The notes beneath the pieces were generated by a model. That model was not told the origin of the DNA, did not search any database, and saw only the letters and a list, made by a program, of their open reading frames with translations. From assembly GCA_051294375.1 (NCBI GenBank), contig CM119268.1, positions 9,188,718 through 9,252,717 of the forward strand: DNA of 64,000 nt, in the 5' to 3' direction. Position 1 is the stretch's first letter; the number at the start of each line of letters is the position of its first letter. A program made the position numbers and the translations under genes. Shown here in pieces: positions 1 through 64,000 of this stretch. This stretch comes from Paraspadella gotoi (taxonomy: Eukaryota; Animalia; Chaetognatha).

Positions 1-330
1 AGGAGAGCTCAGGAGAATTTTTAACTTTAAATGGGGAAAGGAGCGACGCGATGGAGCGGAAGAAGAGGGAGGCCAGCTTCACAGGAGACTTTTAAACTTT
101 TAAATAAGGGAAGGAGCGACGCTGATGAGCGAAAGAAGAAGGCAAGAGCTTCATGGAAGATTTTAAAAACTTTAATATGGGAGAAAAGGGAGCGACCGAT
201 GGAGGCGGGAAGGAAGAGGGAGAGCTCGGGAGCTTTTAACGTTTTAAATAGGAAGATGGAGCGACGCGATGGAAGCGATAGGGAATCTTTTAACTCATTT
301 AAGGAAACGCCGCGACTCGAGATATATGGT
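1..330. repeat. Degenerate ~60-bp tandem repeat (5-6 noisy copies)
   Basis: Recurring unit resembling GAGAGCTCAGGAG..TTTTAAC..GGAAGGAGCGACGCGATGGA. Confidence 0.7.
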
Positions 331-429
331 AAATTTAGATATATCCCGTCAAGAGTGTGAGAGACGAAGGAGGCGGAAGGCGAATGGGAGGCGGCGGAGA
401 GTGGAGGAGAGTCGGATTAAAATGTTTGA

Positions 430-1580
430 GTGAACTGTTGTCGGATGACCCTCTTTTCCGGCGGTCCCAAAATTTTTAAGCGTAGGGCAAATTTTAGCGC
501 GCGTTTCTCAAAGTTTTAGATTTCGAGATGATTTTTTTTAATCTTCGATTCGCGAATATTTTTTTTTTTTTATCCGTTCGTGCCGGGTTCGTCGGTCTCG
601 AAGGCGGGACATCGCTCCTTAGTAGAAAAGAATCTTACAGAACTAGTTGTGACTCGTAAGTTCGTTTGGTGTGAAATTCCGTCGTAGAAAAATCCTCATT
701 CAAAGAAAATGTGAGAGGAACCGAAAATAAAATTTTTGGAATATGTGATCACGTGAATCCTGGAGGATGGTGAGGGATACACTGGAGGTGAGGTGTGAGG
801 TGAGGAAGACACGGGAGCGCACCGAGCGGCGAATGTTTGTCGTCCTCCGTCGGGACCGACGACTTTAATGGGCACCGCCTGATAATCATTTCGCGAGAAA
901 CGGTGTTTTCATGTTAAGGCAAGGAACGACGACCGACGACGACGAATGATGAAGACGACGACGACGATGAGGTAGATGACTTCGATGAAGAAGACGACGA
1001 CGATGGAGANNNNNNNNNNNNNNNNNNNNNNNNNNNNNNNNNNNNNNNNNNNNAGGCGGGGTGAACCTAGGCAATGCCCGACTACAAATATTTTTTAAAT
1101 CACTAACGTGAACACTTCGAGCAATAATAAGCCCGTAAACAATTCGCTCATCCTGTAAAAGCTCTTTTAATTTCTCAAAAAAGTCCAACGTCTCTTTAAA
1201 TTAAAATCGATCAAATTCTCACCCCCTTTTAGTTTTCTCTTCTCTACCGTCAACAGAAAATGACTCCTTTCAATTGTAACACCTAGTGGCTGAAGCAACC
1301 AAAAAAAAANNNNNNNNNNNNNNNNNNNNNNNNNNNNNNNNNNNNNNNNNNNNNNNNNNNNNNNNNNNNNNNNNNNNNNNNNNNNNNNNNNNNNNNNNNN
1401 NNNNNNNNNNNNNNNNNNNNNNNNNNNNNNNNNNNNNNNNNNNNNNNNNNNNNNNNNNNNNNNNNNNNNNNNNNNNNNNNNNNNNNNNNNNNNNNNNNNN
1501 NNNNNNNNNNNNNNNNNNNNNNNNNNNNNNNNNNNNNNNNNNNNNNNNNNNNNNNNNNNNNNNNNNNNNNNNNNNNNNNN

Positions 1581-1612
<32 letters not shown>

Positions 1613-1632
1613 TTTGTCCTCAGATAAGGTCT

Positions 1633-1665
<33 letters not shown>

Positions 1666-4600
1666 NNNNNNNNNNNNNNNNNNNNNNNNNGACGAAGATC
1701 CTTGATCTGAAGGACGAAGACGAACGGCGTACGAAAAGACGACTGACGGAAGATCCGTTATCTGAGGACAAAATGACGACGGAACGACGACGACGTCGAC
1801 GGACGAGCGACGACTGACGACGACTGAAGACTCTTATCTAGACGGAAGACGGGACGACTGACGACGGAGCGAACGGAGCAAGACCTTATTGAGGGACAAA
1901 GACGTACGACGACGACGACGAAGACGACGACGTTGAAGACATCCAATCAATGGGAAGGCGGGCGGACGACGTGCAAGAGCAAACCTGGCGCCCGGCGACA
2001 CGGGTAGGAGTTGCGTTGGAGAGGGGGGGGGTAGGGCGGCGAGAGAGAGAAGAGTGGGTTGCGGGGGACCCTGGGCGCGGGGGGAGACGGGAAAACGCTT
2101 GTCTCATAAATGAGCGGCCGTGGGTAGCTGGGCCTGATGTTTAAAAACTCGCGGCACGACATTGTTTTTTTTTTGAATGAGGGGTTTAATTCGGGGGAGG
2201 GTGGTTCTTGATTAAATTTTTTGGTGCTTCAGTCACTAGGTGTTACTAGATTTGAACAGGAGTCGATTTTCCTGTCTGCGTAGCACGAAGCAGAAACAAC
2301 TAAAAGGGGTAGAATTGATGCGATTTTAATTAAAAGAGACGTTGGATCTTGTTTTTGAGAAATTAAAAGAAGCTTTTACATGTGATGAGCGGAATTTGTT
2401 TACCGAGATGGTTATTAATTGCGCGCTCGAATGTGTCACGTTCAGTGATTTAAAAAACTCATTGTAGTCGCGGCATGCCTAGGTTCACGAGGCCGCCTAT
2501 TAAGCATGAGCTCTTTCAGTTGTGACCCCGGGGGCTCATGGAAGTAAATGCCATCAGCTATGACCACTTAGTAACCGGCGGGTTCAATCCCAACCCGGTA
2601 CCTACCCTGCGGGAAGAGTTGAGGACGGCCGTATAGCCGCCTTGGGGGCGTGCAACCCCAAGCCTGGGTTCCAAGCCCAGGAACCGTTCATTCACGCCGT
2701 GTTGCCAATAAAATTCTCACACAAATCATAGTGAGCCAATTGAGCATCCGGCTACAATATTGTGGGGGTATAAAAAAGTAGTGTTTGCCGCAAATCTCAT
2801 CGAATTGGCCTTCACACCTAGGCAACTACCTTGCTTAAGAAGGGATTTTTGGCAGCACGTTTGACTAAAAAAATTAATTGTATTAAAAATAGTGACTTGT
2901 TTCCGGTCCACGCACTCAACTTTTATTAGCTGAGGAACGTCATCCAAAAGATTATTTTCACTGTCAATTTTGAGAGTGCTTCGTGTCATCCACAGCCTTC
3001 ACAACTGGTCTGCCACAGCTTGCTGGGGATTGTGGATTGATAACTATCATGCTTATTAATTCCTAACCATTCTTGGTAGAATCTCTACTTTGTACATTAG
3101 TTTGTACACTAATATGCTTTCCTCTATATAATCAAACAACATCTTGATTTTATTTAGTGGTGTGGTTACACCTGTGAGGATAGCTTTCCTGGTCCTTTTT
3201 TTATTTTTCGATAAAAATTACTGATTTTAAATTAACATTTTTTGGATAGTATTTACATTACAGGCTGATGTAAGATGATACAAAAATGTCAGATCCAAAT
3301 ATATTTTGCATGAATTAAGTGTTAGGGTTTCAAGAGAAGCCTCTCTTGAAAGGAATCTGGGAGCTACACCAAGCACCTCCTTTTAACTGAGTAATAGGAT
3401 ACCCTTATTTTTTAAAAATTATTAAAATGCTTCTTTGGTTAAAATTTAATGACCAAAAATGATGCTTCAAGTTTTAAGTATATTAATACCATAAAAACTA
3501 GAAAGAATTTTGAAACTGCATTATGCAAAATAGATGTTGGTAGAGTACATTTGCTGCACTAGAGAATCGTGTGGAGATACAGTTATACAAAGGAGGGACT
3601 AAATGTATGATATGTATTTTGAAAAGAAATCTTATTTAAATTAACTTCGGAAGATCTTATTAACTATGAAAATGACGGACAACGACGACAACAACGACAA
3701 TAGAGGATTGCTACTGAATTTCAGTGAAAGGAATCTTTGTGAGCTAAGGTCATGTAAAGTCATATCAATTCGAGGTTACCCGATTAAAATATTATTAGAG
3801 AGCGCATAACTTATCAAAGAATAATTGTTAGATTTAAGACATTTTGGCACAATCAGTATATAGTATTAATTCTTATAAATAACATTAAAATGAATTAATA
3901 TGATTGGTTCAAGAGTAAAATTCCTAAAGGGAAACATGGCAACTAGCACCACGGAGACAATTAATGATATTTGAGACGATTCTACATGAATGCTTAATAT
4001 TATTTGATATAGTAAAGTAAATAAGATAAGGCAAAAATGGAAAAAGAGGAAACATAGCAAGTAATAAAAAAATCTTAAAAGAATAGGAATCGAGGCCTAC
4101 CTTCAATGATAAGCCAAGATATTGGATGCGATGATAACCAAATATGATCGATAAATAACCAAAAAAAATAATCATGAATTTTAAAAAAAACAACGATCAC
4201 GAGAGAGAATCGTACAGAGAGAGACAGAGTGAGATAGAGAGAGACGAGAGAAGAGAAGAGAGAATGAGACACAGACAGAGAGAGACAGAGAGCGAGAGAG
4301 ACCGCAAACAAATATTCTAGAACGTGATAGAGAATTAAAGATTGCTTTTGTGTAGAGTGTGATAAGTATCCAATTTAACTTTTTTTTTCATTAAAATAAG
4401 ACGTGAATTTTCAATAATAACGTCAGAGAAATTCTAATGCCTATTAACAAAATATATAGTTGAAAAATGCTCAGTTTAACGGACTATTGTCAGAATAAAA
4501 AGCGCAGTAGTTTTTAATACGAAAAAAGCGTGAGCGCCGAACACGACGACATCTACAAAAGAAGCTGACCTTGAATTCAATATCGAGCCCGGAAGGCTCG

Positions 4601-7600
4601 AGTAAAAGAATAAAAAAATATAACAATACAACAGTTTGTATTTAATTATTAGAATTTAAAGTTTAAGTTTCAAGTGGAAATAGTATTTTGGTTGAATGCT
4701 TTCTTTCCACTGACTTGTGAATTAGGTGTTGAAAGAGAAAAATTGTTTTGTTTAAAAAACAACGATTGTTTAAAATAGAAACAAATAGCATACATGTCAG
4801 ACTTAGTGTAAAGTCTTCTTCCAGCGGCGAATTACAATGATTTTTCAGTTTGTTTAAAGTGAAAAGAGAGGGAGAGAGAGAGAGGAGGAGTAAGAGAGGG
4901 GTTTCCCACAAAAGAATTGAAAAAGGACAGTGCTTGTTGAGGACAGATTAAGATTGAGAAATAGAGTGAGGGAGAGTAGAAGAGTTCAACAATGCAATGG
5001 GATAATGATTACGATCGGCATGACACTTTTAATTAAGTTTTCCTAATAGATTCGACATTGGATTATTAAGCCAGCAAGCTTTTTAATCAGAGAGCATATG
5101 CGATAAAAATAATCGTTAACAAACACTTTTCATGTGTAAATGTGATATTGAGTTGTCAATAATTCTACCAATTTTGGAATAGTAAAATTAATTTCTTTTT
5201 TAACTATTGTTTTTAGCAGTGCAATAGATATTAATCGTAGTGACGTTGTCGTAACAATTTTTATGTTGAAAACTTTATTAAATATATATAATTAAAATTA
5301 TCTTTATCTTTATCACAGAAAGGAAAATGGGTAACTGTATTGCTAAATCAAATTTCCATACTTTTTTAATTATGGCCATATTAATTTGATAATAGTTTTT
5401 GAGAGTGCCTTTTGTTTCAACGGGTGTTTTTGAACAATTTGTGTCAGCTAGTGATCTGGGCATTGGGCAAGCCTAAAACTCCCGCTCTTTTAAGTATTTT
5501 TTAAACAATTTAATATTAACGTTTTGAGGCAATGTCAGTTGAAAGTAATGCTTTGTATAACAAACTTCAAAGAAAAAAACATTTTAAATGGGCGCTTAAA
5601 ACTAAAGAAGGTTTATTAATTTTTACAGTTTCACATCAGTTTTAATTCTGTTTGTTAACTAAAATTAGTTAAATCGTTTTTTTTGCATAAAAGTATTGAA
5701 AGATGATGAATAAAAACGAACTTTTCGTCTCTCCTTCATAGTGATTTTTATCCGGATCATGCTTACAGCAGATCGGATCATAATTCACATTTGTCGGTCA
5801 GTGTGGTCCGCCCCCCCAATCTTGTCGGGTCGTTTCATGTTATAGAAACATCAAAATTATGAATGAAATTATGCCATTGAGGCAAAATGGTTTGTTTACA
5901 ACGAAAATTTTTATTTTCATAAAAACTGACATGTTTCGGCTTTAGTGCCAGCCTTCTTCACAGCGTCAAATATTGTATGATAAATTATGCAAAAAATTGA
6001 TTCCGTCGTTGTGCTGTCCATGATCTGTCTGTCTGTCCCGTCCCACCTTAAGAGGCAAAAATAACACCAATAACTTGTGATTTGATGGATGGATTGGAAA
6101 TAAAATCCCAGCCGGAAATAAAGTTTCGATTGGAATCGTCAAGTGGCATAATGAGTTAAAATGGAAAAAACAATCAATGCTATTTCACCTTAATTTTACT
6201 TAATGCTTTTTTAATTTTTATATTAATGTAAATCAAGTGCGATTTATAAGTGAGTAATGAAATATGTAATTAATAGATTAATAATTATTTTATTAATTTA
6301 ATTTATAGTAATTTTGTAATTGGAGATTTGTTTGTTTGTGATTGGAAGGCGATGCAATAGTAAAACTGAGTTTTGAAACGAATAAAAAAAATAGTATTAA
6401 AGTTAATTAATTCATTAATTCATTATCTGATCAGCTGCTACGCTAATGATTGTGGGCGATCCGGCATTGTTTGACACACTTGTTTCTTTGTTTTCTTTTT
6501 TCCCCTTTTTCTGTCGGCTTTCTTTTCATTCTTTCTGTCTGTCTTCTTTGTCCATTTTCTGTCTGGCTTGTGTCTTTCGTTGTCTGTTTTCCGCTCTTTT
6601 CTCTTTCGTTCGTGGTTTTGCTTTTCGTCGTCTTTCTTTCTCGTTTTCGCTCTTTCTACCTCTTGTCTTTCTCGTTTTCGCTCTTTTTCTTCTTCTTTCT
6701 TTTCGCTTTTCTTTTCTCTCTTCTTCTCGTTTTCTTTTTTCTCGTCTTATTTCTCGTTTCCTTTTCTCTTCGCTCTTTTTACTCGTTCTTTTTCTCTTCT
6801 TTTTTTCCTCGTTCTCGTGTTTCTTTCTTGTCTTATCTTCTTCTTTTTTTCTTTCTTTCGTTTTTTTCTGGTCAGTCGTTTTCCCTTTATGAAAAGCTAT
6901 ATCATTCTTTCTACATTTACTGGAGCTCTGTTAATTTAGTACCAGTAATTTTAAAATAAGATTTGTCGTTCAAAAATACATTTGTTACATTGTCCCCTGT
7001 TGGTATGTTCTTCAACAAATTCTCTAGTGAATGCAAATACGATAACCCCAAAAACGTCACTTTGCATAATGCAGTATCAAAATCTTCTCGTAGGTTTTTA
7101 ATAGTATTTTAAGTGGTATTAAAACGAAGGCATAATTTTGTTTGGCTTCATTAAATTGTTAACCGAACACAAGCATTTATATTTTTAAAAAAATATGAAA
7201 GTATCTTTACTTCAGTTGAAGGGGGTGTTGAGTGTGCGCCCGAGATCTTCAAGAGAGGCTCTCTTGAAATCTAGGCTTAATTTCATTGCAATTGTTTTTT
7301 GGATCTGACCATTTTTGTTATCATCTTACAGTCAGCCTGTAATCGTAAATTATCCAAAAATGTCAATTTAAATATAGTTAATTTTTTATTGTAAAATAAA
7401 AAGAATAAGAACAGAGAATGTATCTCGCAGGATGTAACCCACATCCACTAAATAAAAAGTCATTATGTTTGTTGATTTATAGTAGAGAGACATATCTAGT
7501 TGCTAACTATTCAGAAGTAAGAGATTCTACCGGCTGGGAGAGAGAGGAATTAATATAATTAACAGTGAATGTTATGCCAATCCACGATCCTCGCAGCAAG

Positions 7601-8592
7601 CTGGTGGGAGCCAGTCTGTGAAGGCTCGTGGATCGAAAGAAGCACTTCAAATAGTGACGCTGAAAATAATTCTTTGATGAGTTTCCGTCTACTAATAAAG
7701 TGAAGGTGGACGGCTTATGAACAAGGTCATGATTTTTTTTCAAACAAATTATTTTTTAGTCCAAAGGTGTGCCAAAGAATCCTTTAGGCATAGGGTAGTG
7801 CTAAGGTAGTTGAATCAAATTCGATGAGAAATTGGGCAAACATAACTTTTTATATCCCCACATAATTGGCCGGATGTAAATTGAGCTAGCAAATTTTTGA
7901 AAATTTTTGGCACGACGCCTACCGTTCATGGCTACGTAAAGGGGTATAGAAGTTACGGATTAGTCATCTTCAGCCCACCTTAGGCTGCCTATCCACGACT
8001 GGTGGAGCGCCCATCCGTCGAGCGTATCATCTTCTGATCCAGCCCATGAACGTGCGATAGATTGCTCCCCTCGCCTCCACTGGGGGGCATGTAGTCGGGC
8101 ATTGCCGTAGGTTTCCCACCTCCGGCTATAAGCATGGACTCTTCAGTTGTGACCCGTGCTGCATGAGTAATATGCCATCAGTCTCATGACCACTTAGGTA
8201 ACGCGGTTCCAATCCCAACACGGTACCTACCTCTTGCGGGAAGAGTGCAGAGGCCGTAGCACGCCTTTGGGGGCGTGGCATAACTCCCTCAAGCCTGGTT
8301 CCAAGCCCAGGACCCGGTTCCAGATGCCTCAAAGGGGGTTAATGAAGTTACGGATAAGTCACTTCAGCCCACATAGCGCCTTATCCACATATTATCGGTT
8401 CTTCACAATAACACAATCGGAGAAATGAAATAATGGAAGAAATTACAAACGTTATAAGGATTAAGTCATGAATATGATAATGTATTTATCCAACGCTAAT
8501 TTTTCAAGATAAAAAAAGTTTTGAAGAAACAATGTATCGATAAAAAGCGAAAACAAATGTTATTCAACTAGCGCGATTGTCACGTGGAAGAG

Positions 8593-8640
<48 letters not shown>

Positions 8641-11600
8641 ACGAGAGAGAGAAAGAGAGAGAGAGAGATGAGATACGAAGAGTGTCTGTTGTGATTTGTG
8701 GCGCATAAAAGAAAAATATTATCTTCATTGGTTCTCTGCACATGGAGCTTCCAAAAATTACGTCGTACCACCATCTTCGGGTCGTCATCGTCGTCGTCGT
8801 CGTTTCTTCCGTGTTCACCAATCGTCTCGGTTCCTCGGTCTCACTCATCGTCGATCACGTCGTCTACTTCCATTGCGTCGTCTGTCTCTACCTACGATAG
8901 TCGCGCTTCCATCGTCGTCATCGGTGCGTCTTCTTCATGTTCGTCGTCTACCCATCCTGATAATCGTCGTGCATCGTCGCGGGTCGATCTTCTCCATCGT
9001 CGTGCGTCTTTTAACTCGTCTCATCGTAACCTCATCGTCCGCGTCGTCTTCTCGCATGTCGTTCTCGTCGCCATCGTCGTCGTTCTGGCTTAAAACCATG
9101 AAAAACCTACCGTTCACAGCGAAATGATTGTATCAGGCCAGGTAACAGCCGCCATTAAAGATCCGTCGGTCCGGCACGAGACGACACACACATCGCGCTT
9201 CGGTGCTCTCCCGTGTCCTTCCTCACCTCGACCATCACCTCCAGTACTCCCTCAGCCATCCTCCAGATCACGTTGATCAACGTAATCCAGTAAAATTTTA
9301 TTTTCGGTTCGCCTTCTCGTACTTTTGTCTTTGAATGGAGGATTTCTATTACCGACGGAATTTCACATCCAAATCGATCTTATTAACGATCCACAACTAG
9401 TCGTAAGACTTTCTACTCAAGTGAAGCGATGTCCCGGCCTTCGAGACGGGGAACGAACTCCGGACGAACGGGAAAAAAACAAAAATATATTCGCCAGAAT
9501 ACGAAGATGAAAAAAAAAACTGTCTCGAAATCTAAAGACTTTTGAGAAAGCGCTAAACATTGCCTATCGCTTAAAAAATTAATTGCCTCTATGCGCTAAA
9601 AATGGACCGGCGAAAAAAGTTCACCACACAATCACTCAACATTATCGAACGATTCGTCGTCGTCGTCGTCGCCGTCGTCTTCGTCCTCAGATAAGGTCTT
9701 CGTCGTCGTCGTCGTCATCGTCGTTATCGCCTTCGTCTTCAAAGACTCAATGTCAATGAACTCAAGGTGATCCTTGGTATAGTTTGGTTATCCCCTGTCA
9801 TTGTAACTAATTAGTATATATTTGCAAAGACCTGCTACGTCATTATCTTGTAAGAGTGATGGAGGCCTGTAAAAAGTCAGGGGCAATTTTTTTTTTTTTT
9901 AAAGTGCTTAATTATTTTTCGTTACATATACAAAGGCAGCGAAAAACATTGTTGAATCGCTCAATCGCTCCACCCTATTATTGCCTAGAAGTCTCGTCAT
10001 CTCCGTTTTCATCGACGTCTTCTCGGTTTCCGATCCGGGAAGTGCTTCTTACGTCGAGACTCGATAGATCATTGCGCGCGCGCAATTCCTGCGAAAGAAC
10101 CCGTCGCACGCAATCGTCGACGCGCGCGCCGCGTCCGGGCGCGCCGCGTCCGTGCGCCACTTTGCAGAAATGACCCTCGATTACTTTGCGTTTTATGAAT
10201 GGGGTTCCGCTCATAGAAAAGTACTTGCTTATATCTTCGTGTCCATCTTAGATTTTGATGAATCGAAAGAGGAAACCGTCGTGGCGTTCGGGAGACAGCG
10301 GGAAAAAAATTGTTGTATGAAATGGTTGCTCTGTATACATTGTTAGAATTAGTCCTTAAATACTCTCTCTCTTTATTTCTCTCTTTCACACACACACACG
10401 CGCACATTCTTTCTTTTTCTATCTTATTTCGAACTTGGGCCTCTTGGCACTCAAATAAAATACATGTTTGTTGGCTTCGTTTTGCAAGTGTCTTGGTGCC
10501 ACATTGATTGCTGTCTGATCCTCTCCTGTTCAGAGCTACGGCCACAGACGGGCACAGGCATCGCCACTTCCCACGACCCATCTCCACACTTTTTGAGGCG
10601 CCATCACAAATATGATTTTTTGATTCACGGCCGTGACATTGCGACATGGACTCAAAACACTCCTGTGTCATCATGAGAGAAGGGAAAAAGGGAAACTGCA
10701 AGTGAGAAAGTTATTCATTTTCTTGGTTGCCTTGCCTGAAATGTTACCGTTTTGTTCCAACCTCAAAACTGGGATGTAACATTTTTCTTGACTTTTTTTA
10801 CATAAATTATATAAATTATTCATGGTAATTATCCTTTCTTTTTCGTTCTTTTTGCGCTGATGAAGGCTCGTATTGTGAGCCGAAACATGTCTNNNNNNNN
10901 NNNNNNNNNNNNNNNNNGTAGAGGGAGGCACGGCACATTCTGACCAGTGGAGTTCCTTAACAAGACAACAAGGTGCTCCCCTTGTATGTTATAGACCGTC
11001 CGGTATCTGCAACTGGTACTCGCATCTCTATCTCGACAGCCATCCCAGCGATCCTTGTCACGTTCACCCATGCATCCGATCCCGCATTTCTCCCCCGCTA
11101 CAGCAAATAACGGGTCCTTCCGTCCCCCCCATTGATGTGCGACATTTCCGCGACTATGGTGAAAACATGTGTTGATTCATTTTGTCTGTGCGCAGGAGCG
11201 AGACGAGATTTTTGCATTAATTCATAACCGGAATGTGTCTCACTGCGTCACAGAATCACTGAGAGCTCGTGAAGGAAAATGTCTAGGAAGAAATTGCCAC
11301 AGCGTTGGCGGATTTTCTTCCGTTTGCCTTTGTGATAATGGAGATTTGTTTATTCATGTCCCCAGAGACGTTGCCTAAGCCGCTGCCCAAACACGGGCAT
11401 CTGCCCGTTCGCGCCGCCTCCACCGGGCCGCTCCGCCGCCAGCTGCCCACCACGCGCCTCCGCCGCCACCCTACCGGCGCCCGTCCGCCGCCTACCTGAG
11501 CGATCCAGCCGCACACCTAGCTGCGCGACCCTCGTGCCGTCGTCGTCGCCATGGTCGGCCCGCATTTCAAATGAGAACGTATTGGTTATAAATGTATAGA

Positions 11601-14600
11601 GGGCTTGAATGGATAAAAAAAGCGTAAAATCATCCAGAATAGATATATCTATTTATTTATTTACCTTCTTCTCTTGGTTGTGGTCAGTTGACGTTGAATG
11701 GCCAGAGAGCTGTCACTTACCAATACACCATATGCATACATTACCAGTTATGACAACATTACGTTCATTACATTATTACATTCAATAATTGTATAATTAT
11801 CCAAGATTATCGATTTCATATTGTTTTGCAACGAATCTTTTATCTTTTACACAAGGCAGACACTTGTTCGTGGCTCACCATACGTAGCCTTGCATCCATC
11901 TAGCGCAAAAAAGAAACGACAAAAGAAAGATAATTCTCGACCATGCGTATAAATGTTTTATACATTTATCGTAAAAAACGTCAAGAAAAATTTACATCCC
12001 AGTTTTGAGGATTTGGAACAAAACGGTACGACAGGTTGTCAGGCCATCAGGCCATACAGAAAATTGGGAGAATAACCTTTCATCACTTGGCAGTTTCCTT
12101 GATTTTACGGTTTGCAGCCCTTTCTAGCACGTCATGTATGACGACCGAGCAGTTGAGTGTCTTATAGTCAGACATGTAACGCAATGTCACGATGACGCAT
12201 AGTTGAATCAGACAGAATCATTATTGTTGAATGGATGGCGGCCGGTCTAAAAAGTGGTGGAGATGGGAGTCCGTGGGGATGGGCGATGTCCTTGCTGCTC
12301 CGTCTTGTGGCCGATAGCTCTGAACAGGAGAGGATCAGATCAGCAATTTCAATGTGGCTTACCGGTTCTCTTAAGACACTTGTGCAACACACGAAGCGCA
12401 ACAAATCATGTGATGTATTCTGAGTGCGGCACATGAGGCCCAAGTTCGAAATAGAGATCTGAACAAAGTAACGAATGTCCTGTCGTTCTGTGGTGTTTGT
12501 TTTTAGAAAGAGATTTTGAATATATATAGAGAGAGAGTATTTTTATATGGATCTAATTCTTTTGACAATTGTATATTCGAGCATTCGCATTTTTTTCATT
12601 ACAACAATTTTTTTCATTTTCCTCTCGGTTGTCTCCTCTGAACGCCACGACGGTTTCCTCTTTCTGATTCATTACTAAAATCTAAGATGGACCAGATTAT
12701 TATTATAAGCAGGTACTTTTCCTTATTAGTCGGAACCCCATTCTATTTAATTTACGATAATAGTATCGAGGGTTCATTTCTGCAAATGTTGGCGGCGACT
12801 CTATTGGACGGCGGGCGGCGTCCCGTACTTTGGCTCGGCGCGCGCGTGACGTTATTGCGTTGTCGATTGTGGTTCTTTTCCTAGTATATTGTGCGCGCTG
12901 TTGTTTTTGCGCATTGTTTTTCTTCGTAGTCTCGACGTAAGTAGCACTTTTCCTCGGAGTCGGAACACCGAGAATGTATTCGTTCGATTGAGAATAGACT
13001 TGGTAGAATGACGAGACTTTCTAGGTCATAATATGGTGGTAGCTTGATTTGAGCGATTCTAATCATATGTTTTTATCGCTGCCTTGTGTATTTGTAATGC
13101 GAAATAATTTAGCACTTGTTTAAATATAAATATAATAAAGTAAATTGTCCTTTTTTCTCTCCTGCTTTTTTAACAGGTCCTCGCTATCTATTCTCTTACA
13201 TAGATATATTGACTGGTAGCATGTCTTTGCAAATTATATTCTTTTATGTAGTTTCATATCAACAGGGTGATGTATATCCAGATACTATATCTCTATATGG
13301 ATCACATTTTGTGAGTTTTATTGTTATCATTCGAGTTTCTTTTGAAGACCTCGAAGGCTATACGACGTTGATTGAACGTGAGGGAGTCGAGCGATTGAGC
13401 AAGACGTTGGGATCTTTTGAGGATCGAAGACCTGACGCGTCGACCGACGACTGACGACTCAAGACTTATCTGAGGACCTAAGAGCGACGACGAAACGACA
13501 CGAACGACGACTGACGATCTGACGACGACGATGCGAGACGAAAGACCTTATCTTTGAGGACTAAAGTAGACTGATACGTACGATGATCTCTGAGCGACGA
13601 CGATCTGTATCTGAGGACCGGTTTGAAGGATATCCCAAATAAACTGAGGAAACGGCGACAGACGCAAACAAGCTGGCGCGGAGTCTGCCCACGTCGGAGA
13701 ATTTGGCGTTAGGAGAGGGTGAGGGGGGTAGGGCGGTAGAGAGAGAAGAGGAGTTCGTGTTGGGGAGCGGGGGGAGACGAGGGAAAAGCTATGTCTCATA
13801 AATGAGACGGGGTGCGGTAGCTGGGGTAGGATTGTTTTAAAACATGGGAGAATGTTCTCTTTATTTGTGTAAGAGGGGTTTAATTCGGGGGGAGGGGTGG
13901 TTTCTTGATTTAATTTTTTTTTTGGTTTGCTTCAGCCACTAGGTGTTACAATGAAAAGGATCATTTTTACTGTTGACGGTAGACGAAGAAACTAAAAAGG
14001 TGGGTGAGAATTGATCGATTTTATTTAAAGAGATGCGTTGGACTTTTTTGAAGAAATTAAAAGAGGCTCTTATACACGCAGGATGAGCGATTGTTTACGC
14101 TGGGCGGAGGCTTATTATTGCTCGAAGTGTATTCACGTTAGTGATCTTAAAAAATATTTTGCTATGTCCGGGCTCATTGCCTATGTGTTCACGCCCCGCC
14201 TTCATAGCATGACTCTTTTCAGTTGTGACCGGTGTCATTGATCAAAGCCATCAGCTCATGACCACTAGGCTCCTCGTTGGGTATCAAATCCCCAACCGCG
14301 GTACCTACCTCTTGCGGGATCAGAGTGGAGGACGGGCCGGTAAGCCGGCCTTGGGGGCGTGGCAACGTGCTCTCAATGCCTTGCGTTCCAAGCGCTGCAG
14401 GACCCGTCTCCATGCTACTAAAGAGGGGGTGTATAGAAGTTACGGATAGGTTCATCTTCAGCCCACTTTAGCGCCTTCCATCCACATATTATCGTTCTTC
14501 CATATATCACTACATCCTCTAAATCGGAGAATGAAATAAGGAAAGAATTAGCAGAATTACGTTATTTAAAGGATTATCATCGTTTATGTAATTAATTTCA

Positions 14601-14680
14601 TCAAGCTTATTTTTCAACAATGAAAAAAAGTTTTGAAGAAAACAGGTTATGAAAGTCGAAAACAAACTGTTTTCACGTCG
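430..14680. repeat. Nested noisy inverted/direct duplications (probable artefact)
   Basis: Approximate inverted pairs 430-1010/8750-9650, 1054-1310/2215-2500, 2700-3660/6890-7910 and 9720-10890/11900-13360; direct pairs 1950-2700/13630-14410 and 8126-8560/14205-14680. Copies differ mostly by scattered indels. Confidence 0.8.
8110..8400 (+). mobile_element. tRNA-derived (SINE-like) repeat, family 1; noisy copies also at ~2480-2700 and ~14190-14495
   Basis: B-box-like GGTTC(C)AATCCC; same element occurs in unrelated flanks at ~59584-59865 (-). Confidence 0.7.
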
Positions 14681-14735
14681 GGATCAGGTTGGAAAGCAGA
14701 GAGAAGAGAGGAGAGAGGAGAGACGAGAGACGAGA

Positions 14736-14766
<31 letters not shown>

Positions 14767-14917
14767 AAGAATAAGAGGAGCAGAGAGCGACTCCATCCTT
14801 CTTCCCTTTCGCGGCTTCCTTCCGCTCGGATCAGGGACGTATTCTTTCTCTCCTCTCGATGTGATCTCGGGCTTCTTCCGGTCGAAATCCGAGCGGCTCG
14901 TGCTCCCGGATTTCTCC

Positions 14918-14948
<31 letters not shown>

Positions 14949-16482
14949 CTTTACTCTCTCTTTTCTCTCTTGCTTCTCCCTCTTGTATATTTTCTTCCTA
15001 TCTTTTTCTCTCCTAAATGTAACATTTTGTCATTAAACTCAAGCTTTTTTATGTTCCTAATCTGTAAACATGTTTCATTATATCATAAACTAAAACATAC
15101 AATTTTTTTTTCTATAACATATTCAACCTTTATATGTATAACAATTTCTTTTTTAATACTATTATACAAAATAAAAAAATATAATCTCAGTTATGGTGTT
15201 TTGTTACTTTCGTTTTCCTGTTCATTTATGGGTGATCAAAAGAACAACACCACCTGCATGAACTCCAAGAACTATCATTCTATTTTCTTATCATCATGGT
15301 GGATGTCTTAGGAATCATCTTAGAATACCCAGGCGAGCCGCCACATTTTAATTTTTAATGGGAACAGCATTAAACAATCATTATTCTAATTCACTACTTG
15401 GTGTTAGAACTATTTTTTTATTAGAATTTCCTTGATTCATTTTTTTTCTGTCAATTTTTTTAAAAAATTTCTTTCTTAGAGAAGAAAAGAAAATCATTGA
15501 CAAATTTTTGGGTTAATAAATAATTTTAAAATGATTAAAGATGAAGCAACTGGGCTGGAAAAATAGGCAAGATGAGGACCACTATCGCTGTTTTTGTATG
15601 GGCTGTTTGTTTCAGTGGCTCTAACCATGCTGGTAACAGGGCGCTGGTCTCAACAGAATGGAACTAACTACATTACTCGCAGCACATGAAAACTGTTGCT
15701 AGACCCCGATTTTTTTAAAATTTGATAATGTAGGTAATCAATGAAATTAATAGAATTAAATAATTAAATCGTTTAGCGTGACTGAAGAATATTTTTGCAT
15801 TCCTGGAGTTTGGAAATGAAGAGCAAGGTTTTTTCTTATAAATTAATGGGAAAAAAGAAAAGCGAATGGAAAAGAACCGGTACAGAGGATAATCTTCTTG
15901 GAAAGAAAAAATTAAAACGGAATGCAGATATCATATTTTTTTATATTGACATTATTGTTATTATTATTAAATTTTTTAGGTAATGATTATGTTATATGGT
16001 TAAAAGGTAAGTTAAGGTTCATTGAGTTCGGTCTGGGTGCGGATCGCCGGGAGCCTCCTCTTATATAATCAAGATATTTGTTTTCCTCTCAATTTTAAAA
16101 ACACAAAGAAACGCAAGTTTATTATAATTTTATTATAAATTTTTTAATTGTATACTATTATTTAAAATTTATTTATTAGTGATTTTTCTTAATTTTATTA
16201 AGTATTGAATATTTGACAGCACAAAAATATTCAGTTAATTAGGATTAAGGCTAAAACTATCTCTCTCTCTCTCTCTCTCTCTCTACTCTATTTTCAACTC
16301 GTTCCGATCGTGGCTTTGTTGTTTATGTTATTTCCTCTTTCTTTTCATCTTTTCCCTTCAATTTTCCTTTTTTTCCCCTTTTTTTCGAATAATTTTCTCT
16401 GTTTTTCTTTGAAAAAAAAATTACGTCGCAAAGAAAAATCGTAAAACGATTTCCGTTTCGAACAAAACGACTTTGTAGTCGC

Positions 16483-16603
<121 letters not shown>

Positions 16604-17016
16604 AGATAAAGACTGTCGGAAAACTAATAAAATTTCGTCTGAAACACGTGTTATTAGGTTCTATTTATAAAACTAGAAAAATTCAACGCAGAAGATTCGC
16701 AAAGGAAAATCACCAAATCTTTAACCACAAAAAAAAAATAACCGAAAAAAAAGAAGAGAAAAAATAAAAGAAAAGAAAAGAAAAGAAAAGGAATGAAAAA
16801 AAAACGAAGGGAAATCGAGCGGGACATTCGTTTTTAGCGGTTCGAGGGGAAAATGGAAACAGACGCCATTGAAAACACTCCGCGCTGCTTTCCTTTCTTT
16901 TGTATTTCAATCGTTCTCCCGGTAGGGGAGCTGTCGTCGTTTTTAGCGTCGTCGTCGTCGTTGCTGTTGTAGTCTGGTTAGAAGTTTCCTCTCTGTGGTT
17001 TGAGTATTCTTGGTGT

Positions 17017-17053
<37 letters not shown>

Positions 17054-17341
17054 AAAACGCGCGCCTTTTTTTAATTCTCATTCGAAAGCGTGAGATGGCG
17101 TCTCTTAGATTTTATTTCGAAAAGACGTCAGCCTCAATTTTAATGAGCGTCATTTTTTTTTTCTATTTCTGATAACGCTCTCTCTCGCTCTCTCTCTCTC
17201 TTTCTCTCTCGATTTTCTTCTACTTTAAAACCTATCTCTATCTCACTCTTTTTTTTTCCTCGCAAAAATCTCAAATGTTCGCCTCATTTCCTGCTTCCGC
17301 TTTTCCAAAAATACCTTTTTTACTGACGTTTCTGGTCATTT

Positions 17342-17465
<124 letters not shown>

Positions 17466-17664
17466 GTTTATGTGTCCCAGGGTCGCCGATGGTTAAACAC
17501 AACTCTTCCTTCTGATTATGACTCTCTTTATATTTTGAATATTCAGTCGAAATCCGCAGTAAAGGTGAGCTCAATCTAATTGAGGGTTGAGAGAAAACGA
17601 GGAGCGATTTACGGCACTATCTGCCGAAATCCCCCATTTATGTTGCTAATTACTGAACCACTCA

Positions 17665-17748
17665 TCCTCAACCCTAATCTCTAACCCAAACCCCAATCCC
17701 TTACCTAATACTAATCCCTAACCCTTAATCTAATACTTAAACCTAAAA
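17665..17748. repeat. Degenerate interstitial (CCCTAA)n-like tract; similar one at ~32330-32435
   Basis: CCTAATCTCTAACCCAAACCCCAATCCCTTACCTAATACTAATCCCTAACCC. Confidence 0.55.
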
Positions 17749-18918
17749 ACAAATTTAATTCTAAATTTAAGCAGTAATAGGTCGCTCTCCGAAAAGATGG
17801 CCCGATTTAATTCGTGGTTCGACGTTGGCGGGATCGCTTCGAGAGTCACAACAAAAACAACCAATTGAACGATAACAACAACAACAACAACTCGAGTTCT
17901 CATTTCGAAAAAAAAAAAGAAAAGAAGAAAATCTTTTCGATTTCATCTCATCCTCTTCTTCCTCTTCTTCCTCTTCTTCCTTTTCTTCCTCCTTCTCTTC
18001 CTCATCCTGTTTCACCACAACAATGACTATTAAAACAACAACAACAACCAAGGTTTAATCACGTTCAGATTTCAGTGAAAGTGATTCAAACTCATCGTTA
18101 TGAAGGGCAGACAAGGCCTTTGGCCATTGGCCAGGCCAACAACGCCGGGAAAACCTATCGTCATTTAATGAGCGTTTAGTCTGACTTAGTATAACCAAAA
18201 AAAAGTTATCAATTCATTTATTAAATAAGCTATCTGGCCCATGGACAGGCTTTGGTGTTTTAAGGCCTCCCTCACTCTTACAAGATAATGTCATGTCATG
18301 TCATGTCCCTGCAAGCTTTCAATCAAGACTCTCTCACAGTCTCGTTTATTCACTCCCAGAGTACCTGGCTTCCCTATAAATAAAGCTGTATAATATTTCA
18401 AAAAATGTTTCAATTTTATAAGGGTCCACTCCCTTATAATTCTTCCTCCAAGTAACTCCCAACCCTATCGAAACAACTCCCCCCCCCCACGCACCCATAA
18501 CGACAACAACGACGACGACGACTGAAACGACACAACAAAACTTTTTCCCTACGAATTCGCGACGAAACAAATTTGGAGGAAATTCGGTTGAATCGAAGTC
18601 GTCAATCCAATTTCCCTCCTAACTTTTTTTTCAAAACAAAAGGGAAACAAAAATAAGGCAGAGAGAGAAAAAATATGTGTTTTGTTTTAATTTTTTTTTT
18701 TTTTTTTGGTTGTTACCAATACGAAAAAATTTTACTCTAGATGTGACGAAACTCTTACATATATTGAAACCGTCCAAAAAATGTTACATAACATTTCGTT
18801 GATACGGAAGCCAAGTACTTCGTGACTCGGGACTAAATTATCAGAAAGTCTTGATAGAAAGCTTCTAGCTATGTTCTTGCTATGTTATTATTTTGTAAGA
18901 GGGATGGAGGTCTTATTC

Positions 18919-19184
18919 CATCATAGCCTGTCCAAATTTTTTTTTGGATCGGGCTGTACGACAATGCTTAAGGTGGGCTTGAACCCCGGACCATTAGATG
19001 CGAATTGTCTTCGGTTCCAAGAATCTATTTGAGCGATGTTGGATTTTAGGCCTTCACAAATTGTTATATGGGTTGAATCAAATTATTTACATTTATTTAT
19101 TTATTTTAGACAAAATTCCCCTTTACAATGAGTGCAAACAGAGACCCGTGATCTTTCAGTTCCTCATTTATGCACGCCGCAGCC

Positions 19185-19217
<33 letters not shown>

Positions 19218-19360
19218 CCTTTCTTCATTTTCATTCCGAGTAAAAAAAAAGAAGAAAAAGTGAATATATTCTTTTCATTCTGACAGATGATCATGACAGC
19301 GGGGAGTTATAAATAGATTTATTGGATCACGTTCTTTCTTTTTCCCCCTTCCGCGAGAGC

Positions 19361-19445
<85 letters not shown>

Positions 19446-20275
19446 AATCTTTTACCCTGGGATGAAGAAATGACCTGGATAGTGGATATATCTTGGCTTT
19501 ACATGCCTGTGAAGTCTGACAATTTATTTAAAATTTTGCAGTACTGTATGGAGTTTTCATGAAAATGGCATGCAGTACATATTACGTACAATAGCAATAA
19601 TAGTACTCACTTGATAATAATATTTAGAAATTAATTTATCTTAAATACAAAAAATATTTAGAAAATTAACATTCTTAAGTCATTCCACGCTTTTAGAATA
19701 TATAACAACGATTTCTTTCGTGTCGTACGAGTCTGGGCGCGGGATATCGGGATATCCCTGAATCATAAAATAAAAAGAAGGAAGATATCAACGTCAATTT
19801 CCTACGGAGAAGCGAAAAGGAAAAACTTGAGCTCATCGCGTCAGATGAGAAGGCGAAAGGAAGCGGAGAAGGGGGGGGTAGAGGGTAAGTCGTGGTAAGG
19901 GCGAGGTAGGGATGGAAAGGGGGACGGGGAACAGAATGAGAATGTGTCAAAGATTTTTTCTCCTTTTTTTTTCAGGAGGCTAGTTGAGCGAAGAGGCGTT
20001 GACTGACTGACTTACGAACGGACGAACTGATCGACTGACCGACAAGATAGACCGACATTTAACGATCGATGTACCAAATTAAATGAGATGGAACAAGTAG
20101 TAGGTAACTTAAAAAGTCGAACCTGTTAACCCGGTAAACCTTCGAAGTCGGACCCAAGTATACAACGATTAAACATCTTGGGCTTGGTCGCATATCGTTG
20201 CTAACAATTCTCATGTCGTTGGATGCCAGATTAGAGAGAGAGAGAGAGAGAGAGGAGGAGAGAGAGAGAGAAGAG

Positions 20276-20314
<39 letters not shown>

Positions 20315-20456
20315 AAGAGAAAGAGAGAGAGAGGACCAGCGGATATGTAAATGAGGTTTTCATAACCTCTTAAATCCTCCCTTCCAAGCACTAATGGGCC
20401 TAAGAAGAAGGGGGCATGCCATAGGCGAAAGAGGAAGGAAACTAGCGATTCTCTCT

Positions 20457-20517
<61 letters not shown>

Positions 20518-23192
20518 TCTCTTCTCTTCTGAACCTGCTTCTAATTTCTTGTGAAAAAATATATCGGGTCCCGAATTCATGTTTCTTTTTTCTGATCCGT
20601 AAACGCCGGTGCCGCTCATGACGATGCCGCTCATGCCGATGCCGCTCATGCCGGTGCGCTCATGCGATGCCGCTCAATGCCGGTGCCGCTCATGCCGGTG
20701 CCGCTCATTCCCGGTGCCGCTCATTCCGGTGCCGCTCATTCCGGTGCCGCTCATGCCGTTGCCGCTCATGCCCATGCCGCTCATGCCGGTGGCGGCCCGT
20801 TGCCGATACATTCGCCGACGCCGTTCCGCCTCGACCGTATTTCCGGTTATTAATACCCAATTTGAAAAATTCTTCTTCATCGCGAGACTAACGAGGGACG
20901 AGGGACGCTAATCATGTTACTCTCTTGATTTCAAAGCATCGCGCCACGCTTTACCCCCCGCCCCCTACCTGCCCCCCCCTCCACTCTTGCCCGTGAAAAG
21001 AAAAAAAAAGTAGTCTTCGCTCAACGAGATGCTCAAGATTCAAAATTCAAAATTCAAAAAAAAAAAAAAAATCATTTTCCTACTGATGATGATTCGAGAA
21101 CGAACGCTCTTTGAATGGTTTTCGGATTTCGATCAAATGAATTTTTAAAAAAATAAATGAATGAATTAACGAGCGATGAATTTCAAGCACATTCGTGAGC
21201 TCGTCGGCGTCGCGCGTGAAATACCATCGTTGAGATTTGAGAATATATAACGTATAAAAGGGGGGGGAATCAATTATTCAGCCTCTTTAATTAATTTTTT
21301 TTTTTAATGCGCTTGATGAAGTCTATCCGTTTCTCGACGTTTTTTTTTTCCAATCGCCGACCGTCCCGACGGACCTGGCGTCTGGCACAGTGGATGGTCC
21401 CGTTAATAATTAGAGGCACAGTATTCTTTCGTACGAATTCTCGTCTTGAATCCAACAGCTCTGCAGTCGACACGTTAATTAGCGTTTGTTTTATTAAAAC
21501 CACCAATTCATTCATTCATTTGTTTATTCATTAATGACCCTAATTTGGTTCGATCGATTCGGCACCGACCGTATCCCATATCCCTTTTTCAAAAAATAGG
21601 CACAGTGATCCATCCACGCAACGACGCATCAACTCTTGTTCGTTTAACTGAAGCCTTTGCTCCTTCACTTTCTAATCGCCTCTCCGTCCCCCGGGCCTTT
21701 CGATGCGACGCAGTGGTACGAGTCCCTTCATAAGCTCTCGGCGGCATGGAGCCAACGAGTGAGGGAGGGCGACGAGACGATGACGACGAGACGACGACGA
21801 CGATGTAACAATAACGTAGTGACGAGAAAACAATAAGGGAGATAAGGAGATGCTGACCGGCATGACGATATATCGCAACTGCATCGTAAAACCTTACCTT
21901 TTGAATATAAGTTGATGTTTAGCCCGGAGACCATCTGTCCACACTCCACAGTCTATGGTCCATATTTTTCAAGTTCTCATCAGTGCAAAAAACAAATTGA
22001 ATAACATACGATGTTGTTGTAAAGTCTACTAAAGAAAGAAAATTTTTTCGTTCGCACTGTACTAAGAATAAAAATGAAATAGTACGAAATTATTTTGTAT
22101 TTATATGTGAGGATATAAAGGAAATAATTTTTTTTCTAGAAACTAATAGACTTGGTCTCAGCTGCAGAAGACGATGACGACGATGACGACGATGAAGACG
22201 ATGAAGACGATGATGACGACAAAAGACCACGATATAGTCTTTAGACTCTAAAAGCGGAAATCAAAGGACGGAAGCGGCGACGACGACGACGACGACGAAC
22301 GAAACGACGACGACGAGAGGAACTTTTCTTTGGTTTCAGCATGCGCGAAAAGTGGCGCCCACGAGCTAATCGAGAAACCAAACCAGACAGAGAACCTACA
22401 CGAGAACCCACGCGGCAAGATTAGAAAAGAGGGAGGGGGGCTTTCATCCAAAATCAAATTTCAAATNNNNNNNNNNNNNNNNNNNNNNNNNACATTCGCC
22501 GACGCCGTTTCCGCCTCGACCGTATTTCCGGTTATTTAATACCCAATTTGAAAAATTCTTCTTCATTGCGAGACTAACGAGGGACGAGGGACGCTAATCA
22601 TGTTACTCTCTTGATTTCAAAGCATCGCGCCACGCTTTNNNNNNNNNNNNNNNNNNNNNNNNNTGAATTTGAATTTTGAATCTTGAGCATCTCGTGAGCG
22701 AAGACCTACTTTTTTTTTCTTTTCACGGGCAAGAGTGGAGGGGGGGCAGGTAGGGGGGCGGGTAAAGCGTGGCGCGATGCTTTGAAATCAAGAGAGTAAC
22801 ATGATTAGCGTCCCTCGTCCCTCGTTAGTCTCGCGATGAAGAAGAATTTTTCAAATTTGGTATTAAATAACCGGAAATACGGTCGAGGCGGAAGCGGCGT
22901 CGGCGATGTATCGGCAACGGGCGCCACCGGCATGAGCGGCATCGGGCATGAGCGGCAACGGCATGAGCGGCACCGGAATGAGCGGCACCGGAATGAGCGG
23001 CACCGCGAATGAGCGGCACCGGCATGAGCGGCACCGGCATGAGCGGCATCGGCATGAGCGGCACCGGCATGAGCGGCATCGGCATGAGCGGCATCGTCAT
23101 GAGCGGCACCGGCGTTTACGGATCAGAAAAAAGAAACATGAATTCGGGACCCGAATATTTTTTCACAAGAAATTAGAAGCAGGTTCAGAAGA

Positions 23193-23266
<74 letters not shown>

Positions 23267-23393
23267 CGCTAGTTTCCTTCCTCTTCGCCTATGCATGCCC
23301 CTTCTTCTTAGGCCCATTAGTGCTTGGAAGGGGAGGATTTTAAGAGGTTATGAAACTCATTTACATATCGCTGGTCCTCTCTCTCTCTTTCTC

Positions 23394-23474
<81 letters not shown>

Positions 23475-24278
23475 AATCTGGCATCCAACGACATGAGATT
23501 GTGTAGCAACGATATGACCCAAGCCCAAGATGTTTAATCGTTGTATACTTGGGTCGACTTCGAAGGTTTACCGGGTTAAACAGGTTCGACTTTTAAGTTA
23601 CTACTACTTGTTCCATCTCATTTAATTTGGTACATCGATCGTTAAATGTCGGTCTATCTTGTCGGTCAGTCGATCAGTTCGTCCGTTCGTAAGTCAGTCA
23701 GTCAACGCCTCTTCGCTCAACTAGCCTCCTGAAAAAAAAAGACGAAAAAATCTTTGACACATTCTCATTCTGTTCCCCGCCCCCTTTCCATCCCTACTCG
23801 CCCTTACACGACTTACCCTCTACCCCCCCTTCTCCGCTTCCTTTCGCCTTCTCATCTGACGCGATGAGCTCAAGTTTTTCCTTTTCGCTTCTCCGTAGGA
23901 AATTGACGTTGATATCTTCCTTCTTTTTATTTTATGATTCAGGGATATCCCGATATCCCGCGCCCAACTCGTACGACACGAAAGAAATCGTTGTTATATA
24001 TTCTAAAAGCGTGGAATGATAAGAATGTTAATTTTCTAAATATTTTTTGTATTTAAGATAATTAATTTCTAAATAATTATTATCAGAGTGAGTACTATTA
24101 TTGCTATTTGTACGTAATATGTACTGCATGCCATTTTTCATGAAAACTCCATACAGTACTGCAAAATTTTAAATAAATTGTCAGACTTCACAGATGTTAA
24201 AGCAAGATATTATCACTATCCAGGTCATTTCTTCATCCTAGGGTAAAAGATTTACTCTCTCTCTCTCTCTCTCTTCTT

Positions 24279-24376
<98 letters not shown>

Positions 24377-24823
24377 GCTCTCGCGGAAGGGGGAAAAGAA
24401 AGAAACGTGATCCATAAATCTATATTATAAACTCCCGCGTGTCATGATCATCTGTGCAGAATGAAAAGAATATTATTCACTTTTTCTTCTTTTTTTTTAC
24501 TCCGGATGAAAATGAGAAAGGGCGGCGTCGGCGGCGTCGGCGGGCGGCGGCGTTCGGCTGCGGCTGTGCATAAATGAGGAACTGGAAAGATCACGGGTCT
24601 CTGTTTTGCACTCATGTAAAGGGATATTTTCGTCAAAATAAATAAATAAATGTAAATTATTTGATTCAACCCAATATAACAATTTGTGAAGGCCTAAAAT
24701 CAACATCGCTCAAATAGATTCTTGGTACCGAAGACAATTCGCATCTAATGGTCCGGGGTTCAAGCCCACCTTAAGCATTGTCGTACAGCCCGATCCAAAA
24801 AAAAATTTGGACAGGCTATGATG
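18919..24823. repeat. 2.1-kb inverted duplication (18919-21056 vs 22664-24823)
   Basis: Near-identical reverse-complement arms including microsatellites and the 15-bp minisatellite; N gaps between them. Confidence 0.92.
20605..20790. repeat. 15-bp minisatellite GCCGGTGCCGCTCAT, ~12 copies (inverted copy ~22925-23115)
   Basis: Direct observation of the tandem unit. Confidence 0.9.
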
Positions 24824-26150
24824 AAAAAAAAAAAAAATCATTTTCCTACTGATGATGATTCGAGAACGAACGCTCTTTGAATGGATTCGGATTTCGATCA
24901 AATGAATTTTTAAAAAATAAATGAATGAATTAACGAGCGATGAATTTCAAGCACATTCGTGAGCTCGTCGGCGTCGCGCGTGAAAATACCATCGTTGAGA
25001 TTTGAGAATATATAACGTATAAAAGGGGGGGGGGAATCAATTATTCAGCCTCTTTAATTAATTTTTTTTTTTAATGCGCTTGATGAAGTCTATCCGTTTC
25101 TCGACGTTTTTTTTTTCCAATCGCCGACCGTCCCGACGGACCTGGCGTCTGGCACAGTGGATGGTCCCGTTAATAATTAGAGGCACAGTATTCTTTCGTA
25201 CGAATTCTCGTCTTGAATCCAACAGCTCGTCAGTCGACACGTTAATTAGCGTTTGTTTTATTAAAACCACCCCATTCATTCATTCATTTGTTTATTCATT
25301 AATGACCCTAATTTGGTTCGATCGATTCGGCACCGACCGTATCCCATATCCCTTTTTCAAAAATAGGCACAGTGATCATCCACGCAACGACGCATCAACT
25401 CTTGTTCGTTTAACTGAAGCCTTTTGCTCCTTCACTTTCTAATCGCCTCTCCGTCCCCCGGGCCTTTCGATGCGACGCAGTGGTACGAGTCCCTTCATAA
25501 AGCCTCTCGGCGGCATGGAGCCAACGAGTGGGGGAGGGCGACGACGACGATGACGACGACGACGACGACAACGTAACAATAACGTAGTGACGAGAAAACA
25601 ATAAGGAGATAAGGAGATGCTGACCGGCATGACGATATATCGCAACTGCATCGTAAAACCTTACCTTTTTGAATATAAGTTGATGTTTAGCCCGGAGACC
25701 ACTGTCCACACTCCACAGTCTATGGTCCATATTTTTCAAGTCTTCATCAGTGCAAAAACAAATTGAATAACATACGATGTTGTTTGTAAAGTCTACTAAA
25801 GAAAGAAAATTTTTTCGTCCCACTGTACATAAGAATAAAAATGAAAATTAGTACGAAATTATTTTGTATTTATTATGTGAGGATATAAAGGAAATAATTT
25901 TTTTTCTAGAAACTAATAGACTTGGTCTCAGCTGCAGAAGACGATGACGACGATGACGACGATGAAGACGATGAAGACGATGATGACGACAAAAGACCAC
26001 GATATAGTCTTTAGACTCTAAAAGCGGAAATCAAGGACGGAAGCGGCGACGACGACGACGACGACGAAGACGACGACGACGACGAGGACTTTTCTTGGTT
26101 TCAGCATGCGCGAAAAGTGGCGCCCACGAGCTAATCGACCACGCAAGATT
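21057..26150. repeat. ~1.35-kb direct duplication (21057-~22420 vs 24824-~26150)
   Basis: Near-identical sequence with occasional 1-bp indels. Confidence 0.9.
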
Positions 26151-26166
26151 AAGAGGGTTTCAATTC

Positions 26167-26242
<76 letters not shown>

Positions 26243-29200
26243 GGTATTTCCAGGGCGACCGCGTCTCTCGACAAAAGGGGAGGGAAATAACGAGATGAAA
26301 AATTGAGTTAATCAAAGAAACCTCCCACCCTATTGCAGTCGGCGCCACATCACACGGGGATCGAAGGCACCTTTATCCAATTAACATCTGGAAAATCAGT
26401 GGGGAATTTGAAAAATAAAAATTCCAGATTATAATGTAATTTACTAGGAAAAAAAAACATACACTTTTACTTTTCAAGGTGGTTTTGAGTAAAAAGCTAA
26501 AATGACGTAAAGGGGGCAAACTTGATTAAATTCGATGCCTAACCCAGATTATAATTATTTTGAGTTTAGTAAATAATCCCAGCGCTAAGTCGATAAAATT
26601 CGTTATACTGAAGAAGACCGACTCGAGCGAGAAGAGAGTGAGAGAGAGAGAGAGAGAAAATGGATGGGACGATGAGTAAGACTTTTTAACTTCGGCGTTT
26701 AAGACCGTCCCATTTAACGCTTCTTTTTTGGGGGGGGGTCTTTAAAAGTCCCCATTCGCCAGGATTTTTCCCGAGGCTACAGACAACGAACGTAATTAAT
26801 TATCCCGATGCTTAATTCTTTTCATTCCTTACTTCCTTCATCAGTTCATGGTTTCCTTTTTTCTTCCTCCCTTTTTTGTCTTCCTCCCCTTCCTTTCTCG
26901 CCTCTCACCCTTGCTTTATTCCAGTTTCCTCGCCACGGCGTCTCCCTACAACCAAATCTTATTTCCCCATGTTTTTCTCCCTCTCTCTCTCTATTTCTCA
27001 TTATCTCGGTTCTCTCTCAAGACACGGAGATCTTTCATCTCTCTCTCATATCTCTTCTTTCTCAGAAGAGGAATTTTTGCCGACAGTTAAAGCCATAAGT
27101 TTTTACCCAATAATATGATCTAATATATGGTAAGTAATTTTACAACGAGAGCTAAGAACAGGAGGACAAAGTAAACAATGAAAACCAAACGTAAGAAAAG
27201 AAACATAAAATCAAAAGAAGAAAAAGCAACTTAAAAAATATATTCACAAAAAAAAAAAAGACATAAAATTACAAAATGTCTAAGAATGAAGAATAAGAAC
27301 ATAAGAAGCGGCATAAAAAAGCCGGTGGGCCGGTAGATCACGGGTCCGAACCAGAAGATAGACCGGGATGCGCGGGAGACGACTCGAGAGGAAGGATCAG
27401 AGGGAAGAAAGATCGGAGGTATCGACTCCTCTCGCATGTAAGTCCGAGAGAACGAGAGGCATGTCCACGATCGAGGTTGTTTAACAGACGGTGATCGTAG
27501 TTAAGATGTGCGAGAGAGGATTTATAAGAGGGATTGATTTTATTATAGGGAGGAGAAATTAGAGATTATGTCCGGTAACTATGATCGCTCTCAGCACTCA
27601 CACGCAACATTTCAAAAAACTTTTAGAAAGTAGTGGAGTAATTGAAAAACACTCATTTCGACTCCTCTGTAACTCCTATCGAATAATCTTTCTTTGCTCT
27701 CTCACATATACTCATCTTACTGGTTTTCTATTAATATTCTGTCTCTTGTCCTTCCCCATCTTTCGTTTGGCTCACACTATTCGTCATATACAATCCTACT
27801 AGTATGTACCTATCGACCTTATTTAGTTACCCATCCTTCTCGCAGTTATATAACATCCTCATTGCTGCAATTTTTAGCTTCAGTTTGTCCCAATATTCTC
27901 CCAGTTCCAACTATAGATCGATGTAGAGCTCATCGTATCAGTATGAGAATGATGAGAGCAAGATGAGAGAAGGAGAGAGAGAGAGAGAGAGAGGAGAGAT
28001 GAGAGAGACGGGTGGAAACAATCATAAATTAAATAAGCTTCGACGATGCCGCAAACACACAGACACATATACACTCTCGCAAAATGAGGGATATTAAACA
28101 AAAAAATGGGGAAGAAATTTTTCAATTTTCCTCAAAAAAGTGAAACCGTTCGGCCCATACGAAAAATGACACACGAAGCTTCTACCTAAAGTTTTATGCA
28201 TTTTAATTAAATGTCTTTATAATTATAAATAAATATTAAGGATTTATAAAAGAAAATTAATTCATTTAATTCTTTAATAAACAAAATTCTTTAAATTTAA
28301 ATATAAAAATATCATGAATTTTTTGGAATTTATCTTAATCTTTTTAAAAATAAATAATCTTTAATCATTTAAAAATAATATAAAAAAATAATAAAAAGTA
28401 TCCAAATATGATTTCAGATATAATTTTAATAAAAAAAATGATAGTTTAACTGGTAAACACCAACCAAAACCGACAACCAATAAGTACCTCTATGGTGATA
28501 GCATCGACGCATTCCACGAAGCGTCCTATTTCTTCGAGAGAATAAAAAGAGAGAGAGTGGAGAGAGAGAAATAGCCAGCGTTTTTCGTTTACCCTAATTC
28601 GAGTCAAAAGAGGTTTCTGCAAAAAGAACGAACCTCGGGAATTCACCTGTGAGGGTGGAGAGGGTGGGGGGGGCGGTTGGGGGGGAGAGGATTGGTGGAG
28701 TTGAGACTCCGATGATTGGGTGAGAATCGGGGGGTGTCTGAAAAATGTCAAGTGCACGGAATTGTTTGTTAAGCTGGTTGTGAATGTGAAGAAGAGGACG
28801 TAGAGAATACATTCCATGAATCAAGCTAGAAAAAATCATAATAATTGCACTAAGATAGAATAAACCAAGTTAACTAAAACTGAAGAAAAGTATACAAGAA
28901 ATGACAGCAATAAAAAGATGGTTTAATTTATCATTAATTTAATTTATTTAATTTATATAGAAACAAATTTAATATAGAATTAGTTTTTTTAAAAAGGTTT
29001 TTTTTTTATAATGTAACCATGTGAAGAATTCTATCATTTTATTACGCATCCGTCAAAGCGAGTTAAGTGCAAGAAAGTTAGTGGGGGTGGTTGACGCGAG
29101 AGGTGTTGGGCGCGTCAAGATGTTCGCGGATGAAATTATGGAGTTGAGGGTTGTGGAGGGATGGTCCCAGTGGGAGGGGGCGATGTGGTACTAACTGCGA

Positions 29201-31433
29201 TTACAACCACAGACCAGAGAGAGAGAGAGAGATAGAGAAAGAGAAAAAAAAAAAAATGGGACTTGCGAAAAAACTCTCTCATATCTTTCTCTCATCGCCC
29301 GAGTCCTGTCGCATCACTCTTTCCTCCTCCTCTCACCTAATCGCTCTCAGCTCCTGTCTCTACTCTTTCGCTCATCTTCACTGATTTTCATTCCTCTGCC
29401 ATTCAAGCGCCATGCTCCCGCCATTTCTAAGCCCGTCTCCTCCTACGCGCTCTCTCTCTCTCTCTCGTGCTCTTCATATGATGTCTCTCTACGTCATCTT
29501 CTTCTCCGTCTCGATCGTCGTCCCGTTCCTTCTCGTTACCGTCTTCTCTACTCTGACTCATCCCGATCCTCCTAGAGTGTTGCAACACATCAGTTGATTC
29601 TCTCGTGCAGCTAATTCCTCGGGCAGTTCATATCACAGTCATCTTTCCCGAGCATGTATATCATCACTCAGCCTAGTCCGTTTTCATCGTCCTCGACTCC
29701 TTATTCTACGGCCACGATGCCTAGCGTTTCAGGCAACGCTACCTCTTCAATTCTGTCCCACCCTCACTTGCTCTCGCGATCTACTCGATCCCCCTCTCTC
29801 CTCTCCTCTCTCATCTCTCTCTCTTCTCTCTCTCTCTCTCTCTCTAACTCACCAATTTTTTCTTCTTTCATTCTCACAGAAACTCATTCTTCATGAACGC
29901 GAGGAAGTTAGACGGCATTCATGGTTGCCATAGTAACGCCTTCCCCGGCTCTCCCCCTCCTCTCTCTCTCTCTCTCCCTCTTCTCTCTTCCTCTCTCTCT
30001 CTCCTCTCCTCCTCTCTCCTCTCTCTCTCTCTCTCTCCTCTCTCTTCTCTCCTTCTCTCTCCCCTCTCTCTTCTCTCTCTTTCTCTCTCTGGCGTCTCGG
30101 GGAAAGCGGGTTTTAACGGCTTCGAAGAATAATTAATAATGGGCCGTTTCTTTTTTCCTCTCGCTTTTGTTTTGACAAAGGCTCTGGCGAAGAGAAAGGG
30201 GGGGAGAGGTAGGGGGTTGAACTATTTCCTTCCTTGAGCGAGAGGAAAACTCAGGCTAAGTATTGGCGATCAGTATGCGGTTAGATTTAGAGTTTTAGGC
30301 TTATTTTGAGCAGCCTACGTCCAACTTTCGATGAGATATATATTCCCCAAGATCGCTCCATAATATGCCGTCACAATATAGATTTTAAAAAAATTGTGAA
30401 AAAAGTGAAAAATCATAAACTGCTACTCAAACCCCATTCACGCCTTTTCCTCGCGCGATCACCGATCAGTTTCTTTTTCGCCGCTCGAAGACTGCGAAAG
30501 CGGGGGCCTCAGTGAGAACAGAGCGAAACGTGCGTGAACCGATCGCCTCGCGAGTGTGAAGAATGTCGAACGCTAATGTCGCGAGCGTCACGGGGTGTTT
30601 AAAGTTAAAGTCTTCGCGGATGGAGAGTTGACTGTCGATTGTTGAGGCTTTGAAACTTGAAGGAAACTTAAAAGCGAAGCGGGGGTGGTGGGGGGGTGGA
30701 GATAAAGGGAAGCCGGAAGGAGGGATGTTGGCCGAGGTGTGGAGAAGAAAGAGGGTCTACGGATGAGATCCGGCCGTGAAGCCGCGCAGGGGAAAGGGGG
30801 GAGGGCGGGGGAAGGGGTCTCTCGAATAACTCGCTCGTCATAACGTCGGCGCCCGGCCTCCGAGTTTCCGCTCGCGATTTACGATGCGACGCGCAATTTT
30901 CTTGTTTTGGTTTGTAGATGTCTTGTGTCAACTGTGCGTGACGACAAAGACGGCGGAGAAGACGACGACGATGACAACGACAACGATGACAGGGACGGTA
31001 GCGGCGCTGACAACGACCATGATGAAAAAGATGATGATGGGTCGGATGGGAAAGACAACAACGACGATGACAACCACGATGATGTTAATCACGGCGGGAA
31101 AGTTGCCAACCAAAATAAGAATATAAAATCTACAACCAAATAGTCTGAATATAGAGATTGTGATAAAGTAACAGCATTAACTACGAAGACTTGGACGAAG
31201 ATGGCGACGATGACAATGACGGCGGCGTAGAAGACGACAATGACAGCGTCGACGACGATAAAGACGGCGGCGACGATGTCGGACGTTAGTGAAGTCTCAC
31301 GACGATCGCCGATGAACGACTTTATTTTTTCTACGACGACGACGACGACGACGTTAATGACAGTTAATGAACCGAGAGAAACGCCTTTTACGCAAAAGAA
31401 ATTCAGACTGACGGAAGAGAGAGAGAAGAGAGA

Positions 31434-31517
<84 letters not shown>

Positions 31518-31737
31518 AAGGCCGTGGGCGGACTGAGCAGCGGGCGAAGGAAAAAAGGGGGAAAAAAGAGAATCGGGCAGGGGGAAGAAAATTGGAAAGG
31601 AGATTAAGCGGAGAAGGACAAGGGAATTGAGCGAAGATTAGTGGGAAAGATCGTGAGGAGAGTGAGGACTGAGGACGGTCAGGATGAACCTTAGCCGACC
31701 ACCTCAACCAATTACGGATGAATTGTCGTAATCTCAA

Positions 31738-31845
31738 GTGAAAATGTTATGAAATGTTAGGAAATCTTATGTGAAAAAGTTATGAAATTTTAGGAAATCT
31801 TAAGTGAAAATGTTAAGAAATGTTACGAAATCTTATGTGAAAATT
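31738..31845. repeat. 33-bp tandem repeat, ~3.3 copies
   Basis: Unit GTGAAAATGTTATGAAATGTTAGGAAATCTTA(T/A). Confidence 0.85.
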
Positions 31846-32978
31846 GCATGAGATAACCAGAGCGAGGGGCAGGGATCCTCTCACTGTTACGTTTAAATCG
31901 GTCCCGTTGTAGCGGTCATGTTTTCAAGGAAATTCAAACTTTGATACCTGGACGCTCGATGTAAGACGAGATGAGGCTGAGGCTGAGGACGAGCAGCGGT
32001 GAGTAAACTGAGTATGCCACACTGTGCAAGAAGCATGGCAATTGGCAAAGTCAGGAAGGAATGTGGATTATGGAATGAAGATCGAAGAAGCCGGAGAAAC
32101 AAGAGGTGAAGGACTGATAAGAAGACAGGAAAGAAAGAGATAAAACAGAAGCAAATCCCTAACGGCAATATAACAGGGTCAAAATAGCTTATCTATTTAA
32201 AGAATGAAAAATTATCATAGCGAGCCTAACAATTTGAAACAAATTGCAAAAGAAGCCATAAAAATCCAACCCTGCATGCTGAAAGCGCCCCAATACCGAA
32301 CTGAATTTCAACTCTAATATCTATTGTCTAACTTTAATTCCTAATCCTTTCCCCTCACCTTAATGCCTGATCCTAGTCCCTAACCGAATCCCCAATTTAA
32401 TCCCTAACCCGAACCTCTCCATCTTTAACCCTAAAAATTAAATACGAAATATTAAGCTGAAATAAAACGCTTTTGGAAAATATGGCCAAAAATCCTCTTG
32501 AGAACATTTTTTTTCCTCGAACATTCAAAAAAAAAAGAAGAAGAAAAAACTTTTGGCTGAAGACGAAGGTCGAGCGTCCCTTGACTTCACGTCTCTAGTT
32601 TCGCCACGCCTACCCCCCCTTTCCCCCCCTTCGACAGCCTCGTATCGCGTTACCGTTCAGACGTTAGCCTTTCGCCGGATCATTTGGCGAAGCCCGATTC
32701 TGGATTCGAAAATTTTTCTTGTTTGGTATTAAAAATTATTAATATCGTATGTAATAAATAGACTCTTGAAAATATTCTATTGCCGACGTCTCCATTTTTT
32801 TTTAAATCTTCAACTTTCGGGCTCGCGACGAAAGGAAGTACATATCTTAGTTTATAATTATCTTAGTTTTCGTTATTATACTTAATCTCAGCGGTCTAAT
32901 AATTGCATAATAAGTCAGCGAAATATCTGGCCCCAACACCAGCATAGAGCGTATAGATACTACTTTTGGTTACTTATC

Positions 32979-33019
<41 letters not shown>

Positions 33020-33809
33020 GTTTTCCCCTGTCCCCTCTCTCCCTTCGACGAGTAAATAACGAGGGAGAAGAAGATAAAAAAAAAGAATCTCGGAAAAAAA
33101 ATAAGAAGAGGAAAAAAACCCGGCAAGTTCTCGGTGTTGCGCCGCAGTGACTTTCTTAAATGCACGCATTTTCAGATGGTCACGTGACTATTTAAGTATA
33201 AAATATATGGTTGATCACTTATTTATAAATCATAAACTAAAATAACCAAGTTATATGACTTTCTCATCAAGTTTATCATTACTCATGAGTTATAACTTAT
33301 AATTATATTAGTCAACTTACAAGTATAAAACATATAAACATTAAGCAACACATGGTGCACAATTTTTTTTACCAAATATTATTTAAAATGATATAAAATT
33401 TTTAAAATAAAAAGGGAGTTGAGAAAGCAAGGGTCCGACCGACCGACCGAAAAGCGATTTATAGAGTCGCTCCTCGATTACTCGCGACGCGACGAAAAAA
33501 GTCGAAGATCGAGGAGAAGAGACTTGGATGTTGGAGAGAAAACGAGATTAAAATAGAGGTCAATCTCTCGAGGTCACCGAAAAAAGGGGGGGGAGGCTGA
33601 GGAGATGGGGGGGCGCCTTTGTTGTGCGGCGTCGCGTCGGCTGCGGCGGAGGATGCGATGGCGTGGGTGCGAGCGAGAAGAGATTTGAAGGAGGGAGAAA
33701 TATTTAAACTTTGAAGAGTTTAAAACGAAGATGGAAATTAAGTTGAATTGAGATTGTAAAGTTCGACGATATTTGTCAAGATTACGATCGCCAGGAGACG
33801 AGAAAAGGC

Positions 33810-34070
33810 TGACGGAAGATGGAGAGAGGGGCGACAGATGGAGGAAAGGTGGGTTGCAGTTGGTAGAAAGATAAAGTACAGATGATTGAAAGGTGGGCTG
33901 CGGATGGTAGAAAGATGGGATAGGTTTGATGGAAAGATGGGCTACAGATGGTGGAAAGACGGGCTGCAAATAAAAGAAGAACGGGCGACAGATAATGAAA
34001 ACACGTGCTACGGATGTTTAAATGATGAAAGGACGGGCTACAGATGGTGAAGAGACGGGCTACATGTGAT
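33810..34070. repeat. Degenerate ~22-bp minisatellite
   Basis: Recurring AGATGGTGGAAAGACGGGCTAC-like unit. Confidence 0.7.
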
Positions 34071-34230
34071 GAAAATGATGGTTATACTTATAGATGAATA
34101 GTATGAGGCGAAAAGCGACGATTTTGTTCCTCGTCCTTGAATTGAGCTAAAGGAAGCGCGATTAATCTCCGACGTGTCGCCCCCTCGATTCCGTGGCGTT
34201 GAGATTGGGGAACCCAGGGCCGAGCGCGTC

Positions 34231-34524
34231 CGAGGCTGAGTGGAGGCGGAATCGCGTGCCCGAGGCTGAGTGGGCGCCGAATCGCGAGCCCAAAGCTGAG
34301 AAAATGCCGAAACGCGCGCCCAAGGCCAAGTGGGTGCTAAATTACGCACCCAAGGCCAAGTAGGTTTTGAATCGCATACCCAAGACTGAGTGGGTGCACA
34401 ATCGCGCACCCAAGGCCGAGTGGGCACCGAGTCGCGCGCCCGAGGCCGAGTGGGCACACAATCGCGCGCCCGAGGCCGAGTGAACGCCCAATCGCGCACC
34501 CGAGGCCGAGTGGGCGCCTAATCG
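34231..34524. repeat. 30-bp GC-rich minisatellite, ~10 copies
   Basis: Strict 30-bp period, consensus CGAGGCCGAGTGGGCGCCGAATCGCGCGCC, substitutions only. Confidence 0.92.
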
Positions 34525-35234
34525 TCGTCAAGCGTTGTCAAACAGGATGTCGCTTTCTAGATCTTGGTTCTGGTTAAAACGTCAGATACAATAAAACGTA
34601 TCGAATGACATTTAAACATTTTTTTTGAAACTCATTATAAAAACGGTACGAGGTACAAAGCTTGGAGCAATTCTGGTTTGCGATAAAATCGAAGAAGCAA
34701 AAAAAAATATTGAAACGACCTCTTAGATGAAGTCTTTACTTTTATGAGAATTAATTGTCAGTATGCGGTTTTCTTCTAGTGTTTTTCGATAAGCGTAAGG
34801 TGAAGCGTCATATTTCGATAAAAAATAATAAAAATCAAATATTAATCAGATTTATTGTTAACTTTTTGAGACCTTAAAATTATATACCAACCAAAAAAAA
34901 CAACTTTTTTTTTCAAATGAGCGTTGTTGGAGTTAATCGTTGTTAATACAAGTGAGCGCCGACCAAATAAATATCTACTGTAGTTTTTAGTTTTCATCGT
35001 TTTAGTTAGTTAAACGTACCAATCGTTCGAGACAATTTGAGCACAATTTTGGAAGATAACGCGCAATATTCTTCCAGGATGGAAATTGGGAGAATTCTCA
35101 TTTCAAACTCTTCCCCACAGAAAAGATAATGATGTCTTCGACGAACCAATTCTATCGGTGAGTCTCTATCTTGACCGAATAATAATATCTGAATCAATTC
35201 CCCCCCCCCTTTCCCTCCTGAGATTTGGATTTTT

Positions 35235-37309
35235 TCAAACTTCGGGATCCTTGCCCTTCATGGCCTGATAAAGGAGTTGGACATAGGCGAAGACCGACTT
35301 CCAATCCGGAGCGTTCAACTCGCACATATCGTTGACATCGAGGAGGGGATACACTCCGAACGCGTCGTCCGCGGCCTGGAGGATCGATTGGAGGGCAGGG
35401 AGAGGGGCGTTAGAGATTAGAGATGAGTTTTTAATTAAGTGTTGTTAAGATTGTTGTTTAGTTTATACCTTAAATACCATTTAAGTAAGTAGACTTGAAA
35501 CGGCAATAAAAAAAAGTCAATAATACTTGTTCGGAGCGCGAATACTGAACAGTCAAGTCGGTAGATAGAGCGAGAGAGCGAGAAGATTGAAGAAAGAGAG
35601 ATAAATTTTCGGCTTTATATTGAACTTCGTTGCTTCCGCATTGTGACCTTTTTTTTCTTTGAAGGAGAATGAAGTCGGAAAACCAACGTTTTACACGGAT
35701 GATAATTGTCTAATTGAAGGTCTCACAGATCTCACTGGACTTACAAAATTCACGTAACCAGCCCGCGTGACTTTTATAATGATTTTTTTTTAAAAATCGC
35801 TCTCATAAACGACACCGACAGCCACGCCCACCTTAAAGGCGACTTCGAAGTTCTTGCGTCGCGTCTCCGCCGAATGTTTGTCGATTTCGACCCTATCCGG
35901 CGCGTAGTGATGGACGAGCGCCGCAAACGCCATCCCGTCCGCCCACGACTTGGAGAAATCCTTGGGGGTGGAAAGGGGGATGGGGGCGAAGAAGATAATG
36001 AGTTGGGCGATCTGTGTGAAAATGGCGCTGGGAGAAAACCACAATCTTGACTGATTAAACCTACGGATCCATCTCCTTTATAAATCCATCTTGCCTCTTT
36101 CCCCCTTTCTCACTCTCGCCTCCACCTCCCCTTCTCCCACCCCTTCAGTAGAATCCACCCCGGAAACGACTCTCCTTCTTTTGTTGACAGTTTTGTTTAC
36201 AAAACAATTCCATCAGATTAGAAAAACGGTGGGAGGCGAAAAAAAAAACCTGAGCCTCGGTTTCGGATCGAGACGAGAAGAGTCTTAAAAACAAAACGAA
36301 AAAAAACAACTCAGGAACCAGAAGGGAACCTGCGTCGGAGTCGACCGAGAGAGGGCGAGAGGAGGGTGGAGGGGGTGGCGAAAAACAAAAGATTCTCAAA
36401 CTGAAGTGAGAGCATCGAAAAAAAGAGGGAGTGTATAAGAAGTAAATAGTAAGTAAATAAAAGACAGAAAACGACAGTAAAAAAGGAGGAACAGAGAGAA
36501 ACAAAGATTTAGAACAAGAAGTAGAAAAAAAGGAAATTTTTTGATGTCAAATAACTGTAGTAACATGAGAAATCTTTATAATAAAGTAACTCTGTGAGAG
36601 AGAGAAATAATATTTGCCAGTATTTGCTAGTATTTTCGTGTGACAAAATAAGAAAAATTGCTAAACATAAACTGTATAAATTTAATTTCACCTTAACGTT
36701 GACGCCGTGGTATCCGCAGGTTTTGTTCTGAACCCAAATGAGAAGCGATTGTTTCACGAAATCCGCTTCCGAGGCGAAGTTCTTCGTCCTGCCTCCGCCT
36801 TGTTCTTTCTTCTGCGCGCCCTGGAGGAGGAAAGAGAAGAGAATTAGCGAAAGAAATAAAAGAGCATTCCTTCTTGAGATTTCGTTTTGGCGAGTTTTAA
36901 ACCTGAAAGGAGACTTATAAAAAGAGGCCTTAATTTTAGTGACAATATAACGACAATAGATTTAAAAAGCACGCGATAATAAACAAATCACAGGAAAAGA
37001 ATCCACGACCGGAAAATAAGTTTTAAAAGTCATTAAGACGGTGTGGAATAAATAACATTTTTAATTGTGAAATCAAGTTAATTTCTTTCGTGAATTATAA
37101 AAAAAACCTTTCTACTGTCAGATAAGAATAACTCCCACTTAAATTTCAATGACAAAATCACAAGACGAAACAATACGTTTACTCTAGACGAGAGGATATT
37201 TCGTGTGAGTGGGTCCAAAAGTAGAGATTAGTATAGATGAATGAATTCGTTACGCAATGAACTAATTTACCTCTTCGTTATCTTTGGGGTGCCCCTTTTG
37301 ATCGCCCAT
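35235..37309 (-). CDS. Small calponin-homology domain protein (smoothelin/cytospin/MICAL-type CH), 145 aa; exons 37309-37271, 36820-36692, 35960-35832, 35375-35235
   Basis: Spliced in frame via GT-AG introns: [40 protein letters not shown]...NFEVAF...LLDVNDM...PDWKSVFAYVQLLY is a typical type-2 CH signature. First exon is less certain. Confidence 0.9.
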
Positions 37310-38474
37310 GCAATTGAAAATAAAAAGCCGTAAATGAATATTAATATAATGATCGAAACGCGAAAAAAAGCGCTGAGAACTCTGTCGTCGAATGCAATTT
37401 GGCATTTAGGCATTTAGGGGAGTCTTATTTAAAAAACGACATAATTATAAATATAATTTAATATTTATTGTTAATATAACAAATCTAACATTCGACGACG
37501 TGAAAATTGAAATTAAAAAAATTAAAAGCGTTAAAATCGGGATTCGTGGTCGCCCAGCGAGGGAATAAAAAAAAAAGTTGAAGCCTGCGAGATTAATTTA
37601 TTCGGCGGAGTTGAAACTGAGAAACTTGAAGGTAAGGGCGACAAGAAGAAGGGGACAAGAATGGGTAAGAAAGGCTTGGAAGGGAGATGGGTAGGTTCAG
37701 AAATTGTTGGGATCAGGAAAGGTGAGGAGGACGAAATGAAGAGTCTCTGCCCTCTTTTTCCAGTTCCAGCTCAGCCTTAAAGTGACCCGAAAGAAAGGTA
37801 TATTAGGCGAAGATATTTTTAGAGAGAGAGAGAGAGAGAGAGCGGCTTTTCTCGTCTCCCTCCGCAGCACCTTTCGTCACTTTGCCGCCCCCCACTTTTT
37901 TTAGAGGGGCCGGGGTACGGATTCCTACTTCTCGACAAACAAGAACGACCGTGACCGCTGGCCAAACAGGCCGAGTTTCTAGTCAGTTTTTTTTTTTTTT
38001 TTGTTGCCCCCAGAGTTCGCCACCGCTCCACTTTCCCCTCCTTCCACCCTCCCCTATCCAACGCCCCACTTCCCCCCAGCTCATTTTCCCGCGTTCCTCG
38101 GGGCGAAGGAAAGCGCGTTGGCAAAATGTAGCGTACAAGTCAAAAGGCGAGAAAAACTCATTCCAAATTAGCCGCCATTGCTCGCCCAGTCTGGCTTTTT
38201 TTTTCTTTTTTGCGGTCGACCGCGTTTTCGTGGTCGCTCGGATTTGGTGGTCACCCACGCTGAGACGACGAATTCACGTCGGCGTGGCGCTGCCTTCCGA
38301 CTTAAGGCAATCGTCGCTTTTCATGCGTCCAGATGTTAAACGCAGCCTTCTCAACGAAATGGTCATCTCATGCCTCCAGTCCTCAGTCCTTTTCCTCGGA
38401 CCCACTCGCCCACATCCACGTCCACAATCTTTGATCTCCCAACACACTCGAATCTCTTATCTTCTCTCACTTAC

Positions 38475-38630
38475 CCCGGCTTTTCGCTGCAGCTGCACGA
38501 GCCTCGCCCGCACGGCGGACTTTTGACTCCGAGTCTCCGTGTCTACGGGCTGCAGCGTTTTTAGCATCTGCTGCAGAATGTCTACGCGAATGCAGGTGTT
38601 CACGTCGATGCCGTTGATGACGCACGCCAT
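38475..38630 (-). CDS. Candidate first exon with smoothelin-motif-like helix (52 aa)
   Basis: MACVINGIDVNTCIRVDILQQMLKTLQPVDTETRSQKSAVRARLVQLQRKAG then a perfect phase-0 GTAAGT donor; phase-compatible with the CH exon at 36820. Confidence 0.55.
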
Positions 38631-38820
38631 TTTATTTATTATTTTTATTATCTTATTTTTTTTAAAAATGTTCGAATGGGTTTTGGTTTCGATATCCTAG
38701 CAACAGATGTCAGTCGATCAAAACAAAAGAACGATGACGACGGCGAAGAGAGAGAGAGAGAGCGCGCGAGGGATTCAGTCCTCGATCAGCTTCGGAGTTT
38801 GGGAGGCGATCCGACCTTCT

Positions 38821-38877
<57 letters not shown>

Positions 38878-38914
38878 TGTAAGTTTACTAAATAGAAAAA
38901 GTAGGGGCAGCTAC

Positions 38915-38966
<52 letters not shown>

Positions 38967-40117
38967 GAGAGATGAGAGAGAGAGAGAAGACAGACAGACA
39001 GACAGACAGCAGAGGAAAATTAAGTTAAGAGTTAATTGGGAATACATAAAAAAAAATTAAAAAAAAAAAAAAGTATCGAATTTTGGTCGGTCGTGAGTTC
39101 GAAAAGTCTTTTCATATTTAAGGCGATAGTTGAACGTTGATCATCATCGTCATCATCATCATCATCCCGGTTGAAAGATGCGAATTCACGTCGTTTGTTT
39201 CGACTTCGAGGAAACGAAAGATCCTCATCGATAGACCTCAAGGCTTTCAACTCTTTAATTTGTATCCGTTGAAAAGTTCGTTTCCGTTCAAATTTCATTA
39301 TCTTTTCTTCAAATTACCGAGAGTACTGTGTTTTCACAGCTGAAATTATTTCATTGTGCCTTTTTTTTTCCCCCCCCCCTTTTTTTCTTTCCTTTCAACT
39401 TTGTTTTCTTTCGATTTTTTATCCATACATATTTTCTTACCCACCAAAGGACCAAAACGTGCTACTGCGTTACTTTAATAAAAAGAATATTAACCGCCGT
39501 TCACCTTGCTTTTCACACTTGCTTTTCCTGTCTCCTTTCTATTCCTCCCGTCTCTTTTTCATTCTCTTTCATTCTCTTTCACTTTCTTTCTCTCTCTTCA
39601 TCTTTATTCCTTTCATTATTTCTCATTTTTATTCTTTCCTTTGGTTCTTTTAAAGTCTCCGTCGCTTCCCATGGCGACCGAAGCTTAAAAAACTCTTAAA
39701 TGCAAATTCCATCGGAAGGCGGATAATTATTTTTTCTAAATCGGTTTTGATGAGAACTTCAGAGCGGTGGCGGCGACGGCTGCGGCGGCGGCGACGGCTG
39801 CGGCGAAGGAGGCGACGGCAGCGGTGGTGGTGGCGTCATTGGTGGCGGCGGTTTGAAGCGTTTCAACTGTAGAGTTGTTTCTTTCAAATCAAGTCAAATG
39901 AGTTGTCAAGTTTCGAATGAAGACATCTTTTGAAATCATTCGTGTTTGTTTTTTTTCTTTCGTAGGTTTTTATTTAAACATTGGTTGGTTCGTTTGTGCT
40001 ATTTTAAAACTAAAATAGTTTAAGTGAACATTTTCATTTGTCCACCTTTGCTGAATAAAAATCTTTTTTTTTTTTTTAATTTTTACGATACAATCCAGGA
40101 TGAAGCGCGCTCTCTCT

Positions 40118-40182
<65 letters not shown>

Positions 40183-41410
40183 GAGAGACGCGACCAAAGG
40201 ATGCAAGGAGATCGCGGCACGACAAGATTTCATACCACGCCTCCTAAATCCGTAACCACGATTACGTTGCTAAGCGTCTACTCCTTCTCGATCGCGCGCC
40301 ACTCCGAGGGACGAAGGAAAACGGCCCGCGATTTGGCTCAGACGTTTCGGTGATTGGGTTTAGACGCGGAGTTCCCGGTTTCAATGTTACGGACTGGTGA
40401 GGAAAACTCACGATGACTTACTCTTTTTAGTACTTTATATAAAATTAGTTATGAAAATTGAACAATGAACAACCCTGCGGATGCTTCTCTTACATCAAAG
40501 CGGTCGAAAAAGAATAATTTCCTCAGTACTACTAATATTATAACTTTTATTTCCCTTCAATTTTAACAACTACAACAAAAACGATCAAAATCCTCTCGAT
40601 TGATCAACGTGAAAATGCCGACCGAAAAAAAAGGGAAACAAAATACAGTTTATATACTCGAGCGAGGTTATAAAAGGGGAAATAATTAGTTAAAAGAAAA
40701 CTTTTTTTCGGTTGGAGTAAAATATTATTCATTCTATTCCGAAATTTCTAAATAGTCTTTTGTCTATGTAGAAAATTGTCATTTAGGTATAATAACAAGA
40801 AAAACAAAAATAAAAACCGTAATCTTTCAAGTATAGGTTTCCGTATTTAAATTCTGTTTTGTTTACCAACGAAACCGCAAAGAAAACTTTTTTTTTCTTT
40901 CTTTTTTTTTAAATGTTAATCGGATTCATTATTTCCACGGCGCTCTGTTCTCCTCCTCCATTCTTCCCAACGCCACCGATAGGCCACGCCTACTTCGAGC
41001 GTCTCCCGCCATCTAGCGGCTGCCTCGGTATTCCCCGTTCTAATTATCGAGTAATTAATCGATTCGCGGGGGAAAAAAAACGGTAACCGTAAGACTCGCT
41101 TAATGAATTGGGTTCGATGGGCGCGGAGAAGTCAATTTGTGATCTGGAGACGAGGCAAGATTGATACGTTTATTTGGAATAATCGATTTATGATCTAGAG
41201 TTAGAACTTTTTTTAAACTTTTTAACTATGCTCTTTTTCGTCAAGAGTTTAGAGGGGTTGGGGACAAAGTATCTATAAGTGCCTAATAAACACGTTAAAG
41301 TGATGTCGTTTAAGGAACACATAGTGGTAATATTGCAAAAAAACGTGAAAGCATAATGGAAAAAAAAAGAATTAGTTTCCATGGTTGAGTAAATTTTGAA
41401 AGAGAGAGAA

Positions 41411-41443
<33 letters not shown>

Positions 41444-42207
41444 ATGCGAAGTTAGATTGTGACAAACGATTTTTTCTTCTCTCTTTCTCTCTCACTCCTT
41501 TTTTTTTCCTTGACATTAAAATGCAAATGAGTTGTTGATTCTTCGTCTAAACTAAGGAAACTCTATGCATATAAATTATAATGATTTTTGTTTGTTCGTT
41601 CAGATTTCTTGACCATTCCTTTCAGTATTCAGAAACGAAAGGCAGTAAATGTCTAATATAAGATCAAAGATCGTTACGTCGAATTTTTCATATCTTCTCG
41701 CAGTTTCCACAAACAAAAGGTATATATTATATTAGCGAACCAATGTCAAATGTCATCTGTCAGAAAAAAAAGGCGTAACCCGTCTGGGATCATTTTCAAT
41801 CACGTGACCTTGCGAACTCGTCCTCCTATTGCTCTTCCTCCTGCCTTCACTACTCGTCGGGGTTTTTTTTCATTCACCTTCTGAAGAACCTTAACCCTCA
41901 CCTTTCCTTACCATTAAACGTCGCGTCGTCGTCATATCTGTGTCGCCTACCTCAGATTTTATTCTCTGGTTCACGCCCGACTTCACATCAGACCGCTCGC
42001 ACCTAATACTGACTATGCTAAGCCTAAACCTATGCTAAGCTAAACCTAATAAATAGTACAAATAAGTGTTACACCCTTAAAACTCTTAGGTTATATTTAA
42101 TGAAATACTTTCGCCTTGCTTTTTTCGGTCAATGTATTGGAAACGACAAATATATGTTGCCTCAATTCTCTACCAAGTTGTCTATCCGCAATTTCCGACA
42201 CCCTGTG

Positions 42208-42760
42208 CACAGTGTGCAGTAGGGTGAAGTGAAAGTTTTGAATCAAAATTTAGCAGTTATATCTTGAAAACTATCATATTAATTAATACTAATCTAGTTA
42301 TTTTTCTTTTTTTATAAATATAGTAGCCCAGTCAGCTTATTTTGTATATAGTATTACCTTTATATAATGTCAAAATTTTAAAATGTTTTTTTTTAATTCT
42401 GAGAACAGATTCAGATTCCTTGTTAAAAGTTGATAAAAAAAATAACTTTTTTAAAATTTATATTATTAAGTTGATTAAAATTAAAAAAAACTATATTTTT
42501 TAACTCCAAATTAAAAATCGGCGTCTAAAATATAATTTTTTACATTTTTGACCAATTTAATGAAAGAAGCATTTTACAATTTTAGCCTATTATATACTTA
42601 TTACTATATATAAATATAGCTCACTGGTACCCGCTAATATATAAAATTAAAAAATTAATTTATCGAAGTATTTTTAATAATTTTTATATTCATGTTTTAC
42701 ATGCTAAATTTTAATTTTTTAAAATTTAATCATTTTCACATCACTCTACTGTGCAGTGTG
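42208..42760. mobile_element. Fold-back MITE with ~27-bp imperfect TIRs
   Basis: Left CACAGTGTGCAGTAGGGTGAAGTGAAA vs right reverse complement CACACTGCACAGTAGAGTGATGTGAAA (22/27); internal inverted similarity; AT-rich; no clear TSD. Confidence 0.75.
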
Positions 42761-43474
42761 CACCTTTCACATTCTTGCCGCAACACTGACAACTCCGCAA
42801 AAGGAACTCGTCTTTCACCTTTTCGCGACGTGAACGCTCCTGGGCATCGACATCATTACGAGAGGGAATTCATCCACCGCGGATGAATATGGAAGAAAAA
42901 AGGGGAGGAACCATTACCGTTCGCCACGACCTACTTTTTTTCGAGGCGACCGTTTCCTCACTCTCGTTTGGTGAGGACCAAGAGATTAATCAAACGGTTT
43001 AGGCCACAAAATTGTTTTATATACACTTAACTTTGTCAAAGAATTAAGAATTTCTAATTGCATATCCTGCCATCAAAAAAACTGATCAATCCCCCCAAAA
43101 AAGGAATGTTTTGAAATAAGTAATATAGTATTAGTAATAATATAATAATAAAGTATTAGTAATAGCTATATGAAAAATGCTGAACTTCTTCCCAAGCAGT
43201 CTAAATGAAAATACAAATTGAATTTCATTTCATTTTATTGCAGACAAATGCCTATTTTATAGACACTTACAAATGGTTAAAACTAGATAATACAGAGACA
43301 CAAAATTAACAAACTTTGATAAAACAATTTTTCACTTTTAGCTACTTTCGAGGTCAAAGTAAAAACGAAATACCTTGGCTTTGGTTCTCAATTCGGCGAA
43401 GCGAAAAAAAAACGTGGGAAAAAAAATTCGCAGACGCGAAAGATACAAGTCTCATTCGCTCGTCCAGCGGGAGA

Positions 43475-44102
43475 CTAACAGTTGAGGGTCGAGCAGAGAA
43501 AAGGCTTCCTCTGATTACAGTCTTCGTCGTCCCAGCGGCGACTTCTCGGCCAGTTGAGCTGGGCGCAGTTCTGTCGACGTTGTCCGTTGGGTTCACCGTC
43601 GGCCCATTCGGGTCTGGCGGGATGACCGTCGTACCACGTCCAGAAGCCCTCGTGACCGGAGTCCGTGGCGCCGATCCAGAAGGCGCCTCTATTGCCATAG
43701 TTGTTCTTGACCATCTGCATGGCGCCGGGCCGGTGGAGGGTAGCGAATTTGAGGCCGCGGCTGGCGCATTCCCCGCGGGCTTCATGCCAGTTCTTCCAGT
43801 CGGTGATCAATTGGTAGGTGCAGGGAAGTGGGTAAACCGGTGGGGAAATCGGATAAGGGGGAGGAGTAGGGTGGGGCGGGGCGACGACACCACCACCGCC
43901 GGTGGCCGCCTCCATGACCGCCGTGGCTCCAAGACGACCAGGAAGACCAGGAGCCCCAATGGGAGCCGGGGTTTCCCCAGGGACGTCCTCCGGGTCTGCC
44001 TCCGGGTCTGCCGCCGGGTCTGGGGCGGTAGTAAGAGCCTGGTCCGTGTTGCGCCGAGACCAAGGCGAAGAAAAGGCAGAGTAACCAGAGTTCAGTCGCC
44101 AT
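43475..44102 (-). CDS. Secreted C-type lectin 1 (EPN motif) with Gly/Arg/Trp/His-rich N-terminus; 1-bp frameshift at 43901-43902
   Basis: Signal peptide MATELWLLCLFFALVSA; CTLD W.EARGEC...FWIG...W..GEPN...NC...WDDEDC...FLC. Removing one base joins the two ORFs into 208 aa. Confidence 0.85.
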
Positions 44103-44348
44103 CTTGATAAAAGTCTTTTGGGTTAAAATGAATTCGCCGAAGTCTTGGAGCGGTGATTTGTTAGCTAAAAAAAAATCAATCAGCGGTAACGAAATAAAAT
44201 TAACAATTCACCATTAATTACGAACAAAATTAATAACAATTGAAAAAAGGGATAAGCAAGCGACATGGCAGTTAGTGTCAGGAAGTCAAAGAACGAAAAA
44301 CAACGAACGAATCGATGCAAGAAATTTTTCATTGACATTGACTTAAGG

Positions 44349-44810
44349 AGTGTGCAATAAAGCGTAGTGAAAGTACGAAAATTCTAATAGTCAATTATGA
44401 ACAACATACCATCAGTGAACATTTGTTTTAAAAAAAAGTAATTTCATGTTTTTTTTTAATTTTCGCAGTGGGCTATATTTATCTATAGTACTATCCTTAT
44501 AAAATCGAAAAATTTTAAAATAGGCTTTTCTTAATTTTAATTACAGATTTGAATTCCTTGTTGATAAAATTATTTTTAAAAATTCTTTCATGACGAATCC
44601 AATTCTGCAAAAAAATCTTTAAAAAAACTATTTTGAAATTTTAACATTTATTGGGTTAGTACTGTGTAAATATGGTCAACTACGTAAACTGTAAAATTTA
44701 CAATAAATTTTTTTTTATACATAAATGTTCATAAGTCTAATGTTGTTCGTTCCTCACTTTTAGAATCGTAATTTAAGTTAAATTTATAATTTTTACGCTT
44801 TAGTGTGCAA
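44349..44810. mobile_element. Diverged MITE related to 42208-42760
   Basis: Ends AGTGTGCAATAAAGCGTAGTGAAAG and TTTTACGCTTTAGTGTGCA; shares internal ACAGATT..ATTCCTTGTT. Confidence 0.55.
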
Positions 44811-44853
44811 CCAAGATCATTCACATATTGCAACACTTTAAAAAGGAAAGAGT

Positions 44854-45360
44854 TTAGCGGCAATAAGGAACCTTGCACAAAAACGGTTTTCGAACATCAC
44901 AGCCCGCGTCGTCCATTAAAGCTTCGCCGCCCCACTGAGGCCGATAGTTGGTCTGCGCGCAAGTTTGTGAGCCCTCTCCATCGGGCTCTCCACGAGACCA
45001 CCAACCGTCCTCGAAAAGGACGAGTCGGCCGTCGAGCCAAATCCACTGACCGTTCCAGTAGAGGGCCCCGACCCAGAATCGCTCTTCGCCGAGGGCGAAC
45101 TGTTCCAGGATGAATCGGTGCTCCTGCACCGACTCGATGGAAATCAGGCGAAGGCCCTGTCGGTTGCATTCGGCTCGAGCTTCGACCCAGGTGAGGGGAG
45201 TGAATTCGTAACTGTAACAGTGTCGATTGAAGACCGAGGGATATCCGCCACCGACTACGGGATAGAAGTCTCTATCCGGATACCCGCCGCCGATGCCGGG
45301 CCACGGCGCGTGCGAAAGTGACGGGAGGACGAACAAAATGGCGCTCAGCAAAAGAGTCAT
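44854..45360 (-). CDS. Secreted C-type lectin 2 (EPD motif), intronless, 168 aa
   Basis: ATG at 45360, signal peptide MTLLLSAILFVLPSLSHA, GGGYP x2, CTLD HCY...WVEARAEC...FWVG...GEPD...C...MDDAGC...FLC. Confidence 0.92.
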   Translation of the reverse strand: MTLLLSAILFVLPSLSHAPWPGIGGGYPDRDFYPVVGGGYPSVFNRHCYSYEFTPLTWVEARAECNRQGLRLISIESVQEHRFILEQFALGEERFWVGALYWNGQWIWLDGRLVLFEDGWWSRGEPDGEGSQTCAQTNYRPQWGGEALMDDAGCDVRKPFLCKVPYCR

Positions 45361-45530
45361 TTTTTTTCGAATACATTCGATCTGATTAGGAAGAATGTTT
45401 AATTTCACTAACTTATAAACAAAATACAATTTTAGGCGGCCGCGATTTGAAAATGATTATTTAATTATGGGAGAGAGTAAAAACCTCTTAAAAACCTCTT
45501 AAATCTCAAAGCGATAGCTCAAAAGGCTTT

Positions 45531-46148
45531 TCAAGCGCCCCCTTCCCCTTTCGCTTCGCATTTGACGCAGACAAAAGGCTGCGCTCTAGAACACGCGTCG
45601 TCATGCCACGGCCTCTCCTCTTCGTCTTGAAACTTCAAGTCCATGCAGTTCTCCTCGATGCCGCCGTTAATGGAGGCCTGTCTCCAAACGGTGTCGTTTA
45701 GATCGATGCTGCCGCCGAAGGGAGCCCAGACCCATCGACCTTCGTCCGTCTCCACGCCGCCGATCCAGACGGACTGGGCCCGTTCGCCCACGACGGACTT
45801 GACTTTTTCGAACTCTTCCTCAGAGTTGACGGTGGCCAGGTAGGACATTCCCTGCTCCCGACAAGAGGCAAGAGCGTCCGTCCAGGTTTTGGCCTCTGGG
45901 TGAAAGTCGGGGCCGCAAGTGACTAAGCCACGACCGCCAGGATGATCACCGCGTCCGCCTGAACGGTAGTAGTACCAATAGTCGCCGTAATGGTATGGCC
46001 GGTACCAGCTGGACCCGTACCAGTAGGGTCGTTGGAGCCAGTAGTGACGGTAGTATCCCGAGTTAAAGTACCAGGGGTGGTAATACGCAGAAACGTAGGC
46101 GGCGGCCAACAGAAGGACGAACGCGTTTAGAAGAGAGGTATTCGACAT
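45531..46148 (-). CDS. Secreted C-type lectin 3 with Tyr/Trp-rich N-terminus, intronless, 205 aa
   Basis: Signal peptide, then CTLD TWTDALASC...LATV...VWIGG...ENC...WHDDAC...FVC; no EPN/QPD motif. Confidence 0.92.
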   Translation of the reverse strand: MSNTSLLNAFVLLLAAAYVSAYYHPWYFNSGYYRHYWLQRPYWYGSSWYRPYHYGDYWYYYRSGGRGDHPGGRGLVTCGPDFHPEAKTWTDALASCREQGMSYLATVNSEEEFEKVKSVVGERAQSVWIGGVETDEGRWVWAPFGGSIDLNDTVWRQASINGGIEENCMDLKFQDEEERPWHDDACSRAQPFVCVKCEAKGEGGA

Positions 46149-46433
46149 GGCGGACTCAAAAAGATTGAGGGATTCGACTGGAACATTAAAATTAATTGTA
46201 TATAATCATTGAATTTTTGAATGAATTAAACAAAACATTAGTTCTAGTAATGAATAAGAATAAAGAAATAAGAATTTTACTTTTTAAAGAATAAAATAAT
46301 AATAACGTATATATAAAAGATAATGAAATGAAAAAAGAAAATGTAAATTAAGATAAAACCGGGAAAGAACAAGGTAAAATATTCGGAACGCAAAAAAGTC
46401 CATGCGGAAAGCGTATCAAAGTAAAACGAAAGT

Positions 46434-46468
46434 GACTGAGGGTAAGAGTCGAGAGATCGACTTTTATA
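46434..46468 (-). promoter_or_regulatory. TATA box plus initiator for lectin 3
   Basis: TATAAAAG at 46468-46461 and TCAGTC with its A at 46437 (31 nt spacing). Confidence 0.65.
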
Positions 46469-47261
46469 TCAAGTCAGCTTGGGTCAGTCCGGGTCAATCT
46501 CTCTCTCTCGCTTTTTTGGTTTCGAGAAGCCAATCCCCAACAAAGACACTCCGATTAGCGAGTGAAGATAAAAAAATCGGCTGCGTTCACTGTGATATTG
46601 TATTGAGTAGGGGGAATGTAGAACGCAGAGACAGGATTAATTTTTGCTTGACCTCAGACTGGGATTCGAGTATAGGCACGGAAGGTCTCAACGTTTTATA
46701 TTTATACAATATTATTAAATTTCTAATTGACGTAATGAAAAGATTTTACACATTTTACAAAAACCAAAACGTCCCTGCTTTCTAGATACGTAAATTCAAT
46801 TTTCACAAATAAGCTTTCACAAACAATTCACCGAACTAAGGCGCGGCGTGCCAGTGAATCCAACTGAAAATCATCACTCAACCTTTCCTTTTTTCTTCTT
46901 TCTTTTTCTCCCCCAAGTATTTTCTCATCTTCATTTATTTCCCTCCCCCCCACCCCCTCTCACGCTCCAGGCCCTCTTTACTTCCCTCGCTCCCCTTTTT
47001 TTTCACTTGTCTGCCTTTTTTTTCTCTCCCGGCGCCATTGACTGGTTTTTCCTTCATTGTCGCGTCGAAGAAAGGTCGTGCCCTTATTTGGTCATGGAGC
47101 GAAATACATCTAGAAAGGAGGATGGAGGCGGNNNNNNNNNNNNNNNNNNNNNNNNNATTTAAAGAAGAAAAAAAAAAAAAATAAAGAAACAAAGAAAACT
47201 CATAAATGGATCGACTTTTCGACTCGGGTCAATTGAAGAACAGGTTTTTTTACGACCCATC

Positions 47262-47335
<74 letters not shown>

Positions 47336-47361
47336 TCAGGGAAACCGGATTTTCGGGTTCA

Positions 47362-49608
47362 CCCGCCTCCATCCTCCTTTCTAGATGTATTTCGCTCCAT
47401 GACCAAATAAGGGCACGACCTTTCTTCGACGCGACAATGAAGGAAAAACCAGTCAATGGCGCCGGAGAGAAAAAAAAGGCAGACAAGTGAAAAAAAAGGG
47501 GAGCGAGGGAAGTAAAGAGGCCTGGAGCGTGAGAGGGGGTGGGGGGGAGGGAAATAAATGAAGATGAGAAAATACTTGGGGGAGAAAAAGAAAGAAGAAA
47601 AAAGGAAAGGTTGAGTGATGATTTTCAGTTGGATTCACTGGCACGCCGCGCCTTAGTTCGGTGAATTGTTTGTGAAAGCTTATTTGTGAAAATTGAATTA
47701 CGTATCTAGAAAGCAGGGACGTTTTGGTTTTTGTAAAATGTTAAAATCTTTTCATTACGTCAATTAGAAATTTAATAATATTGTATAAATATAAAACGTT
47801 GAGACCTTCCGTGCCTATACTCGAATCCCAGTCTGAGGTCAAGCAAAAATTAATCCTGTCTCTGCGTTCTACATTCCCCCTACTCAATACAATATCACAG
47901 TGAACGCAGCCGATTTTTTTATCTTCACTCGCTAATCGGAGTGTCTTTGTTGGGGATTGGCTTCTCGAAACCAAAAAACGCAGAGAGAGAGATTGACCCG
48001 GACTGACCCAAGCTGACTTGATATAAAAGTCGATCTCTCGACTCTTACCCTCAGTCCTTTCGTTTTACTTTGATACGCTTTCCGCATGGACTTTTTTGCG
48101 TTCCGAATATTTTACCTTGTTCTTTCCCGGTTTTATCTTAATTTACATTTTCTTTTTTCATTTCATTATCTTTTATATATACGTTATTATTATTTTATTC
48201 TTTAAAAAGTAAAATTCTTATTTCTTTATTCTTATTCATTACTAGAACTAATGTTTTGTTTAATTCATTCAAAAATTCAATGATTATATACAATTAATTT
48301 TAATGTTCCAGTCGAATCCCTCAATCTTTTTGAGTCCGCCATGTCGAATACCTCTCTTCTAAACGCGTTCGTCCTTCTGTTGGCCGCCGCCTACGTTTCT
48401 GCGTATTACCACCCCTGGTACTTTAACTCGGGATACTACCGTCACTACTGGCTCCAACGACCCTACTGGTACGGGTCCAGCTGGTACCGGCCATACCATT
48501 ACGGCGACTATGTGTACTACTACCGTTTCAGGCGGACGCGGTGATCATCCTGGCGGTCGTGGCTTAGTCACTTGCGGCCCCGACTTTCACCCAGAGGCCA
48601 AAACCTGGACGGACGCTCTTGCCTCTTGTCGGGAGCAGGGAATGTCCTACCTGGCCACCGTCAACTCTGAGGAAGAGTTCGAAAAAGTCAAGTCCGTCGT
48701 GGGCGAACGGGCCCAGTCCGTCTGGATCGGCGGCGTGGAGACGGACGAAGGTCGATGGGTCTGGGCTCCCTTCGGCGGCAGCATCGATCTAAACGACACC
48801 GTTTGGAGACAGGCCTCCATTAACGGGCGGCATCGAGGAGAACTGCATGGACTTGAAGTTTCAAGACGAAGAGGAGAGGCCGTGGCATGACGACGCGTGT
48901 TCTAGAGCGCAGCCTTTTGTCTGCGTCAAATGCGAAGCGAAAAGGGGAAGGGGGCGCTTGAAAAGCCTTTTGAGCTATCGCTTTGAGATTTAAGAGGTTT
49001 TTAAGAGGTTTTTACTCCTCTCCATAATTAAATAATCATTTTCAAATCGCGGCCGCCTAAAATTGTATTTTGTTTATAAGTTAGTGAAATTAAACATTCT
49101 TCTAATCAGATCGAATGTATTCGAAAAAAAAATGACTCTTTTGCTGAGCGCCATTTTGTTCGTCCTCCCGTCACTTTCGCACGCGCCGTGGCCCGGCATC
49201 GGCGGCGGGTATCCGGATAGAGACTTCTATCCCGTAGTCGGTGGCGGATATCCCTCGGTCTTCAATCGACACTGTTACAGTTACGAATTCACTCCCTCAC
49301 CTGGGTCGAAGCTCGAGCCGAATGCAACCGACAGGGCCTTCGCCTGATTTCCATCGAGTCGGTGCAGGAGCACCGTTTCATCCTGGAACAGTTCGCCCTC
49401 GGCGAAGAGCGATTCTGGGTCGGGCCCTCTACTGGAACGGTCAGTGGATTTGGCTCGACGGCCGACTCGTCCTTTTCGAGGACGGTTGGTGGTCTCGTGG
49501 AGAGCCCCGATGGAGAGGGCTCACAAACTTGCGCGCAGACCAACTATCGGCCTCAGTGGGGCGGCGAAGCTTTAATGGACGACGCGGGCTGTGATGTTCG
49601 AAAACCGT
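47362..49608 (+). repeat. Inverted copy of 44883-47131 with frameshifted lectin 3 (from 48341) and frameshifted, truncated lectin 2 (from 49132)
   Basis: Reverse-complement identity apart from small indels; N gap near the centre; arm ends before the last CTLD Cys of lectin 2. Confidence 0.9.
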
Positions 49609-50093
49609 CCATTTTTCTGGGTTTACTTTGTTCCCGTTTTCAGTCATTTGTCTATTGTCTAATTAATGATTCCAAAACTAAACACATTAACTAAAAAAAT
49701 TTTTTCTAATTAAATTTTAACTACTTTCTGCTAATGAATACAGATATTTTAATTACGAGAACGAAACTTTTATATTGAATAAGAGACAAAGCTATAATAA
49801 TAATAATAATCTCAATAATAACGTTTCAGCGAATAGCGTCAATGTCAGATAGAATTCTGTTTGATTGACAAAAACGATCTGTTTGAACTCAGAAACTAAA
49901 CTCTGAAGGTTTTTCAAGACATTATTATTATTCTTCCTTATCCCGTATGAACGACTAGAAAAATTCTAAGAATTAAAAATGAAACTACCAACGCAACTTG
50001 CCGATCACATTATCTCCATTTCCTCACGATCCCCAAACGAACCCCTAAAACCCTTAAACCACCTCACCCCCGATTCCACTCTCACTCAAAAGC

Positions 50094-53000
50094 TCAAAGG
50101 CCGGGGAAGCAAGCCTTGAACCCGGGCGTCTCCTTTCCCTGCGCGAAGACGGCCACGGGCACCAGGGCGTGGTCGGACGTCATCAGGTAGTTGTGGGCGC
50201 GGCCCATGGCCGTCTTCCGCTCCGCGGCCGACGCCGCGCCGCCGATCCACACGAAACACTCCGCGCCGACGACGTCGAGGATGAAGACGTCGTTGGGGTC
50301 GAGAAGGGAGGAGTCGAGGGATGTGGAAGACTCCGTCACCTTAAGCCGGGGGGGGGGAGAGGGAGGAAGGAGGAAAGGGGAGGAAGAAAAATGATGTCGG
50401 AGAATGCAAAGAGACGAGTGGATGAAAGGGGGGGAAATAAAGAATTTCCCAAAAGGGGAGGAGAGAGAGAGAAAAAAAAGAGAGAGAAGGAAGAGAAGAA
50501 AGAGAAAGGGGGAAGGTATAGAAAAAGAGAGAGAGAGAGAGAAACGAGAGAGAAACATGGAAGAAAAATAATAAACTACGCGACCAACGCACTTTAATAA
50601 AAACAAAACTTAAGCCGGCTCGCAACCTTGTTAAAATCCAAACGACCGCCCGCGTCGGACAGTTTGAAGAGAATTCTTTTGCCGGAGTTGACCGCCGTGT
50701 TGTCGTCGTCGTCGTCGTCGTCGTCGATGGCGCTCGATTCCGCTTCTTCCAACTTTTTCCAAAATTCTTTGTCGTCGCCAGAATCTACGACCACAGAAGA
50801 GACTTCCTCGTGACTGCGCGAACCTTTCAGTTCCGCCAGGAAAGTCATCGCCTTGTCAAGTTAGGGGGAGGGGCCCGAGGGGTTGTAGTTTTCAAATTTA
50901 ATCGTTAAAGTTTCATTTATTAATGGATTAGGTATCGATTTGCGAGTTTGTCTTTATATCAATCTCTTCTTTTTTTTTCTTTTTTTTTTGCAACGATATC
51001 CGCAATTACTGTATTTGTTTGCTTTGTTTTCTATTTCAGAAAAAAAAAGTAAAAAAAAATTACGAGCAAAACTGATTGGCAAACGATATTTGTGCACGAG
51101 TTAATATTTTTTAATTTTACCTCACCTTCGACTTCTCGGCCAAGTTGGCGCCGGCGCCGTTCCATTGAATCATAGTTGTCCCGAGGTCGAGGATAAATAT
51201 GTCGTTCTCCTAATAGTGAAAATAAACGAGAAATTAACCAGGCAAGGGCATCGATTTCTGACCAAAAGAAGGGCCAAGAGGCTATAGCAACTGTTGGCTT
51301 TAGGGGCTTCCGACCCTCAGTGGCGCCGTCTGTCACTGGCGCAGTTACACTTGGACGGTCTCTCTTTGCCAACACAAAGGGAAGTCGTTGTGAATGAATG
51401 GAATGGATGGAACGTATTGCTCGGGATGGTGCGTTCCCCATCTGAGCCAATGGGATTTCGGAATGAAGCTGGATGTGAGGCGATGTGAATATACCGTCAC
51501 AGGCCAATATTTAAGTTTACATCCGCGATTAGAGATAACAATGACAACATCGAAAAACTACCGACCAGTTTGTTCCCAACCCTTCAAGCATCAAGAATAT
51601 CATTTAACGATGGACATAAAAAAAACACCTTGACGTTCTTTTTGAGCGGAGCCACTTCCTTCACGTCGACGCGACCTCTTGTGCCGCTGACGTGAAGCAG
51701 ACGCGGTTTGTATTGTTCGGGCGTCACGTGACGAAATCCGGAATCAGCCCCGCCTTAATATTAATCGTTTAACGTAGCAACTGAGTATATTTTTAAACCC
51801 GAATAAAACAATCAAAATTTTAATTTTTAGAGCACGCTACATGAACCCGAGAAGGTGATTTTTTATTTCTATTCCCGCCGATGCTCCTTTGTTTCATTGC
51901 TTTCCTTTTATACGCCTTGGATAATTTCGCCCACCTGACAAATATTGCATGGTTGGAAAGTAGGATTTAAACTTTTCGCTTTCGTGTCCTTGCACTTCCC
52001 GATGCTGAACCGGTTTGTCCTGATGGGGAAAAAAAATGCCTACGTCGTTTTCAAACAGAAAAAAAAAAAATTCCTAAATCCTCTTCTCTCAGTCGGCCTC
52101 GCCTTGTGAAAAGTGTCGAGTTCCACCGTCTTGTAAGCGGCCGCCCCGTACTCGTCTTGCGTCGAGTATTTCCCGATCCAAAAATGAAGATCCATCTGTA
52201 GCTCCTCTTCATCCGGGACTTTGTAGCTGGGACGGGTTAGGGTCGAAAGAGAGGTTAGGATCGTCGGAAGCGGGGAGACATAATGTGTGAATTGGACTGT
52301 AATAGGAGATATACGCTGGTGGATAAAGAAGGGGTGGTTTTGAATATTTAAAAATAAGTGGGGCTCATAACTTTGAAGGCGGGGGTCTTAAAACATGAAA
52401 GGAATCTTTTAAATTAAAAAAAACAAAAAAACAGGGGTTTCTAAACTAATCTAAGAGAGCTTTAAAACTTCAAAATCAGTGATCCTGAAGCACAAAAAAA
52501 GAGAAGTTTAAAAGCATGGATATTGGAGAGTCGGGATGCAAAAACTTCCGGTTACGCGCGGGAAAAAAAAGGGGGGGTGGTGGGGGGGGAGGAGCTAGTA
52601 ATGACTTTTTTGTCATTGCTTCGGCGGCGAACGAGAAAAAAAAATTCATTTGGCGATAATGCGTTTCCTTTTCCGCGTTGAGAGTTTTCGTCGTAATTTG
52701 CGAGCAAAGAGATGCCTCGTGAGTTGATGTTTATGTTGTTGATGACGTTGACGGGGGAAACCCGTCAAAAAAAAATGAAAATTAAAAAAAAAAAATTACT
52801 GCGACTATCGGTCGATGAACCTTTTTACAGGGAAGTTCCTCTAGAATCAATCAAGCAGCCAATGGCCAATTTAACTTGAAGCTCAATGATAAGCGAGTAC
52901 ATTATTTATCAATTTGTCCGCAATCTCAAATCAAATCAATCGTTCTTACGTTCTCAGTACGATGTACGAGTCTCCCATGTAAAACTCTCCGTACTGATCC

Positions 53001-53179
53001 TCGGGCCAGTCCACGACCTGGAACTTGACGATCCTCCAGATCTGAAGCCCTTCCTTCTCTCCGCTGCCCCGCCACGCCGCCTCCGACGAGGCCGCCGCCT
53101 CCTTGACCTTCCGCTCGAGCGGCGAGCCGAAGAGCGCCAGGTTTGAGTCGCGGAAGTCGTACTTCTTCGCCTTTTGCAT
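50094..53179 (-). CDS. Three-domain gelsolin/severin-like actin-severing protein, 372 aa; exons 53179-52950, 52226-52103, 52019-51935, 51753-51629, 51209-51126, 50851-50627, 50339-50094
   Basis: GLQIWRIVKF, YGEFYMGDSYIVL, LHFWIGKYSTQDEYGAAAYKTVELD, PVQHREVQGHES, DIFILD, DVFILD motifs; all exon phases are consistent. Confidence 0.96.
51240..51510 (-). mobile_element. Possible tRNA-derived/SINE-like insert in gelsolin intron 4
   Basis: GC-balanced block in an AT-rich intron with A-box-like TGGCTCAGATGG; no clear B box and no second copy seen. Confidence 0.3.
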
Positions 53180-53236
53180 GATCGTCGATTAGATTTCTAT
53201 CGCGATTTTTTTTTTTTCGATCGAGTGGGAATTTAA

Positions 53237-53487
53237 GTCGATTGTGGGGGAGTCCTGTGCTGTGGATGGCTGTGGATGGAAAAGGGGATAGAAGGGATAT
53301 GTTTGAAAGGCGATTGATAAGTTCTTTATTAAATATGTACAGTGTACATATGTACATATGTACACGNNNNNNNNNNGTCGATTGTGGGGGAGACCTGTGC
53401 TGTGGATGGCTGTGGATGGAAAAGGGGATATGTTTGGAAGGCGATTGATATGTTGTTTATTAAATATGTACAGTGTACATATGTACA
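53237..53487. repeat. ~130-bp duplication across an N gap
   Basis: GTCGATTGTGGGGGAG... occurs on both sides of the gap; likely unmerged contig overlap. Confidence 0.7.
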
Positions 53488-53549
53488 CGGAACTGACTTG
53501 TATGAATATGACACGATTAAGGCAGAAAAAATAGCATATGTATTTGTAG

Positions 53550-53580
<31 letters not shown>

Positions 53581-54467
53581 GACACATTCATACCAGTGAC
53601 AGCAAATTGTCTTCAAGAAAATTCCCGAAAAATACGAATTAAAGAAAAGTTTCTTTAAAAAAATTCAAAAAAAAAAAAAAAAACTGGGGCGATTCGACCT
53701 TTCGACCAACCGAGACTAAATGCCAACGACTAATATCAGTTTTCCTCAGGCTGCCAGGCGAGAGCCGCCACGCCGCCATGCGGGTCCACGGGCGGAGGCG
53801 TTCAACGACCGCAGCTTTTCGATTTTATCGCCGGCAGATTCGAATGAAAACGAGAACTAATATCGATGGCGATTGACTTTTGTTTGGTAACGTTAACTTC
53901 ATTTATTGTCATTATAATAACTATTGAGGAGAGCAAAAATCTGATCTGATATATCTTCTTCTCCAATTTATTAAGATTTCATGAAAATAATCCGCTGCTG
54001 CCCCACCGAGCTGTTATTTGATCTTTGCTGGGTTATTTGTCGAGACAAAATAATAACCTCGAATAATAACCGTAAACATTTTAGTGTGGATCGTTTGATT
54101 CCTTGTCTGAATCTACATCTATCTTTCCCTAGGCCAAGGCGAAACAAACAATATCATGCCATAAACCACATAAAAAATATTTAATATATTAATATTATTA
54201 TATATACTGAATTATTATACTTAATTATTATATATACTGAAGCCTACTTAAGTAGAGCCCTCACGCAAATTTAAATCGAGCTTTATGAAATTTCCGAAGG
54301 GACCGAAGGGCGACTCGTTACCCGCAGCTGACGGATTTATGGGAAATTTTGGAAAAGGTTTTCGAGATAAGACTGGCTGAGGTGAAGCCTTTTAATTTCG
54401 AGAAGATCAGAGCCGATTTCCAGGTTTTATCTCGGCCTTGCAGCGTGATTGGGAACTCTCTCTCTCT

Positions 54468-54537
<70 letters not shown>

Positions 54538-54919
54538 CTCCTCCCCCTTCAAAATTAGATTTACCTCTGTCTTATATTTCTTCTCCCTCCTCCCTTTCTC
54601 TCCCCCCTCTTTCTTTCCTCCATTCCACCCTGCACTCCAACTCTATCTTTCTATTCTCCCGCAGCTCTCTTTCTCTCCCTCTTCTGTCCTACTTAAACCC
54701 TCCAACCTCTACTCACCTTTTTTTTACAAAACGGCCAAAGTCGATCAGTCAAACGTTTGACACGCGACCTCGGCAAAGGATCCAGAAGATTAAGCCGCTT
54801 ATCGCATTTCGATAAAAGTCTGTTTGCCAATTCGCGTTCGATCTAGTCTGAGACGACTAAGACAATTTTTGTTTGTACGTTGTCATTGAAGTCCTAAGAC
54901 CCCACGCTAAACCCGCGCC

Positions 54920-56656
54920 ATGCACGACGCCATTCTCTCCGCGAGCAACGCCACCTGTCCCGAACGGCACTACACTCAGCGCCTCTTCGCGTCCTCCGGC
55001 GCCGTCGTTCTTATTATCGGCGTCGCCGCTAGCGTCGCTTCCATCGTCGTGTGGACGTCTTTGATCCGTCGTCACCGGGGCATGACGGTGACGGTGTGGG
55101 CGACGGTTCTGGTTGTCATCGAAGCCACGAACATCTTCCTCCTCGTGGTCGACGGTTTCCGCTACGTCGTCCCCGCCTTCATGGTCGTCTTAGGCGGAAA
55201 ATGCGACGCCGGGGATATGGTCTTCCACTATCCCATCTTCTGGCGCCAGATGTTTCCTTATCTCTGGGGGACGTTCTATCCGCTAGAGCAGGTGGCGCTA
55301 TTCGCCCACCAATGGATCCACTTGCTCTTGTCAACGGAGCGCTACCTCCATGTGTGTCAACCCTTTAAAATCAGGCGCCAGTTGACCCGGCGCCGGGCAT
55401 TGGCGGGCGTGGGGGCGATAGTAGCAGCGTCGACGGCGTGCTGCGTCCCTTACTGGTTCGAGTATCGCATCCGCGTTTATCGAGACAAATCGCGTTGCTA
55501 CGGCGTCGACTATTGCGCCCAATCTACGCAGACGACGCTGCGCGAGGACGCCTGCTACATCCTTCTGTATCGTATCGCCTTCCACGTGCTCGTCAAGTAT
55601 CTCGTGCCGTGGACGCTGGTGACGCTGCAGACGGCGGCCGTGGTTCGCGTTCTCAAACGCATCTCCAACTCTGTCGTAGACGATTCCAACATCCGCGGCT
55701 CCATCGTCTCTGTTTCGTCGGTCTCACTCGGCGCGAAGGACGCCGTCGGAGGGACGACTCCGCGCCGAAAACGCGGGAGTATCGGGTCGGGCGGAAATGA
55801 GGCTGAGCAGTCGACCTTGTCTTCCAAGCTCGATCGAAAAGTAACGAACCTCTGCTTCGCCATCGTCTTCATGTTCTTCATTTGTCAACTGCCCCACGGA
55901 ATCTGGTTGGCACTCTCCGGCTTCACGCTTCCATACGGCAGGGGTCAAAATTTAGGGCGTTTCCAATGCGCCGGCGACACTCGCGGCTTTCTACGCGTTC
56001 ATTTTGTCAACGGCAGTGCCGGCGCCACCAGCGGCGTTGATTCCGCCGATTCGGTGCCGCGCCTGGCCTTTCGTTCGGGAGCGGAGGGCGAGCGGCGCCG
56101 CCGTTGGCGTGCCACAAGTCCAGACTTACCTCAGAGAATCTACTGGCGTTTTAACGATCCCATCGCGTCCGGGGTCTACAAACTCGTCTTTAACGTTGAA
56201 CTCGATTGCTCCCACATTCTTCCGCGGATTTCCTGCTTTCGCTTCGACGCTCTGACGTCCGTGGACGACGACTGCGGAGATTGGGAGGCGCGTCCGGCGC
56301 TCGACGGCCACGATCGCGCCTTCGACTGTTGCGACAGGAAGTGGAAGTTTTTCTTTGTCGCGAGAGAGAAGACGCGCTGCTTCGGCGTCCGAGTGACGCG
56401 TGGCGACGTGGAATGCCGCGTCAACGCCACCGTCACCAACGTAATTCTTTATCGTCATCAGCAAAGGACGGTGCCGGCTGCGCCGCACAAGAATCTAGCA
56501 GTGTTGGTGTACGACATGCTCGAGGATTACGTGGCCTTGGGAACTATACTACTGCTGCTGCTCACGCCGACCGTAGATCTTGTCATTTTCTCGTTGTTCT
56601 ATCCGCCTTTTCAAACTGAATTGAGAAGGATATTTATTCCGAGGATAATGAAATAA
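54920..56656 (+). CDS. Class A GPCR (FMRFamide/peptide-receptor-like), intronless, 578 aa, with ~200-aa ECL3 insert
   Basis: Seven hydrophobic segments; STERYLHVCQPF (DRY-type), P.WFEY after TM4, FFICQLP in TM6, TM7 plus helix 8 (PPFQTELRRIF). Confidence 0.93.
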   Translation: MHDAILSASNATCPERHYTQRLFASSGAVVLIIGVAASVASIVVWTSLIRRHRGMTVTVWATVLVVIEATNIFLLVVDGFRYVVPAFMVVLGGKCDAGDMVFHYPIFWRQMFPYLWGTFYPLEQVALFAHQWIHLLLSTERYLHVCQPFKIRRQLTRRRALAGVGAIVAASTACCVPYWFEYRIRVYRDKSRCYGVDYCAQSTQTTLREDACYILLYRIAFHVLVKYLVPWTLVTLQTAAVVRVLKRISNSVVDDSNIRGSIVSVSSVSLGAKDAVGGTTPRRKRGSIGSGGNEAEQSTLSSKLDRKVTNLCFAIVFMFFICQLPHGIWLALSGFTLPYGRGQNLGRFQCAGDTRGFLRVHFVNGSAGATSGVDSADSVPRLAFRSGAEGERRRRWRATSPDLPQRIYWRFNDPIASGVYKLVFNVELDCSHILPRISCFRFDALTSVDDDCGDWEARPALDGHDRAFDCCDRKWKFFFVAREKTRCFGVRVTRGDVECRVNATVTNVILYRHQQRTVPAAPHKNLAVLVYDMLEDYVALGTILLLLLTPTVDLVIFSLFYPPFQTELRRIFIPRIMK

Positions 56657-56991
56657 ATTTAGCCACTTAGCCTAATCATTTCTCTCCCCTTGAGCTTCAG
56701 GCGTTTTAATCACTAATCTCTGTTATTTATTAGGAAGATAAGGATCTGATTTCTTCTCCGAAACAAAGTGCGTAAATTGAAACTGAACCTTAAGAAAATG
56801 TGGTTATTGGCAAAACTGATAAAGAACAAACGTCTCAAAGAACACAAAAGATGGAATCTGAAGACTGAAGCTGGAAAAACTTGTTTTTTTACAACGACCT
56901 CAACTTAGAATAACGAACGACTTTAATTAGAGATTCGATTGACGATCTAAGAATAGCAACGTCGGCCATCTTCGTCATCGGTAAATCGGTC

Positions 56992-59328
56992 ATGGAGTCA
57001 TCAGTCGACGTCACCGCTCAACGTTTCCTCGGTTACGCGGGCGCCATTTTGATTCCCTTCGGCGTCGTCACCTCCTCGGTCAGCATCGCCGTTTGGCTTC
57101 GACTCGCACGCAACACAAAATCAGCGGCGGTTTCCGTTTGGGCTGGCCTCGTCCTGGTCGTTGTCGGCGCCAACCTTTCTCTCTGCTTCCTCGCCGCCTT
57201 CACCGACGTCTTCCCGGCGCTGCTCATCAACTCGGAGAGCGCCGTTAGAGCGGAGGGTATGGTCGGCGGCGCGCCCTCCTATTGGCGCGACGTCTTTCCG
57301 AAGATGTGGCTGTTTTTCTACCCGTGGGAACAGGCCACGCTCGTCGTCCACCAGTGGACCAACCTCCTACTCTCCACGGAACGCTACCTCTTTTTTTGCC
57401 AGCCCTTCAACGCCAAACGGGTGGTAACGCGGCGGCGAGCGAGAACTGCCGTCGGCGTTGTGGTGGCGTTCTCGGTCGTAGCCTCCGCGCCATTCTGGTT
57501 CGAGTACCACAACTGCGCACATCCACCGGTTTGTCACGGCGAAAGGTTCTGCACTCCTGCCATCCAGACGGAAATGAGGGAAGATGGAGTCGTAGCACTG
57601 AATAAAAAATGAAACTAGTAATTAGCATATATTTTGAAAACAGACATTTGAAGGAAATATAAACTTTAAAAATTACAATAACGCATGTATACGTATTACT
57701 GCAGTAACAAGTAACATATACATGTACATATACATGTACAGATCTTAATTATTGATATAAAGATATAAAGATACCTAGGCTAATCTAGCACACGAAAATA
57801 ATCCATTCATTTTATTATTATTTTCGATTCATCAAACTTTATAGACTACTTCCTACTCTCAGGGAAGATCATTGCTACATCCTGATTTACCGAGTGGTGT
57901 TTCACACTGTGGCCAAATACGTGATCCCTTGGAGTCTCATCCTTCTCCAAACGGTCGCCGTGTGCCGAGAGTTATACCGCATCGACCGACTCAAACGAAA
58001 AGTGTCGGCGGTGTTGTTCGTTTGTTCGATCTCATCTTCGGCTTCGGAAAATAAATCCGTGGTGGTCGGGCAGAAGGAATCCACGAGCGCGAAAAAACAT
58101 CGGGGTTTCAGGTTGTGTTAAGTCGATTGCATTGCAACCAGCTTCTATCGATTGAGTTAATTTGTTTTTCTTATAAAAAAAAAAATCCGACAGACCTGAA
58201 ACGTCACATCACCGTAAACTTGCACGACTCTCGATCGCCGTCGTCGCCACCTTCTTCGTTTGTCAACTCCCTCGAGCCGTCTTCCTAGCCAAAGTCGCCT
58301 TCACGCTCCCCAACGACGAAGAGTTTCGACTGAGCGACCTCCACTGTTTCGACGAGAAAGCTAATGACGATCGCGACGACCATTTCGTGAAATACGTTGA
58401 CGAGAAGAACGAAACAGTTAGGCAATTTGTTGTATTGATCTTTTTCAATAGTAGACAATCAATCAATCGTTCAATCTTTCGAATGAAAGAATAAAATTAA
58501 ATATTAGGAAAATATTATCGATTTCCCCCACCATCAATTAGTCAACGGCTTGAAATAAATGTTATGTATGAAATGTATGAAATCGAGATGGAAATGGGTG
58601 ACATCACTTTAATCTTTAGCATTTCTTCCCAGGAAATAGATTATATCGGCGGCCAAGCTGGTGCTTCAAGTTTACTTGGCTACGGATGCCTACCGGAATC
58701 AGCATTTCACTTTAACTCAAGCGGGCAATTCACTATCTGCGGCGGATGGAAAGCCACTTCGAGCCGCCTTCCTCAGTTACTGTTTTACGATTTCGGAGCC
58801 CCTCTCCCGACAGGATCTTTTAATATATCCTTCGGCCGATCTTCGATCTTCTGCTCGAACGATTCAACGTCGTCCATGGAGATCGTCGACGACTCGTGTC
58901 GCCGACATCGGCCCGTGCTTTCCAGCGACGCCGGCTGCAATGCCTCGTCGACTTGGCAACCACCTAAGACGATACAAAATAGCGAAGAGGGAGACCGGAT
59001 GACGATCCACTTTGACCACAACTCCAGCGTCAGGTGCTTCGGAATCTTAGTCGACGAAGGGCTGCAACGTCGGAACGACAGTTTCCAGTCGAGGGAAATC
59101 TCTGACTTATGGATGTGGAAAATTGAAAGCCGATCGAGATCAAGTCACAAGAATTTAGCGGAGGTCGTCTTCGCTGCAGTGAACGATCCGCTGGGAGCCG
59201 TTAGCGAAGTTCTCTTACTCCTCAATCCGATTTTTGATTTCGTTATCTTTTTCAAGTTGTACAATCCGTTCAAAAAGGAACTGGATCGGTTACTCCGCAG
59301 TCCGCACCAGTCGTCGGAAATGGCTTGA
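56992..59328 (+). CDS. Paralogous class A GPCR, ~584 aa; exons 56992-57578, 57863-58111, 58194-58416, 58633-59328
   Basis: Collinear with the upstream paralog (STERYLFFCQPF, PFWFEY, KYVIPW, FFVCQLP, HKNLA, LLNPIFDFVIF). Intron 1 needs a GG donor. Confidence 0.88.
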
Positions 59329-59583
59329 TTTTTTTGTTGTTGTTGTAGTAACCTTTTAAAAATAAATGTGCCTATATCTATGTGAAGTAACATTCGGAAT
59401 ATGAATGCTGAAATTTAATTGCTCACTCTTGATTTATTAATTGATTCTCATTGTCTATTCGAATTTTTGATTATAACAAGACAATCTTAACTAAATTTTA
59501 GAGTAAATTTTAATTTTAATTGTTATTTAGTAAATAGCAGAAAGATTTTCAACTGAAGTTTTTTAAAGTTAATTACATGTTCT

Positions 59584-59865
59584 CCCGATATATGTGGAAT
59601 TATGAATAAGGCACTTAGTGAGCAGAAGAGTGCTATCCGCAACTTCTTTAACCGCCTCAGGCAGCCATGGAACGGCTGCTGGGCTTGGAACCAGGCTTGA
59701 GAGTTTTCGAGGGCCCTAAGGGGGTTCACGGTGGTCATTACGCTTCCCGCCCGGTAGGTACCTGGTTGGGATTGAACCCGGTACCTAAGGGCCTTCAGCT
59801 GATGGCTTTACTCAAGGAGCCAGCGGGTTAAGACTGAAGGAGTCATGCTTATAGGCGGGGTGAAC
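59584..59865 (-). mobile_element. tRNA-derived (SINE-like) repeat, family 1, cleanest copy
   Basis: Minus strand TGGCTCCTTGAGTAAAGC (A-box-like) and GGGTTCAATCCC (B box); homologous to 8110-8400. Confidence 0.75.
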
Positions 59866-59969
59866 TTATATGTAGTATATGTACTATATATATACATAGC
59901 GGAATTCGTTCGTGTTTATCTGTTTTGGAAGCGATTGAAAAAATATATACGTTTACGTGTAACTAACTA

Positions 59970-60703
59970 CAGTGTGTCCCAATGGTACTGTCTGTTAAGA
60001 AAAGCTTACTGCTCCTATACCAGATCGAGAATATACCCACAATTATGGACCATTTTATAGGATACTTAAATTTTAAAAATTGAACAAAGCAAACTCCTAT
60101 AGTTATTACATAAAGCAATAAGTAAAAAAAAATTTTCAGTGATTTTTTTAAAAAAATTCTTATATTATATATTTTTTAATATTTATAAAATATTTTTTTA
60201 TAATATTGATTAAATAATGTTTTAAATCTTTTCTTTAGACGCAGGACAGTAAGAAACTACCTCATATTTTTAGCTCCAGAGCTTTTATAATTTAGTAATC
60301 ATTATTTTTAAAATTATCTACTTACCTTGTTTATATTACTTTTTTAATTGATTTAATAATAATTTATTAAATAAATAGCAACAGTTTTGTTTTATTAATA
60401 CATTTATTTTATACAAATTTAAATTTAAATAATTTATATCTATTTAAAATATTTTTTACGTCATTTTTTTAATAAATTTTATTTAAAAATAAAAAAAAAT
60501 ATCTAAAAATTAAAAAAATTAGAAATTATGACTCATTTAAATTGAATGTTCTGCAAAGAAAAATTGATAAAAATTGAATTCGAAATACAGTATCAGAAAT
60601 GGTAAGAACTTATCTTTGACATTGTTATCTCAGAAATAAGATTTAATAACACAGTTCCGCCCAATATGTAAAAGTTAACCGACAGTACCATTGGGTCACA
60701 CTG
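59970..60703. mobile_element. Tc1/mariner-type MITE, 734 bp
   Basis: 29-bp TIR CAGTGTGTCCCAATGGTACTGTCTGTTAA (27/29 match), TA on both flanks, AT-rich non-coding interior. Confidence 0.92.
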
Positions 60704-60812
60704 TATCATATCATTTATGTATATTTAAACTCAATGAAGTGATGCCTGCTAATGTTACCTGTAGTATTTACTCGAGTGGAATATCTCTTGAAAAAATGTT
60801 TGCATTGTGCAG

Positions 60813-62290
60813 GAACTGGTGTCTTCAAACGGCGGCATCGATTACGAGGACGTTCCACCGGGAATAGGAACTTACCATCACATTCCTCTAAATACCTACA
60901 CCCATTTGCCCCCAAACTCGACCCCCACCATCATTCCAAATCAGGTGATTAGAAGAAATTCCGAGGCAAATAATTTATCTTTTATGAAATTGGTACAACG
61001 AATATAAGTTATCTCGCCCCTGACTCTGGACAGTGGACAGTGGACAGGGTATGGTGGGTTATGGCCTTATCGATGATTTATTTTTCTTATTTACCCAGTT
61101 GACAAACGGATTAACAAGCCTCTCCTATCATCCTCATCATCCCTTGCGTCAAAGCACCATCGCTCCACACCTCGCTCACATCGCCTCGCCCCTTCATCAA
61201 TCCCATCACCACTTCTCTGGAGTGGGCACACTTCCCAACCACCATCATCACCAATTAACGCCGCAAAGGAGTCATCTCAGGTCAGAAATTGTTGAGAGAA
61301 TGTTTACTGTTTATCGAGCGAACCTTCCAGAAATCCATAAGTAACCAAAGATAATAACAACAATTTTATTAATTCAACTGGCAACAGGTCGCAGCTTTCG
61401 CTGCAGGACGCTTGCGGCGAATTGGTGGAGCTGAATGACTCTAAGGCTTCTGAACTGGCGCCGGCGCGCGACGGAGGCACGCCCACTTCCCTCGGAGGGG
61501 GCGTTGACAAATCACGCGACGTTTGGTACTCCAACTTCATGAAGATGGCTCGAGCCCTTCACTCGCTCCAGAATGAGCACAGGGGTATGAGGCTACAATT
61601 ACAATATGATATATTATACAATATTATATACAATATTATATATTATATTGGTTGCACCAATTTCATATATATGTATAGAATATATATATATTATTATATA
61701 ATAGCCATATTACGTGCCTAACTTGTCATTCATCTGTATTAAGATAAAAAACATTCACAACTAAAGTTCTACCAAGTGTTTTCCATCTTATTTTAGTTTG
61801 ATTTTTAATTAGCTTATTACATTTCCATAATTCCATATGTATTTTATAGAGCATTCACGTAAAACTGTATTCGTTCGAATATTGAATATGAATGATACTT
61901 TTTAGTAATTTGACCCCAATTCAATTACTCATTTCGTTTTATTTCCAGGTTTCTTGCCTCTCGAGGAAGCTTTCAAACAAATCAGAAGCTACAACTTAGT
62001 CTACGAATTGCATCTCTCCGATGATCAGGTTGATTTCGCTGTAGAAATTTTAAAAATTAGGATAATCAATATCATGTACATGAAATGGTTCAAGGTTAAA
62101 TAAATTGTTCATTCAGTAATTAACTAATCATTTTTATGGTAAAATTATTCAAAAAGTAAAATAAGTAAACTCAAGTTTTTTCCATTTCTTTTCTCAGGTC
62201 GAGGGGGCAATCGCGAAATGCTCTAACGGTCTCCACGTTGACGTAGATCCATTGCTGAGGATTCTCGCAATGGACACCACCTTCGTGTGA
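60813..62290 (+). CDS. C1orf87-like (EF-hand-like) protein, 5' end unresolved; exons 60813-60944, 61099-61340, 61388-61584, 61949-62028, 62198-62290
   Basis: In-phase GT-AG splicing; C-terminus WYSNFMKMARALHSLQNEHRGFLPLEEAFKQIRSYNLVYELHLSDDQVEGAI...PLLRIL resembles the C1orf87 C-terminus as recalled (W..F.K...AL......G.L..E.A...I..YNL.Y.L.LS). Confidence 0.7.
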
Positions 62291-63060
62291 CGTTCGAACC
62301 CGAAGCCTCTCGAAAAAACTGACGGAATAGAAAAAGCTCTCGGTGTAACTGTAATTGCAGCGCCTCTAATCTTTGTGACTTGTCTTTCTCTGACGCCGTT
62401 TATGGTTTTTTTTTTTCTCTCTGACACGGAGCAATGAGCGAAATATTTTGATTTATTAAATATAATATCACGATGTTATGACGGTATACTTTTCGAATAT
62501 TTGTAAAAAATGTTTTAATTCGTTGTTTGATCCCCACAAATTGAATTGTTGTAAATTCATATTACAATCGTTTTACATTTGTACCTCACAAAAAAGTACC
62601 GATTGGGTAAAACACATTTTCTTTCTACTTGAACGAGAGGAATACAGTGTTCCAGATTCAGAATTTAACTTCCAGTAAAAAAAAAATCTAGAATGAAATT
62701 TGTTTGGATGATGATTTATAATGATTACGGAAGAAACATCAACGCCATGCCCGCCATAAGCAGACAGATGCTCGGACTGAGATTAGGACATAGGCAATAG
62801 GCATGGCGTTAAAATTGACATCATATAGAAATATCAAATTTTTTAACCAAATTTTTACTCCTCTGAGTACTTCTAGAGATAGTTTAAAATAATGGTAGTT
62901 AGTGCCGTTAGTGCGGGGAAAATTATACATTCACCGTTTAAGATCTTCCCAGTGGGTTATTTTTTTCTGCACTAACGTAAAAAAATTTATTCCGCGAAAA
63001 AAAAACAATGTGAAGAGACAGATATAATTGTTAGTGACATAACTGCTATGGCTATGCCTA

Positions 63061-63133
63061 TGCGGCCAACAGGTTAGATCCCCGGACCTTTGGGTTGGAA
63101 GGCGAATGACTGGCCTCCTTCACCAATGGCCAC
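63061..63133 (-). pseudogene. Degenerate tRNA-like sequence (TCC in anticodon position)
   Basis: 7-bp acceptor stem GTGGCCA/TGGCCGC plus A, CTTCCAA loop, AGGTC variable region; anticodon and T stems are damaged. Confidence 0.5.
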
Positions 63134-64000
63134 TGATGAAGGGTTGGAGGATTTTACTCCACCATAAATCCCCCCTCCCCAAGGGAGAAGTCTGTTGCGT
63201 GAAACGTGAAACGTTGGTGGAAAGTTCTTCACCAACTTGAGGCACATCGCCTGAAGATGTGTTATTAACGGAATGCATGTCGCCAAGATGAGGCATGTCG
63301 TCTGAGAGTGTTGTTTCTGTTATGATCGGAGGTTGAGCTCACCAATGAATAGTTGAGTGAGTGACAGAACCATTCAATAGAGGCGCCTTTATGCAGGTCC
63401 CTGAGCTTTGGATCAGGCTGTAACACCGTGTTACAGGCGTAGTTTTTCAGTATTTTTTTAAAAAACGCTAAAAGATCCGGGTCAGCGGAGGAAAAATTTT
63501 GCCCTCATTTATCCTGGATGACCCGCTAGGCGAAAGTAAAATTTTTCCATAACTTTTTTTAAGAGATGCAGATGGTTTAATCTTTCTTGCTTCAAGTCTT
63601 CAATCAACTCAAGTTGCGGCGAAGGAGAAAAACTAGAGACTGAATGTCTTTTGTTATTATATAGCGACAATAATTATAACTAATTTACGACTTAGTTACT
63701 TGCCTTTGATAAAACACAAAAACACTTTACAATTGAGTGCTGTGTCAAATTGTTAAAGTAAATTATTCATTTGAAAGAACCACTAAAAAGATATGTTGAT
63801 ACAGTTTCTTCTGGTATCTCTATTATCTTATTTATTTGTATTTTTATTGACACGGTGCGCAGTTCAAATGAGGGAGAATTTTTGTTTTGACAATCCATAA
63901 AAAAATTTAGGTGTTATTAAATTTATAGTTTACCTTTCGTTTTGTTGGTTAAATTTAGATAAGATATTTCACAACGAGTTTTTATTATTATTACAGACAT

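What the first reader, a model, noticed from the sequence alone, without database searches (positions are those of the whole stretch)
55916..59190. Tandem GPCRs with a discoidin (F5/8 type C)-like domain inserted in extracellular loop 3
Seen: both receptors have ~200 aa between TM6 and TM7, with aligned motifs AGATSG..PRLAF..WRATSPDLPQRIYWRF..TRCFGVRV..VTNVILY (GPCR1) and AGASS..PESAF..WKATSSRLPQLLFYDFGAP..VRCFGILV..ISDLWMW (GPCR2), several Cys, and conserved flanks FTLP and HKNLA. Known: class A ECL3 is normally short, accessory domains usually sit at the N-terminus, and F5/8C domains follow an ASS...P..AF...W...PQW...DF...RY.R pattern. Inference: a peptide-type GPCR family has acquired a glycan- or lipid-binding beta-sandwich lid over the ligand pocket. 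Conservation in two diverged paralogs argues against an artefact. I do not know of this architecture being described.
Basis: partly seen in the sequence, partly recalled or inferred. Interest (0 to 1): 0.9.

Follow-up and report, generated by a model that had tools for sequence, protein, structure and literature searches.

The report
GPCR family with domain-filled outer loop
Two neighbouring animal genes for rhodopsin-family receptors carry about 200 extra amino acids in an outer loop that is normally short, and this insert is predicted to fold as a beta-sandwich that likely captures a ligand above the receptor, a design that would give these receptors an unusual way of sensing.

Summary
Two tandem class A GPCRs (578 aa, intronless; 584 aa, four exons) carry homologous inserts of 184 and 206 aa between TM6 and TM7. 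In 42 of 43 measurable relatives the TM6-TM7 motif spacing is 31-49 aa; here it is 229 and 251. A spliced-RNA run keeps the insert in the GPCR2 transcript. Unnamed public assemblies hold further family members, two with the insert running into TM7. Sequon enrichment (18 against 7.9 expected) and conserved cysteines point to an extracellular location. A four-sequence AlphaFold model (pLDDT 56; core 70-81) gives a jelly-roll beta-sandwich whose best matches are mostly galactose-binding-like domains, at middling Z (5-7). F5/8C is the best sequence lead (Atlas 0.95; hhalign 36%), but it is below threshold, and several conserved F5/8C residues are replaced, so glycan binding is unsupported. New here: the family shares N1.50S, D2.50N, N5.58T and Y7.53F but keeps ERY, so activation is probably atypical. 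Best reading: a built-in ligand-capture domain tied to TM6 and TM7. Nine literature searches found no such architecture. New variant of a known kind; interest 0.74.

The parts
54920..56656 (+). GPCR1 coding sequence, intronless, 578 aa, class A (7tm_1) receptor
   Evidence: single DNA contigs of two runs span it with 0 and 3 differences
55835..55933 (+). GPCR1 TM6 (with CQLP) and the FTLP flank, residues 306-338
   Evidence: TM6 start is approximate
55934..56485 (+). GPCR1 ECL3 insert, 184 aa, 8 Cys, 2 N-glycosylation sequons; predicted beta-sandwich
   Evidence: contig 27 of the spliced-RNA run covers 55938-56571 with no gap
56486..56656 (+). GPCR1 HKNLA flank, TM7 (NPxxY position read as DLVIF) and helix 8
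56992..57578 (+). GPCR2 exon 1 (TM1-TM4, ECL2); start codon is the first ATG of the open frame
57579..57862 (+). GPCR2 intron 1, 284 nt; best read as non-canonical GG..AG, with a 9-nt direct repeat at the two ends
   Evidence: joint skipping 284 nt in one RNA contig, 9-nt ambiguity; ends printed
57863..58111 (+). GPCR2 exon 2 (TM5, ICL3)
58194..58416 (+). GPCR2 exon 3 (end of ICL3, TM6, FTLP at 58300, first 35 aa of the insert)
   Evidence: GT..AG joints on both sides
58633..59328 (+). GPCR2 exon 4 (rest of the insert to 59145, HKNLA, TM7, helix 8, stop)
   Evidence: RNA contigs 29 and 30
58723..59142 (+). Predicted jelly-roll beta-sandwich core of the GPCR2 insert (model residues 31-170)

Best explanation
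These are two class A GPCR paralogs with a 184-206 aa insert between TM6 and TM7, which is predicted to be an extracellular, glycosylated, disulfide-held beta-sandwich of the galactose-binding-like kind and likely acts as a built-in ligand-capture (co-receptor) domain for a peptide, protein or other large ligand. Shown: the gene structures, the position of the insert, its presence in spliced GPCR2 RNA, its conservation, and family-wide changes in the TM core (N1.50S, D2.50N, N5.58T, Y7.53F; ERY, P5.50 and C6.47 kept). Predicted: the fold and the extracellular location. Inferred: both ends of the domain are tied to TM6 and TM7, in two homologs by only about 3 residues at the TM7 end. Ligand binding would therefore hold the ligand at the pocket mouth and shift TM6/TM7 directly, in place of the lost sodium/water-network switches, and the receptor would still signal through its intact ERY motif and basic ICL3.
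For: Position and homology. Unusual length: of 150 listed relatives, 43 had both TM6 and TM7 motifs; spacing was 31-49 aa in 42, and 267 in P0006, against 229 and 251 here. Exonic: RNA contig 29 joins the TM6 exon to the insert exon at a GT..AG intron; contig 30 runs from the insert through TM7; none of the 4 listed joints skips the insert. Other assemblies: P0006 (TM6-insert-TM7 in one frame) and P0011 (insert-TM7) align over the insert. P0002, P0004, P0155 and P0061 continue past TM6 with a Cys-bearing stretch. One clade by TM1-6 alone, SH-aLRT 100 (quick tree, 50 rows). Extracellular: 18 sequons against 7.9 expected, 0 of 5000 shuffles reach it; one sequon Asn, three Cys, Ser, Trp and R-C-x-G are invariant in 4 of 4. 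Fold: seven strands at residues 48-167; VIA best Z 7.1, rmsd 3.4, 106 aligned, and most top rows are carbohydrate-binding modules, with whole domains aligned end to end; Eph ligand-binding domains Z 5.5-6.2 and neuropilin b1 Z 5.6. Atlas top named hit F5/8C at 0.95, with 10 of 10 best hits in one family or clan. Parent family: 10 of the 12 best long insert-less hits that I scanned match Pfam Srw as well as 7tm_1; that such receptors are FMRFamide/peptide-type is recalled. Core switches.
Against: No ligand, binding or signalling evidence of any kind. The fold rests on a four-sequence model with mean pLDDT 56 and pTM 0.45; only 2 of 5 models exceeded pLDDT 50. Foldseek found nothing at E <= 0.001, and Z under 8 may reflect only a common arrangement. 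The GPCR1 insert got only 0.80 Atlas hits to unnamed clusters. The Atlas hit for GPCR2 shares 153 features, under the 170 typical of same-family hits. The full-length model is unusable (pLDDT 37), so contact between the domain and the pocket is not modelled. D2.50N together with Y7.53F usually weakens G-protein activation in class A receptors (recalled). Sequon enrichment is individually significant only in GPCR2 (1 of 4).
Confidence: 0.42

Rival explanations
1. The insert is a true lectin-like F5/8C (CBM32/discoidin) domain and the receptor senses glycans or lipids, for example microbial or prey surfaces.
For: F5/8C scores best of four profiles: hhalign 35.9% (E 3.8e-4) against CBM6 3.8%, HYR 0.5% and LamG 0.15% for the two window inserts; the GPCR2 insert scores 7.3 bits with 0 of 300 shuffles reaching it. 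Four motifs are colinear. Most top fold matches are carbohydrate-binding modules. C-type lectin genes lie about 9 kb upstream (weak).
Against: No Pfam F5/8C hit in any insert tested. The four-sequence profile gives 1-2%. GPCR1, P0006 and P0011 are within shuffle range (48, 145 and 38 of 300), and the unrelated HYR decoy also gave GPCR2 1 of 300. Of the conserved columns of the bacterial set, the early Asp, the Gly after S-x-D, the Tyr and Lys of R-Y-x-K and the terminal Glu are not kept (mapped by eye). That the Asp and Glu build the calcium site of CBM32 is recalled.
Confidence: 0.2
2. The receptors are atypical and do not signal through G proteins. The domain captures a ligand for scavenging or adhesion, or serves as a structural cap or dimerisation piece, and the 7TM part is an anchor or an arrestin-coupled shuttle.
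For: Four positions conserved in 56-66 of 68 insert-less relatives are changed in all family members that cover them: N1.50S, D2.50N and N5.58T in 5 of 5; Y7.53F in 4 of 4 by motif. The stem branch is long (1.37). Similar changes in atypical chemokine receptors are recalled.
Against: R3.50 (5 of 5), P5.50, C6.47 and the helix-8 Phe are kept. ICL3 is long and basic (9 and 12 K+R).
Confidence: 0.23
3. The insert is a beta-rich or partly disordered Cys-rich loop unrelated to galactose-binding-like domains, and the resemblance is convergence or a model artefact.
For: All similarity scores are below threshold. Model residues 1-43 have pLDDT under 50. The N-terminal part of the insert varies greatly in length between members.
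Against: Three methods (language-model features, template-free folding with structural alignment, profile-profile alignment) point to the same superfamily. The invariant Ser, Trp and Arg fall on columns conserved in F5/8C.
Confidence: 0.13
4. Artefact: misassembly, a retained intron, or an insert that is spliced out.
For: The window has gaps and an apparently frameshifted duplicate region nearby. No RNA contig bridges TM6 into the insert for GPCR1. Only one RNA run was available, and contigs drop rare isoforms.
Against: The frame is open across the insert in two paralogs. Single DNA contigs span GPCR1 in two runs, one of them not flagged as a possible source. Spliced RNA retains the insert in GPCR2. 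Homologs in independent assemblies have the insert fused to TM7.
Confidence: 0.02

Closest known systems
Class A (rhodopsin-family) peptide-type GPCRs matching Pfam 7tm_1 and 7TM_GPCR_Srw (FMRFamide-receptor-like; that label is recalled)
   Same: 7TM core, ERY, P5.50, CxxP in TM6, helix 8. 10 of the 12 best long insert-less hits scanned match Srw; GPCR1 itself matches Srw only weakly, E 0.0011, below the cut-off.
   Different: ECL3 is about 190-210 aa longer; N1.50, D2.50, N5.58 and Y7.53 are changed.
Complement C3a receptor (C3aR)
   Same: Class A peptide receptor with a very long extracellular loop (ECL2 of about 172 aa) that is glycosylated and contributes to ligand binding (PMC10518620, passages read).
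   Different: That loop is ECL2 and is flexible, with only 16 residues resolved by cryo-EM (same passages). Here the loop is ECL3, Cys-rich and predicted to be a folded beta-sandwich.
F5/8 type C / discoidin / CBM32 domains (PF00754) and the galactose-binding-like superfamily (CBM6/35/36, Eph ligand-binding domain, neuropilin b1, IFT25)
   Same: Predicted jelly-roll of similar size aligned end to end at Z 5.3-7.2; colinear W..PQ, S.D..W and F....R motifs.
   Different: Below every family threshold; R-Y-x-K is replaced by R-C-x-G; extra family-specific Cys; several conserved acidic and Gly positions are lost. Sits inside a GPCR loop and not in a secreted or single-pass protein (recalled as the usual setting).
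GPCRs with N-terminal ectodomains (LGRs, adhesion, class B, C and F) and Smoothened with its long ECL3
   Same: An extracellular module is thought to capture ligand and relay it to the 7TM core (general knowledge). Smoothened was the only GPCR among the 6 listed papers on long third loops (search listing only).
   Different: Their folded domains precede TM1 and are tethered at one end (recalled). Here the domain is tethered at both ends to TM6 and TM7.

Membership tests
Class A GPCR (7tm_1) | Pfam 7tm_1 above the curated cut-off | tested here: met
   GPCR1 56.2 bits and GPCR2 exon 1 32.5 bits, cut-off 30.5; P0002, P0003, P0004 and P0155 41-50 bits
Class A GPCR (7tm_1) | Seven membrane helices with TM7 and helix 8 after the insert | tested here: met
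   Hydropathy peaks (TM3 falls under the 1.5 threshold in both but is covered by the Pfam match); TM7 aligns to relatives' TM7; helices after the strands in the model. No dedicated topology predictor was available.
Class A GPCR (7tm_1) | D/E-R-Y motif in TM3 | tested here: met
   R3.50 in 5 of 5 members covering TM3
Class A GPCR (7tm_1) | Canonical N1.50, D2.50 and NPxxY switches | tested here: not met
   S, N and (D/N)xxxF in the family, against N 65/68, D 66/68 and Y 62/68 in relatives. These are typical features, not strict ones; generic numbers were assigned from recalled motifs.
Class A GPCR (7tm_1) | Couples to a G protein | not testable with these tools
   needs a cell assay
F5/8 type C (discoidin, PF00754/PF22633) | Pfam profile match above the cut-off | tested here: not met
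   no family at E <= 1 for either window insert or at E <= 10 for P0006 and P0011
F5/8 type C (discoidin, PF00754/PF22633) | Remote profile similarity to F5/8C above other beta-domain families | tested here: inconclusive
   best of four profiles but 36% for two sequences and 1-2% for four; even F5/8C against CBM6 scored only 0.4% in this set-up; Atlas 0.95 for GPCR2 and 0.80 unnamed for GPCR1
F5/8 type C (discoidin, PF00754/PF22633) | Jelly-roll beta-sandwich fold | tested here: inconclusive
   model pLDDT 56; matches to CBM32-type and neuropilin b domains at Z 5.5-6.1, tied with CBM35/36/22 and Eph domains; best Z 7.1-7.2 to a sialidase N-terminal module
F5/8 type C (discoidin, PF00754/PF22633) | Conserved residues of the family (early D, W, D, S-x-D-G..W, R-Y-x-K, terminal E) | tested here: inconclusive
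   S, W and R kept in 4 of 4; G, Y, K, the early D and the terminal E not kept (mapping partly by eye; the reference set was 26 bacterial domains only)
F5/8 type C (discoidin, PF00754/PF22633) | Binds glycan, phospholipid or collagen/peptide | not testable with these tools
   needs arrays or pull-downs
7TM_GPCR_Srw-like peptide receptors | Pfam Srw match above the cut-off | tested here: inconclusive
   GPCR1 18.7 bits, cut-off 22.2; 10 of 12 nearest long relatives scanned pass; the tree does not place the clade in any supported subgroup

The most novel reading that the evidence does not exclude
A lineage of animal peptide-type GPCRs has built a neuropilin/Eph-like (galactose-binding-like) co-receptor domain into ECL3 and at the same time lost the canonical sodium/water-network switches. 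Ligand or force on the domain moves TM6 and TM7 directly. This would be a class A activation mode driven by a doubly tethered folded loop domain.
Probability: 0.25. Interest if true: 0.9.

Novelty: new variant of a known kind. Interest (0 to 1): 0.74.

Why it matters
Folded accessory domains of GPCRs are, as far as I recall, N-terminal, and ECL3 of class A receptors is short (15-20 aa in a survey of lineage-specific receptor expansions from 238 lophotrochozoan genomes; PMC11886862, passages). A natural, conserved family with a whole domain between TM6 and TM7 shows that this loop tolerates one. It offers a direct test of whether a domain tied to the two activation helices can drive signalling, and could serve as a template for engineered sensors with an exchangeable extracellular binding module. 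Standard annotation would miss the design: Pfam stops at TM6, and all homologs found are unnamed fragments.

Tried and rejected
Single-sequence AlphaFold of full GPCR1: pLDDT 37, not used for any claim. Pfam on the inserts: nothing. PDB sequence searches with insert profiles: only E 0.44 and 0.7 hits (CHORD, prion-like), rejected as chance; none for A2. Foldseek: no match at E <= 0.001. Homolog searches: the full protein gave 1 hit among 7998 scored candidates; the insert profile gave 0 of 749; the insert+TM7 profile gave only its own members P0006 and P0011 among 4536. No full-length homolog with the insert was found; 34 of the 184 hits were not listed. No related locus in JGI metagenome contigs or in GTDB genomes. 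Plasmid tblastn gave only E >= 0.5, and A1 against five Bacteroidota-type genomes gave only E >= 0.17. So no close bacterial donor was seen, and horizontal transfer is neither supported nor excluded. GC3 of the insert (0.68, 0.58) lies between or near that of the flanking parts (0.76/0.57 and 0.70/0.60), so there is no sign of a recent foreign piece. My first alignment-driven gene model of GPCR2 used a GT donor at 57546; the RNA joint overruled it. No whole genome is held, so family size in this animal is unknown; the window holds only the two copies. The lineage of the animal was not determined. Splice signals of the neighbouring genes were not examined, so whether non-canonical introns are common here is open. 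Earlier scan findings: three look-ups returned nothing. No complex prediction was run.
Full report
Gene structures. GPCR1 is a single open frame, 54920-56656 (+), 578 aa. Pfam 7tm_1 matches residues 125-335 at E 4.7e-15 and stops just after TM6. GPCR2 begins 335 bases later and has four exons: 56992-57578, 57863-58111, 58194-58416 and 58633-59328, 584 aa with no internal stop. The exon joints come from run X9, whose RNA status is a guess on record. Its contigs skip 284, 82 and 216 nt where three DNA runs do not, and two of the three joints are GT..AG, so it holds spliced RNA. A fourth listed joint (58041-58196, CT..AC, 28 letters on the short side) is unexplained. tblastn finds no third copy in the window. 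The surroundings (C-type lectin and gelsolin exons; introns; microsatellites) mark an animal genome; the lineage was not determined and no whole genome is held.

The observation. Between the shared FTLP and HKNLA flanks lie 184 aa (GPCR1, 8 Cys) and 206 aa (GPCR2, 7 Cys). They align with score 108, against a shuffle mean of 31 and a maximum of 53 (0 of 2000); identity is 26%, compared with 42% in TM1-6. Neither these inserts nor two homologous ones contain a hydrophobic 19-mer above 1.07. After the insert comes a hydrophobic helix that aligns to TM7 and helix 8 of ordinary relatives. For a baseline I took all 150 listed hits of the representative search. 58 had a recognisable TM6 motif and 43 had both TM6 and TM7 motifs; the other 107 were dropped. 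The spacing was 31-49 aa in 42 and 267 in one, P0006, a family member; the window proteins give 229 and 251.

Not an artefact. One DNA contig each in runs X1 and X7 spans all of GPCR1, with 0 and 3 differences; X7 is not flagged as a possible source of the window. RNA contig 29 joins the TM6 exon to the main insert exon, contig 30 runs from the insert through TM7 and the stop, and contig 27 covers the GPCR1 insert into TM7 without a gap. None of the 4 listed joints skips the insert. Limits: one RNA run, contigs only, and no contig bridges TM6 into the insert for GPCR1.

A family. Of the 150 listed representatives, 2 align over the insert: P0006 (TM6, insert and TM7 in one frame) and P0011 (insert and TM7). 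P0002, P0004, P0155 and P0061 continue past TM6 with a Cys-bearing stretch and no TM7; the first three then diverge at one place, as expected at an intron (the intron is inferred). P0003, P0016 and P0034 share the distinctive TM6 end. The ten looked up are all unnamed ENA contigs under 3 kb, so whether they are other species or paralogs is unknown. A tree of 50 rows (5 family rows cut to TM1-6, and the first 45 relatives of 340-470 aa with a D/E-R-Y/F/W motif; quick search, the careful one did not finish) puts the 5 on one long branch (1.37) with SH-aLRT 100, but does not place them in a supported subgroup. 10 of the 12 best long insert-less hits that I scanned match Pfam Srw as well as 7tm_1; that this marks FMRFamide/peptide-type receptors is recalled.

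Outside the cell. TM6-TM7 is ECL3 by class A topology. The four inserts carry 18 N-x-S/T sequons against 7.9 expected (0 of 5000 shuffles), though only GPCR2 is significant alone. One sequon Asn, three Cys, a Ser, a Trp and R-C-x-G are invariant in 4 of 4.

The fold. Pfam and PDB sequence searches give nothing for the inserts. The ESM Atlas, named clusters only, ranks F5/8 type C first for the GPCR2 insert at 0.95, with 10 of the 10 best hits in one family or clan but only 153 shared features. For the GPCR1 insert it gave 0.80 to unnamed clusters. AlphaFold2 on GPCR2 exon 4 with a four-row alignment gave mean pLDDT 56 and pTM 0.45, with seven strands at 48-167 (blocks of 69-81 in the core), residues 1-43 unreliable, and then the TM7 and helix-8 helices. 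Foldseek found no match at E <= 0.001; its highest-probability rows were HSPC034/IFT25 and CBM32. VIA against 48,161 chains gave a best Z of 7.1 (rmsd 3.4, 106 aligned, sialidase N-terminal module), then BgaA, CBM36 and CBM35 modules at 6.1-6.4, with none at 8 or more. The second look adds Eph ligand-binding domains (to Z 6.2), meprin (6.0), CBM32-type modules (5.5-6.1) and neuropilin b1 (5.6). To test F5/8C directly I built a profile from 26 of the 31 bacterial matches (4 under the cut-off and 1 partial match dropped), with decoys of CBM6 (9 of 10 loci), LamG (24 of 25 loci) and HYR (17 of 43 loci). The two window inserts give 35.9% (E 3.8e-4) to F5/8C against 3.8%, 0.15% and 0.5%; four inserts give only 1.0%. 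By HMMER only GPCR2 beats all 300 shuffles, and the HYR decoy also gave GPCR2 1 of 300. The alignment is colinear at four motifs, scoring 18.7 against a maximum of 13.3 in 60 column shuffles. Of the conserved columns of the F5/8C set, S, W and R are kept and G, Y, K, the early D and the terminal E are not (mapped partly by eye). Verdict: a jelly-roll beta-sandwich is likely (about 0.8), descent from F5/8C-type domains plausible (about 0.55), and membership not shown.

An altered core. Against 68 insert-less relatives, all 5 members covering TM1-6 have S for N1.50 (N in 65), N for D2.50 (D in 66) and T for N5.58 (N in 56). All 4 covering TM7 have F for Y7.53 (Y in 62; read from the motif, since misaligned some rows there). 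R3.50, P5.50, C6.47 and the helix-8 Phe are kept. The generic numbers rest on recalled motifs. It suggests that gain of the domain went with a change in the activation mechanism.

How it most likely works. Shown: architecture, RNA retention, conservation, core changes. Predicted: extracellular beta-sandwich with disulfides and glycans. Inferred: the domain's two ends are tied to TM6 and TM7, with only about 3 residues before the TM7 flank in P0006 and P0011 (by eye). It would capture a large ligand, more likely a peptide or protein than a sugar, and pass the event to the activation helices (0.42). Rivals: a non-signalling scavenger, adhesion or structural role (0.23); a true lectin receptor (0.2); an unrelated fold (0.13); artefact (0.02).

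What is known. C3aR has an ECL2 of about 172 aa, but it is flexible and mostly unresolved (PMC10518620, passages). In lineage-specific class A expansions from 238 lophotrochozoan genomes, ECL3 is 15-20 aa (PMC11886862, passages). A survey of GPCRs in the relatives of animals has no occurrence of 'discoidin', 'galactose' or 'inserted' in its main text (PMC12716839, term search). Nine searches aimed at this architecture found no description: searches returned zero papers, and the listings (titles and abstract starts only; 25 of 224 and 20 of 347 shown) showed nothing relevant. The library lacks most subscription papers, I read no supplements (genome-paper domain tables could list such receptors), and I could not query InterPro architectures or AlphaFold DB.

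Verdict. A real, conserved and apparently undescribed class A GPCR architecture: a known receptor core and probably a known fold, combined in a new way. New variant of a known kind, interest 0.74. Ligand and mechanism are untested.

Noticed in passing
window 57579-57862: GPCR2 intron 1 has no GT or GC donor compatible with the RNA joint; the best reading is GG..AG, and the same 9 bases stand at both ends. It may be a non-canonical donor or an intron gained by insertion with a target-site duplication. GPCR1 has no intron there. One contig of one run supports it.
   Followed up: partly
window 58041-58196: A fourth RNA joint (skips 154 nt, CT..AC ends, 28 letters on the short side) in the ICL3 region of GPCR2; an alternative splice form or an assembly artefact.
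   Followed up: no
window 43475-46205 (-) and 48363-49694 (+): Three C-type lectin genes (Pfam Lectin_C), one with a Tyr/Trp-rich N-terminal part. Two of them reappear inverted at 48363-49694 with apparent frameshifts: an inverted duplication or an assembly error.
   Followed up: partly
window 50094-53200 (-): Exons of a gelsolin-like gene (Pfam Gelsolin for 50097-50609; the further exons read by eye), ending about 1.7 kb upstream of GPCR1 on the other strand.
   Followed up: partly
window 59600-59850: A high-copy repeat just downstream of GPCR2 (contig depth in the thousands at 59533-59700).
   Followed up: no
window 61341-62300 (+): Probable exons of another gene with no Pfam match for the 61341-61718 frame.
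   Followed up: no
window 54977-55633 and 57019-57983 (TM1-TM5 of both genes): Family-wide loss of N1.50, D2.50 and N5.58 (and of Y7.53 in TM7) with ERY kept.
   Followed up: yes
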